64,000 nt of DNA from Fimicolochytrium jonesii (taxonomy: Eukaryota), in contig NW_026515700.1 of the NCBI RefSeq assembly GCF_025526975.1, forward strand, positions 124,001-188,000, written 5' to 3'. The translations under genes were made by a program, and so were the position numbers. Positions within the stretch are counted from its first letter, which is position 1. Each line of letters begins with the position of its first letter. Below, in pieces: positions 1 to 64,000 of this stretch. The notes below the pieces were generated by a model. That model saw only the letters and a program-made list of their open reading frames with translations. It ran no database searches and was not told where the DNA came from.

Positions 1-327
1 GATTATGAACGGCTCGAGGTTTCCCGAGCTGCCTTCCAGAAAGTACTCGACTGTGCATAACCGCGGTCCCGAAGGAGTCGATATCACTGTCCCTTTTGAA
101 TTGTCTCCCACCGAGATACCCTTTTCCTCCAATTCTGCCCATCGAAAAAATGGTGCATAGAGATCTCAAGTGAGTTCAAAAGGTTCTCGAGGCTCCCTGA
201 GTTCCAGTCCTCCCACCATACCTTTAACGATACTCCGAATAGTCTTCTTCAACGCCTTGTACTGAAAGGCCGGCCACTCCGGCGGGAGGTCTCGGTAGGC
301 CTCGCTGTATTGTTTAGCAAACTTCAT
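1..327 (-). CDS. SPX-domain protein, N-terminal part (probably fungal SPX-RING type); runs off the window edge
   Basis: Manual translation from ATG at 327: MKFAKQYSEAYRDLPPEWPAFQYKALKKTIRSIVK, then a GT-AG intron, then ELEEKGIS...VEYFLEG. MKF..PEW..YK.LKK is the SPX signature. Not in the ORF track. Confidence 0.8.
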
Positions 328-414
328 AACCGGGCGTACACTGGGGGCTACCCCGCAAGCCGTCCGGGAGTGTATGTGGAGTGTTCAAACGTGAGGGTTT
401 TGGGTATGAGGTGC

Positions 415-993
415 CTATTGCTGCCGGGCGTGGGAATATCCACCGTTTCCTGCGTCGAAACTTGGAGGGGAGAACTGACGGAATGCCGCAGTTTCTTTTG
501 CCTTCTGTCGTATGGCGATTGCTGTCCGAGTTGCGGTTGTGCTCTGCGGCTCCGAGTTGCTTATATATGGATGCGAGACCTGGTTCCGTAGGTCGACTGT
601 GTTGCCTGTTGGGAGCTGTGAATTTGAAAGACCGCCTGTGGTTGTGCTGAAGTGACTTTTCATCCCTGTGGAGCCTGCGGTTTGGCGTCGGTGATTATTT
701 ACGCTGCGCTTGCTCACGCGACTCCCACGCACTCCGAACTGCCTCCGAACCCCCGCAAACTCGCTGTAACAACGGGCTCCAAGACTGTTTGCTTTCCACA
801 CATGGGAAGTTTCCAAGGCGACCAACTTGTACTGCAGTGCATCCATCGAATCAATGAAATGTGGAGCTGTCGAAGCGACGGGGCGCACCGCCGCGGCCAA
901 ATGTCTCGGACAGAGGGGTCCAATCTCGGCTTCTTTCCCGCATTGGGTTCCCTGACGCTTTCCGGTTTTGAACACGTACGCGCAGTTAGTCAT
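415..993 (-). pseudogene. NCLDV-like ORF with N-terminal C-x-C-x-C-H Zn-finger motif, probably degenerate downstream
   Basis: MTNCAYVFKTGKRQGTQCGKEAEIGPLCPRH resembles the C..F..G...G..C......C..H finger common in giant-virus proteins. Intronless and 76 bp downstream of the viral-type TBP ORF. The C-terminal half does not look protein-like. Confidence 0.45.
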
Positions 994-1068
994 AAGTTCT
1001 CAGATATCGTTCAGTGTATATTGAAAACACACAGGAAGGCTTTTTTTTTCGACAGCTGTCCATCCATC

Positions 1069-2039
1069 TCATCTGTAGGAAGATACCACCGCCTGTGTGG
1101 CCGCCTCGATCTCGGATCGATGTGCGGTGAAGAACTCCTGTAAGAACCGATATATCAAGTTCCCTTGTTCCATATTGGCCAGACCTGCGACATTCATTTT
1201 GCCACTGTTAAAGCACGATACGGATATGTCCTTGCAAGTGCATGCTTGTTTGTTCTGCACCGAGCATCTGCCCTGTTTCTCCGGATCGTCCCGGGTCGCC
1301 TCTTTGTAGTGATAGCGCAGGTTTACACCTGCGTTATCGTATGGCTCAAGGCGACTGTAAAAGCCGTTGTCGAGGAAGCAGCGATGCAATTTATCGCGAT
1401 TGATGCGGAACGGTGCTTGGAAGAACGTGTTGATCATGTGGACCTGAAAGGATGTCTCGGGAAGAGGCGCGGCGGGCCCCCACGTTGACGGCAGCGCACT
1501 AAAAGGATGTATTAGTACCCCTTATTCGACGAGGTACTTCCGTTGTCGTTCTCCATCAGCTATGAGCTTGCGTGTAGCCAGGACTGTTTTCGCCTTGACG
1601 AACGACTCTTTCCCAATGATAGTGTGGCCAAAGTATACATAGCCGAACTTCACGTCAAAATTTCGCCTGTTCGCGTCTCGATCAAAGCGCAATCGCAACA
1701 CCGCTCAAGGTATAAACCGACTTTTCGCCATCTTGCCATTTTTCGCTGACGAACAGGGGCGTTTTCTGCGCCCGACTAGAGTCTCCTGCGTCGCGTAGCT
1801 GATCGGCCAGGCCCGAGATCTGTCCCAAAGGCGTGAGGACGACGTATTCGCTGCCAATGTGAGCCACGTCTGGTGATGATCCGGCAGCCCAGCCGACGAT
1901 AGTTGGTGATGTACGTATGAGTTTGAGTTCGCGGGTGTTGTGCGTTTGGAGGCTGAAAAGACGAGGATGGTTGCTGAGATCGCACGCCGGCCGCCGCTAA
2001 TGCTAGTGCAAGCATATTTAAATCCAGCCGTACCTCCAC
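1069..2039 (-). pseudogene. Giant-virus (NCLDV) type TATA-binding-protein-like gene; C-terminal repeat intact (1069-1437), upstream part disrupted
   Basis: MINTFF..FRINRDKLH...GFYSRLEP...GVNLRYHY...GRC...CTCKDISVSCFNSGKMNVAG...EQ...YRFL matches the viral TBP pattern with its Cys-rich insertion, not the conserved fungal TBP. A possible N-terminal remnant LDLNMLALAL lies near 2030, with stops and frameshifts between. Confidence 0.7.
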
Positions 2040-2119
2040 GTCGTTTTCGTTGCCGCTGTCACGTCGTTTGTGGAAGTCATTCCGTGGCGTGCCCCAAATC
2101 CGTCCCCGGAAGTGCTAGT

Positions 2120-2568
2120 CGTAGAAATGGTGTTTGAAATATTGCTGATTTCATGCGCAGATTAAGGCGCACTACTACAGCGCATGGTGTCATGAGAGCT
2201 TTCGGTTGGTGGAGAATCGTGTCGGGGGCGCTTTCATGTGTGAGATCTTTGCCTACGTTTTTCGCATGTCAGTCGTATCCGAAGACATTACGTCGATGTG
2301 AAGCGAAGTTTCGGTAAGGCAGGTGTTTTAGATACAGTACAATCGTCGGAGTGTCGGGAACGCGAGTGCGTCATTTACTGGTGGAAAATTTTGACAGTAT
2401 TGACAGTGTCGTATGAAGGTTATGCGTATAAGATTTCGAGCGTAAATAGTCTGGTCGTGAGCTATTTTGTGTCAAATTGAATCTACCGTTCGTCGATAAT
2501 TCTAAGCGTAGAAATGGTGTTCGAAATATTGCTGATTTCATGCGAAGTTCTGGCGCACTACTACAGCG
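2120..2568 (+). repeat. Imperfect ~62-bp direct repeat pair (2120-2182 and 2507-2568)
   Basis: CGTAGAAATGGTGTT(T/C)GAAATATTGCTGATTTCATGCG...GGCGCACTACTACAGCG occurs twice. Confidence 0.9.
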
Positions 2569-3236
2569 TCGGCGAACAACCCAGTCCGTCTAGTATACCT
2601 AACAACCTCGTAGTTAGTGTATACGAACATAAGTTAAACAACCCGTGTGGAAGGTAGTCCACATCACCTCTTTATTGAGCCGTCAGGGAATCGCAAATGT
2701 GCTTTCAAACAACACCAACTTCGTAGAATTCTTCAACGAGAAATTTGCTGCTGTGTAAGGCACTAGAGAGGCAAAGCTATGTATAAAGGCTCGTAAAGTT
2801 CTGCACCCCGTCAGTCCAGAAAAAGCATGAAAATCCAGTAGAAGGTTTTCGCGCCCAAAACGCCGCATTCAATGCGGCCGGACATCCGTTAAAGCACGGT
2901 ACAGGCGTTGGGTGTGGGTCCACGCTTGATGAATGCCTGGGTACGAACCTCGCGGCAAACAATGCAACCTGACATCGGTAGTCCAATGATTGGCGACATG
3001 TCTGGAGCTCCGTCTTCTGTCCCGAATACTCGTGGAGCAACAATCCCGCAATATGACAAAAAAGGAAATCAAGCTAAATATTTCTTCTCATATAAACACG
3101 GTGCGCCAAACAGCAGTGCCAGTGGTTACGCTGGAATGGCGACTTCCATTCAGCTGCTCGTTGTGTCGTCGACTGCCCAACCTTCCGCCAAAAAATACAC
3201 TTCGGGCCAAAGAACGAGCTGGTGGGGTGAGCAAAG

Positions 3237-4771
3237 ATGGCAGATGCCAATGCCACACTACCTGATGCATCGGCCGACGGAGATCAAGCTGCTGCAAACT
3301 TTTCGGTTTACATGCCAACTATATTATCATATTTAGGGGTAAGTGTTTGGATCTTCAAGTGTGGTCTTCATCGGTGTATAGGAACATATGATTCTAACAA
3401 CAACCCAGTGCGGGCTTTCCATAGGACTTTGTGTCCTGGTCATCATTACATATCTGCTTATCCATCGGTTCGAACCTAAGGTTGCAAACCGAGTCTCACT
3501 GCGCATTGCTGTGTTCTGCTCGCTCTTGGACCTATTGGCGGCTGTTTGGTACTTAGTAGCCACTGCACCTTCCTTAACGGGACCCGATATTTCACTATGC
3601 GGATGGTCGATCTTTCTCTACAACATCTTCCAGCTTGCGTCTTTGCTGATGACCGCAGCAATATCCGTCAACCTACTTATCGTTTTTGTATTCAAGAAGC
3701 CCCACCGGAGCTACTACGAATACATTTATTATGGGGCGACTTTTGTGATCTCCATCGGCTTCCCGACGGCTTGTATGGCCAGGGGCTATTATGGCTACAC
3801 TATTAGTGGAGAGTGCTGCTGGTACACGGTTGACGACGATACCTACACGGAGGAGGGCGCTCGCATATGGGAATGGGTCACCCTCTATGGATGGGTCGTA
3901 GCGATCTCGGGCTTCTGCTTCCTGACGCTGGTCCTGTTCTACATAAGCGTTAGCCGCCCCTTCAAAAGCGATACCAGTACACTGGAGAATCCGAGTCTTG
4001 CCACAAATGGGAAGCACAACAACTTCGGCGAAACGCAACTGGCAATTCGTCGTGTCGTCAGCCGCCTCAAATGGTACTCGGTTGTTCCGTTCGTGTCGCA
4101 GATGTTTTCTATCCTCTCGGACCTGGCCCCGCTCAAGGGCGATGCCATGTCGGTCGTTTATTGTATCGCGAATTTCACAGCTGGAGCGCAGGTGAGTCGC
4201 TGATACGGATTTCTTCGTCCTTTTACGCTCATGTTGCTCACTGGCAGGTTTTGTATAGGGCGCCATCATGGCAGTGATTTTCTTCACGCTGGACCCAGCC
4301 GTTGCATTTGTGCGTGAGAAATTTCGAGGTTACATGGTCTCAAAATATTACCTGAGACAATGCACAGGCGACCACATCGTAGCTACCTCAACAACACCAT
4401 TTGCTCAATCAGCCGCGATTTATTCACCGGCCGCCGACTCCGGTCCGGATTCATCGAGCTTATCGCATGCAACTTCGGGGGCTTCAGGCACACCGTTCAC
4501 CGGTGTACCGCCCCCCCGCTGGACGCCAAATTGGATAGCCTACCGCCTAACCGAGACCTGCCTTCTTCGCCCTGATGACGCGGCAAAGTACCTTGAACGA
4601 AAGCGGGAGAAGGCGAGAAAGCCTCTCGGGAGTGGGCAGCGGACAAGGTTCGCAAGACAAAGGACAGCCAATGTTGTTTCGTCGGTCACTGGAACTAACG
4701 CAGAAGCGGAGCGCCTCATGGATGGCGACGTTGCATTTATGGGCAGCATGGACGCTCTAGCATCTCTGTAA
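3237..4771 (+). CDS. 7-TM G-protein-coupled receptor (cAMP-receptor/Git3-like); exons 3237-3338, 3409-4191, 4259-4771
   Basis: Seven hydrophobic segments; NRVSLR, LC, CWY and QG..A.IF..DPA motifs; canonical GT/AG sites keep the frame. Confidence 0.8.
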
Positions 4772-5974
4772 ACGTTGTTTGTTTTTTTGTAGTACAATTT
4801 ATACCCAGACATCATAATTTAACAGTAAAGGATCCCACCGGCCTCCAGGTTTTGGTGAACGGCGATTCGACGGCTGCGAACAACAACGGTGCCAACGCGT
4901 TCAACTTTAGGACGTCGGAGCGGACTCGTTGTCACCATAGCACCTTGAGGGTGACACGACTGAAGCCGTAAGGCACCAGACCGGGGCGTTGGTGGCATCG
5001 GGGCCGCGGGAAACATCAACAGCGGGACTGGCAATCTCACATTGGGCGGCAATCTCATTTTGAACTCCGATCCCACCACCGGATGAAGGTGGAAGTACCG
5101 TTGAATGTTGCGGTGAAGTTGAATACAAACGCGGGCGACTTGCAAGGTAGAGTGCAGAGTACTTTGAATATTCGTTGCCGAGTTGAGGAGCGTAGTCCCG
5201 GAGACGACAAGATCACCTGCGCCGCAAGCAGCGACATCGTATCCGGGAAGTACGGAAAAGTTTCCATGTTTGCATTAAAGTCCTACCCCTTTGTGCGAGT
5301 ACCCCTTTTCCGCAAGCGCGTCTCACGGATATCAACCCCCTTCAACATTTCCACGTACGAGTGCAACGGTCATGGCGTCGTGGTATGGTTTCATTCCCGA
5401 CGCTCTGCTCATCGCACGATCGAATCTGGGCCCCCGTCACCGAGTTCCTATACTCGGTGATCTTTCCCGGATTCTTTTTGCTTTTGGATCGCATGGGTGG
5501 TGCGGATCGATAGAGGTGTCCGGAACCATCAGGAGTGCGAATGATTTTTCTGCGCAATTTATATGAACCAGTAGGCGTTCTCCGCATGAAAAGAATGTAC
5601 AGTAGCTTCTCGAGCACATGTCTTTGCATAATTCTCCCTCCCAACGGCGGTTGAAGTTTGGGTTGAAGTGAGGCGGGACAGATTGTGACCACGCGTAAAG
5701 CACGAAACCGGACCTCAGACCTCAGACCTCAGACTGAAGAACACGGCCAAGGCGGTTTGATGTGGGTCTTCGCCATGTGTCACTCACATTTCCCACCTTC
5801 TTCCCGTGCCCAACGACAACGCACACAACCGACATCTTGCATTCCAACACAACTGCAGCCGCAAGCATCAAGTTCATACAAACAATCAGGGAGCATCGAA
5901 ACGCTTCACCCAGGCAGAGCGTCGACGCTAATACCCGGACGGAATTGCGAAGTCTGTGGCTCTGAGAGTAAAGG

Positions 5975-7261
5975 ATGAGCGCTACTCCTGGTGAGTTTTC
6001 GCTGAGCTTCTCCTGGAAGAACACATGAGATTTGCGTTCTCACAGGCCCTATTCCTGACCCGCACGGGTGTGAGACGGCACGGTTTTTGACTGTGAAAGC
6101 GCCTTTCTGACCATTTTTAACTCTTGTAGAATCCAGGAAGTCCCCAGAAACGACAAGACCGGCGAGCATCACGGCTGACCGCAATGACGCGCCGAGTCGA
6201 TTGTCAGGTGTGGTAGAGAGGCGGAAACGGCCAGAGAGTCAACAACGACTGTCTCAATATGAAGGTAAGGCCTGCGGACTGTTGTTTGGACTGTCATAGA
6301 AGTGGTTATATGCTCACAGTCGTTTTGTTCCGTAGCAATTGCGGGAGTCAAAGTGCGGGACTATGCATATCTACCAACCGACCCCCGCCACTACGGCATA
6401 GCTACCGAAGGCTCCATTTCCAGCGGCCGCAGCGATGATAGCGACTTCTTCAACCGGTCCGACGAAGAAGACGGCGCCTACGCCTCCGCGGAACGTCTCT
6501 TCGAATCCGACGAAGACGACAATAACAAAACATCCTCAAAAGCAGCGCGAACGAGCCACCCGGCGCATCACCACCTCCCCAAAGTTCGGACAGAAGACGT
6601 GCTGAATGTCGTGCTCCCGCTGCTCGCGGGACAGCTAAGGAAATACATGGGGGATATTGATTTAAGATTCTCGCGCGCGAGGGCACTGTTTCAGTTCCAG
6701 AAGGCGACGGAGTGGGAGATGTCGATAGAAGAGAGTGAGGAGGTTTATTTGGCGCATGTTGAGCCTTATAAACCGGTGGAAACTGTGAAAGAGGCGGAGG
6801 GATCGCGCGAGAACAAAAGTGAGCGCGATGAAGAGCCACAAGCGGAGGATCAAGGGGAAGAGGAGGATGGAAACCTTGCGCGAACATCCTGCACGAGCGA
6901 ACGATGGGCGAGCATCGACAACGTAGCGGACCATCTGCTGGGGATGGTCCACGGCGTGGCGAAACCCGACTCAAAGGCACCCGCGGAACCAGTAACCCTC
7001 CAAAGCGACCCCCCAATATCGGAATTCGCAATGCAGCTGAACCAACTCCTCGACTACGCTGGCGTCTACGGAACGGGTTGGGAAACTGCGTTGCGTGTGA
7101 AGTGCCGGGGGAATATACCGGCAGCTGCCGAGTCAGCGAAATCGGAAGAGAGTGACAGTACGAAACAGGCGGCGCAACAGAAAGGGAAGGGGAAGCTGAA
7201 GATCAGATTGGTGGATATGGGGCTGGTTCCGGGCAACTACATAGAGCGGGTTGATGTCTGA
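5975..7261 (+). CDS. Nbp2-like adaptor with a split SH3 domain (small 5' exons, main exon from ~6336)
   Basis: KVRDYAY..DPRHYG (Nbp2 N-terminal motif); SH3 pieces RARALFQF...EMSI, YGTGW and GLVPGNYI. The 5' exons are inferred from GT/AG sites. Confidence 0.6.
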
Positions 7262-7427
7262 CCCAAAAATGGATAAATGCCATGTTTTTACATTTAGTTG
7301 AATCAAAGGATTGAATTTACAATCGAAGGAGGCAGAGGGAATCCCACAAACACAAAACTATTATGTGGAAGTCGGTTTCCGGGAATATCCGGCTCGGGGG
7401 CGTGAAGGACTGGCTTTAAGCAAAGAC

Positions 7428-8456
7428 CTAGATCCTCTGCGCCTGATCCAGCTCGGCAATGAAATCGGCCATCGGCGCAATCTCCTTCTTGTCAATCAGA
7501 TCAAACTCCCTCGCAAAGCTTATGAAGTGCGCAAAGAGGGTATTCAGGTGCCCCTCGGCTGAGACGTGCAGTATCTTGTCGTAGTGGTGGTGGTATATGT
7601 GCGCGAATATCCGGAACAGTTGTTTGAAGATTGTTCGCACGGCGTTTTGGAACTCGCGGGGGAACTCGTAGCCTGGGACATCCCTCGCTGTTAGCCATAT
7701 GATCCTGCACGGGGCGGCGGAAGAGCATGCAGCTCTTCTAGAAGCCCAACCCACCCGACTTTGTTGGAAACACGTTCTCGTCGTTCAGGACGTTTTGGAT
7801 CCACGTCATCACGTAGTCCACGTACTGTGGTGCTGGTATTTTTATCGTCCGTTTCTGGCCGTCCGTCCATGTATACTCACAACTGATTGAAGCAGAAGTG
7901 CTGGTCAGTGACTTGGAGCATCGCAAGTTGACTACATTTGGAGGCCACTTACTTTTGCCCCGCGCACATCACTGGACAGTCTTTTGGTGTGCAGAACTCT
8001 GCGATCGCCCCATAAAATAAATTGGTGTAGTTGAAGAAATCGAAGCCTGGATAGGGACGTGCCCAAGATGTCAGGGAGCGGTTCCCACCGAAGTGTCCCC
8101 TCCACCCAAAAGCCCATGCGATACGGCAAACGTACTATTCACTGCTAGCCTGTATATGGACGATATCGTACGTCAGTGCCCGTATCGAAACGTTCGGGGC
8201 GTGGGAAAATGTGGTCCTACCATTCGTTCACGTCCACGTAACGCGGTAATGCAACCACTTTCCGCAAGCTCCCGTTCACCAATGTTGCCTCCACGAAAGG
8301 ATGGTTCAGCCATAATGGCTTCTGTATCCCGTCTTTCTTTCCTTTGCTCTTTCCGAATTTGCTAAGGGGACGTCAGAATTGCGGTAAGTCCGACAGTCTC
8401 CTGAGACCTTGCGGGACTTGAAGACCGAAAGCCACGTACCTCCCAAAAAAGTTCAT
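7428..8456 (-). CDS. MOB2: Mob kinase activator, Mob2 (Cbk1/NDR activator) type, multi-exon
   Basis: [59 protein letters not shown] and [18 protein letters not shown]. Confidence 0.9.
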
Positions 8457-8808
8457 ATTGCGACTCGGTAAACGGCTTGAGGGGCCTTGAAACTATGGCG
8501 GTGCACTATGTAGATCTTGCGAGTTTGCAACAAGTTGGAAGCTAGCTGCCTTGTCGTTCGGGGATGCTCAGCGCCGATACGGTCGATACGGTTTCACAGC
8601 GGACTGGGGCCTTTGGAAGTTCGCCGTCAACGCTTGAAGCGGCCAACGCGCCACTTGCCTGTGACGTGGACAGACGGCCAACAGGCAAACGAGGCTTTCG
8701 GGGTTTGCAAATAACATAACTCGACGATCAACTAAAACACTCCACTAAACTGGACGAGGCAGGTTGCCCTGCTTCTAAGACATGCTTTTCTAACCGTTCC
8801 GTCCAGCC

Positions 8809-11800
8809 ATGGCGTCGGCACCTCCTGCAGATTCTCTGCCCCAAATTGCTTTGGAGGAGGTTGAGTCTCCCGTGCTTCGGTTAGTGATCTCCAGCACAGA
8901 ATTACTCATTGTACCCACGATATTACAGGTGGAAGCTTTAAGAGCAATTTACATGGAAGATTTTGATGAGGCCCTTGTGCAAGTAACAACAGGTTCGACT
9001 CTTGCCACTTTCGGTGTAATGAAAGTTGTACAGCATTCTCATTCACCTCGTCTTGTGCCACCAGCCTGGAAAGTAGCCCCTATCCGCGAGTTTATAATAC
9101 AGCTCGCTCCTCACGATGAAGAGCTTAAAGAGCATTGCAGGGTCGTTTTGGCCATACGGTATGCTCCCTTCTGTTCCTTGCTCGTGTTAGGGGAAGCGCG
9201 TCCAGAGCCTAACCTCCTTTCGGCGAGCAGCTTTACCAAGCGATATCCAGAAACCGCCCCAGTGAGTTCCAAATGCATTCAGGAGGGATGTAGAAGTAGT
9301 AGTCTGACATAGGTTTCCTGAGGCTAGAACCTTATACTACGAAAAGTGAAAGGGATATCGGATTCCCAAATGCAAGAGTTGCAAGCGAAGGTCGAACTGT
9401 TTGCCCAGCAGCTACTGGGGCGCGAGATGGTACTTGAGCGGCAATGGAAATTAAACATCACAATCGATTTCTCACCTCCTCTTTTTCAGATCTTCGACAT
9501 CGCAAGCTACATTCAGGACGAGCTCTGCCGCCACAACGCGGTGGCACGTGGAGTCAAACAAGTCTCTTTCTTCCAGCAAATGCAGGACAGAAGGGAGCAG
9601 GATACCAAGGAGCAAAATGAGCGTGCGATGAGGGAGCTCGAACTCAATCGTCAAGTGGAAGAAGAGGCTCTGAAAGAGCAGAATCAAGCCTTGGCTTCAC
9701 AGATTGAGGAGGAGATTCAAAAGAAGCAGGAGAAAGTGAAACAAGAGAGGGATAAGAGGAAACGGATGCAGCAGGAAGAAAAAAGCAAGTTGTATGGGAC
9801 CAACGGAAACACCGAGCAGACGGCTCCTAGCACACCTGTCACTCCTGTTTCGCCTGTCTCCCAGCTGTCTTTGGACTTTGTCGCGAAAGGACCGCTCTTG
9901 CAGAAAGGAATTCTCAGTTCACTGCATATCGTACGAGTTGCCGGGCAGGGGGACAATGAGTCGGCGATGCTGAAAGAGATTATCATATCGAACCCACACT
10001 ATCGTACCGGTGACGGCAAGAAGAAACTGATGGACGCCTGCGGAGAGATTCAGAAGCTTACTGCAATACGGCATCCCAACCTTGTCACAATCTTCGATTC
10101 GCGCGTTCAGAAAGTGGATGATGCGTGGCAGGTGCAGATTTTGCTAGAGCATTGCCGTGGCGGATCACTCCAGGCACTCATCAAAAGGAGCGGTGGGTTG
10201 AAAGTCGGGGTCGCACAGCATTACATGAAGGAGCTCTTGAAAGGGATCGCGTATTTGCATTCCCAGAACCACATTCATAAGGACGTCAAATCGCGAAATG
10301 TACTTTTCGGGGGGACGGACGGCAATGAGGAGATCAAGCTGAATGATGCTTCCTACGCGCGAAAGCTCCTGGATCTGCACAAAAGCAGACCACTGAATCC
10401 GCTGCTTCCGGAGGAAGCGAGCTTGCCCAAGATATGGACGCCGCCGGAACTCTTGACTCGACACAGTGTGTATGGAAGAAAATCCGATATCTGGATGCTG
10501 GGGACATGCTTCCTCGAGATGATTTACGGATACGAAATCTTCGAAACGGCGCGCCCAGATGACGTCGATTTGAGAGTGCAAGAGACCTCGCGCGGGCTTG
10601 CTGAACTCGTGTCTGTTATGTTAGCACCGGACCCGAAGGATCGGCCAAACGCAATGGAGATCCTCAACCACGCGTTCTTTTCCAACACACATTCCGAAAT
10701 GCCGATTGCATTCGAGATCATGAAAAGCTCTTCTGCAGTGAGCAGCCCCATGAATTCCCACCGCAGAACGTTACCTCCCGTAACGCCGTCGAAACAGTCA
10801 CCCAATGCCAATTATGTAGGACCGAGCATCTTTGACTCGATGACTCTGTCGCGATATCGGTTGGATTTCGAAGAAATCGAGTTCCTCGGCAAAGGTGGCT
10901 TTGGGGAAGTCGTGAAAGCTCGAAACCGGATCGACGGTCGTTTCTACGCCATCAAAAAGATTAAGCTGGACGCGAACGATAGAGATGGCAGTAAACGGAT
11001 TCTGCGAGAGGTGCAGACCCTATCGCGCCTGCACCACCAATTTGTCGTTCGATACTACCAAGCGTGGTTTGAGGACGGGACAGGAGAAACCTGGCACGAT
11101 GACTCCGACGACGAGGATTCGGAGGACAGCGAGGACAGCGAGTCCTCCGATGTGTCGCACGACAGCGATTTCGACCAGCCGATCTTCGAGGATGATTGGT
11201 TGAGCTTCAGCAAAACGAAGAAGAGCTACCCTAGCATATCCATCTCCTTCGGCCACGGAAGCCAGCGCAATGGCAATGATACCTTAGAGACGTTTTCGAC
11301 AGATGGCGCCAGCCCGACGCCGACGGATGAGGGAGGCAGGCGCAAGGCCCGATCAAATAGGGTGCTGTACATCCAGATGGAATACTGCGAAAAGAAAACC
11401 TTGCGCGACGTCATTGATGAAGGAATAGACGACGAAGAGGGATGGAGATTGTTTAGGCAGATCCTTGAAGGGCTGGCGCATATCCATTCTCAGGGGATGA
11501 TTCACAGGGATCTAAAGCCTAGCAACGTCTTCTTGGATGCTAGCGGGAACGTGAAGATCGGCGATTTCGGTCTGGCGTTGTCTAGGGAGGATGAGGGAGG
11601 TCTGCCAAAAGTCGTTTTGAATGGCATGGATGGATCGACGGGCAGTCTTGATCCTGAGGGCTCGTTTACGGGCGAAGTGGGGACTCCGGTGTACGTGGCG
11701 CCGGAGATCGTTTCGGGGCATGGGAAGTACAACTCAAAGGTGGATCTGTACTCCCTCGGGATCTGTTTCTTCGAGATGTGTTACCCGTTCACGACAGGGA

Positions 11801-14226
11801 TGCACCGCGCACTTGTCTTGAGAGAGTTACGGCAGCCTTCCATAACGATGCCGCAAGATTTCGAGTTCAAGCGGTACGACGCGCAATCCCAAATTATTCT
11901 GACGCTGCTCAATCATGCCCCAAAAGAGCGCCCGAGCGCTGCCGAGCTCCTGCAGTCACCACTCTTACCCCCGACGCTAGAGGAAGAATACATCTCGGAA
12001 GCGCTGCGATCCATCGTCAATCAGAACAATCCGCTCTACTATTCACGGCTCGTTACATCCCTTTTTGCGCAAAGCACTGATCGGCATAAGGATTTCACGT
12101 ATGAGTTCAATAGCAATGCGCTGACGCTTGACCAGTTGACGTCGCTGGTTACCGGTCGGATGTACGCGCACGCGCTCAATGTGTTTGCGAGGCATGGGGC
12201 CGTCAACATACGGGCGCCGCTGCTGATCCCCAAAGGCGATCTGCACGCCGCTGGCGGCGTCAAAAAGGTTGTGGAGTTGGTGGACTCGACAGGATGCATC
12301 GTTCAGCTGCCGTTTGACCTGACGGCCCCGTTCGCGCGGTTGATTGCACGGGTTTCGCAGGACCTCACCTTGCCGTTGAAACGTTACGTGATCGACAACG
12401 TGTACCGTAGCAACACGGTAGGCGGGCAGCCACGGACGATCCTGGAATGCGATTTCGACATCATTACGAGCAACCTCGGGAATATGTGCCCGGACGCGGA
12501 AGTCATCAAAGTCGTATATGAGATGCTGGAACTCTCGGCGGCCAAGTACAGCAATCCCTCGTTGTTCGTCGTCAGACTCAACCACTGCTCGCTGCTCGAA
12601 GCCATCTTCGACACCTGCAAGATTTCGACAGACTTCCATGTCCGCACACGCGTGCACAACCTACTAGAACAGCTCCACAGACCCATGAACTGGACCCAAC
12701 TGCGGCCTCTGTTAGTCAAAGACGGCATTTCGGTCGAGTCCGTGAACGCCCTGACCAAGTTCCAAGATCTCACAGGCGATTTCGAAAACGTCGCTGCTCG
12801 CGTGGAAAGCATGATGGATCAACGCGTCAAGCCGGCGTTTCGGGAGATGCTGAGTCAGCTGCGGTTGTTGATGAGCCATTTGCAGCATCTTGGGATTAAG
12901 AGTCGGGTTGATTATGCGCCGTTGTTGGTTTATAATGCTAGTTATTACAAGAATGGGCTTATGTTTCAGATTGGGCTGCAGAGTAAGAAGAAGCTAGGTA
13001 AGCTCCATGGCGGATGTCATGTCAAACAAACTACCAACACCCTTTCCTAACAAAGTCTTGAAATTATCAAGATGTCGTAGCGGCCGGCGGGCGGTACGAC
13101 CACCTGCTAGGTCAATTCCGATATCCATTTGGCCCCAGCAAGAAGCTACACGGAGTCGGGGTGCATTTCGCCATGTCGAAGGCAATATCAGCCATCGTTC
13201 TAGAAGAAGCTGAGCACATCCGCTCCTACTCATCGCAGCCGGGAGGCGACGACACCGCCGGCTCCCAGTTCCGCCGCGTGGACGTACTAGTCGTCTCGGT
13301 CGGCAAAAGCGGGGCCGCCGCCGACGACCGCATGGCCATCATCTCCGACCTCTGGAACGCCGGCATCTCCGCCGACATGACCTACTACGACGTGCAGTCC
13401 CCACAAGACATCTTCAAGCGCGCCAAGGCGCAGGGGTACAAGCTGTGCGTCATGGTCAAGAATCGCAACCCAGACGTGCAAAACGGACTTATTAAAGTGA
13501 AGAATCTGTCGAGCAAGATGGAGGAGGACGTCTCGCGCAACGAGCTGCTGGTGCATGTGCAGAGCGAGTTGGCGGATACGACAAAATCGGAACCGTTTGT
13601 GCATGCGCATGCGAAACCGAGAAGGGGGGACTCGGGGCATAATATGGGGGAGATTGCGCCGCATCATCATCGGGACTTTGATTCGAGTGGGGGAAACGAT
13701 GTCATGTCGTTGGATGCGCACAGTGTTGTGGTTGTCCAACCGCCTTGGAAGAAGGGGAAGGTCAAGCATAAGGATAAGCTCATGTCCATGGAAAAAGGTA
13801 GGGGGTCGAATTTCCCAGGCATCAAGGTTGACCTCGGGATTACTCATAATTGCACTTCCTGCGACATTGCAGCTACGCACGCTGTTTGCAGCGAATTCCT
13901 AAACCTCAAACGCGGGATGGTTTTCGTAATCGACCTGCCAGAGAACGTATTGAAGAAACTCACCGGCATCGATCTGAAACTCCCGGAAGAATCCTTCAAG
14001 AAACTGTTCGACACACTACCATCCAACCAACGAGAGTACGTTTCCTCCCCCCCACTTCCCACTCCCCAATTCTCATTGTCCGCCGCTCGCTCACATATCC
14101 CTATCCACCAGATATCTTTCCCAAATCAAACGCCAAATCATCCGCCACCACAAAGAAGACCACCAAGATCATTTCTGGCTCTACTCGACGGTGGATGGCG
14201 ACGTTCACCTCTACTCGTTTGCGTAA
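8809..14226 (+). CDS. GCN2: eIF2-alpha kinase Gcn2 (RWD, pseudokinase, kinase, HisRS-like and C-terminal domains), multi-exon
   Basis: EVEALRAIY (RWD); SRYRLDFEEIEFLGKGGFGEVVKARN; LYIQMEYCE; HRDLKP; DFGLA; HisRS-like region. The last exon ends HLYSFA* at 14226. Confidence 0.96.
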
Positions 14227-15556
14227 ACAAGATTGCGGTGATGACATTTTGCGAATTCACCCCCGTACCGTTGGAGGGAACACTTCTACGTGACCCTGCC
14301 GGTTCCATATATATAGGCTTTTTTTCGTTCGTGTATATACAGCACCTTAACCTTTTTGGAACATTTATAAAATCAACAATATACAAACTATGAGAGTGTC
14401 TTTCTCCGGTTGGCCGATGTTGGGCGGCTGTCTTGAGTGCCAGCGCAGTGTTCAGAATGGGCTTTCTGGGTTCAACGAACACAGTCCTTTAACGATTGCA
14501 CTCCTTACTCCTGACCTGCCCAATAGCGGTGTGGTGCTTGCGCATGTTATGTCTTATGGACGGACGCCTTGGGTCACCATGCGTCAAAGCGCAAGGAAAA
14601 GTATCAACCCATCTCTTCTGGGGGCAGAAAAAATATGCCATTCGGAAGTTTTCTTCCCTTGGCGACACTCAGTGGGATGCGAGCCAGCCGGGCGAGAGAC
14701 AGGTCCTGCGGGGTACAGTAGGCCTTGCCGGAAGTCTGGGAAGAGTGGAAAACGCGTTATCTGCTCGGGGAACAAAAGTCTCTACTCCCACCTCAAGATG
14801 AAGATATGGCAGACAGATACATGCCGTGGTTCCTAAACAAAATAAGAAAGGAAGAAGGCGAAAAGAAAAAGCGAGGCTGGGCAAAAGGATCATCGGCGCC
14901 ATCCCGGCCTCCTCCCGTTTAACCTCACGCTCACCCGCCTAGGTCATTGATGTTTCGCAGGCTGCAAGTCCACGCCTCAGGTCATGGAGCCTTGCCTTTT
15001 AGTCACTACTGGTCAATGAAACTAGACGTTTTGGTTAAGTGGTTGCGTATGCCCCGCGATTCGCTAGACCTATTCCCACGGTAATCCCTGGTTGAGTTTG
15101 TAGGTAAAGGTAGTTTGTAGTGCAGCCCATAAACGAAGAATGGGAGTGGCGCAGTCGCAATCTCTTTGCCCAACCCCCATGATTAAATTGTTCGCAACCT
15201 CGAAACTCGCCATCTGCGAATGTCCGTCGCCGACAATCGCCCGCATGATACTCTGCGTCTGACGCAACTGCCCGGTAAACGTCGCTACTCCCGCCACCAC
15301 ATACAGGACCGGGCAAATAATGATCGCGCCGTTGGTGGGTTTCTCTAATATACACCAAATAATAGCTGCAAACGTATCGTGAGCGTCAGTTATTAATGCG
15401 GGCAATTTGTAAACATTAAGAGACAAACCTAACGCCCTATTCAAAATGAGATACTATTTGGCACTACTGCCGACCTGCCGCGCCAGGCGGAGTACGACAA
15501 GAAGGGGAGAAGAGGGAGGGTTGTGATGGGTGGTGTGGAATACGCGGGGATGAGGT

Positions 15557-16724
15557 TTAAGCCGTAGCCTCCTTCTTGCCCAACTCAGCCTCCAACGGCA
15601 GGCCCCTCAGCGCATTGTTGATCCAAGACACTGGGTTTTCCGCATTGACCGAGACGGGCACGACGGTCAGCTTGGTGTTCAACTGTCCCGACAAGACCAA
15701 ACCCAGCGCGCTCTGCAACAATGGAGGCAGACCGACAGTGGGCACCAGCTCGGCCCTCAACGGCATCTTGGTCTCGCCAGAGCCCTTGAGGAGCGTGGTT
15801 CCAGTGCTGAGGGCGGTACCGAGGAAAATTGGGGTGGTGCTGCCGGGGGGGATCAGGGTGACATTGAACAACACATTTGTCAACTCGATTCCGATAGGGG
15901 AGGGGTTGATGAGGGTGGCGTTCATCGCGATGGGGAGGGGGGCGGCGGGGTTAGGTGCGGCGAGGGGCTGGAATTCCTTGATCGAGGCTCCCTTGAGCTG
16001 GTCCATGCCCTTGACCTCAACGACCTTGTCCATCTTCAGCCCTTCGTAGGTCCTTCCGACGGCGTGGACCGACACGTCACCGACCATCCTCCACTTGAAC
16101 GTTGGCGACACGACGAGGAACTTGTTGAAGGCGGTGAAGATCTGCTCGTCGAGGACCTTGGCATTCTCGATGTTCTGCTCGATCGTGGCTTTGCCGCCAG
16201 ACACGGAGTAGGAGCCCATGTTCATTTCGAGGAGGGGCTTCTCGGTCATGTCTGCGGGGTCGATGCCGCCGACCCAGTAAACGGTCAGGGGGGAGGTGTT
16301 GGTCACTGTTGCGTCGGTGTGGCCGGCGTCGGTGACTTCGATCTTCATGGCGACGTTGAAGGTGGAGTTCTGGGGGTTGGTGATGGATACATCGCTGAAT
16401 GTCAGCTTGGAGTTGTTGATTGAGCTCTCTGTTGGTAGGATTGGGGGGGGGGGGGAAGGGGAGGTGAGGAAACCGTTCGATTCTTATCTTGCAATAGGAT
16501 GGATCCCGCTCGCATTACTTACGTGCAACTTTGGGGACAATGACGAAGAAGATAATTGGCAACAAGACGACCAGCAAGACAATCGTCACACCGGCGCATC
16601 CACCAGCCCAAATCTTTCGCTTCCTCGTCCAGAACCCAGCGCTCTTCTTGGGCTCAAACACTTCTTCCCGGGGCGCCTCGACGGTGTTGACGTCGGTGGC
16701 GAAGGATTTTGGTGTGTCGGTCAT
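15557..16724 (-). CDS. DUF3712 / Tag1-like single-pass membrane protein (2 exons)
   Basis: N-terminal TM (WAGGCAGVTIVLLVVLLPIIFFVIVPKVA), then a beta-rich domain with F..FNK.L...F.W...G.V.V.A.G, KVV..KGM and NATLINPSPIGIEL. Confidence 0.8.
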
Positions 16725-17289
16725 GTTTGCGGGGTGTTTTCTTACTTTCTGTGTGTGCGAAGGAAAGTGAGCAGCTATGTCCTAGAAAGTCCTGACCGGC
16801 AGGTTCTTTGAGGCTGAGTTACTGAGTTGGTACAGTTGGTGAAGAGACGAGGGACTCTATCGCACATTGCTGCGTCTCTATATATCCGCATCCGGGCTGA
16901 AAGAGGGTTTCCCCGCTGCGAGAAAAAGAATCATCTCCTTCATAGGCGCGTAACTAGTGCACGAAGCAGCCACGAACCGCATGCTTGCAGATCAAGGTCA
17001 GGCGACTACCCGAAGAGCGCGAGTCCAGGTAGGTCCTGGGGACAGTGAGAAACGAGGCCAGAGCGCCGCAGAGACCGTACCGCGGCGTTTCCTCTGGGAC
17101 TACTCGGAGTAACGGTCCGCAAGAAAAGTGATACGACCGTGGCGCCCACCCCATGTGGTCGCTTGTTAGTACAACTTTCTGATGGAGTCACTCGCCCCGA
17201 GCACTCGGCAGGAATAGAGTTTGTGCTTAACTTTAGCAGCGCTCCTCCACTGCGCAATGAAACGTAAATCATGTGCGGTGCACATATTA

Positions 17290-17449
17290 CTGGATCCTGG
17301 TACAGTAGAATCAAGATTGAGGTTGGGCGCAAAACGCCCTTCAGCAAGCATTCAATCTCCTTGGCACTCCATGGCAGCCGCTCAGACCTGACTTTGGGAA
17401 GCGTCGGATGTCTATTTGGGTTACGGTTAGGGTTAGGGTTAGGAGTCAT
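17290..17449 (-). pseudogene. Possible Myb/TRF-like (telobox) domain fragment
   Basis: RSERLPWSAKEIECLLKGV resembles Myb helix 1 (R.PW...E...L..GV). The rest of the domain is not clearly present. Confidence 0.3.
17425..17443 (+). repeat. Short interstitial telomere-type repeat (GGTTAG)x3
   Basis: GGTTAGGGTTAGGGTTAGG, preceded by the degenerate unit GGGTTAC. Confidence 0.8.
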
Positions 17450-17616
17450 GGGGAAAGAATTCAATTTACAGTACAAGGTTTTTACATATGTGGGGGAAGG
17501 GCGGGCAACGATCTTTGGGTGCTCAACTCTCAACTTGGGTTCGGACCGGAAAAGGTGTCGTTCAAGATCGAGACTCGAAGAAGGCGTTCGACGAGAGACG
17601 CCGAGTATTTCTATCA

Positions 17617-18171
17617 ATGGCTGACGACCAGCCCAACAAATACGGTTCACGGAATCACACGAAGAGCAAATCCTCCAGGGCGCTGCGGCGAGACGATTCC
17701 ATGGGGTGTCTTCAGAACGGAAGCTGCAGCGAGAGGCTGGACAATATGGAGTTTGGCCATCTGGAGCGATGCGAACACCCCACATATGCCTTGCCACACG
17801 TGCGAGGCGGAGCGGGATCTCCTGAGTTGGCAGATGGTAGGAATAAGCATTCATCAGCCCTGACGGAGGAGAACAGACTACACCTGTCAGAGAAGCTCCG
17901 CGCGCACGGTGACCAACACGCCGTCATCCTGCACGATAATCAAGACGTGCCCGATCTGGATTGGATTCCGAAACCGGTTTTCGGGCTAGCGTACAGTAAT
18001 CCCTTCGTCTTCTTTATTGATGGGACGGCACGATTGTACGCATATGATTTGATGGGGAGAGATATGTTTTTATTGGGAGAGACCCCTGAAATCGGGCTGC
18101 AACGGTGGATGGATCCATATGCAGACGACTGGCCTGCGTTAGACCCGCAGAATGGCAAGTGGATGGGGTAG
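17617..18171 (+). CDS. Hypothetical protein with SUKH/US22-like C-terminal motif
   Basis: PVFG...FVFFIDGTARLYAYD...MFLLGETPEIGLQRW resembles the SUKH-3/US22 core (P.G..h.hD..GrvY.hd...hhlg....e.l). The start codon is uncertain. Confidence 0.4.
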   Translation: MADDQPNKYGSRNHTKSKSSRALRRDDSMGCLQNGSCSERLDNMEFGHLERCEHPTYALPHVRGGAGSPELADGRNKHSSALTEENRLHLSEKLRAHGDQHAVILHDNQDVPDLDWIPKPVFGLAYSNPFVFFIDGTARLYAYDLMGRDMFLLGETPEIGLQRWMDPYADDWPALDPQNGKWMG

Positions 18172-18512
18172 ACCGTGCTCATATATGATGGTTTACCATG
18201 GAGTTCATGCGCTGGGAAGCATATTTGCTGTATTGTACTTGTGCCGCAAACATAGCGATTGATTTACTAGAGGTTCATCTGCTGTGCCATAGATATGATT
18301 GATAAGCGTCGTAAAAAAACAGACAATTCCAACACAAACCTTCACCAAAACCCTCTGTGAGCTCATGGTATTTGCAGAAACATATGTAGAACGCAGTGAG
18401 TGTGCTATTAGTGCGATATACCCCTTGCCATTTCGGGCTATTGGCCAAATTTGCCCTTGGGCCGGTCTTGACTGGAATAAGATCCTCGGCTATCATACTG
18501 TATGTACATGTA

Positions 18513-19333
18513 CAGTCAGTGGACATAAAGCTGTGTGCATGCCAGATTAAGTCAGTGTCTGACGCGCGTTGCGCGACATCAACTCATCATCCTTAATCTT
18601 GGGGCATTGCAAAACCTGACCTAAATGAATGGATCTAGATCTGAATTTCGCTAATACCTAGTTGTCCCCCCATTGGCTGCGATTACGGCTGCCATTCTTG
18701 ATGGCCTTGACCGTGTCAATGCATCAAGATGCGGCTGCATTGTGGGCCATATAGTTTGCACAACGTTGTCCAACATTCCAGGGGTAGGGTTCGCTTTCGA
18801 TACCTTCCGTTTGAGCATTGCCCACAGATTCTCAATCGGATTGAGATCTGGACTCTGCGCTGGCCAGGGAAGAAGCTCAATGCCATGTTCATCAAAGAAC
18901 TGTCGAGTTTCAGCCGATGTATGAATAGGCGGAACGACAATACTGCGAAAGGCAGCCAAATCATCGTCAGAAGGCTGGTACTTAGCTGGTCTTCCTGTTG
19001 GCTTCTTCGATTGATAGGCGGTTGGTGCAGTGGCACTCTCGTTTGCAAACCTCTTAATAGTGTTCCTCACAGTATTCCTGTGAACGTGCTCCTGCCTTGC
19101 AATTTCAGATGTCATCTTGCCTGCTATATGGAGGGCAACTATGGCTGCCCTTTTTTGTGGTGTGAGAGGTTTCCCCATAGCTGAGGTGGTGAAGATGTTG
19201 GCGTGCATTTCGCCATCACGGCTTCGTCGCTGGCTTCAATACTCAAGCTTGCGGCTCCAAAACGCGCGGTGCGCTTTGTGAAACGGTCATTGAAATCCAT
19301 ATGGGGTGCACACAGCTTTTTGTCCACTGACTG
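18513..19333 (-). mobile_element. Tc1/mariner DNA transposon, internally deleted (non-autonomous), 821 bp
   Basis: 27-bp TIRs CAGTCAGTGGACA(T/A)AAAGCTGTGTGCA (18513-18539 and 19307-19333) with TA target duplications (18511-12 and 19334-35). Confidence 0.93.
18651..19208 (-). pseudogene. Tc1 transposase remnant: HTH fused in frame to the C-terminal catalytic segment
   Basis: N-terminal HTH (..SEIARQEHVHRNTVRNTIKRF..GRP) is joined directly to WPAQSPDLNPIENLW and AVIAANGGTTRY. The first two Asp motifs of the DDE triad are absent. Confidence 0.88.
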
Positions 19334-19642
19334 TACGCCTCAGACTGATTGCCTATGTGACTCCTGTTGACTCATGCCAGGAGGCGCGTTTCGGTCGAGC
19401 ACTGGGTACTACTGGGTAACTGGCTGGGTAACTGGGTTGATCCCTATACGAACGTGCACTTGCAACTGATTACATCTCTCTTTGTGTCTCCATACGATAG
19501 CTTGTTCCCCGCCGGCTGGTCGTTATACTATACGTATTCATTGTGCAGAGCACTTCCCCTCTCTCTCGCAAACCAAATACGAAAACAGCTTTGCCGACAC
19601 AATCACCTCCCGATACCACCCACTACTCGCATTCCCTCCCCA

Positions 19643-21085
19643 ATGTCAAAAAAAGCACCGGCAAAGACAAGTCGTCAAGCCGCACCTGCGGAGCCTACGG
19701 ACCCTGCGAAGGCCTTTGCGATCCCCAAGTTTAAACGCCTTGTTTCCGAGATTCTCCGTCACTTTGGTGACGGGTCCATCCAGTCGAGCGCCGTTGGGGC
19801 GCTACAGGAAATAGCCGGAGAATATGTCACGTATCTTCACAAGCACTATAAAGGCATATCCCGTGGAAGCGAGAAAGTTGGATCTGAGAACGGGGCGATG
19901 GGAATAATGGAGAAGGTTATGGTCAATCTGGATCTGAAGGATTTGAAGGCGGCTGCCAAGGTTTACGAGGCAGCGGGTTCCGGCTCCGCTGAGGCAGGGG
20001 ATTCTCTCTCGGAGGGCTGGAAACGTTCCATTCGCCTTCTGGCCCGCCGCGGCGGCGCCGAGATTCCCTCTGACGGTGTTTGCAAAATGACCTTCGACCT
20101 TTTGGTGTGCTTCCTGGAAAACATAATTCGTGATGCTTTGACGTATGCACAATTTGGGAAGAGAAGGACCGTCAACTCACTTGACATTGTGTATGCTCTC
20201 AAGCGGTTGAGCCGGTCGGCAGAAGAGTCGGCAGAAGAGTCCGCAGAAGAGTCGGGGGAAGACTCGCATGACGCCTCTAGGTGTCCCACTCCACAAGAAT
20301 CATCCGACGGTAGTAGCTCGAAGTCGAAGCCGAAGCCGATTCAACAACGCTCAGCAAAACGGAAAGCGCGTGAAGATGATGTACTTGTTGTCGAGGAGGC
20401 AGCCAACACTTTACAGGAATCATCCGAAGGTAGTAGTAGCTCGAAGCCAAAGCTACCCCAGCAACGCTCAGCAAAACGTAAAGCGAGTGTAAATGATGTA
20501 ATTGTTGTCGAGGAGGCCACCAAGCCTCCACGGCGGCACAACGACTCTGACAGTGCACTGGACAGCAGTACGGATCCCGATTCAGAATCAAACTCAGAAT
20601 TCTGTTATGCTCGGTTCAAGAAAGAGAGGGCAGAGAGAGCGCGGAGAAACGCTCGCAAGTTGGAGGATGCCGAGTTCAAGGTCATTCGTGACGTAAATTT
20701 GGGGTCGCTATCAAGCGACATGGCCAAGGCGGCCGTCTACGAAATCGCTTTCAACAGCAAAAGGAGCATCATGTATGTTGGAATGACCACCAATATGGCT
20801 GACCGCCTTCAACAACATCTCGGCTTCAAGAAGGTCGATAAGAAATGCTCGCATATCGCTCCAATGGTCCAATATGCAATCGAGAAGAATGTGGTTGTTC
20901 TCTATCGTTGCGTGTATGTCGGATCCGGGCAAGCTGCGATCGATGCCGAGCAGCACATGTTGGACAAGTACTGGTACGAGTGGAATAAACGAGATAATAC
21001 GCCCAAGGACAAGGCGGGCAAAAAGGCAAAAAAGGAGGCTTTAGAAAAATCGAAGGGACATCGGACACGAAAGACTGCAGCCTAG
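19643..21085 (+). CDS. Histone H3-like + histone H4-like doublet fused to an ET/HRT-type GIY-YIG nuclease (about 480 aa, intronless)
   Basis: H3 fold IPKFKRLVSEIL..IQSSAVGALQEIAGEYV...LKDLKAAAKV (~19710-19970). H4 fold SIRLLARRGG...FLENIIRDALTYAQFGKRRTVNSLDIVYALKR (~20010-20210). S/E/K-rich repetitive linker. Nuclease AVYEI..MYVGMT.NMADRLQQH..SHI..VLYR..AEQHMLDKYWYEWNKRDN (~20730-21000). Confidence 0.85.
   Translation: MSKKAPAKTSRQAAPAEPTDPAKAFAIPKFKRLVSEILRHFGDGSIQSSAVGALQEIAGEYVTYLHKHYKGISRGSEKVGSENGAMGIMEKVMVNLDLKDLKAAAKVYEAAGSGSAEAGDSLSEGWKRSIRLLARRGGAEIPSDGVCKMTFDLLVCFLENIIRDALTYAQFGKRRTVNSLDIVYALKRLSRSAEESAEESAEESGEDSHDASRCPTPQESSDGSSSKSKPKPIQQRSAKRKAREDDVLVVEEAANTLQESSEGSSSSKPKLPQQRSAKRKASVNDVIVVEEATKPPRRHNDSDSALDSSTDPDSESNSEFCYARFKKERAERARRNARKLEDAEFKVIRDVNLGSLSSDMAKAAVYEIAFNSKRSIMYVGMTTNMADRLQQHLGFKKVDKKCSHIAPMVQYAIEKNVVVLYRCVYVGSGQAAIDAEQHMLDKYWYEWNKRDNTPKDKAGKKAKKEALEKSKGHRTRKTAA
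20215..20518 (+). repeat. Intragenic repeats in the histone-nuclease linker: (SAEE)x3 and two ~105-bp copies (QESS.GSSS...QQRSAKRKA..DV.VVEEA)
   Basis: Direct copies at about 20294-20400 and 20414-20518; the reading frame is preserved. Confidence 0.85.
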
Positions 21086-21266
21086 AGTACGTAGTCTATG
21101 GGGGGGCGCGATACTACTGTAGGTCCATGTCGATAGTTTCCATCCAGTCTCGTCAAACCATAGTCAATGAATATATAAGAACGTTCCGCGCACGTATAGT
21201 ATTCGCGCAGCAAGCATTACAAGCATTATAAACCTACGACTTTACGCTCCCTCCCTCTAGCCCTCC

Positions 21267-21421
21267 CAGAGTGCAGGACAGAGTGAAGGACAGAGTGCAG
21301 GACAGACTGACAGCATGTGAGCATGGGTAGTGACGGATGGATGCTCAGCGGACACAAAGCCAGCCCCTATAGCCAAAATAGCACACCTCGACGACCCTAT
21401 AGCCAAGATAGCACACCTCGC
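21267..21421 (+). repeat. Short tandem repeats: (CAGAGTGCAGGA)x3 and a ~30-bp unit x2 (CCCTATAGCCAA.ATAGCACACCTCG)
   Basis: Seen directly at about 21267-21305 and 21365-21420. Confidence 0.85.
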
Positions 21422-21961
21422 ACAACGTCGCGGGTCGTGGAACGCTAACGGGGTTATTCCGGGCTTCCAGCAAGCCGCGCAGAGTACTGTACTGTGCTGT
21501 AGGTGCAGGAAAGAACGCGTAGCCGCCTCATGTCCTTCTCCTTGCCTATCCCCCTAAACACTTGCCCTGACTTATCTCCCGCCCCTCTCCGTGCTCAACC
21601 TTCGCAAGCAGACAGTCGGGGCTCGCGGTTCGTCCCGCTCGCCTATAAAACAGCAGGTTTGTCCAACCCCTCGCTCATTGTTTCTCATGCGCAGGTCATG
21701 CGTGCGTCCATGCCAAAGGACGTCAAAAAACGTAACGTCCTTCAATGTAAACGACGCCCTCACACGAACAGGTGATGACGTAGGTCGCTATACATTAGTA
21801 CAGTACGAAAGGTAACCCGATTGAAGACGAGCGCAGATAAGTCATTTGAGTGGGCAACAATTGTATGATTTTGCTTCGATCGTTGCATCCTGAGTTGTTT
21901 GTTTCCGCCGACGTCAATTGCTTTCTCCTCGGCGTGAATCGGGCAAGACCCCATAATGCGT

Positions 21962-22200
21962 TTATCCCAGTGCGGCTGGTTTCGCTCGTTCAGCCCGTAA
22001 CATAACCTTTTCCCTTTGGTCGTCGTCCAGAACTCTCCGGAGGGCGGCGAGTTCGGGACAGGGCTCGAATTTGGTGAGGAGTCGCGCGGCCCGGGCACGG
22101 TCTCGAGGGTGTAGTTGAGCTGTGATCAAGAACAAGACCTCTTCTAAGGTGACGAAGGCGGAGTCTGGGCAGTGACAGGGATAGTGGCCGGTGATGCTGA
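21962..22200 (-). pseudogene. Possible degenerate F-box-like gene
   Basis: TLEEVLFLITAQLHPRDRARAARL resembles an F-box motif; downstream frames contain stops. Confidence 0.25.
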
Positions 22201-22522
22201 CGGGCCCGTCGTGGATGAGGCAGTGGTTGCGGGGGCGGAGAGAGGCAAAGGATGTGTGTTTCCCATTGTGGGGTCTTTTGCGTGTCCTTGCGGGGAGAAT
22301 GGAAGCAGGAATGGAAGGCTGGGATTCCCTTTCCGAGCACAGTGAACCTGACAGTGAACATCGATTGCCCGCCGCCGGACCTTCACACTTGTGCGGTCTT
22401 ATATACATATGTACTCTGTAGAGGAAGCAAACACCATTGAGACCATTGCTGTCCCACCGCACTGAGCCTCTGAGGCTTGCAATTGACGTCTTCCACCTTT
22501 GTGTCTTCCGTTGAATTCCAAT

Positions 22523-23963
22523 ATGCAGCCTCTTGGACTAAGCTCCCTTATCCCAACCCATCCCAACGATACCCAACTACACTTCGCTTCAGACGCAAAG
22601 TCCGCACACCGCTATGTGCGGCGAAATTCCGCCGTCGCCTCGAGAGAGGATGGAGGGCTTTTGCAGGAACATGCCACCGTATGCTGGAAGTGCGGAGGCA
22701 GAGGGAGGACCGTGAAGAAGAACAAGAAACGGAGAGATAAGGGTGGCGCTGTGGAGACAGGGGTCGATACAGGACCACCATCGGGGGACGATGGCCTCCA
22801 TCCCCCAAACCCCAAAAACGTTGTTTACAGCCCTTGCCAGCCCTGCAAAGGACTTGGTCACTCGTATCCCACGAAAGTTGGAGGGGCCCCAACGAAGCCT
22901 ACCATCCGACCGTTCAAACCGCCAGCTTGTTGGGTTGCTAGGGGTCCAGAACCGAAAGGGTCTGCGGAGAACGCAGAATGGGCTCCGGGGGAAGGGGAGA
23001 TGTTGACTGCACTTTCTGGGAAATGGATGATTTATCAGTTGACCAATGGTCACCGGTATGAATGGAGAAAAATGGCGTCTCGGCGGAGACGGCGCAACTG
23101 ACGCAGATTCGCATTCCTACGGCACAGGTCGACGACTGACGATGTTCTGACAGCAGCGATTGCATTGGACCTTGTGCAAAGCAACGGTATACATGTGGAG
23201 CGCTACATGGACATCGGATGCGGGCTGGGATCTGTTTTGGGAATGGTGGGATGGGGATTACTGCAATGGGAGCATACGCTCAAACAAGCGACCGGGGTCG
23301 AGGTAATCGTCCATACCCAAAATACCGGGCTCCAGTCAGTCTTTCCGCACGATCTAACGGTATCCGTACTCTTCCCAGGCGCAAACAGTCCACGTCCACC
23401 TCGCCCGCCGCACCCTCGCCTTCAACGCCTTCACCCTCGCCACCATCCACCACTTCGACCTCCGCGATCTCGTCTCCGGATCCTCCACCCTCCCCTCTAA
23501 CGGCCGCTTCACCCTCATAACTGGCACACCCCCCTACTTTCCCTCTACAGCCGGCTCCCTCCCCACCCACCCTAACCGCGGCATGTGCTCCTTCGAACTC
23601 CGCGGCGGGATCGAAACATACTGCCAGGCAGCGGCGAAGTACCTCGCCCCCGGCCCCAAGTCGCGGTTCGTGGTCTGTCAGACTGGGCTGGAGATCTTGA
23701 GGACGGAGACGGCTGCGAAGAGTGTGGGGATGTGTGTGGTGGAGAGGTGGGATTGCTGGGGGAGGGAGGAACGGGGTGGGACGAAACCGCTGATTAGTGT
23801 GTTTGTTATGGCTTGGGGGGAGTGGAGGGGTGATTATAATGTGAGGGTTTTGTGTGTCAGGGATAGGGAGGGCGAGTTCAGTGGGGAGATGGTCAGGTTG
23901 ATGGAAATCGTGGGGAAGCCGCCGCCGCGTAGTACTTCCGCCCATAAACGATCCGATAAATGA
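22523..23963 (+). CDS. SAM-dependent N6-adenine (TrmN6/YfiC-like) methyltransferase with N-terminal CxxC...CxxC Zn motif, 3 exons
   Basis: CWKCGGRG...CQPCKGLG; W.IYQL..GHR/STDDVLTA; DIGCGLGSV (motif I); LITGTPPYF (motif IV); FELRGGIETYC. Confidence 0.8.
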
Positions 23964-24184
23964 GAAGGCCATGGTGAATGTAGATTTAGACTATATAGGC
24001 GATAGAATGAAACTCTTGATGGGAGAGTGAGATTTTGAAGAGCCATCACTCACTCAAAGCGCTGGGCGCCGAATAACTATGAACTGAATGCCAAAAACTA
24101 GGTAAACTTCTTAGGCTAACAAACACTACCTACTACCCACGCCGCTTTTGCACACCTGCCTCCAAGCTATTACCACCCACCCCA

Positions 24185-27100
24185 TCAAACACCCAACCCA
24201 GTCATCATCCTACTCAGCGCCTCCTCATCAAAACTCCCATATCCCAACGCCGCCTCCCCATCCACACTCAGTTCACTCATCAACGACCCGCGTCTCCCAC
24301 CCCACGTCCGTATCAGCCCCGCCTTCAAAAACCCCCACACCCGTGCCAGCGCATCCCGCATCTCGCCGGTCCCGACGACGGATAGGGGTGGGTAGAGAAG
24401 TTCCCGTGTGCCGATGAGGATGCACCGGTCGCGCGCGCGTGAGAGGGCGACGTTGAGACGGCGGAGGTGGTAGGTGAATGTTAGAGTTGATTCGTGGCTG
24501 GAGGAAGGAAAGTGGGTGTGGGTTGGTTAGCAAATCCAGGTAGGGGCGGGGGGGAAGGCATTGGATAGGGAGAGAAGACTTACTAGGACCGACACCCCGC
24601 GAACCCATAGCACACGATAACCACATCCGCTTCCGTTCCCTGCACCCTCTCGACAGTATCCACGACTTCGACTTCCAACCCAGCGTCCCTCAACACTCTC
24701 GTGACCAGACTCCGCTGCACCCGATGCGGCGTGATCACTTTGATGTTCGTCCCATCCACGTCCGACAGCTGCAACGAGCGCACGAGTTGCGCTACGATGT
24801 TGGCCTCATACTGCAATTGATCCTCCAGTCGGGCATGCGGTTCAGGGAGCAGGATCGTCGTCCGCGGGCACGACGGGAGCGCGGCGGTAGGAGACTGGAC
24901 AATCGGCGACGACACCAACGCCATATCCCCACCCCCCAGCACCTCCGCCGCAAAGTCCGCGCCCTCCTCCCCAGCACGCATCGGCAAAAACACCCCACCG
25001 CGTTTATACAACTCATTACTAAACCTACAAAGGTCCCTCACCATCCGGAAATTCTCCTGCAACATCGTCATCCGCCTGTCCCGTTTCTCCTCACTGTCCG
25101 CATCGACCTCGACCAGCCATTCCAGGACTGAGCCGAACAAGCGGGTCTCGTCGGGGTACCCGCCTTTGAGAACGGGCGGGAGCTGGAGGTGGTCCCCCGC
25201 GACGATCAAACGTTTGCCGGTCCCGTTCTGCATCACGGTATCGATAGCGATCGCGGCTTCCGAGACGGTCATCTGGCTCCCTTCGTCGATGATCAGGCAC
25301 TGGAACGCGTCGCCGATGTGTTTGAGCCGCTCGCGCCATTTGTAGATGCCCCACACCGTACCGCCCACGACCGCGTATGTGGGCAAGTCGGCGGGTTTGG
25401 GCATCTTGGTGGCGTCTTTGGGGAGCACGGAGACTTGGACCAGGTCGCGCCAGGGTGATTCCAGCCCTTCCACCTGTCTGACGTTCGATAACAGAAACTC
25501 AAATTTGCGCAATAACGTGTCCACCCCGCTATTCGTCGCGCTCGTCACAAGCACGCGGAACGGGTCCCGTGCATTCGAGCGGCGGCCAGTGATTTCCATC
25601 AACCGTAACGCCGCGAGCGCCAACGTATGCGTCTTGCCGTGTCCTGGCGGGCCCCATATAACCGCGATCGGCCGCTCTAATATCTCCTTGAACGCCTTGC
25701 GTTGGCTTGTGGCGAGGAGTAACGGCCGATCGCCGCCTTTTAGGGTGTAGTACTCCCTGTACGTTGTTTGCAACCTCGCTTCGAGTTTTGCGTCCTCGGC
25801 GACGTTCGGCGGGGGATCCATCTCGGCATCCTCATCCAGCAACCGTGTGAAAAACGGCATTGTCGCGTGACCCAGGGACGCCTGGTCGATAGCCAACAAG
25901 CTCTTGATCACTTTCGCCGTGTTGAAATTAACCATCCGCTTCCGCAATATATACCCTTCACCCTCCTGCAAGAAATCCCTCCCCGCCCGGACAGCAATCT
26001 TCACCCTGCTACTTGAATCCATCTCAACCACCTCCGCAACCCCCCACGTCTCCCCACCCCTAATCAGCGGCCCATACGCTCCCGCAAACGCCAAATCATC
26101 AAACCCCACCGCAGCAACATCCACCTCGGTGCCGTGATTCTTCGTGATGATGTACCCATATTTCCGCCACTCGGTCGTTGTGGATACGTCCACGTACTCG
26201 CTTCCACTCGTACACGTGAAATTTGAATCGCCGTGGTAAACGAGGCGGGTGGTGTGAGTGTTGGATAGCCGGTCGTGGATGAGGGATTGGAGCTCCACGG
26301 TGACTTCGTATTGGGCCATGAAGAGGAGTTTGCGGAGGGTGGGGTGGTGGCAGACGTCGATGTAGGTTACGGAGAAATCCCGGGCGGTGTTGGGGAGGAT
26401 GTCGTGTATGCTGCGGATGGAAGAGAGGGTGGAGGTGGAGATGAGATGGCGTAAAGCGGTGGCGATGGCAAGCATTTTGGATCCGTGCCGCTTCAGGTGG
26501 GTGTGCAAGATGGGGATTGTGGGGGTGGCTTTGTAGGTGGAGTAGATGGTATCCCCGATATCCGTATCCTCTCCCGTGGCGTCGTCACCCAGCAGATATT
26601 TATATGCCCCATCAATCCCGTAGAACCCGGGTATGGGAAGCGCGACCAACGCCCTAACACACTCATGCAGAACCGCGACTTTCGGTAACATTCTCTGCAG
26701 CCCCGACTCCCTCCCCGCCGGATTCCCTCCTCGTTCCAAAAGTGCCGACAACCTCGCCAACATCACTTCCTTCGCCCCCGTGACATCGATCCCACTCCCA
26801 CCAAAAATACGCAGGTACCGTCTTATCTCATCCACACGGTCTGTTTTGCGGACTTTGAGCAGTAGACCACTCGCCAGCAGCTCCGGCTGCACGCTGGTGA
26901 GCAGGACCGAGGACTGGGTTAACAGCGCCCCGATGCAGAGTTTGGCCGCCTCGGTGCATTCGGGGGAACGTATGGCTTCGTCGACGAGGATTTGGGCGAG
27001 GGTGTCCGAGTCGGCGCGGGTGAAGACGTAGAATTGGACCCGCACCGGTTCAGGTGCCTGCGATTCCTTTCGGTCCAATAACATTTTGATCAGCGTTGCA

Positions 27101-28905
27101 AGGCTTTCGATGAACGTGGTTTGAAACACTGCGAGTGGGTTTGGGTTGGCGATGGCGGAGGTCTCGTGGATTGTTTTGGCGTCCGATGTGCTGTCCGACG
27201 CCAGGATGGAGAAGGCGTATAGTCGGTCTGTTTCTGGGTCGACGCCTAGAGTCAGGTATACGCTGATGTCCTCCTCCCGTGGGAATATTAGGCAGCTTCG
27301 CAAGAGTGGAGCGACTTTGTCCTGCAGCGCGGCTGTCAGGACTGAGCTTTTCGGTGCGGTGTCATGACCCGCACCGAATGTGGGGCCCGGTTGGTTTGCC
27401 CAGTCCGTAGATTTTTCAACGCGAGCGAGTTCGTCAGTGGCAGGCCCGAGAATTTCGTCCGAAACAGCTCTAGAAGCAGCGTCAACGACCCGTCCAGCGG
27501 GTTGAAACGACACGTTCGAGATGGCCAGCATCCGCTCCAACCGCTTATACGCAGGAAAATCATCACGCAGGGCTGATACCCGGACAATAGACTCCAAATC
27601 CTCCAGCTCGCTCCTCTTCCCGCTCCCATAAGTCTGTATCACCTCCTTCAAAAAGACTGCATCGGCCCCGGAGAGATGAGGTATCTTCCCCAACCTCTTC
27701 TCGCGCACGGTTTCCGCTCGACAACGTGGTAAGAACTCGCAGCCCTGACAGAGGGGGTTGAGATGCCATGGGACGTTGGTGAGATCGGTCGAAAGGAGTC
27801 GGGATAGCTCTTCGAATAAGAACGTTTCCAGAAGGGGCTGGAGCATCAGTAATGGGAATGATCCTTTTGGCGAAGGAACATCGCAGATATCCAGAGCTGT
27901 TCCTTTCGCGGGTATCCAGATCTCGCCTATCTCGTCTGGAACGATCTCCACGCGTGACGAATCGGACTTTTCACGCCAATCTTTGAAGAGCTCCGTCAGA
28001 GCCAGCCAGTAAAACCCCACTTGCACCTGATGCGAAACTTTGACCTTCCGCGACGCTTTGGCATCAATCACCCTGAATTTGATCTCAACCAGCGCGCCCG
28101 CGTCATCACGGTTCAGCCAGATTTCTAGGAAGTCTGGTTTGAATGTTCCGAAACGGACTGATTTTGGAGGCGAGTTCCGGCTTTTTAGTTGGTCATCGAA
28201 ATCCGGTGACTGGAATGTTAGGTCGACAATGTAGAAATGCGGGCGATGGTCACGTTTGATCAGGTTGACGAGTTCTTCGATACTGATTGGCGGGCTTCCG
28301 GGACCAGCGAGGATGAGATGTTCTTTTTTCAGTCGCTCTCGTAGTCGCCTTTCCCACTGAACAAATCAACGATTCAGCAAACATCATCAATCAACCCATC
28401 AATCCATCAACCCATCAGCCATCGACCATCTATCAACAAACAATATCCTGCTCGTTCCGCTCGCGACGAGGATGTTTTGGTTGCGGTGGGCGGAGCGTAG
28501 CTCGCTTCGCTCGCTAATAGATCTGACGCTCGCAGACGCTCGCTAAGAATCGTGGTTAGGGGAGGCATTGCGCCTTTGGCTCCGCTCGCATACCTCAAGC
28601 ATCCCTGTGCCTTTGGCCCAGTTGGCCTCGCTTTCGCCTCGCAACCTCCTCGCGTCGCTCGACCCCGCTGTCGCGTCAATTGGCGTACACACCTGGTTGC
28701 CCTTCCCAAATCTGGCCTCAGTCAGCGCCTGCGGTGGTGGTGGAGCCTTCTTATGTAAAGGGTTCCTTGAATCTCCCTTTGTCCCTCCACGTTTCTCGTC
28801 GGCAAGCCATAGGAACTTCTTGCACAAGTTTGTATGATATGAGTTGAGGTCTGTCGGAGTCAGGTAGCCTCGCAGCGAGTTGGCGGCCATTGCTGCGGCG
28901 GCCAT
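24185..28905 (-). CDS. RecB/Cas4-like PD-(D/E)XK nuclease fused to a Dna2/Upf1-like SF1 helicase; intron 1 = 28357-28692
   Basis: KPDFLEI..VIDAKAS..HQVQVGFY; CQGCEFLPRC; helicase motifs WGPPGHGKT, IIDEGSQ, GDHLQLPP, ENFRM, ITPHRVQ, DTVERVQGTEAD and RRLNVALSRAR. Confidence 0.88.
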
Positions 28906-29195
28906 CCTAGTAGCGAATGCCCTTTCCCTGCAGTCGACCTACGTACGTATGTAACATATGTATGTATGTACTGTATGCATGTAGCTCCGACCGCTGGGCC
29001 AGCTTTGGAGGGGCAAGAGGAGAGGGTGATGACGTCCCCAGCGCATTAAACTCGCAACGCCGGGTCACGTGCCTCTGCACGCGTGTCGGAGTTTACGTTC
29101 CTTAGTATAGCAAACAATGGCGTGTTCATATCCGATCCGACTGCTTAGGCGGGATACGCCATAATCCTACATGATCTTGCCATCCAAACCCGCCT

Positions 29196-31943
29196 TCACC
29201 CCCTCCTCCGCGCAGCCCCACCCGGACCAGCCACACCCTGCACCTTCAAAATCGCATCATACAAAACCTCCAACCGCCGATCAATGCTCTCGATCGCGGG
29301 GTCGCTCGCGTCTGTGTTTGCGTCTGTGAATCCTCCATCGCCAACATCATCATCATCGTCGGCGCTGTTGTATTCACGGCGGCGTTGCGTGGGACGGGTA
29401 TGGCGGTGTTGATCACCATCGCGGTGTCGACTGGGATAAGCGGTCGAGTCATGTACTGGTGGTGGGTACGCCCGCGTTGAAGGCGACGACGGTTTCCGCG
29501 CCGCTTTACCCGTCCTTCCCAGCGGCGGCGGGGGGTGTGGTGAACCCTCATACCCTCTCCGCGCGCCAGCGCTACTCTCCCTATCCCTCACCCTTCTCGT
29601 CCCACTCGATTTCCTCGTCTCATCATACCCATACCGTCCATCCAACACCCGTCTCAGCACTTCGTTATCCAGACTAGTCGCTGACGCCGATCGTCTTCCA
29701 CTCTTTCCCGCCCCAATTCCCAGACCCGCTGGTTCCCGTCTCGCCCTATCACGCGATCCAGCACCAGACCGCGTGGATCCGACCGAGTCCGCAGACGCCT
29801 GACGGCCAAACATGCCCCCCTCGATCCGCTCCCGGCTCCGCGCGCGGCGTTCATCCAACTGACTCGTCCGCGCGCGGATATATTCTGTTGGATCAAACCG
29901 TCGAAAAGAGTGTTGCCGCGCTGGTGATTGGGATGTTGGTTTGCTTTTACTTTTACTTGCCGTACGCGCAGGTTTCGCGTTGTGGTGTGACGACGAGGCG
30001 TGCGAGTGGCTTGGGGAAGGCGGAGGGCGGAGGGGCCGGGATTTGACGGGTTTGTATTCACTAGATGGAATTCGGTAAGCACCCAGATCTTTCCCATCAC
30101 AAAGACCCCGCAGGTAAAACTCGCATTGCTCACCTCCGCACCACCCCCGGCGACACATCCTTGTCCCTCTCCCCCCGTCGCTGCGCATACCTCCCCCCAC
30201 TATCAATCGACGAAAGCGAGTCCCGTCTCGTCGCCCTCTGCACCATTTTATATCGCTCACTCGCCGTACTTCTGTCCCTCGATCGGGGACCACTTTTATC
30301 GGCGATACGCGTGGCGGGAATATCAGCTTTGCGTTTTGATGTGTGGGTGGTGGAGGGTGGTAGTGGTTGGGTGTCGTCCTTTGATCCACAACGAGGTTAG
30401 TGTGTGGGAGGGACGAGAGAGAGAAGCCCGAGAGAGAAGGGCAAATACCAAAAACAGCCAAATAAGCGATTGCAGGCGAGCCAGGTAGTCTCCTATCCTC
30501 AACACCTGGGGCGACTACCCAAACAAGAATTGCCATCAGTCCAAGCGCCTCCTGAAAACCCATATTCGACATGAAAAACCCCCAAACACGAACCTACATT
30601 CTGCAACCCCGGATGCTTTTTCCGAAAATGGAGCAACTCGCGTTCGAGGTCTTTGAGGTACCGCTGCGTGCCGACGCGGAGGGCGTGCAGTTCTTGTGTC
30701 CAGTCGTGGCGGGCGGTTGTGCTAGGGGGGTTATATGGGGGTGAGGGGTGTGAGGGGAGTGGGTGGGTGTGAGGAGACTGCGGTTTGTTTACACCGTACC
30801 TGGCTGATGGACGGTCTCGCGGGACGTGTTTGAGTTTGTATTTGAGTTTATCGTTCTCGCGGAGGAGCTGATAGTCGATATTGGAGGTGAGCGATGGCTG
30901 GGTTGCTGAGTGGTTTTTCCCAGACCGCTATATCCCAACACCCCGCGAGGACAAGCCAACTCACGCTAGAAATCTCCTTCATCTGCCTAGCCCTCTCCGC
31001 CGTCAACTCAGCATTCTCTCTCTCCAGCGCCACAATTCGCGCGTCTGGTGGTTTTCGCTTGGTTTTTGGCGTGGATATCAATGGGAGGGGTAGCGGATAG
31101 TGCACCCTGCAACAATAATCTCAAATGTCAGACCGTCTCATCTCATTCCCACTTCAAGACGGCACCCTGAGCTCACGGGCACATACTACATACCGATCAA
31201 AAGCAACAGCATACGTCAAGATCAGATACACTTTCTTCCACGCCTTATCGTCTGGCGCGTCGCTCGGTTTCCACGCTGAGGGTTCACCTGGCAGCGGATC
31301 GGCCCCGCCGCGCTGTGTCTTTTTCAGCGCTTCCAGGTCGGATGTGGTGAGGAAATCGAGTTGGACTATTTGGCTGGGCTTGGGGGAGGTACTTGGGCGG
31401 TTAGACATATGTCCATCGATGATGAGACAAGACGTGATCAAAGACACCGCACCTTCTTCAGAGAGGAGACCAGCATTTCTAAGAAGACTGAGTAGCGCTT
31501 GAAGTTGCCTGTTTTCTTTGTTATGTCCTCGAGCGCTGGAGCAAAGATCGATGAGACGATACGGACAAGACGATATACAAAAAGAGCTCCTGCTCGCTCC
31601 GCTCGCGGCAATGCTGCCGGACGAGGACTGAGGCTCGTTTTGCTCGCCAGAAACTCCGAACGCCCGCTATCGGTTCCCTCGCTACAACCCACTGAACCCG
31701 CCCCTCCCGGAACCCACCTGCAGGCGAGAACCCCGCCCCCCAAGCCTCCCCACTCTCCACACAGTCCAGCCGCACAGTCAAGTCCCCTCCCCCACCGCCT
31801 CCATTGTTGCTGCTCGGAGTGAGGATGTTGCCCGAGACAGAGAGGCGGCATGGGCGGCCTTTGACGGTGACGGTGGCGGATTCTGAGAAATGACCTAGGA
31901 GGGCTGTGTCCTCCTCGTCGTCGTCGTTGGCGGTGGACAGCAT
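29196..31943 (-). CDS. CCDC61: Coiled-coil domain-containing protein 61 (VFL3), centriole/basal-body protein, multi-exon
   Basis: LEDITKKTGNFKRYSVFLEML, LDFLTTSDLEALK, KVYLILTYAVAFDR/VHYPLPL, RFDPTEYIR and IDRRLEVL. Confidence 0.88.
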
Positions 31944-32889
31944 TGTTGATGGCGGGGCCCTGGAGGGTTGAAGTATGAGGGCTGATGAGCACACGCAGTC
32001 CCTTGGGGGTTCTTCTCTCGGACGTGATGCACGCGTTTTGGGAACACCTCGCGTTCGGACAAGGCGCGATGGCACACTGCAAATATCACCCAAACGTCCT
32101 GCCCAGTCCTGCCCGATGGTCCCGCCCTCTGGCGTGCCCGATGTCAGTTCGTTTTTGACCTCTCGGTTTCACTTTGACTCGGACAGGACACGTTTATTGA
32201 ACATGTGCCTTCTTGTGCAGTGAACCCATGAACAGGGGTGAGAGTCGAGATGGCCGGACAAGTTCCCCGACCGATCAGGACCGCTACATGACATGGAGGC
32301 CCTTGTCGTTGTTGTTTCAATGATGTGGACAATGCGGCCCACATATCTTTTGCGACCGAACATGAACGACAAGGACTTCCCCAACGCGGCGACGTGTTCC
32401 GGCACCCGCAAGCCAGAGCCTCGCTTCGATGGATGCCAAAGCACCAGAATACCGCCAAACGAAACCTGCATCGCCAGCTGCATTCTCCTGTTATCATTAC
32501 AAATCATTGTGTTCAAAAGAAAAATCATATACATAAATTACGGAATAGTCCTGGATTGTAAAAAGCGGTGCATCTATATATATTTACGGGAAAGATGCGG
32601 TCATGTGTGCAATATGTCCTGGGTGGAGTCTGAAAGACTCTTGTGGGTTGTGGGCTGGGAGTGGGTGGTTGCTTTTCTGCCTCACTTTGTACTTTGTTGT
32701 ATGAGAAGAGCTGATGGGGGTGTTGATGTCGGGGGCGTTGGTGATGTGTCGATGCAACTCGGTGGTATGCGATTGTTATCCCGCAAGTCCCTTCCGCATA
32801 GGACCAAGTTTTCACAGCCGATCCCTGCAGTGGAAGCTCCTTCCCAGTCGCCGCCACCATCCGGCCAATCCTCGTCAACCTCCCAGTCT

Positions 32890-33500
32890 CTACAAATACA
32901 AAACCAAATTCTCCACATCATCCTCATCAAACTCCGCATGCGCATCTTCATCCTCATCCTCATCCTCCCCAACCACATTGTTCACATCATGCTGTAAAAC
33001 TTCCTCCTCATCATCCTCCCCAAAATCAAGCGCCTCTTCCTCAGTCATGGCCATCGGATATTGGGATTCTGCTGGCGCGTGTGCGGCTTCTTCTTCCTCT
33101 TCGAATTCCTGGGTCGCTTCTTCTTCTTCAGGTTCCGAGATGGCTTCCGGGGTGGCTACATGCACAGTGTCAGGGGTAAGGAGTTGTTTCCTATATGGAA
33201 AATGGAGATACCAGCTTTCCTGCTACTTTTGCCACTGCGGTTTACAAAGTCGAGGGTTGTCACACCTCAATCAAAATTCCACCAATATAGCCTCCCGCTC
33301 CTTCTGGAACGCTCTCGGCTTCTTCCCGACCAGCTCTCCCACGGCTGAGTCGAGGGCGTCGGCGGCGAGTGTTATCCTGTAGGTCATTTGTTTCCATTTT
33401 TCCTAAAGGCGGGGGGTGAGCGTGACATAGTGGGAAAGGACGGGACGTGGAGGTGGCTTACTTCTGAGCCTTCGGAGGGGGCTGCTTGTTTGGGCGGCAT
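32890..33500 (-). CDS. Small hypothetical protein with a highly acidic C-terminus (exon structure uncertain)
   Basis: Glu/Asp-rich ORF 32890-33165 with upstream GT/AG-bounded segments starting MPPKQAAPSEGSE. Confidence 0.4.
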
Positions 33501-34777
33501 GTTGGGAGATGTGGAGTGCGGGTGGGTGGGTTGGTGGATGCTGGCAGGGGGGGGGGGAGGGGGGGGGGGGGGAAGGGGGGACAGTGAGCGCAACAGGCTC
33601 AGCAACAGCGTCTTGTTCCAATGTTGAAAGTGTGTTGAACGGCTGCGGAGCTTCTCTCGCTTCTCCGCCAGCTTCCCCGCCGTCACACGCACATCCCACG
33701 AACTGACTTCCCATCATTACACGCTCAGAAGGGAGGTCGGGAACAAAGCAACCACCGAATCAAAAGATGTGCATGTGTGTACAGTATGTGCGCCAGTAGA
33801 TTATATGTACATAGGCATACCACTCTATACAAGCGGAAATCGGCCGCTTTCGTTCATCCCCCAAAGTGTGAAGGAAGTCGGGACATCTCGTCACCCGCAC
33901 CGCCCACCATACTCCCTCCCCACCTCTCACACAACCATCCCCCTCCCGCCCCCAAATTCATTCCTCATCATAATCATCCTCATCCCCCGCAGCCTTCATC
34001 TCCATCGCCGGCAACCCCGGCAGTCCCGGCAGCCGAACGGAACAGCCGAATCCTCTCACCAGGAGAGGGTATGCAGAAGCAGCAGATGGACATACCTTAC
34101 TGCGTGTTGTGGTTGGTGGTGTAATTTCAATCCCTCTGCCAAGCACGCTTATCCACTCGTTGAAGGATTTGTCGTAAAAATCAGACGGGGGCCTTCAAAT
34201 GCTGGAAGAAAGAGGAAGTGGTAAGGAGCCACCGTTGACCGATCGTACGTATTCACGATGTCGCGGTCCGGCATGGCGCTGGATTGTTATGCAAGACAGG
34301 GCCGTTCGAATCTTCCTTCGCACAATGCAGGATTCGTCGCTGAGCTCAAGAGTGGATCGTGCTGCGAGACGTGCTAGTAGTCTGTATGTATGGATATATG
34401 TGCGTGCTCGGCCTGGCAGGACGATTTTGAGGATGCAGGGATGTAGGGGACATCGTAGGGCAAAGTCGCCATCGCACAGAGACGGTACGCGTCGTGGATG
34501 CGAGGGCAATCGATAATTGGCAGGATATTGGAACCGAATGATACGGGATTTTATCACGCACCCTCGTCAAGAGGAACTGATATGAGGTGACAAAGGCCAT
34601 GTAGGTATTATGTACAGGGGATACCGGAATATCGGGGTGGTGGTGGTAAGGTGCTACTATACGTTTATATACAATTACGACACAAACGAGCATCCGCAAT
34701 AGTGTTTATGTGTCAGTGGGACCCATTGGTATATAAGGGGGGTTAACAAAATTGGTTGGTCGTTTGTGCCGACAGGG

Positions 34778-37700
34778 TCAGCGCTGATACTGCTGTTGGG
34801 CAGACGGCGATCCGACATCATAAGCACCGGGGGACATGAGCGCCGACTGGGCATGCGGCAACCGCGGCGGCGGATGCATAGGCGGCACGCACTGTTGCAC
34901 CTGGCCCGGATTCGCCGCCAGCCAGTCCCTCGCGCTCCTCAAATCCCCAGCAGTCACATCCAGCACGCGGCGGGCCTCTTCCGCGGCGACACCGGATACG
35001 TTGGCCAGCCAGCGCACCTTCTCGGTGTCGATCTCGTGTTGGAGGTAGGTGGTCATCCGGGTCTCCATGTCGGTTTTGACGGGTCGGAAGGCGTGCGGGT
35101 TCACGGATTTGACGCGGACGGTGAAGGAGGCGGAAATGGGGCGGTGGTCGGAGAGTTGGGCCTCGTGGCGTGTGTAGTGGAGGAGACGTGCGTGTGGGCT
35201 GGAGTAGAGGACCTGTTTTTTCGGAAAATGATGCGGACAAATGAAATCAGTTTGCGACAAATGAAAGAAGAATCCACAATTGGCAACATACCCGATCGCA
35301 CCAACTCGGCACCCTCCTCTTCTCCGACGTATCATACCGATCCGTCCCCACATCATACTTAAACGTCGGCGCAAAGTCCAAGGGCCCCTCAAAAAAGCCC
35401 CTCAGCCCAAACGCCGGATTGATCTTCATCTGATTCAACAACTGGTCCTGATCCTGCAGGGTAATCCAATCACCTTGCGCAACCAGCTCAATCACGCGCT
35501 CGCGGGCCAAGTCAATGCGGTAGTTGAGGTCCCCGCTCCAGAACACGTTCTCGTGGTCGAGGACCATGGACCCGTCGCCACCGCCGATGAAGATGCCTTC
35601 GTAGGCTGGACGGGGCGGGAAATGCGCGTCTTTGAGGATGGTGGCGACATCGTTGTTGCGGGCGGAGACTTGGTTTTGGTGCGCGGCGAGGTGGGTGTTG
35701 ACGAAGCAGAAGGAGCTGTCGTCGAGGACGAAGCGGGTTGTTATGCCGCCCTGTAATTCAAAGAAAACGGGGATTAGCAACTAGGAGAAAAAGAAGCGAA
35801 TGTCCAGACGGCGAGAATGGGCATACCTTATTCCCATGATACCCCTTCAACCCCGTCTTCACCATATCGACCGCCACATCCTTCAACTTGGCCCCCTCAC
35901 TCTCCCTAATAAACACACACTGAAACAGCCCCACCAGCTGCCTACACTCTAACAACCTATACCCCGCCTTCGGATGCGCATCCCGAACCCCCTTAATCAG
36001 CGCCTCCCGCCACATCTTAAACCGGTGGTCCATATGACTCTGCTGGGACTTCTTCGTGCCTTTCAGTAACTGTTTCGCTGTGACTTTTTTACTTTCAAGG
36101 TCAACGAGTTCCTGGAACCCGACGACGATGATATCGGGGTTTTCGGTGGAGCCAAGCCAGCGGACGAGGAAGGTATTGTCCTCCGCGTTCCTGCTTTCGT
36201 CCAATTCCGAAGGTTTCGACGCGTCGAGGTTCCAGCTGCACACGAGGAGTTTGAGATCACGGTAAGTGCACCATTCGGATTCACGGAGGCGCAACTGGTT
36301 CTCGAGCCAGTCGCGGGAGAGGAACCCGTCCCACATGCGGATCTGGCCGTGGTGGGAGAAACTGGCAACTTGTAATCTTGACGCGAGGAAGACGGAGCGT
36401 TCGTCCATGACTAAGGCGTCGACGGCCGCGGAGTGGTACGCCTGGAACTCCTTGATGGCGGTCCAGTCACCGTCGACCTTCTCGATGTCGTAGACGTGGA
36501 TCTTGCCCGTGGAGTGGCCGGCCCAGAGGTACTTGTCGCCGATGCCGAGGAGGGCGGTGACGGGGTACATGCCGACGTTGACGATGCGTTTCTTGGTGAG
36601 TGTTACAGCGTCCCAGACGAGGACTTTGCCGTCATCGTGGCCGGAGAAGACGGTGGTTTCGGCGCGGGTTGTGGCGAAACAGTTGATGTTGCCGATCCCG
36701 ACTGTGACGGACAGATCGAAGCGTTGCTTGAAGTAGGATGAGGTGGCCCCGGCGGGGATTCCTGCGGTGGCCACGTCCGCGCCGGGGAGGTACACCTCAA
36801 TAAGCTTCCCCGCCGCCGTCCATAGATGGTTGTTAACCGGAAACGCGAGTGTCTGTTTAGCAGCAACCCTTACGCTCCTCGGCCGTGACGAGAACGCCAC
36901 ACGCTGCTTCCCCGGATCCTCCGCCCACATCTTCAACCCGCCATTCTCATCCAACGTCCACATCTGCCCCCTGTATCGCAAGATATGCGTAACAACCGAC
37001 GAATGCGGCGTCTTGCGATCAACAATCTCACCCGAAGACACGTCGATCTCAATCATATCCCCCTTCTCGAGGGACACCCACAGGAACCGCCCCTCGTCCT
37101 CGACATAGCGGGTGGGGACATACGCCATAGCCGATATCTTCGCGTTCTCGCCAACCAGCACGGCGCGGACGTTGTCGCCGGTGGGGATATACCACACGCG
37201 TACGTTCTTGTCGCCGCCGGTGCACGCGTAGAATCCGGAGACGGCGAAACAGCGCACGTTGTGTTTGAGGTAGACGTCGGCGTTCGGGAGGCCTTCTGCG
37301 ACGGGGAGGCGGCGGTTCGTGCCGACTGAGTCGGGGGAGTAGAGCTTCTCGCGGCGGAGGCCGGCGAAGCGGTCTTCGAGCCCGCCTGGGCCAGCGCTGG
37401 TGGGTAGGCCTGTGTCGGGGATGGTTGCCATGGACTGGCCTCCGGACAATGCGGCGTATTCTTGTAATGCTTCCTCGACTGCGCGGGCGACGGGGCGGGC
37501 GGGCACGGCCGGTGCAAAGTCTTCTAGGAGGACGCCTGTTTGTGGCGAGGACAGGACGGGTTGTGGTCGGAGAGAGGGCGAGATAGGGCGAGGCGGTAAT
37601 GGCGGCCGTAGCGGGCTGCTGGCCGGAGATGACCGATGCAGGTCCGTATGCGACGATCGGGAAGACGCCGCTGCCGGGTCAGTATGCGGTTTCAGAGCCA

Positions 37701-39636
37701 ACGCCCCACCTATGGGCAGCTGGGCAAACGACGCAGCGCTCGGCGATGTTGGTATTGGCGGTGGCGGGAAGGCCGGTTTCACGAGTTTCGGGGTTCGTGG
37801 TTGTGCAGGTGGGCCAAGAACGTCGAGCCCGGATTGGCCTAGGTTGCTTTGCGAGGCAAAACCTTGAGCGAGGGACTGGACGGACCTTGCTTTGCCCGCG
37901 CTCATGGAGCCACCTGGCAACTGTGAACGCGGCTTCGGATGTTCCTGCACTGTTTTAGACTTTCTTGGAATCCCTATTTTGTCCGCCGCGTAGGTCTCGT
38001 CGTCGCTGTTTGGTGCCGAATACCCTAGATCGTGCTCATCGCCGAACGGATCAGAGGCGGTACTGATTCGCTTGCTTTCATCATCCTCTGCCGCAGCCCG
38101 TCCGTCCTCATCCCGGCGATTCAGCGCAGACTCCGATAACCTAATTGCAGACGTTCCCAACGCCGCCGCCGACCCTGACAGATCTAGGGAGCTAAGCGAA
38201 GCAGTAGCGGACCGCCGACCGAGCGGAGTTCCAGAAAGTGGCGACCTCCGAGGCGACAGACGAGGTGGCAATGCCGGCTGCGGCAGCAACGCACCTGCCG
38301 ACATGGAGTATCCCAGCGGCGGTGCAGCAGCGCCCGGCCTTGATGAATGTGAAGGGAGCAGTCCACCATTGGGAGCCTGCTCCCCCAGTCCGGTGGTGCC
38401 CATCTCAAGCGCGGACATGTGGCGGGTTGTCCCGCCGCGTAAAGTGTCGACGGATGGAATAGCAGGAGAGGGCGGGGAGATGACTACGTTTCCCGCCGAG
38501 TACTCTTGTCTTAGCGGCGGATGGGTTGGAAGGGAGGCAATGGGTGTCCCTATGCTTCCTGGTGAATAGCCTCCGGTGTCCTGCGCAAAAGTGACCCACC
38601 CCGGAAACGAGTTCCCCGACACCAATGGCTTTGGTGACGGAACCGTGGGTGTGGTGTTTGCATTGCCCCCTCCTCCCATGACACCATTCGCCGGATTCAG
38701 CTCATTAAACGCACGTGTGAGTTGCTTCACCCCGGGCAAGGCAGGGGCCTCGGAAGTCCCATCGATTCCATGCGGCCCGTCTAAGATTTCAGCTACACTA
38801 TGACTATGAACGGTCGGACTGCTCGCTCGCGAGGAAACGCCAGATCCTGGCCGCTGCATGAGCCCCAACTCCGCCACGGTCGCCCGTCTCTGTGCGTTTA
38901 GGGGGATCTCCCCGCCGATCGGCGAATCTCGCAGTCGTGATGGTGGTAAAGGAGACGGCCGACGCTTCTCGGTTGCGGCGTGTTGTATAGGGGGTTGAGG
39001 TCGAGACGCGCTAACAGCTGGTACGGCGTTCTGGGGGTCTGCGAAAGGATCAAACTCCTGCGCATGTATTGGAGGAGACATCATGGGCGAGTTGGAGAAT
39101 GACGATGATTGGGTCGGCTCCGCGTAAGAATAAAATGGGCTCGCAGCGGAAGGCGACACTGGCGAGACCGGAGAGGTCGCCGCGTTCGAGGCAGCAGCGT
39201 ACCATGGCTGCCCTGCTGACGATCGGTATGCACTCCCTACTGCCGTCCCTTCGTGCTGCTGCTGCGGTTGGAGGGAGCCCGCTCCCACAGTTCCCCACAG
39301 CTCCGCGTGGGAGAGAGCGGATGCCTCCTTTGCGGCACCCAACAGGAATGGGTTAGTCGGAGAAAGGGAAAGCGACATTGCGCGTGGATGGTGACCTCCT
39401 CCGGCGGGACTCGAGTTCCCCGACCGGCTCTCTATTGGCATCGGTGCTGGTATATGTGTGTTGAAGTGCGAGTGCTGCTGCGAGATGGGATGTGATGATG
39501 GCGATCCCCCGGCACCGTGCATGAACGGGTGTTGCTGCTGTACTGGCAAGGATGGGATCTGGCCCTGCCCCTGCTGCTGCTGCTGCTGCTGCTGAGCAAA
39601 GCTGCCCGCCGCTGATGTCGTAAATGGGTCGCTCAT
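34778..39636 (-). CDS. Inositol polyphosphate 5-phosphatase with WD40-like propeller and a long low-complexity N-terminus, 3 or more exons
   Basis: CSWNL, PDIIVVGFQELVDLE, KTGLKGYHGNKGG, FVNTHLAAHQ, WSGDLNYRI, PTFKYD..YDTSEKRRVPSWCDRV and SDHRPI. Confidence 0.93.
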
Positions 39637-40295
39637 ATCTGCCGTTTCAACCACGAGGTACGTCTCGAAGCCCTAAATGGGCGAAAAGCGTCGACGTACA
39701 GTATGTGTAGAGGGTATATTAGGATTGAGAAAGCCACCGCCGTCTTCTGTGGGTCAGTGAAGACCGCTTATGCTGTATTAGAGAGGCTGCTATAATAACA
39801 CAGTTCTGTGCATCGTCGTCGTTGTCGTCCTCGTCGCCGTGGTCGTGTTGAAATCGTGATGGCCAGAAGTGACATCCAGCAGCGGGTCTTGGCCGGGCGG
39901 GCGGGTGGCTGTGCAGCCCCAGGGGCGACCCAAAGGGCCCCAACGCACACCCACAGCCCTTTCTTTTCTCCTCCTCCGGCTTCGACCTGCTTGCATAGCA
40001 ACTATTGCTGAACACTGTCCCAACGGCCTCTTCCTCCTCAACTTACCCCTTCACCACCCACCCGTAAGTATGCTTATGTCTTGGCTCCCAGACTCCCAGC
40101 TCTCTGGGACACACATAGGCTGTGATTCGGTGGATTTGTGACCCGCAGGAGAGTTTGCGATCTGTGGAACCGACCGTGGGAGGACGGACGCTCACTCCAA
40201 CCCAGGTGGCATTTCACCCTAAGCAAACGACCCTCCCTTGCCTTCCGTCAATACATTTCGTCAATTAACGCTTCCTTTTCTGTTGGCAGATCACA

Positions 40296-41106
40296 ATGGC
40301 TGACGAAGAGCAACACGAAGAGTTCGAGACCGTCGGGGGTGAGTCTTGCATCTCAACCGGGGCGTGCCGTGGGCACTTTCAAACTCACCCGTCCTTCTCC
40401 TCCCTTGTTTAGCCGGTGCCTCGTTGACCTACCCTATGCAGGTGCGAATTGGGGACGAGTGACGGAAGGGCTTTTGGCCGGAGCATCATCTCCTGTCGAA
40501 ATACAATACGGAGGACTGAAGACTCCCTTTTATATTACGAATAGTGCTCTGCTCTGCGTAAGAACGGTCACGTTGTGATCAAGGGTCGTCCTTGCAAGAT
40601 CGTCGACATGTCCACCTCCAAGACCGGTAAGTCTATTCTTTGAATCGATTTAGCATGCACAAATCAAGCCTAAAGAACGACTTTACTTCCCATCCATAGG
40701 CAAGCACGGACACGCCAAGGTCAACCTGGTCGCCATCGACATCTTCACTGGCAAGAAGCTCGAGGATCTCTCCCCCTCCACCCACAACATGGACGTGCCT
40801 AACGTTGTCCGCATCGAGTTCCCCCTCCTCGACATCGACGACGGTTTCCTGTCCCTCATGAAGGACGACGGTTCCACCAAGGACGACGTTAAGGTCCCTG
40901 ACAACGAGCTCGGCAAGAAGCTCACGGAGGAGTTCCACGAGGGCAAGGAGCTGATTGTTACTGTTGTTGCGGCTATGGGTGAGGAGCACGCCTTGTCTTA
41001 CAAGGAGGCCCCTAAGTGTGAGTGTCAACCTTCTCCGATTCCGTTACTGCGTTTACTTCTTGCGGGCGTGGTTCTCATCCGGCCCTTTCCCATAACAGCC
41101 GGTTAA
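40296..41106 (+). CDS. HYP2: Translation factor eIF5A (hypusine), multi-exon
   Basis: [45 protein letters not shown]...PSTHNMDVP. Confidence 0.97.
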
Positions 41107-41471
41107 GCACCATGAAGCAAACATACCATAACCGCGCGAAAAACGAAACTGGGGGTCTAAAAAGCGAAGTGAAATACCCTTCCTCACCCAGGCGTACCCC
41201 TTTTCCTTTCCGTAGTATGTCTTCTTTCAATCCTGTTCCACTGTGAGGGGAATGTAAGGAGTTTTGGTATTGAGTTTCCCATAGAGCTTTTTTCTCCCTG
41301 TCCATTGAGTAAGTGCCCCCGCATGTTCTGTGGGATAGATTGTACATTTGGCTTGCTTATAATGGAAGGAAGAGGGTCCCCATGTATCGGCGACCATGGG
41401 GAACTGGGCTGTTTATGATCCCAAAAATGGTACTACACAGTATATACAACGGAGCGGAATGATGACACTCA

Positions 41472-42347
41472 TCATCCATAGAGCAATCGATTGACAAACG
41501 AGATGGGCATATCCTCGATCTCGGGGATCGAGTCCTGCCCACATAGCTTTGCGATTTTGGCGGGGTCGAGGGGGACCGAGAAGTGGTTTGCGTGAGTGTC
41601 TGTTTGCATGTTCAAGAAATGGGATGGAGAGCTTAGGATTCACGCGTTTTTTCGCTCTGGAGAACGGGACCATGGCGGGACAAATTTTGCGGGACATACC
41701 AGAAACGGTATCCAACGAGCCCAAAGCGGGCGTGCGCCACATATTGATGCCCGTGAACATGAGCAGGATGAAGGGGATCCAGCCTAGGAAGTGGACTGGG
41801 AGGGCGAGGGCCCACCATCTGCGGAATGCAATCACGCACTATGTTAGGATAAACAGGGCACGGTGGGGCAGAGGGGGAAACGTGGTGAACTGGGAAGGGA
41901 GAGGGAGGTTTTACCGGGTGGGGTAGTAGGAGACACCGAATGCGTGTAGGAGGTCGTCTGAACAGAGGGCCCAGAGGAGGTATGAAGCTGGTGTGGGATG
42001 GATGGGGGGTGTGCGAAAAATGGGGGTGTGAATTCCATTGCGCGAGAGTGAGACATTATGCGACATTTCGGTCCCAAATTGGGAGTGGGGAACGTGCTTT
42101 TGTTCCTCCCCCTCCCAGGAAGAGGCAGGGGGGGGGGTTAGGGGACTCGGTTTATTATTTCCTTACCGAAAGCGACGAAAGAGCCGAGATAGACGACGAA
42201 GCCGTAGTACTCGCGCTTCTCGGATGTGCGGCGGTGTGCGTCGGCGGTGAGTGCGGGGCGGTGGGCGCGGGATGCCATTACAGATATACCATGGGATGAG
42301 AGGTTGAGCGTACTGTATGTGGGATTATCTGTGTGTATGGGAGGCAT
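41472..42347 (-). CDS. GPI19: GPI-GlcNAc transferase subunit PIG-P/Gpi19, multi-exon
   Basis: EYYGFVVYL, GVSYYP, WWALALP and IPEIEDMPISFVNRLLYG*. The start may be 42347 or the next ATG. Confidence 0.85.
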
Positions 42348-42668
42348 GGGATATCCCCCGAGAGAGTAGAGTATTTGTGGGATGAGATGGCTGGATCAAC
42401 AGCGAGGAGGAGGGCGACAATTGGAAATCCATCAGGCAGGCAGGCAGACATCCGACGTTATTGGCGCATAGACTCCACAGCTTTTCCCTCCGCCGTTCCC
42501 AACAACAAACAGCACGCAAGAAGGAGGCGAGCCTTCATCTACTCACTCTATCGCTGCCCAGCACTCCCACAAACACAGAACGAACACACCCACTTGTCGC
42601 CCACCAAAAAAGAAACGCACACTTCACCCAACTCGCCGCTCAGCCGGCCCGCCACCCCCACTGCCGAA

Positions 42669-45600
42669 ATGATGAAAGCAGTGCCCCCAAAGGGCTCCAC
42701 CCCCTCCTCCCCCAAATCCGCCGCAGCCACCACCCCGCTACACCCAACCACAGTCCCCAAAGCACCCCTCCTCGACATCTCAAAAATTCCCAAAGCGCCA
42801 TTCGCTCCGCACCCGACGACATCACCATTACCCGAGAGGGGTAATAGGATCTTTGGCTTACGTCCGGCACCGGTGTTCAGACCGACCGCGGAGGAGTTTA
42901 AGGACCCGATGGCGTATGTGGATAAGATTAGACCATTGGCGGAGGGGAGTGGTATTTGTAAGGTTGTGCCGCCCGTAGGGTGGAAGCCGGATTTTGCGCT
43001 GGATACGCAGTCTTTCTGGTTCCGGCCCCGAATCATGCGGCTCAACTCGATGGAAGGCAGTTCCCGCGCCATCCTCAATTACCTGGACCAACTGCAAAAG
43101 TTTCACACGCAACAAGGGACGCAGTTCACTCGCGTGCCTATGCTTGACAAGAAGCCGATCAATCTCTCGGAGCTGAAGAAGGAGGTTGCGAAACGTGGAG
43201 GTTACGAGCAGGTTATTGCAAACAAGCAATGGGCCCAAGTAGGCCGAGCGATCGGATTAGGCGGCAAGACCTGCACATCGCTCTCGCACAGCGTGAAATC
43301 AGCATATTTGAAATGGATACATCCCTACGAGGAGTTCCTACTTAAGCACCGGTCGCCCGCGCCTACACGGCCGGGATCTCCAAGAGGGGACGGTGAGGGG
43401 AAGGGACCTGCGACGAGGATGGGGACTAGGAAGAAGGCTAAGGAGCAGCCTGTGAGAAAAGGTTCGTTCAGTGATTTGTTTATCCGTTGGCTGAATGGGT
43501 GTTTCCTAAACCCTCTTTTCGAATCACAGCGCCAGTTGTCGCGACACCCCCTCCTGGCTCGACGTCCCCTTCACCGAAGAAAGTTACCTTACCGCAGGAC
43601 TACCTGCCAAAGCCTGGATTGGAGGTGAGTATCTGAGATCAGCGCCATGAGGATGTCTTAATCGCAATCCTGGAAATTTGACCAGATCTCCATTTCCATG
43701 CAGCTCTGTGAGATGTGCGGCGGCGGCGAAAACGACGAACAAATGCTTCTCTGTGACGGCTGCAACCGCGGCTACCACCTCTACTGTTTCGACCCACCCA
43801 TGGCCGCGATCCCTCAAACCGACTGGTTCTGCCCAGACTGCCTGCGCGGGTCCGGTCACGACTACGGGTTCGAAGAGGGCGAGCTGCGCAGTCTGTATCA
43901 TTTCCAGCAGGTTGCCAACGACTTCAAGAAGAAGCATTTCCAGCAACGGTTGGGGCTTGATCCCGAGGAGCGGGTGGTTGTTACGGAGGATGATGTTGAG
44001 CGCGAGTTTTGGAGGCTGGTTGAGAGTCCGTATGATGATGTTGAGGTTGAGTATGGCGCGGATTTGCATTCGACGCAGCATGGGAGGTGAGTTTACAGGA
44101 GTAGTTTCAAATGAAGTTCCGTGGAAGTAAAGAATATTTTTCTAATCGTTCCCCCCTCCTATAGCGGCTTCCCCGTCCCCGAAAAGCAGCCGAACAACCC
44201 GTACTCCACCTGCGGCTGGAACCTCAACAACATGCCCCTTCTCTCCGACTCCCTCTTCTGCAACATCCGCAACGACATCTCCGGCATGATGATCCCCTGG
44301 CTCTACGTCGGCATGGCCTTCTCCACCTTCTGCTGGCATACTGAAGACCACTACACCTACTCCATCAACTACCTCCACTGGGGCGAGACAAAGACGTGGT
44401 ACGGCATCCCCGCGGCCCATGCGGATGGGTTTGAGGCGACCATGAGGAAAAAGGTGCCGGAATTGTTTGATGGGAACCCGGATTTGCTGTTTCATTTGAC
44501 GACGATGTTGAGTCCGGGCGTCTTGGTGGAGGAAGGCGTGGATGTGGTGGCGGCGGATCAGAGGGCGGGGGAGTTTGTGATTACGTTCCCGAGGGCGTAT
44601 CATGCGGGGTTCAATCAGGGGGTGAGTCATACCGACGCATTAATCCTCATGGAAGGTAGGAAAATGCCTAACAAATCGTGAACTTCACACTTGGACCCTT
44701 TATCAGTTCAATTTTGCGGAAGCGGTCAACTTTGCTCTCCCGAACTGGCTACCGTACGGATTGGATTGCGTAGATCGCTACCATAACTACAAGAAACAAC
44801 CAGTATTTTCCCACGACGAGCTGGTGATTGCTACATCGATGCGGGACATTGACGTTAAAGTCGCCCTTTGGTAAGTCCCCAAAAGTTCTCACGCATCCGA
44901 AAACAAAACAGGGTTCTATTCCCCGAAAGTCCCAGCTTCGCTAATCAACTTCTTTCCCTCATTGCCAGGCTCAAACCAGCCCTCGAGAAAATCCGCGACC
45001 GCGAACTCAAAGAGCGCGCCGCAGCCCGGGCACGACATCCGGGTATCAAGGAAGTCGTCGAAAATGTGCAGATTAACCGTGAGGAGGAAGATCAGTGTGC
45101 GTTCTGCCACCAGTATTGCTATGTCAGTGCGCTGCGGTGTGAGAGCTGTAATAATGGGAAATTGGTGTGTTTTGCTCATGAGGCTGAGGTGAGTTGGAAC
45201 ATTCTGCTGTTTCACTTCTGACAATGATGATATTAATCTTTTATCGGATACAATAGCTATGTCAATGCGAAGCCCCCCACCTTGCCCTCGTCCTCCGCTT
45301 TTCCGACGAGCAACTCTCAGACTTCGTCCAACGCGTCACCCAAATCAGCAACAAACCCAACGAATGGAAAGACGCCTACAGAGCCCTTCTCGCCTCTCAA
45401 CGCCGACCCGCCCTAAAAGACCTCCAAATGCTCCTCAGCGCCAGCGAAAAGATCCCCATCGACATGGATGAAGCTAAAGACCTCCGCGAATTCATCGCCA
45501 AAGCGCAGGAATGGGTCGACAAGACCAACAAGGTTGTGCAAAAGCGGAAACGGAGCAATGCGGGGAGAAGGAAGAGTTTTAGTACCGCTGTGGCGGCGAT

Positions 45601-48600
45601 GACGGCTGAGGATGAGGAGGCTGCCGGTGGAGGTGGAGGTGGAGGTGGATGTGCGCAGAGGAGTCTGCAAGATGTGGAGGCGCTGGTTGCGCAGATTGAG
45701 GCGATGGCGTTCGATACGCCTGAGATCAAGCTCTTGGAAACACTTGTCGCTTCTGTGCGGGAATTCCAGCAGGTTGCCAGGACGACACTGGCGGCCTCGA
45801 ATTTGACGCAGCAGCAATTGCAAGAGGTGCTGGAGCGCGGGCAGGCGCTGGATATTGCTGGTATACCCGAGATCTACCAATTGGAGCAAAAGATTTCGGA
45901 GTTGCAATGGCTAGCGCGCGCCGAATCCGTTCTGGACGCCGGGCTCTCCTCCGTCATGTATGAGGAGATCATCGACATGATTGACGCCGGTCGTGCGTTC
46001 GGGGTCAAGAGCGATCATCCTCTTATTCAACGATTGAGACAGGCTAAACATGGCGGTGACGAGTGGAGAGTGCTTGCTGCCGGGTTGATGAAGCAGCGCC
46101 GGATGGATCTCGCGGAACTCGAAGACGTCGTCAAACGCGCGCAGGACGTGCCGGTCGTCAAAGAACTGTGGGACCAAGTACACGCTCTGGACGAGAAGTG
46201 CAAAGGGTGGCTGAAACAGGTGCGTGGCGTCACACAATCGGCCGAGGAGAACAATACGCGACACCCTATATCCCTCCTGTTCTCGCTTATATACGAAATG
46301 GAGGGTGTGCCGGTCCGTCTAGACGAGCTGCACATGCTCCGCGAAGACGCCAAAAAAGTCAGCGACTGGACCGCGCGCGCTCGCAAAACCCTGCGACCGG
46401 GCAGCGTCAAGTCCTGCGCCGAGATTGTGGCTGAGCTCGACGCCAACTTATCCGCGTGCGCTAAACCGGTTGATCAACAAGGCGAAGTGTACTGCGTCTG
46501 CAGAACCAACCACGACGAAGGGCTTATGGTCGAGTGCGAGACTTGCCATGAATGGTACCACGCCGCCTGCGTCAAACTATCCAAGAAGGCGGCCAAACAG
46601 CAAGGCGCGTACACCTGCCCCGTCTGCGACGTCCACGCCCTCCGCCCCGTCTCCGCCTCCGCACGTCGCCCGACTGCCGAGCAGATCCGCCAGCTGGTCG
46701 CCGAAGCCGAGGCGATCGAGCGGTGGGAGATGGACGAAGTCGTCGGGATGAAACGGGTTGCTGATTTAAGCGAGCGGTGGAAAGTGCGTGCGAAGAGCGT
46801 GTTGGAGGACCCGACGGCGGATGTTGCGGCGCTGAGGGCGTGTTTGAGGTGTGCGGAGGGGATGCTGATATGTGTAGACGATGAGATCGGGATGTTGAGG
46901 GAGCGGTTGGCTGCTGTTGCCCCGCCGCGGATTCAGGAGGCTAATGGCGGCGGAGACTCGCCGAGTCCTGTTGACGCAACGGAGGGCAATGTCGTCGCGG
47001 ATCCGATCCAGATGTCTGGCGAAACGACGGACGTGAAACCGGCCACCACCGCATCCGAAGTCTTCTGCGTGTGCCGCGAACCCCACCGCGACGAACTGGG
47101 ACCCATGATCGGCTGCGACCAGTGCAGCGGGTGGTTCCATTTCGGGTGTGTCGGGTTGACGGCTGAGGAGGCGGAGAAGATCGATGAGTATGTCTGTCCG
47201 CCGTGTAGGCGGCGCGAAGCCGCCAAAGCTGCCAGTATCACCACCACCCATGGCAACGGCAAGAAACACCAGCAGGATGTGAAGAAAGAGCACCACCACC
47301 ATTCCAGTCCACAACCGGAAACGGATAAAGTAAAAATCATGCTCAAGATCGCACGACCGGGTTCAGCTGGGCCCAGCAGCGCGTCGCCCGTGCCTATGTC
47401 GCCTGCCCCGCCGCCGTCTGCGGAAGAGGGGCTGAAGAAAGCGAAGAAGAAGAGGAAGGAGATTGATAGCGCAGGCCCTGACGGGGCGGAGCAGAATGGG
47501 AGCGCACCGGTTGTGAAGAAGAGGAAGAGTAAAGTGGGGAGTCTGACTGGTGACGTGCCGGTTAGTGGGATTGTTAAGGAGGGCGGAGAAAAGGAACCGG
47601 TCGTTAGGAAACACAAGCGGAAACTGGAGGATCCCAGCGCTCCACAGTCGGTCTTGCCGCCTGCCGAGGGAACGACTGTGAAACCACCCGCCAAGAAACG
47701 GAAGAGCAAGGTCAACAGCGACTTGGAAGGCGCGGCCGGTGTGAAACCACCGCGCAAGAAACGCCCCTCGAAAGTCCTGCACCCCCCGGCATCGGCGGCG
47801 GTACCCGTCCCCGATCCGGAGATCGTACAGCAGATCGCACAACCGCCTCCACAGGAACAACAGATTGAGCAACCGGTGACGCAGTTCCATGCACAGCGGC
47901 CCCAGGCTCCGTTGCCGTCCGCTTCGTCGTTCATCAATGCGTATGGGCAGCAGGGAAACAGTACTAACCAGTACCCTGCCCCGCATAATGGGAGCAGCAG
48001 CATCCACCAATTGCTCAGCAACCCGCTTCCACCGCCTTCATCGATCTTACCCCCGCCAAGCGCGCTCGCCAATCCAGCGTATTACCATAATCACACGTAC
48101 AGGTCGTCGCCGGGTTCGGAAGAGAATTATGGAGCGAACGGCGGATTCAGGTTGCCGCCTTTGGTTTCCTCGCCGCATAGCAACAACCGTAATCAACAAC
48201 TGCATTCGGAGCAGTATCGCGACCGGGAATCGCAGCACAACAATCAACAACAGCAGCAGCAGCGGAATGAATACGTACCCGCCGCCAACGTGTACGACTC
48301 CCCCGGTGGGCATCGATACGTCCTCGACCCGCACGGTCGTCCATTACCGGCACCCCAGCAGTTGTTCCCATCTAGCGGGAGTGGGACCTCAACCGACGCA
48401 GTCGCATTACCGCCCGCTCCTTCCGGCGGCAGCAGCAGCGCACACGCACACGAACCTCCTGCGCGGAAGTCCCATTACTACCCCCAAGACTACGCAGCCC
48501 CAGCCCCCTCCTCCCCCTACCCATCCTCAACGCGGCACACGTCATCACCCTGGTGGAACAACAACCAACAGGAATCCCACCACAACCGCCACTCATCAAC

Positions 48601-48877
48601 ACCTGACCCCAACCCGCTAGGCCTCCCCTCCATCCAACAACTGCAGCAGCACTTACGGCAGGATCAGCTCAACGGGCAGAATTACCACAGTCAGCACCAC
48701 CATCATCTGGGCTATCACAACCACCATCAGCAGCAGAATATGAGTCCCCTGCCACTCCCGCCTCCACCGCCACTGCCGGGGGGGTATTATGGGCATCGCA
48801 GGTCGGAGAGTTGTAGTGAGGATGAGGAGGGAGAGAGGGAGGAAGGGAGTGGGTTTGGGTTTGGGTTTGGGAACTAG
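42669..48877 (+). CDS. KDM5: KDM5/JARID1 (Lid2/Rum1-like) H3K4 demethylase: JmjN, ARID, PHD, JmjC, C5HC2, PLU-1 and two more PHDs
   Basis: APVFRPTAEEFKDP, GICKVVPP, ARID (L..LKKEV..RGG), CDGCNRGYHLYC, EYGADLHS, PWLYVGM.FSTFCWHTEDHY and FPRAYHAGFNQG. Confidence 0.95.
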
Positions 48878-49340
48878 TTGGAGAGGAAGGGGGGTCGCGG
48901 ATCGAGGGGTTGAGGAAGTGGAAGCGGGATGGAATGTGGGATGTGGGGCTCATGGTCCCTATTGGCCAGACGCGCATCAAAACGCTGGGAATCAACCCGG
49001 AAAGCGGGCATCACTTTATGTCTTTATGTGGCATGATAACATGCATCAATGAGTCGGAAATAGATGTTCAAGCGAGTACTTGCTGTGATGCGTTGTGGTT
49101 TGGTCGACTTTGGCGCGACAGCGGAAGTTATTCCGTTAGATACGAATGTACAACAGGCACTCTCAAGACGGATGTAAGCTGATACGTTATATGATTAGAC
49201 TAGTCTCGAACCCGCGCGGTATGTTCCTCGACTAGGTGCACTACGTGAGCCTTCTTGTGGGGTATACGCCTCCGCCGCGGTCGCCAAAAAAACTTTCGTC
49301 CGTGCAGTGTCGCTTTGGCTACTAGGGCACTGTATCCGCC

Positions 49341-51482
49341 TCATAGTGACCGTCGCTCGCGTTTCCAATCCTCCACTGCGTTAGCCAGCACAGCCTTGAT
49401 GGCCGACTCGAATTCGTTCGCATGGTCCGAGTTTTGCAGCTGCCCACAACGGAAATTGTGAATCAGATATATGGGACAACGAAAAAGCTTTCATCGGCCA
49501 AATCAGAGCGAGCGCCGGTAGTTACCAGGAGCATGAATTGACCCATCTGCGTAGGATCTTCACTTGAAGGGCCCAAAAAGTGAACATGCTTAGGATCACG
49601 TCGTCCAACACCCATAGCCGGTTGTATTTTGGCATTGAGCAGCAATTTGCCCGTGTAATCCTGGCGCATTACTGAAGTCGGAAGATTAGACTAATCTCGG
49701 GGAATCAAAATGTCGGCCCAAAAAGTGTGTAAGAAACGTACCCAACCGCCCTACACTTGAATCCTCCAACTTCACATTGACGGTTATTTGACCCTTTCCA
49801 CGCTCTCGCCATTGCGTTTTCTCGCCGGATTTGCCGAATTCGAATAGTTTGGCTCGTTTCTGGGGAACATACAGTTGTTTCAACACTGTTAGACGTATAC
49901 CTCCATTGCACTCGGAAGAGACGGTTTGTATTACCTGGCTAAGACGCTCTTCGTCCTCTTCGCCGGATGCATCTGCACAGACAGTTCGGTAAATCATGGG
50001 TTACAGTACTTGTCCCGAGTGAGGGCACTGATTAGTTACCTATCCGAGCTCCCGACTCATTTTTGCTTCGCGGAGTGATCAAAGCAGTTCCATTATCATT
50101 TGAAGTGAAATCATCCGTTTTGTGCCTTTGTGGCGTCGCCAATAGCGTACTGAATGACGAAGACGGCTCCCGCTTAGGGGTATCGCTGTTGTCTTGTCCC
50201 GAAGCTGTGGCGAGCGATGCGAAGCTAGTGGATGAGGTTTGAGCCATGCTCCCAAAGGGCTTCGTGGGCGTAATGGTGGTGGAACCAAAACCGGAGCCCT
50301 TGAAACCACCTCCGAAAACGTAGCCGCTTGATCCGAAGGACATCTTGGATGGCCCACCGAGGGCAGAACCCTGCCCAATTAAATCTTGTGAGAATTGTAA
50401 CATGATGTGGGAATGTCGCAATGTTCAATGTATTACCAAGCTGTTTCTGCTTCCTTCCAAGCTGGAGATTCCTCCTAAGGCGATGGAAGACGGCTTATCA
50501 TCGTTCGTCTTTCCTGCTTGCGACCAGCTGGAACCAAGATTACCCAAAGATGAAGGTTGCACACCCATCGGCACAGAGTGCACACCCATTCCCTTGAATG
50601 GGCTAATGAGGGTGGCAGTCGCCCCCAGCTTCGTAGGCGTTAATGTGGCCGTCGTTAGCGTTGCTGGTTCGTCTTCCAGAAGATCGTCCCACGTGGTAGT
50701 GCTTCCTCCAGATTTTTTCATAAATGGGTTTGAAGGTTTTTGAAAGCTAGTCGAAGTTGATTCAGAGATTGCGTTCTGAGGAGGGTTGAATTAGCGTTGT
50801 TCCAGTCGACTCGTATGCTACGACGCCGTACATACCTTTGATGGAGGCGTCACGTCGGCGCTCTTGGTTTCTATGCGCGTCTCTTCCTCATCGTCCCCAT
50901 CGTCCTTCGTCGGGGTTGCAATACGTTCGGGTGTTTCTATGGGAGTTGATATACCTATCGCTGCTGCCTCAACGATCTGATGTGCGGAAAGTGCGTGTCA
51001 GGGAATGAATGTCACATACACTACCAGCCACTGCGTACCTCGTCTTTATCACTACGACCTGAGTCGGGCGTCCTTGCTCGTTTGACGAAGCTCCCTTTCT
51101 CTGTCGTCTCGTGTTCTTCACCTTCGACGTGTTCACGTTTCCGCTTAGCAGGGCCTGCGCCGTCATCTACACGGATCGTCCAAAGGCTCAGTTAACGCGA
51201 TGGACAACAACCGGACCAACGCCTTACACAGATGGGTCTAGGGATTCACAGAGAGATCGTATAATACCTTTAACGTCTAGCAACGCCTCCCCAGAAGAGG
51301 GATCGTCAGGGATGTCGGGCTGTGGCTAACATGCAAAAGGTTAGGCTTCTGAGCTTGGGAGAACTTCGGGGGGAAGCCCTTACCGTGCCCTTCTCCGAAT
51401 CTACGAGCACAGGTTCGGGCGCAGAGGTCTGCTTCGCCGTGGCGGCGGTGAGTTGTTCTTCCGGATGGAGCTTTTCCGTCAT
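49341..51482 (-). CDS. Ran-binding-domain protein with FG motifs (Yrb2/RanBP3/Nup2-like), multi-exon
   Basis: FG-rich segment (SFGSSGYVFGGGFKGSGFG), then GEEDE..RAKLFEF..WRERGKG and VMRQDYTGKLLLNA. The start MTEKLHPEEQ at 51482 is inferred from a GTAAG donor. Confidence 0.8.
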
Positions 51483-51745
51483 ACTGTATTGTTCGAAGTG
51501 ACGGTAGAGAAAGCTCTTCGCAACTGTAAACGGAGTTCAAATGGGGTTCAAAACTTTCACATGGTTCACAGACTCACAGTTGTTCAAACGCGTGGGCTGC
51601 CCAAGTCCGTAGCTCTTTCGCTCACCCGGGTGAGGACAACAACGGCGACTTTTTCCCCACCTCTAGACATAGTCCCATCGCTGCGTGCTATCTTGCTATC
51701 TCGCTGGGTGCACAGCAGCAGCAGACCCACTTCCACCTTGTCCAC

Positions 51746-51779
51746 AACCCTAACCGGTACCCTAACCCTAACCCTAACC
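51746..51779 (-). repeat. Interstitial telomere-type repeats (AACCCT)n, degenerate; possible telobox site
   Basis: AACCCTAACCGGTACCCTAACCCTAACCCTAACC lies about 270 bp upstream of the RanBD gene start. Confidence 0.75.
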
Positions 51780-52054
51780 GCCGCCGACACTGACACCGAC
51801 GACGAGGGCTTTGACAAACTTCTATTACCTTCCCACTATAACACTAACCCGCTTCTTCGAAGTACCCTTGGAGTTGAGTTGCGGTATGTAATCCTCCCAC
51901 ATCCCTCCCACCTATTTACAGCTTCTGTCTACCTACAGCTCTCACAGGCTACTGTCAATCCAAATGCTCCCCAACCTGTGCCCTTCCTCCATACGCTGAA
52001 ACATCAACGCCAACGCATCTCATGAAAGACCAACAGCATCCCCCCATCCCCGCA

Positions 52055-54329
52055 TCACCCACCCCTCCTCCTCGAAATCTCCCCCTCCAACTCCTCCAAA
52101 CCAACCCTCAAACTCGCCGCATCCTCAAACTTCCTCCTCCTCAACGCATCCCCCAAAAACCCCTCCACCAACCGTCGCTGTTCCTCCAACACCCGGATCT
52201 CGTCATCATTCTGCGATGAGGATGAAGGGACGGCGGGAAGGGCTTTGTTGGGGGTGGTGATTTTGGGCATGAGTTGCAGCGTAAACATGTGGGTTTGAAG
52301 GAAGGTGATTATGGAGAGGTGGAGGGCGGTTAGGAGGCGGGTTGTGGTGGGCGTGGGCGTGGGGTGGGATTTTATGCGTTTTCTAGGGGGCGGGGATGAG
52401 GGATAGAGTGGGTGGGTGGGAGGAAGAAAGAAGGGGGGAGATGGGTGAGGATGTGAAATAAATCATGCATATGTGTTTTGATGGGTACGAGACATACCCC
52501 AATTTGTCGAGCTCTGAGAACCATTCCATCAGATCTTTGCGGTACTTTGACGCCAGCTTGTACTCCGGGTCATCATACTCCGTCACCACGCGATTCCTAA
52601 ATCCGAAAAGTAAGAACCCACCCCCCCAAACCACCCTCCAAAACTATTCATATCACATACGCCATATTCATTAACAGGTTATTAAACTTCGGCAACACTT
52701 CAGTCACAGAAGCTTTATACCGCGTCATGGCACGGTACAGTGCTGCTATGGCGGTTGCAGTGGGCGAGTGTATGTTATTTCGTCGACGGGAGATGGTGCG
52801 GTAGCAGTCAGGGCAGGCGCGGATTGTTGGGGCGTCTGGTGTTGGTGGTCCTAAATCCAAAAAAAAACAGGTCAGGTGACGTAGAATCGGTGAATCTCTG
52901 TCTGATGCGACTTGACACATACCACCAGTGAGCGACAACTCTTTGGAACACGTCTCCAGCCCACAGATGACCCTCCCGCACAGTCGACAATGATGCCGTC
53001 GATTCACAAAGCTTCCAAACTGCGAGTGGCAGAACGGGCATTCGGTTACGCTACTGTCATTTTCCCAGGCTACAATTGCTTGTTCGCCTACGCGGAGGTG
53101 CATCAGTGGGTTTGAAAGGGGTGATGGTGGAGGGATGAGAACAACTTACGGATGCGTATCCTAGCCAATGTCTTTGTCGACAGCGACGGCCGTTGTCCGT
53201 TCGTGGTCGGAACCAGTGGGTTCTCCTCGGCGTAGATCGTGTTGAGCTGGTCTCCTACACCCAATGAGTACACTATCCAACTCTCAACCCCTGTCTGCCG
53301 AAAGCCACAAACATTCCCGAACCGAAACACACCTTCTCCAACCGCTTCTCCAACTTATTCACATCCATCTGCATCGTATCAATTCTCGCCTTCCGTAACC
53401 GTAGATACAGCTTCGTTCTGCTACGCGACACCCCGACAGAGTCCTTATAGCCTGCCCGTGATGTAAAGCATCGTTCGCAGACGCGACACCATGTGCCTGA
53501 GGTTGGGTCCGGGAGGGCGGAGGGGGAGAGCTTCATTTGGTAGGAGGAGTGAGTGTCACAGTGGAGGCGGCCGCATCTGGTCAGGGGGTGTCAGGAATAA
53601 CTTTGCAGCGAGCAACCGAGGAGTAGAATCTGACCCCCTCACGAGATGTACGTACTTCCGGCAATGGTGTCTCCCTGTCCTTAAACTCAACACCTTCCCA
53701 CACCCATCCGCCGCACACCGATCATTGGGGCCATCCTTCTGCCAATGCGCCCTGCTCACCCTCGCCTCCAACTCCTTCGCCGTCGGTGTCCCCACCCCAC
53801 TCCCACCGGGCGACCCCACACCCCCTTCCTCCCCATTCAACTCAAAAGTCCCGCCTACACCCCCTGTCGTTGCCCCAACAACCCCCCCAACAATCCCCTC
53901 CACGCCCTTAATTGACTGTTGTGTGATACTCAGCGTCCCCGTAGCGGCCCTCGTCAAAGACGGCGCGACCCGCCGCTGAGCGGCTTTGAACCAGGATAAC
54001 ACGGCGTCTTTTGTGCCGTCGTCGTCGGAGGAGGTGGGTTGGATGTGCTCGTCGTCGAGGTGCCGGTTGAGTTGGGATAGGTGGAGCATTGTTTCGCCTG
54101 TGTGGATGTGACATGGGTGGTGAGACATACCCACCCACCACGCACTTTTCAGTTGGTCGGAAAAATCACTTTGTACTTTGCCACACCAGCCATACTCACC
54201 ACAGATAGGACACGCAACACCCTCCACCGGCCCGTCCATCCCGACGATCAAATCGCCAGCGCTCATCCCGTCCACATCGTCGTCGGCTGGGTCCCGCGGC
54301 AGCCGGACGAGGCGGGGCGTTGTGCTCAT
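52055..54329 (-). CDS. PEP7: Rabenosyn-5/Pep7 (Vac1): C2H2 finger, two FYVE domains and a C-terminal Rab-binding helix, multi-exon
   Basis: CPIC..LNRHLDDEH; HWQ..C..GRHHCRKC; WEND..CPFC..RRHHCRLCGRVIC; LEEQ..LV..A..RRKFEDAASL. Confidence 0.9.
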
Positions 54330-54514
54330 TCCTTTTGTCGTGGTGCCGTTGAAGTGTAGGCTGCGGGCAGTGCGAGGACAGTTGAGGGCGATGATGTTGT
54401 TTTCTGTCGTTTGCTACTCTCCTGTGCTCGCCCTCACCGTTTACTCCATCTCCATCGTCTGCAACTTGGTCTGCAACCCCATGGACATTGCGCCCGCGCT
54501 TTCGGAAAGCCTTC

Positions 54515-54616
54515 CAGTTAGGGTTACATGGGCGAGCAACAGCCAATCACAGGCTTGCGCGCGAATTAACTTGCAGTTAGGGTTACATGTTTCACATAGG
54601 GGCGTGTGATTGGCTG
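54515..54616. promoter_or_regulatory. Structured element in the divergent PEP7/GAD1 promoter: duplicated telobox and inverted CCAAT boxes
   Basis: CAGTTAGGGTTACATG at 54515-30 and 54574-89; CAGCCAATCACA at 54540-51 and its reverse complement at 54605-16. Confidence 0.55.
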
Positions 54617-54907
54617 GCTAGATGTCCTAGCCAGATAGTTCTGTGAGGCGCGAGGGAGGCCAAATCGATCATTCCATGCGGCCACCGACTGCGCTTCTGA
54701 CGGGAGGCTTCTCTGCTGCTGGCTTCCACTTCTTGATGGACTACGTCATGACGACTGTGGGAATCGAGAGGTCTTTCAAGAGCATCTCTCGTTACAGTAT
54801 ATATACCCTAGATCACCCCTGCCTCGCCCTTGCCATCCAGCTTCACAACCACAAGCAGTCCTCGGCCTTCACATATCTCACACTCGCACTCCCACAACAA
54901 CGCAACC

Positions 54908-56887
54908 ATGGTCTTCCTTCAATCCACCGGCGAGCCCACCATCAAGGAGAACGCTCACATCAAGCCGGACATCTATCCCAACCGTGCTGTCTATGGCTCA
55001 AACTACAGCAGGAACCCCATTCCGAGATACTCGATGCCCGAGGACGAAATGCCCCCTTCTACCGCTTACCAGTTCATTAAGGATGAATTGGCGCTCGACG
55101 GGAACCCCATCTTGAACTTGGCGACGTTTGTGACCACTTATATGGAGCCCGAGGCTGATAAATTGATTGCTGAGAATATTTCGAAGGTACGCGAAACCGA
55201 GTGAGCGACCGCAGCGTAGCGAGGTCGATCAGAGCGAGGGGCGAGCGGGGCGAGCGGGACGAGCCACATTGCGCCAAAGCCGCAAAACTCCCCTAATAAT
55301 TGGAGTTTGTTGATAATGGTTGATGGTTGATGGGTTAATGGTTGACCATTCCTTTCTGATTTGATCTACAGAACTTCATTGACGCGGAGGAATACCCCAT
55401 GTCCGCCGAACTGCAAAACCGGTGCGTGAACATGATCGCGCGCTTATTCAACGCGCCCGTCGGCAAAGGCGCAAACGCCCTCGGTGTCTCGACCATCGGG
55501 TCCAGCGAGGCCATCATGTTGTCCACGCTCGCCATGAAGAGGAGGTGGCAGCAGAGACGCAAGGCGGAGGGAAAGTCGACTGATAAGCCGAACTTGGTTA
55601 TGGGGGCTAATGTGCAAGTTTGCTGGGAGAAGGTGAGGCATCGGCGATCACTGGTCTATTGCCTTTTCCGACCTGTGTCTCATTATGATGTAGGCTGTGC
55701 GGTATATGGAGATCGAGGCCCGCTACGTGAACTGCGACGAGGAGCATCTCTTCCTCAACCCAGAGAAAGCAATCGGACTCGTCGACGAGAACACGATCGG
55801 TGTCTGCGCCATCCTCGGCTCAACGTACACCGGTCACTATGAGGACGCCGAAAAGATGAATGGTGCGTCTGAACAGCGGATGAGTGCTCGCCACCCTTGT
55901 CTCCTTGAGCGAAGCGACTAATTTTCCCACACATACAGAGCTGCTTCTGAAGTTGAAGAAAGAAAAGGGCCTCGACGTCCCCATGCACATCGACGCAGCC
56001 AGTGGAGGCTTTGTCGCCCCCTTCGTCGCCGAGGATCTGAAATGGGACTTCAGACTCGAGACCGTCGTGTCCATCAACGTATCCGGCCACAAGTACGGAC
56101 TCTGCTACGCCGGTATCGGATGGGCGCTGTGGAGGTCTCCCGAATAGTAAGTGGCACAAATTCGCCAGAATGCACCCATCGTCTCGCTACTGGTACTTAC
56201 GAATATATTGTACAGCCTCCCCGACGACCTGGTCTTCCACATCAACTACTTGGGCGCCGACCAAGCCTCCTTCACCCTCAACTTCTCCAAAGGCGCCTCC
56301 CCGGTGATCTCACAATACTACGTGCTAATCCGGCAAGGAAAAGCCGGGTTCCGCGCCATCATGGAGAACCTCTACATCAACACCAACTACCTCGCCGACG
56401 AATTGGAGGCTACGGGACGGTTTAAGATTTTGAGCGCGAGGGATCCGAAGAAAGGGTTGCCGCTGGTGGCGTTTTCGTTGAAGAAGAATGGGGGGCATCA
56501 TTTCAATGAGACGGATATCAGTCATGTCTTGAGGCAGAGGGGGTGGATTATTCCTGCTTACACCATGGCTGTGAGTGTACCTTGTTTGGTCAGCTTATCC
56601 CGATGAGATGATCGGAAGATATTAACTTTACATCCCCCTTTGAATTTTAGCCCGACGCCCAGAAGATTTCCCTCCTCCGCGTCGTCCTCCGCGAAGACTT
56701 CTCCCGCAACCGCTGCGACCTCCTCGTCGCCGACCTCAAAGCCACCGTCGAGTACCTCGACAAGCAGGACAAGCAGTGGATCCAGAATCACCGTGACAGT
56801 CGGGGCCAGTGGCACTCGCTGTTCAAGAAGCTGCCGAAGCATGTCGTGGAGAATAAAGCGGAGAAAGATTCCGGGAAGGTGTGCTAG
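54908..56887 (+). CDS. GAD1: Glutamate decarboxylase (PLP-dependent), multi-exon
   Basis: [59 protein letters not shown] and [10 protein letters not shown]. Confidence 0.96.
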
Positions 56888-57278
56888 GGACACTGTCGGA
56901 CGGTTGGTGGAAAGATTCGGCGTAGCCTAGGTAGCTTTTTTCCATCTTTTCAATAGGTGCACTCACTTTTTTTTTTGCATACGTTTGGAAACTGATACTT
57001 GAATATACGAACTGTTCGTATCGTATCGTATCGTATATGTGTTCGTTGTGAATCATGGTTTGCCCATGGTGAACGTGAATTTGAAGAGAGGATATGATGG
57101 TAAAGACGATATACTTGGCGCGAGATACCGCGTTTCCCACTCGTACCATTGACTACATCGCTTTGTCATTCAATCCACCTCTATTCCTCACTCGCCACCC
57201 CCTTGTTTCCCACCCTGGCCCCATGTCTTCCACCCCCTTGCCTTGACCAACCTCCTCGACGCCTCATCGACCTCCAAC

Positions 57279-58116
57279 TGTTATGGACGACGCGCCCATA
57301 CCATAAGCTTACCTACTGACAGCCGCCAATGTCAACCGCCAAATGTCAAACGCCAATGTCAATGTCAATGTCAGTGTCAATGTCAGTGTCAATGTCAATG
57401 TCAATGTCAGTGTCAATGTCAATGTCAATGCCACTCCCCCTCTCTCCTCTCATTTCGCCAATCCTCTTGCAATATCGCCACTCCTCCTCTCTCCTCTCAT
57501 TTCGCCAATCCCCCCTCGGCTTCTCCACACCCCCCACTACTTCCCCATAGCCAGCAGCTGTAGCAATGCTCTCTACGCTCGCCACGCACGCTCTAGGAGC
57601 ATAGCTGACGCCCCCCCAGTCCCCTCTTGTTGTTGTTGTTCTCTGATCTGCTGGGTTGCCTATCTATAAATAGCCGGCCTCTCTTCGTCCGTTCCCTTCC
57701 TCCCCAGCAGATCAACACCAGTTCTTCTCATCTCCTGTTCTAGTCCTTGTTTCTTGTTTCGCCAATAAAATCTCTTGTCGCCTATCACTCTCGCCCTGTC
57801 TTCTCTACTTCGCTTCCGCCTCCGTCGTCGAGGTCATAACAGTTTGATCTGCTCCAACACTGCGAAGTTCAGAACCCGTCCAGCCCTGCATCCGACAAAC
57901 CTTTTTCGCCATGTCCCAACCCGAATCCGTACCTTTCACCGCCAAGCAATGGAACGATATGTGCCAAGCCATCGCCGCCTTGCAAAGCCAAAACGCCAAC
58001 TTGCAGGCCAACCTAGCGCAAGCCCAAGCCGACGCACAAGCTGCCCAGAGCATCGCCGCCCAGGTTCAAGCCGATACGTACACCCGTCCCCAAGCCACCA
58101 ACCCTGCTCTGGAGCC
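57279..58116 (+). mobile_element. Truncated Ty3/gypsy element A: 5' LTR (57279-57841), PBS and gag start (57911), interrupted by element B
   Basis: TGTTATG...CATAACA termini; PBS GTTTGATCTGCTC; the gag stub MSQPESVPFTAKQWNDMCQAI is homologous to gag of element B. Confidence 0.85.
57354..57430 (+). repeat. Hexamer microsatellite (AATGTC/AGTGTC)n inside LTR A
   Basis: About 12 tandem units seen directly. Confidence 0.95.
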
Positions 58117-58697
58117 TGTTATGGACGACGCGTCCATACCATGCGCTTACCTCATGACAGCATCCCAACAGTCAGTCAATGTCAATTCCCTGTCAAAACC
58201 TGACATCTGCCAAACCTCGCAGCCGCACGCAGCCGCGCTACCCCACACCTGCCACTGCCTTCATTTCTCCACGCAGCCGCACGTAGCCACACCTCCCAAC
58301 ACTCGGCGCTTACAAACCCTTCTCCATACTTCCCCACGTACCCGCCCACAGCCTCAGCGTAGCCACCCCATCCCCAGTCTTCTGTTTCTATGCTTCCCCA
58401 CCCTTGGCGCTTCTCTTGGCTTCCCTCTCATTCCGTACCCTTCTGCTTCCCCACGCTTCCCCAGCCTTCCCAGAAAAACATAAATAGCCGCCTCCCCTGA
58501 GCTCCCCACTTCCTGATCCCCAAGCAGATCAACACCAGTTCTTCCTAGTCTTGTTCTAGTTCTTGTTTCGGTCTGAATACCATTACCTGTCAACAACCTG
58601 CACCACAAGTCGCCTCTATTTCCACCGGCTCCGCCCATTCATAACAGTTTGATCTGCTCAACAACCCCCAGCCGCTGTGCCTCCACGCCAAATCACC

Positions 58698-59623
58698 ATG
58701 TCCGACGCCCTTCCCCTCACGGCCGAAGCCTGGCAAACCATGTGCAATGCGATTGACGAACTTCGAGCGCAGAATACCACCCTACAAGCCGAAAAAGCGC
58801 AAACCCAGACCACTGCCCCTGCCACTCACGCCCCCGAACCCAAAATCAGTCTCCCAGACAAATTTGATGGCACCCGAAGCAAGTTCCGTGGGTTCCTCAA
58901 CCAGATCCGGCTCATGTTCGCCCTCCAACCCAGGCGCTACCCAAACGATCAGACCAAGATACGAACTATTGGCACCTACCTCACTGGCACCGCCCAGGCC
59001 TGGCTGGCGCCCCTTGTCGAACAAGACCATCATTCCCTTACGAACCTGGATGATTTCATCCAGCAAATGCAAGCAGTCTTTGGAGACAGCGACAGGATCC
59101 GCACGTCTGAAAACAAGCTCCAGAACCTTCGACAAACCCATGCAGCAACAGAGTATGTAGCTGAATTCCGACAGCTGCAATGCGATGTGTCGTGGAATGA
59201 CCAGGCATGATTGCCACCTTCCGTCGCGGCCTCAAAGAAGACGTCAAGGACTTAATGCTCACGATGCCCCCTACCGCCTCAATTGACACCGTGATGGAAC
59301 AGGCCATCCAATGTGACAACCGATTGTTTGAGCGCCGTCTAGAGCGAAGCAGGAACCAACAGCCATATGTGCCAGTTACCACTAGCCCCACCCTCATGAG
59401 CCCCGACAACCGCCCAGACGACCCTATGATCATTGACGCTGCTCGTCCGCGAGGACCCCTCACACCGCTAGAGCGCCAACACCGCATCACAAACAAACTT
59501 TGCCTCTACTGTGGTAAACCCGGCCACATAGCCAAACTCTGCCCGAACAAGATACGCACGGCAAATGTCGCGGTTAAGGAACCTGCACCCATCCAGGATT
59601 TTGCCCAAGTCCAGCTGCAGTAA
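58698..59623 (+). pseudogene. gag: gag with CCHC zinc knuckle, frameshifted near 59208
   Basis: PEPKISLPDKFDG..F; L.QT...EYVAEF; CLYCGKPGHIAKLC; split over two frames. Confidence 0.9.
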
Positions 59624-59781
59624 AGGCCGAGCAGCTGGGCAACACCTGTCCTGGGCCTTCTCACCACGCAAGTACTGCCAAGGGAGAAGCCACAAAACCT
59701 TGCTCCGATCCTGGCATCTCCAGCAACACCCTTCTCCTGACCACCAACAATGTCAATCTCCTATCTGAGATACCCTCACCC

Positions 59782-62700
59782 ATGCGGACTTTGGGCCCAT
59801 CCTCACCATTCGAGTACCCTGTTACCCTGCAGATATCGGCCCAGCGAGCTCCAGTTCAGCTTTCAGCACTACTCGACACCGGTGCGATGTCGTGCTTCAT
59901 CGACGAAAGTTATGCCCGCAAGCACCGCATCCCACTTGTCAAGAAGGAGGACCCCATTGCGCTTGAACTGGTTGACGGACGTCCCAGCCATGCGGGCTCC
60001 ATTACCCATCACACCCAACCTTTGGGCATGTGGGTCAACGACCATTTTGAGGAGGTGGTATTCCATGTGACATGTTCCCCGCATGCGCCAATCATCCTGG
60101 GCTTCCCTGGTTTGAGCTCCATGATGTGGAGCTACACTGGAAGACTCGCACTCTTTGCGTCCGCTGCCATTGCGGTTTTGGACAATACGCCTCCTGGGAT
60201 GCCCTGCCAACAGAACCTAGCCCGAAGCCCTCAAAAACCCCTGAACCTCTGATCCGTATCCATCAAGACGAGATTTCAGTCTCCCTAGCCCAGACACCCA
60301 ACACACTGGACCCAGCACCCACACCGACCCACGTATCGTTTATCAGTGCCCCAGCTTTCCGTGTGGCGGCAAGGCATGACCAGGCATTCATTGCCTACGC
60401 CAATCCGACCAAGTCAGATTCCCAAGCCCTGGCGACCTTTCCTCCAAAAGATCCGAAGGCCATCATTCCTGAAGAATACCAAGATTTTGCGGACGTCTTC
60501 GCCAAGAAGAACGCGGATACCCTCCCAGAGCACCGACCCTACGACTGTCCCATCGACTTAGAAGAGGGCAAACAGCCACCGTTCGGCCCGATCTATAGTC
60601 TCAGCGAGCCTGAAATGCAGGCACTCTGTGACTACCTTGAAGAGAACCTAGCTAAGGGGTTCATCAAGCACTCCAAGTCTCCCGCCGGTGCCCCAGTCCT
60701 CTTTGTCAAGAAAAAGGACGGTTCCCTCCGTCTGTGCGTCGACTATCGTGGACTCAACAATATCACCATCAAGAATCGCTATCCCTTGCCCTTGATTAAC
60801 AGCATCATGGATCGTCTTCGAGGGGCACGCCGGCTCACCAAGATTGACCTCCGGGGAGCCTACAACCTTCTTCGGATCCGGCCAGGGGATGAATGGAAGA
60901 CAGCGTTCCGATGTCGCTACGGCCTATTCGAGTATAATGTCATGCCGTTTGGGCTCACCAATGCCCCTGGAGTATTCCAACACCTCATGAACGACATATT
61001 CCGTGACATTCTCGACGTTTTTGTTGTGGTCTACCTTGACGACATTCTGATCTTCTCAAAAAACCCAGAAGACCACCCCAACCACGTCCGAGAGGTGCTC
61101 TCACGACTCCGCCAGCACGGGCTGTATGCGAAACCGGAAAAATGCGAATTCAACCGTGACTCTGTTGAGTTCCTGGGGTTTATCATCTCCAGCAAGGCAT
61201 TTCCATGGACCCAAAGAAGACGGCTGCCATTACCGAATGGGAACCCCCAACGAATGTCAAAGGCATCCAGCGCTTCCTTGGTTTCGCCAACTTCTACCGG
61301 CGATTCATCAAAGGGTACTCTGCGATCGTTGCACCCCTGACCACGCTCACTCGCAAAGACTTGCCCTTCAAATGGACCCACGCTGCACACCTAGCTTTTG
61401 AAACCCTCAAGAAAGCCTTCACCTCTGCACCTATCCTGACTCACCCCGACCCTGACAAGCCCTTCATTGTCGAATCCGATGCCTCCGACTTTGCCCTTGG
61501 CGCCGTCCTCCTTCAACCCGATGACACAGATCAACTCCACCCCGTGGCCTTTCACTCCCGCACATTTACTCCTGAGGAAATCAACTATGAGATCTACGAC
61601 AAGGAACTCCTGGCTATCCAAGACTCCTTTGCGACACCACCTCATTGGTGCCCGCCACAAGGTCATCGTTTACTGTGACCACAAGAACCTCCAGTACTTC
61701 ATGACTACCCGTACCCTCAACCGCCGCCAATCCCGCTGGTCAATCTTCTTTGCTGATTTCGACTTTGTCATCACATACCGCCCTGGTACCCAGCAACACC
61801 AAGCTGACGCCCTCTCTCGTCGCTCTGAATACGAGCTAAGGGAGGGGGAAGAAGCATTCCGCTCCCAGGAAACCACGATCCTCACCCCTGACCATCTCCG
61901 CCTGGCCGCCACTTATCTGACCCCACTGGACTCCTCGCTCCTTGACCAAATCAAAGCTGCCCTGGCATCCGATGTGTTTGCGCAAACCATCCGGCGACAG
62001 CTTAGGGCCCCCATTGCCCAGCAATCTCAAGAAGATCAAGAACGGATAAAGCGATTCTCCGAGGAAAATGGGGTTCTGCTGTACGACAACCTTGTCTACG
62101 TCCCCACCAACAAGCTCCGTGCTGAGATCTGCCGGGACATGCATGACACGCGTTTGGCAGGACACTACGGCATGTCAAAGACCCTGGAGCTCATCTCACG
62201 CAACTACTGGTGGCCTAGCCAATGGCGTTTTGTCAAGTCCTACATCAGGTCCTGCGACGTATGTGCTCAAGCCAAGACCGGCAGACACAAGCCCTACGGT
62301 CTCCTCCAACCCCTGCAGGTCCCTGACCGCCCCTGGGGGTCAATTTCCATGGACTTCATCACGGATCTACCCGCCAGTGATGGGGTTGATTCTGTGCTTG
62401 TTGTCATCTGCCGGTTCACCAAGATGGCGCACTTTGTACCGTGCAGGAAAACTGCCACCGCTGAGTCAACTGCAGATCTGATCTGGCACCATGTCATCCG
62501 GCTCCATGGACTCCCCGACGATATTGTATCTGACCGTGGCCCACAGTTCAACTCCCACTTCTGGAAACGTCTCTTCGCTCTCCTGGGAACCAAGGTCAAC
62601 CTCTCATCGGCGTTCCATCCCCAGAGCGATGGACAAACCGAGTGGACCAATCAGATTCTTGAGCAATACCTTCGCTGCTTTTGCAACTATCAACAAGATA

Positions 62701-63440
62701 ACTGGAAGGAACTCTTGTCTTCTGCTGAGTTCTCTTACAATAACACCATCCACTCCGCCACCCAGACAACCCCCTTCTACGCCAACTATGGGTTCCATCC
62801 TCGATTCAGTCTGGCTTCCGCCACCACAACCGAATCCCTTAATCCTGCAGCCGAAGCTCGTGCCAACCATCTCAAGGAAATCCATGAACAGCTTGCCACT
62901 GAGCTCAAGGAGGCCCAAGGACGCATGAAGCGCTTTGCCGATGCTAAGAGGGCACCTGGCCCAGACATGAAACCCGGGGACAGTGTCTGGCTCTTACAAC
63001 GGAATCTCAAGACTCTCCGACCTTCCCAGAAACTTGATCACCGTAAGATTGGCCCCTTCACAATCACGGAGAAGATCAACTCGGTCACATATCGCCTCAA
63101 GCTTCCCCCATCCTACAAAATTCACAACGTCTTCCATGTCTCCCTTCTTGAACCACGTTTCACCATTCCGGAGCGAACTGAGCCAGAACCCACCCCACCA
63201 GAAGAAGTCGAAGGACAGGAGGAATGGATTGTGGAAGACATTCTTGACTCCCGTATTCGACGCACGCACCTTCAGTACCTCATCAAGTGGCAGGGTTGGC
63301 CAAGCTCGGAGAACACATGGGAGCCAGTGGAACACCTTGCCCGATGTCAAGAGCTTGTTGCCCAGTTCCACCAAAAGTACCCCGACAAACCCCGACCAAA
63401 GCCTGCCAACATCAAAACAACATCCGGACGCCGTGGCTAA
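59782..63440 (+). pseudogene. pol: pol (protease, RT, RNase H, integrase, chromodomain) with frameshifts near 60105, 61197 and 61635
   Basis: [76 protein letters not shown]. Confidence 0.93.
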
Positions 63441-64000
63441 AGGAGGGGTTGATGTTATGGGCGACGCGTCCATACCATGCGCTTACCTCATGACAGCATC
63501 CCAACAGTCAGTCAATGTCAATTCCCTGTCAAAACCTGACATCTGCCAAACCTCGCAGCCGCACGCAGCCGCGCTACCCCACACCTGCCACTGCCTTCAT
63601 TTCTCCACGCAGCCGCACGTAGCCACACCTCCCAACACTCGGCGCTTACAAACCCTTCTCCATACTTCCCCACGTACCGCCCACAGCCTCAGCGTAGCCA
63701 CCCCATCCCCAGTCTTCTGTTTCTATGCTTCCCCACCCTTGGCGCTTCTCTTGGCTTCCCTCTCATTCCGTACCCTTCTGCTTCCCCACGCTTCCCCAGC
63801 CTTCCCAGAAAAACATAAATAGCCGCCTCCCCTGAGCTCCCCACTTCCTGATCCCCCAGCAGATCAACACCAGTTCTTCCTAGTCTTGTTCTAGTTCTTG
63901 TTTCGGTCTGAATACCATTACCTGTCAACAACCTGCACCACAAGTCGCGTCTATTTCCATCGGCTCCGCCCATTCATAACATCAGGGGTGCAACGATCGC

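Follow-up and report, generated by a model that had tools for sequence, protein, structure and literature searches.

Giant-virus fossils and proviruses have been described in zoosporic fungi, and for Fimicolochytrium jonesii JEL569 a solo major-capsid gene is reported, on a contig that is host-like and otherwise fungal (PMC13533422). The same report distinguishes at least five fungi-associated giant-virus clades; neither TBP nor TATA occurs in its text, with the supplement partly covered, and the locus described below is not mentioned there. None of the seven ViralRecall regions listed for the F. jonesii genome in the part of PMC13524828 that was available lies on a contig of the matching size (327 kb), and the literature searched held no report on this locus. 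The locus itself is new, and giant-virus relics of such a kind have already been reported for Fimicolochytrium jonesii. In the Nucleocytoviricota, TBP is GVOGm0056 (PMC8575486).

The window, that is, the whole 64-kb stretch of DNA analysed here, contains a short segment that most likely derives from a giant virus of fungi and survives as a young, inactive fossil. With a probability of about 85%, it represents ~1.1 kb of Nucleocytoviricota DNA made up of two neighbouring cut genes, likely from a fungus-infecting member of the Mycodnavirales, likely fixed between two host genes and likely non-functional. TBP-like and Lon-like homology lie side by side in the viral gene order, and the similarity is far above chance, with E values of 7e-55 to 4e-26 for the TBP-like ORF and 2e-20 for the Lon-like piece. 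Both genes are cut mid-gene; in addition to these two truncations, the disabling features of the segment are one stop and one frameshift. The relic carries none of the GVOG7 marker genes.

Searches by tblastn and profile in six frames confined viral homology in the window to ~790 to ~1921 on the minus strand, with one relative carrying it weakly on to 1966. The first-pass annotation had taken all of 415-2568 for an endogenous giant-virus fragment: the viral origin was borne out, and the extent proved overstated about twofold. In tblastn, the viral genes were recovered and the stop and the frameshift located, and 415-789 and 1970-2568 gave no match to the relatives of either gene. The right boundary at 2568 could not be retained as a viral edge; a ~65-bp direct repeat without a shown viral link ends there, its two copies lying 387 bp apart (2120-2182 and 2507-2568, 92% identical). 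This repeat lies in AT-richer, CpG-rich DNA, is unique in the window, and has no exact match in viral_contigs and no match in Rfam. The annotation's two tightly spaced, co-oriented ORFs are present on the minus strand with 72 bp between them: one spans 1069-1521, with 122 codons from its Met at 1437, and the other 415-999.

The uninterrupted 122-codon ORF (1069-1437, minus strand) encodes the second, C-terminal repeat of a TBP-like protein, with 71-74% identity to the relatives P0002-P0005, and bears a C-x-C / CKDISVSCFNSG motif. Its product matched 11 of 58 candidates, including ten other full or partial TBP-like proteins, at 49-74% identity, and these relatives are mostly 412-477 aa long. 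Upstream of the Met, 1438-1698 corresponds to the insert region between the repeats and contains an in-frame stop at 1522-1524; read in a single frame, ~1072/1078-1698 is 56-61% identical to P0002-P0005 (tblastn), with the stop inside the aligned stretch. Further upstream, 1921-1700 reads in another frame, as seen by tblastn and profile search, with a frameshift near 1700 where the relic is ~5 codons shorter than its relatives (tblastn). Thus the ORF proposed at 1069-1437 was real, and the gene span assigned to it was too short, as the gene continues upstream through both lesions. Overall, the retained TBP-like part is 51-54% identical to intact giant-virus TBPs of 430-450 aa. When the 64 kb were searched in six frames with a profile of 12 relatives, only profile positions 152-417 found a match; by this search and by tblastn, the window nowhere encodes the first ~150 residues of the gene, repeat 1 among them. 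The absent N-terminal part is the sole portion that Pfam recognises as TBP in intact relatives, where PF00352 scored at or above cut-off in four of six scanned; the 122-aa ORF alone has no Pfam match and no PDB sequence match (0 solved TBPs at E 10).

Assignment to viral TBP comes from cluster and structure comparisons. In the Atlas, the top clusters for the window ORF are Nucleocytoviricota TBP (score 0.95, with recognition just below the bar), and one of the 30 matches listed, the third cluster, is labelled Eukaryota/Nematoda; the intact relative P0003 likewise falls in Nucleocytoviricota TBP clusters. The AlphaFold model of P0003 (pLDDT 82) superposes on human TBP with Z 13.5 and rmsd 2.5 over 180 aligned residues at 14% identity, which gives the intact relatives a predicted two-repeat saddle fold. 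The model matches named giant-virus TBPs at E 6e-18 (BFVD), against E 4e-4 for cellular TBP, and its identity to cellular TBP cores in structural alignments is 8-15%. The earlier description of the 1069-1437 peptide as carrying a divergent viral TBP motif, unlike cellular TBP, therefore agrees with our results: the motif is there, and viral rather than cellular TBPs are the best matches in both the Atlas and BFVD.

TBP requires both repeats to form its DNA-binding saddle. The window copy, with repeat 2 and the larger part of the insert retained, is a TBP-derived pseudogene and not a complete TBP; because repeat 1 is missing, it is unable to form a two-repeat saddle alone. The insert that characterises this viral TBP subfamily measures ~175 residues, is mostly beta and is modelled with good confidence at ~138-315 of P0003; window positions 1921-1440 keep most of it.

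The neighbouring gene is represented by its first 69 codons (790-996, minus strand, ATG at 993), which belong to a Zn-finger, Lon-like AAA ATPase gene and are 67-72% identical to P0015 and P0169-P0171. Residues 1-80 of the 415-999 ORF gave one match among 24 candidates, namely P0015, a 434-aa protein with an AAA domain. P0015 itself matches TIGR00763 at 4e-49 over positions 256-572 of 795, the AAA part only, as well as PF00004, and has no Lon_C or protease-domain match. By tblastn, the Lon-like homology runs from 996 to 790 (67% to P0015) and then ends, so that the window fragment is without both the AAA+ module and the protease domain of Lon. A Zn finger of NCLDV type had been noted at the start of this ORF, and a Cys/His finger with giant-virus relatives is present; the low-confidence guess of a Lon-like segment is upheld by P0015 and its TIGR00763 match. 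Treating the finger and the segment as separate elements did not hold, as they are one gene, broken off after 69 codons.

The remainder of that ORF (415-789, minus strand) is an open tail with no tblastn match to P0015 and no viral homology, probably host DNA upstream of the SPX gene. Its 124 codons have a probability of staying open of ~0.07 under a Markov null, and GC by codon position is 0.54/0.57/0.55, i.e. without codon-position bias; the tail is a chance read-through. That the 194-aa ORF might be a new, chimeric gene was considered and rejected, given a tail compatible with chance and no identical ORF in the protein collection.

An AT-rich spacer of 72 bp with 39% GC (997-1068) separates the two viral genes, compared with ~310-370 bp in relatives. 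At three relatives' loci, the TBP and Lon-like genes are separated by a conserved ORF of 65-66 aa that is read from the opposite strand (L004:790-1190, L005:790-1140, L006:370-700), for which the window's spacer is too small; a search for remnants of it gave null fractions of 0.14 and 0.018, with the best matches on the other strand. Inteins are frequent in the viral Lon-like AAA gene, as with the Hint and LAGLIDADG domains in L003 (L003:1708-4101), and PF05203 occurs in 11 of the 54 closest Lon-like relatives (P0185, P0187, P0188, P0195, P0197, P0205, P0212, P0215, P0217, P0220, P0221).

In five of six metagenomic loci with a TBP relative, the Zn-finger Lon-like gene lies directly downstream of TBP on the same strand. 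Since L005-L007 are 98-100% alike, the TBP-then-Lon order amounts to three of four distinct viruses; in L002, a different gene follows TBP. The metagenomic loci with this order are gene-dense contigs. Furthermore, 11 of the 26 TBP clusters with a recorded contig size have exactly that size, and the source, in common with a Lon-like relative, the sizes shared by the closest relatives being 321,979, 62,136 and 15,010 bp. Such matching sizes suggest that TBP and Lon-like relatives sit on shared contigs, without implying adjacency. The closest intact relatives of the TBP (P0003) and of the Lon piece (P0015) both list the 321,979-bp contig, which is roughly as long as a complete Mycodnaviridae genome and is a candidate near relative of the donor.

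Phylogenies were built with FastTree from 63 rows each, leaving out proteins <250 aa and TBP hits ranked below P0079 and including no cellular TBP. The window TBP grouped with P0002-P0005 and P0016 at support 100, and the window Lon piece with P0169-P0171, P0015 and P0172 at support 99-100. Because the tree partners of the two pieces correspond, a single donor virus for both would be the simplest reading of the sequences. No TBP relative was found in viral_contigs or in GTDB genomes, and a TBP profile run on 81 IMG/VR Lon-like loci gave 0 matches; the Lon-like genes at those loci are distant (30-38%).

As to the lineage of the donor, Lon-like relatives are located on giant-virus contigs. In a Lon tree with IMG/VR loci, the donor clade (support 99) includes a Blyttiomyces helicus protein and groups (92) with a clade holding GVMAG-M-3300017788-49 and GVMAG-M-3300021108-1, apart from an IM_01 genome. 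This tree was calculated with three rows dropped and about a dozen partial rows, the IMG/VR scan spanned 14 of 64 parts, and no named MY_02 / Mycodnaviridae genome is among its rows. The two GVMAG genomes are assigned to IM_18 (PMC8575486), and within the Mycodnavirales IM_18 has since been renamed MY_03 and IM_02 has become MY_02, the Mycodnaviridae; 38 rows of viral regions are given for the Blyttiomyces assembly (PMC13524828). The placement makes it quite likely that the donor belonged to the Mycodnavirales, and its membership in the Mycodnaviridae appears reasonably likely. The TBP of Rhizophlyctis rosea falls in the wider TBP family. Two proteins filed under the moss Sphagnum tenellum (P0031 and P0197) nest in the viral TBP and Lon clades, which could reflect virus or fungal DNA in the moss assembly, or another endogenous element.

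The relic is flanked by an SPX-like gene and a divergent gene for a multi-pass membrane protein. The 5' end of the host SPX-domain gene occupies 1-327 on the minus strand, with its ATG at 327 and a probable intron after the first exon (GTATGG donor), and runs off the window; the match to PF03105 has an E value of 3e-4 and 21.4 bits, below the 27.8 cut-off. With this weak match, the viral ORFs lie directly upstream of a host SPX gene on the same strand, as had been annotated. On the other side, the membrane ORF (3382-4200, plus strand) has hydrophobic stretches, a GTGAGT donor and a weak 7TM GPCR resemblance (PF10320 at E 0.5 only). Beyond these, the window consists of ordinary eukaryotic DNA of the host, encoding a GCN2-like kinase, a PLU-1/PHD protein, a helicase, a DDE transposase remnant and a Ty3-like retroelement. 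Host genes on both sides of an endogenous element are thus found on one contig (SPX at 327 on one side; membrane gene at 3382, GCN2-like kinase and PLU-1/PHD protein on the other), and the viral piece was likely integrated into the chytrid chromosome. The earlier view of a small decayed viral insertion in a fungal host is upheld by the lesions, the truncations and these flanking genes.

Among the mobile elements of the window, a Ty3/Gypsy retroelement at 57848-64000 (plus strand) has reverse transcriptase, integrase and chromodomain in several frames and a strong C-over-G skew, and a DDE_3/HTH transposase remnant at 18654-19235 (minus strand) adjoins an ORF at 19361-21082 (plus strand) with bromodomain-associated and GIY-YIG matches. 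A bacterial promoter scan returned chance-level results and has no bearing on a fungal host.

To date the relic, we compared it with 12 relatives at 48 invariant columns, of which one is changed in the relic; intact relatives change 0-8 in a leave-one-out comparison. Extra decay at conserved sites was not seen across these columns. At 5% decay, one change or fewer has P ~0.03 or lower, and a rough Poisson estimate makes 1-3% decay compatible with one stop. We infer that the relic is young, with under ~5% neutral decay, although such slight decay would also be expected from recent purifying selection. Relic GC is 51-56%, compared with 54.5% for the window and 35-40% for the metagenomic loci, and because so little decay could not raise GC from 35-40%, the donor was probably already GC-rich.

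At either end, the relic breaks off within a gene; comparison of the flanks revealed no common word and no target-site duplication of >=7 nt. For the mechanism of insertion, we favour illegitimate end-joining, by which a loose fragment of viral DNA would have been captured during infection, at somewhat better than even odds; deletions that trimmed a larger provirus would be the alternative, with roughly one chance in three. Either gene would have lost its function, because TBP needs both repeats and the AAA domain of the Lon-like protein is absent.

A different outcome, which we regard as improbable, is that the relic has been domesticated, the host transcribing it and splicing out both lesions to yield a 235-aa half-TBP, or expressing the 122-codon ORF alone. 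A gene model of this kind exists: P0001, filed as Fimicolochytrium jonesii, is 235 aa long and 100% identical over the 122-aa ORF, and each of its three exons has an exact counterpart in the window (2080-2034, 1952-1722 and 1498-1069). Its intron 1 is bounded by GTACGG...TTTTCAG, intron 2 ends in a canonical-looking 3' site with a branch point and TAG and takes out stop and frameshift together, and the C-terminal repeat is uninterrupted with invariant residues kept. However, intron 2 (1721-1499) deletes ~70 codons with 39-48% identity to relatives (at 1698-1500, 61-66 codons align, of which 26-31 are identical), and its donor, GTCGGT, is weak; moreover, motifs of a branch point plus YAG occur in ordinary long open frames at 0.66 per kb. 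The spliced product would still lack repeat 1, and an intact stretch of 122 codons is expected at 1-3% decay. Gene predictors bypass stops by calling such introns, and we read the P0001 intron as a prediction artefact. If the model were correct, the fungus would have made an intron of the lesion-bearing part of a captured viral gene, and a virus-derived half-TBP would be expressed from upstream DNA shared with a phosphate-sensing SPX gene; this would be a giant-virus transcription factor domesticated very recently in a fungus.

The remaining explanations deny either the insertion or the viral origin. Giant viruses persist in chytrid cultures (PMC13533422), so DNA of a co-sequenced or latent virus might have been joined to the host contig as an assembly chimera. 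This is very unlikely, given that both genes are broken by stop, frameshift and truncations, unlike those of a live virus, that relic GC is near that of the window, that the window has no gap or N, and that the P0001 record lies on a contig of 327,040 bp. The idea of a decayed cellular TBP/TRF paralogue beside an unrelated Zn-finger gene is effectively refuted: the fold is that of TBP, and some relatives are filed as eukaryotic (Rhizophlyctis, Sphagnum, Blyttiomyces), but no solved TBP is matched in sequence and structural identity is minimal, as given above, and the long insert between repeats, the lack of introns, the gene order of gene-dense metagenomic contigs and the Lon-like relatives on giant-virus contigs all speak against it. 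The reading of the segment as an integrated, inactive giant-virus fossil is the one we retain.

With this locus, a chytrid noted for its solo capsid gene gains a second giant-virus relic, apparently an independent one, and the locus illustrates that kilobase-scale, capsid-free fragments escape screens based on capsid genes or long viral regions. The TBP to Lon-like pair appears conserved across a soil- and fungus-associated virus clade and can serve as a marker in seeking the donor, with close intact relatives on the 322-kb contig. What is known of giant viruses in fungi is unchanged by the locus.

Compared with Nucleocytoviricota TBP as described for GVOGm0056 (PMC8575486), the intact relatives share the predicted two-repeat fold and match named viral TBPs best; they differ in forming a longer subfamily (430-477 aa) with the insert between repeats, and the window copy has lost repeat 1. 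In relation to viral Lon-like AAA ATPases (TIGR00763-like, PF00004), the N-terminal Zn finger and the next helix match relatives labelled 'ATP-dependent Lon protease' (JGI), whereas P0015 covers the AAA part of Lon only and the window keeps 69 codons. Fungal dsDNA-virus fossils found with a DNA polymerase probe (PMC7017919) likewise have NCLDV-like genes that are interrupted by stops and frameshifts and lie on long fungal contigs, but the marker genes differ, as do the virus clades according to PMC13533422. A parallel also exists with endogenous elements and fossils of the Mycodnaviridae (MY_02, formerly IM_02; PMC13533422; order Mycodnavirales, PMC13524828), as far as these sources describe them: in both cases, and in the same species, giant-virus genes with host-like GC sit within a host contig of a chytrid, and the present locus differs in comprising 1.1 kb of TBP and Lon-like pieces without a capsid gene.

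Follow-up and report, generated by a model that had tools for sequence, protein, structure and literature searches.

A fungal open reading frame joins H3-like and H4-like histone folds to an ET-type GIY-YIG nuclease domain

A single intronless open reading frame (ORF) in the window, which is the whole stretch of 64,000 nucleotides analysed here, encodes an H3-like fold, an H4-like fold and a GIY-YIG nuclease domain on one chain of 480 residues. As judged from the sequence, this H3-H4-GIY-YIG fusion is a real architecture that was previously unreported, for which we infer a function below. Each of the parts is already known; a fusion of histones to a GIY-YIG nuclease was found in none of the collections and papers searched. 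The sequence shows the fusion itself and its catalytic residues; it also shows that the dyad end and the H4 tail are lost and that the H2B-facing end of H4 is conserved. Our tentative reading is that the gene is a lineage-restricted fungal fusion of an ET-type GIY-YIG domain, with intact catalytic residues, to decayed copies of H3 and H4, and that the H3-H4 pair would fold on itself and tether a predicted nickase to chromatin outside normal nucleosomes. We give these two statements, taken jointly, a little less than an even chance. The features of the ORF and of its upstream neighbours are as follows:

19643..21085, plus strand: intronless ORF of 480 aa (H3-like and H4-like folds, linker, ET-type GIY-YIG domain, basic tail)
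19649..19690, plus strand: possible H3-tail remnant, aa 3-16 aligned with H3 18-31; marginal
19727..19837, plus strand: H3-like segment (aa 29-65) from helix 1 through loop 1 to mid helix 2; H3 position 90 is G; R63 and R83 lost
19838..19969, plus strand: aa 66-109, where the H3 fold is remodelled; H113 replaced by G, 15-residue insertion, weak helix 3; pLDDT <50
20000..20218, plus strand: H4-like fold, aa 120-192; loop 1 including R45 lost; end of helix 2, loop 2 and helix 3 conserved; S83-L84 present
20219..20593, plus strand: linker, acidic and rich in Ser, containing a 12-nt tandem repeat and a ~120-nt duplication with two KRKA motifs
20732..20998, plus strand: ET-type (PF19239) GIY-YIG domain, aa 364-452
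20999..21082, plus strand: Lys-rich C-terminal tail, net charge +8 over aa 452-480
18513..19333, minus strand: relic of a Tc1/mariner element that has terminal inverted repeats of its own and ends 310 bp upstream of the ATG
17488-18171, plus strand: orphan ORF of 227 aa, annotated as a singleton in the protein collection

The other five frames of the ORF contain 10-25 stops each, and an open frame of 480 codons is expected by chance with a probability of ~7e-11 at this composition. The original prediction had placed the three parts in one ORF, and each of them was recovered here: the H4-like part with an E value of 2e-14, the H3-like part with a score that 0 of 5000 shuffles reached, and the GIY-YIG domain above both Pfam cut-offs. 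The Atlas contains an identical 480-aa protein, letter for letter, which represents a gene call and not expression. A collection of 15 billion proteins lacks this exact sequence but includes the neighbouring 227-aa ORF of the same assembly. The GC3 of the ORF is 0.56, compared with 0.66-0.71 in host genes, which indicates a weaker codon bias.

The nuclease domain scored 30.2 bits against PF19239 (cut-off 21.4) and 26.6 bits against PF01541 (cut-off 22.6). Its catalytic set is complete, as had been predicted, with every expected position kept: Y366, Y378-V-G380, R388, H404, E436 and N448. The GIY-YIG superfamily is described in PMC1564403 by two short GIY/YIG boxes, a central Arg, a C-terminal Glu and an optional Asn; all of these traits are found in the query, and the corresponding Atlas structure matches have TM values of 0.54-0.61. 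Relatives were gathered with a degenerate pattern for the C-terminal motif of the subfamily, which returned 3 viral, 119 metagenome and 32 genome stretches (153 loci in all, with many chance matches and many short loci). Among the true ET-type members there are plant-type proteins that carry ET repeats as well as stand-alone proteins of ~165-230 aa that lack them, and 10 of the 11 collected members scanned pass the PF19239 cut-off. In order to avoid circularity, both the query and the collecting motif were left out of a profile, against which the query then scored 20.7 bits, while the best of 2000 shuffles reached 12.1. With 17 of 20 relatives used, 10 of the 14 family-conserved positions outside the search motif are kept, compared with 7 of the 62 other columns (Fisher P 1e-5). 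By this pattern of conservation, the nuclease domain is under constraint. Its identity to the 20 aligned relatives is 16-30%, and in a tree of 18 nuclease rows (3 of 21 were left out, two fragments and one C-terminal-only match) the query lies on a long branch and in no supported group, so that we claim no donor of the nuclease. No frame with a histone fold was found in any of the 153 loci, many of them short (best E 4.3 among 3790 frames).

The proposed match to the plant ET/HRT family holds for the nuclease domain, by the profile score and the 10 of 14 conserved positions, but not for membership of the ET proteins, because the query has no ET repeats (0, against 1-6 in 5 of 5 plant-type loci). 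These repeats were counted with a Cys/His pattern. The query resembles plant ET1, ET2 and HRT in its GIY-YIG subfamily (PF19239), in the conserved positions and in the combination of a nuclease with a separate targeting module, whereas it differs from them in the absence of Cys/His ET repeats, in the C-terminal position of the nuclease, in the histone doublet found instead and in its fungal host. PMC6585611 describes the ET/HRT proteins as plant-only and reports that single-strand cutting by ET2 was demonstrated by UvrC complementation. By inference from ET2, the domain is a predicted DNA-nicking enzyme. The PF19239 domain is not confined to plant ET proteins, since stand-alone ORFs without ET repeats exist. 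Such ORFs of ~165-230 aa were seen at eight loci (L013, L023, L036, L045, L049, L068, L011 and L085), and several of these contigs carry two copies ~2 kb apart.

In the H3-like segment, residues 29-66 matched the PDB with a best E value of 0.022, and among the matches listed all 60 of 60 are H3. The match is clear for helices 1 and 2: the segment is identical to H3 in 19 of 37 columns, with a score that was equalled by none of 5000 shuffles. The best H3 matches also carry G90, which we take to be a fungal-type signature of H3, and presumably also a histone-chaperone signature. Helix 3 is marginal (258 of 5000 shuffles equal its score) and is located behind the 15-residue insertion, with K122 and D123 kept. 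An explanation of this insertion as an intron was rejected, the sole in-frame GT-AG pair being non-consensus. The H4-like segment (aa 120-192) matched histone H4 in the PDB with an E value of 2e-14 and is 48% identical to H4. Its best matches share S83-L84 with the query, which we likewise assume to be a fungal-type signature. The face of H4 toward H2B is identical at 19 of 31 positions (Y72, T71, R67, D68, Y88, K91 and R92 are among the residues kept) and its changes are conservative, but H75 is replaced by F. R45 is replaced by I, and the C-terminal tail is missing, with only 1 of 9 residues of H4 94-102 kept. The original prediction had the canonical tails as absent; for H3, residues 3-16 may be a tail remnant, although a marginal one (6 of 14 identical; score equalled by 275 of 5000 shuffles).

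Taken by their residues, the H3 and H4 parts were likely captured from fungal histone genes. The window is fungal: it contains a DUF3712 gene and an eIF5A gene whose product reaches 160-178 bits with the seven top-scoring PDB entries, presumably all fungal, and ≤147 with the rest.

The two histone folds are predicted to pack as an intramolecular handshake pseudodimer, as had been proposed. This is suggested by an AF2 model of the doublet with a bridge between loop 1 and loop 2 (residues 45-46 with 176-177) and by structural matches to double-histone-fold chains. The pLDDT of the model is 66-82 at the conserved end and <50 at the other end; overall the model is weak (pLDDT 50.8, pTM 0.47), with canonical histone rows as the input alignment. 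Comparison of this model by VIA-align gave double-histone-fold chains as the six best rows (Z 7.8-9.3, rmsd 3.7-4.6, 126-136 residues aligned), at Z values below ~13, where a match can be an arrangement common among helical proteins. Rows 1 and 6 are assigned to this class by their titles. The top fold matches include Sos1 and the SAGA core. Foldseek gave no match to the doublet model in PDB or BFVD at E 0.001, and the Atlas model of the query matches doublets across aa 21-192 with TM values of 0.62-0.66. An AF2 run of the whole protein from the single sequence gave a pLDDT of 39 and was unusable.

The divergence from canonical histones is lopsided. Identity is 37 of 67 at the H2B-facing end (H3 helix 1 to mid helix 2, together with H4 63-93) and 11 of 54 at the dyad end (P 1.6e-4), for a split that follows the structure but was chosen post hoc, with the alignment already seen, and with an uncertain register at the dyad end. 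Among the residues of the H3-H3' bundle, H113 and L109 are replaced by G, R116 by M and L126 by A, and the 15-residue insertion is located here, while D123 is kept; the register is uncertain in this part. The alpha-N region of H3 is gapped in the alignment, R63 is replaced by A and R83 by S. The alpha-N helix, the minor-groove arginines and the H4 C-terminal strand all have roles in the nucleosome. On this comparison the dyad end (H3-H3' bundle, H4 R45 and H4 C-terminal tail) is remodelled, and the H2B-facing end of H4 is conservatively changed.

This contrast bears on whether the doublet could be handled by histone chaperones, replace H3-H4 in the nucleosome and so embed a nickase in chromatin, as the original prediction had allowed. 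Because it is the dyad end that is remodelled, and the H2B-facing end of H4 shows conservative changes, we consider loading into a canonical nucleosome improbable. The largely kept H4 face for H2B and G90 would suit such incorporation, whereas the replaced bundle residues, the insertion, the absence of an alpha-N helix and of the minor-groove arginines, the changes of H4 R45 to I and H75 to F and the missing H4 C-terminal tail oppose it. Published evidence on the four-helix bundle points both ways. The bundle is built from H113, R116-D123 and hydrophobic residues, and Melbournevirus, which lacks H113, still forms it (PMC9396995), but in PMC2583301 the single change H113A leaves H3/H4 a dimer and blocks tetramers.

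The evidence for selection on the gene is mixed. The histone part has no stops or frameshifts and its frame stayed open after ~0.33 substitutions per site. In a simulation of neutral drift, 99 codons remained stop-free in 9.7% of runs, which extrapolates to ~1% for the 192 codons of the doublet. The substitutions in the 99 aligned histone codons are no more conservative than neutral (−0.65 vs −0.57; 2541 of 4000 simulations reach it). In one of the five segments tested, H4 63-93, substitutions are more conservative than under neutrality (P 0.004); the other four segments are neutral-like, and the H4 window is non-significant in an any-window test (P 0.10). All of these simulations used animal-type H3 and H4 as stand-in ancestors. 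The CpG observed/expected ratio of the ORF is 1.08, similar to that of four host genes (1.04-1.16), compared with 0.74 in the Tc1 relic and 0.77 in a Ty3 element; one host gene is also low (0.87).

These data have to be weighed against the view that the gene is a chimeric leftover, in which the histone part is a vestigial passenger without targeting and the frame is kept open for the downstream nuclease, or in which the whole gene is silent and decaying. The neutral-like histone substitutions overall, the loss of key DNA-binding arginines, the weak codon bias, the upstream transposon, and the orphan status of the gene, which is absent from the collection that contains its neighbour, agree with this view. 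So does the linker, where the two copies of the duplication show, among 27 codons, 7 with non-synonymous and 4 with synonymous differences. Against it, conservative change is concentrated in H4 63-93 and the decay tracks the two structural ends of the handshake, no stops, frameshifts or CpG decay accompany the divergence, and the Atlas contains the identical protein, if only as a gene call. On balance, we regard a leftover as somewhat unlikely. The repeat spacings of the linker are 12, 117, 120 and 123 nt, all multiples of 3. The predicted KRK motifs are present in it as KRKA at aa 239 and aa 278; they are putative nuclear localization signals by their pattern.

The flanking genes are ordinary host genes, between which two orphan genes and a transposon relic cluster. 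The relic is internally shortened, CpG-depleted and flanked by TA, with 38-nt terminal repeats and a 185-aa ORF that encodes an HTH and a partial DDE_3 domain. We considered the 480-aa ORF as cargo of this Tc1 element and rejected this, since it lies outside the Tc1 terminal repeats. The last 97 codons of the 227-aa ORF look coding, but neither the whole ORF nor parts of it matched anything in Pfam, NCBIfam, PHROGs, the PDB (best E 1.1) or phages. By eye, its end is faintly like SUKH/US22-type proteins. Three telomere-like TTAGGG units lie just upstream of it, near 17423-17440.

This neighbourhood invites the interpretation that the nuclease is a selfish toxin, which would damage chromatin in cells or spores without a linked antidote, the candidate antidote being the 227-aa ORF. 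The clustering of the two orphan genes with the relic between host genes, the singleton status of the 227-aa ORF, the intact nuclease and the faint likeness, by eye, of the end of this neighbour to SUKH-type immunity proteins would fit a toxin. The 227-aa ORF has no family match, however, and no element ends common to the surroundings of both genes were found, and to us a toxin appears hardly probable.

A giant virus, or other mobile DNA, would be another source: the fusion could have arisen in a virus infecting the fungus and been left in the genome. The gene is intronless, and a Nucleocytoviricota cluster is among the Atlas look-alikes, although its score of 0.86 is below those of four eukaryote or unlabelled rows. 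Doublets, including ones in H3-H4 order and fusions to non-histone sequence, are typical of large DNA viruses according to PMC9145170. Broken ORF fragments in the first part of the window (1-1700, minus strand) look giant-virus-like by eye, with a TBP-like protein, a small zinc finger and the start of an SPX domain; the partial SPX match (E 3e-4) is under the cut-off, a single 23-residue viral match is doubtful, and none of the fragments matched the PDB. Against a viral origin, identity is 11-18% to viral histone doublets and 42-52% to cellular H4, which does not support the suggested giant-virus link of the doublet, and the signatures are of fungal type. None of the 25 viral stretches with an ET-type motif was confirmed as belonging to the family, no ET-type nuclease was found in 802 frames of 8 viral loci with H3 or H4, and CpG decay is absent. 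Scans of contigs with the query, viral contigs included, gave no relative, and the doublet had none among viral contigs. Viral cargo is very improbable in our estimate. Separately, H3 genes of the viral loci L156-L161 carry an insertion of ~9-13 residues in the tail, after position 28.

Protein searches gave no homolog of the whole protein, and none of the nuclease region among shorter and similar-length proteins. Phages gave nothing beyond 2 records at E 0.7, and plasmids gave nothing. Among 1.84 billion representatives there were 2244 matches at E ≤0.001; the best 150 are all histone matches (46 of them also Pfam-scanned) and the GIY-YIG part is in 0 of these 150. This search alone covered proteins >840 aa, and any weak nuclease-only relatives below 54 bits would rank below the best 150. 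Among the papers that the literature searches listed, none has a title or opening of the abstract that describes a histone-GIY-YIG fusion, and together these results agree with the original prediction, which knew of no described fusion of this kind.

The H3-H4 order is the reverse of the H4-H3 of Marseilleviridae, as predicted, but it is not unprecedented, as Medusavirus stheno has H3-H4 (PMC9145170). With these viral doublets and nudivirus Orf1 the query shares two histone folds per chain, but it is far closer to cellular histones of fungal type, and its tetramer end is remodelled. The doublet of Orf1 is within a protein of 1111 aa, in the order H4-H3 according to PMC9145170 and H3-H4 according to PMC13520046. 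The passages on viral doublets in PMC9145170 mention no nuclease fusion. Further viral histone types are described in PMC13681535, in whose main text the words nuclease and GIY are absent. In Sos1, ABTB2 and Spt3 the double histone fold is, as in the query, a pseudodimer that serves as a module of a larger protein (PMC13088155; the word nuclease is absent from its main text), but the H3 and H4 ancestry of the query can still be recognised, and a nuclease is attached to it.

Animal gene models with H3 followed by H4 on one predicted chain (PMC13520046) have the same order as the query, and near-identical animal H3-H4 proteins top the match list of the 1.84 billion representatives. These models are 88-98% identical to canonical histones, whereas the query is ~50% diverged, consists of one exon, and has neither the internal start nor the tail of H4. 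According to PMC9145170, no fused doublet among eukaryotic histones is confirmed, and the database cases examined, those of the animal H3-H4 type included, are apparent mis-annotations. As one diverged exon within a fungal genome, the query is a candidate for a genuine doublet of cellular H3 and H4. Transposon fusions with chromatin readers, such as chromodomain integrases and SETMAR (10.1101/2021.11.30.470311; the word GIY is absent from its main text), also aim a DNA-cutting enzyme by a chromatin module, but in the query this module is a histone and not a reader, and the ORF has no linked transposase or reverse transcriptase.

In the mechanism that we tentatively prefer, chromatin tethering outside normal nucleosomes, the captured H3-H4 pair would fold on itself, a central tetramer would be impossible, and the conserved end that faces H2B and DNA may bind DNA, H2A-H2B or opened nucleosomes. 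The doublet would be a chromatin-docking module that replaces the zinc repeats by which plant ET proteins are aimed. The KRKA motifs could bring the protein into the nucleus, where the flexible linker would allow the nuclease to nick nearby DNA. By analogy with ET2, the most likely role would be tolerated by the host and would lie in nick-initiated repair or the turnover of chromatin. A bolder version, which we think unlikely, is an expressed and selected enzyme whose one-ended pseudodimer is a bait, capping H2A-H2B or opened nucleosomes or riding chaperones, and which nicks the exposed DNA. If true, this would be the first case of a nuclease that finds its target by mimicking histones, either a genome-defence factor or a selfish toxin at the level of chromatin. 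If the protein is expressed and active, it is an example of core histones recruited to direct DNA-cutting enzymes, ET-type nucleases, described as plant-specific, extend to fungi, and the half-decayed doublet is a natural means of testing which histone surfaces suffice for chromatin binding.

Two further loci of the window are recorded here. A large gene at 24586-28365 (minus strand) has a weak PD-(D/E)XK nuclease match before an SF1 (AAA_11/AAA_12) helicase. The Ty3-type retrotransposon, at 57848-63819 (plus strand), encodes gag, RT, RNase H, integrase and a chromodomain in several frames, with two gag-like starts.
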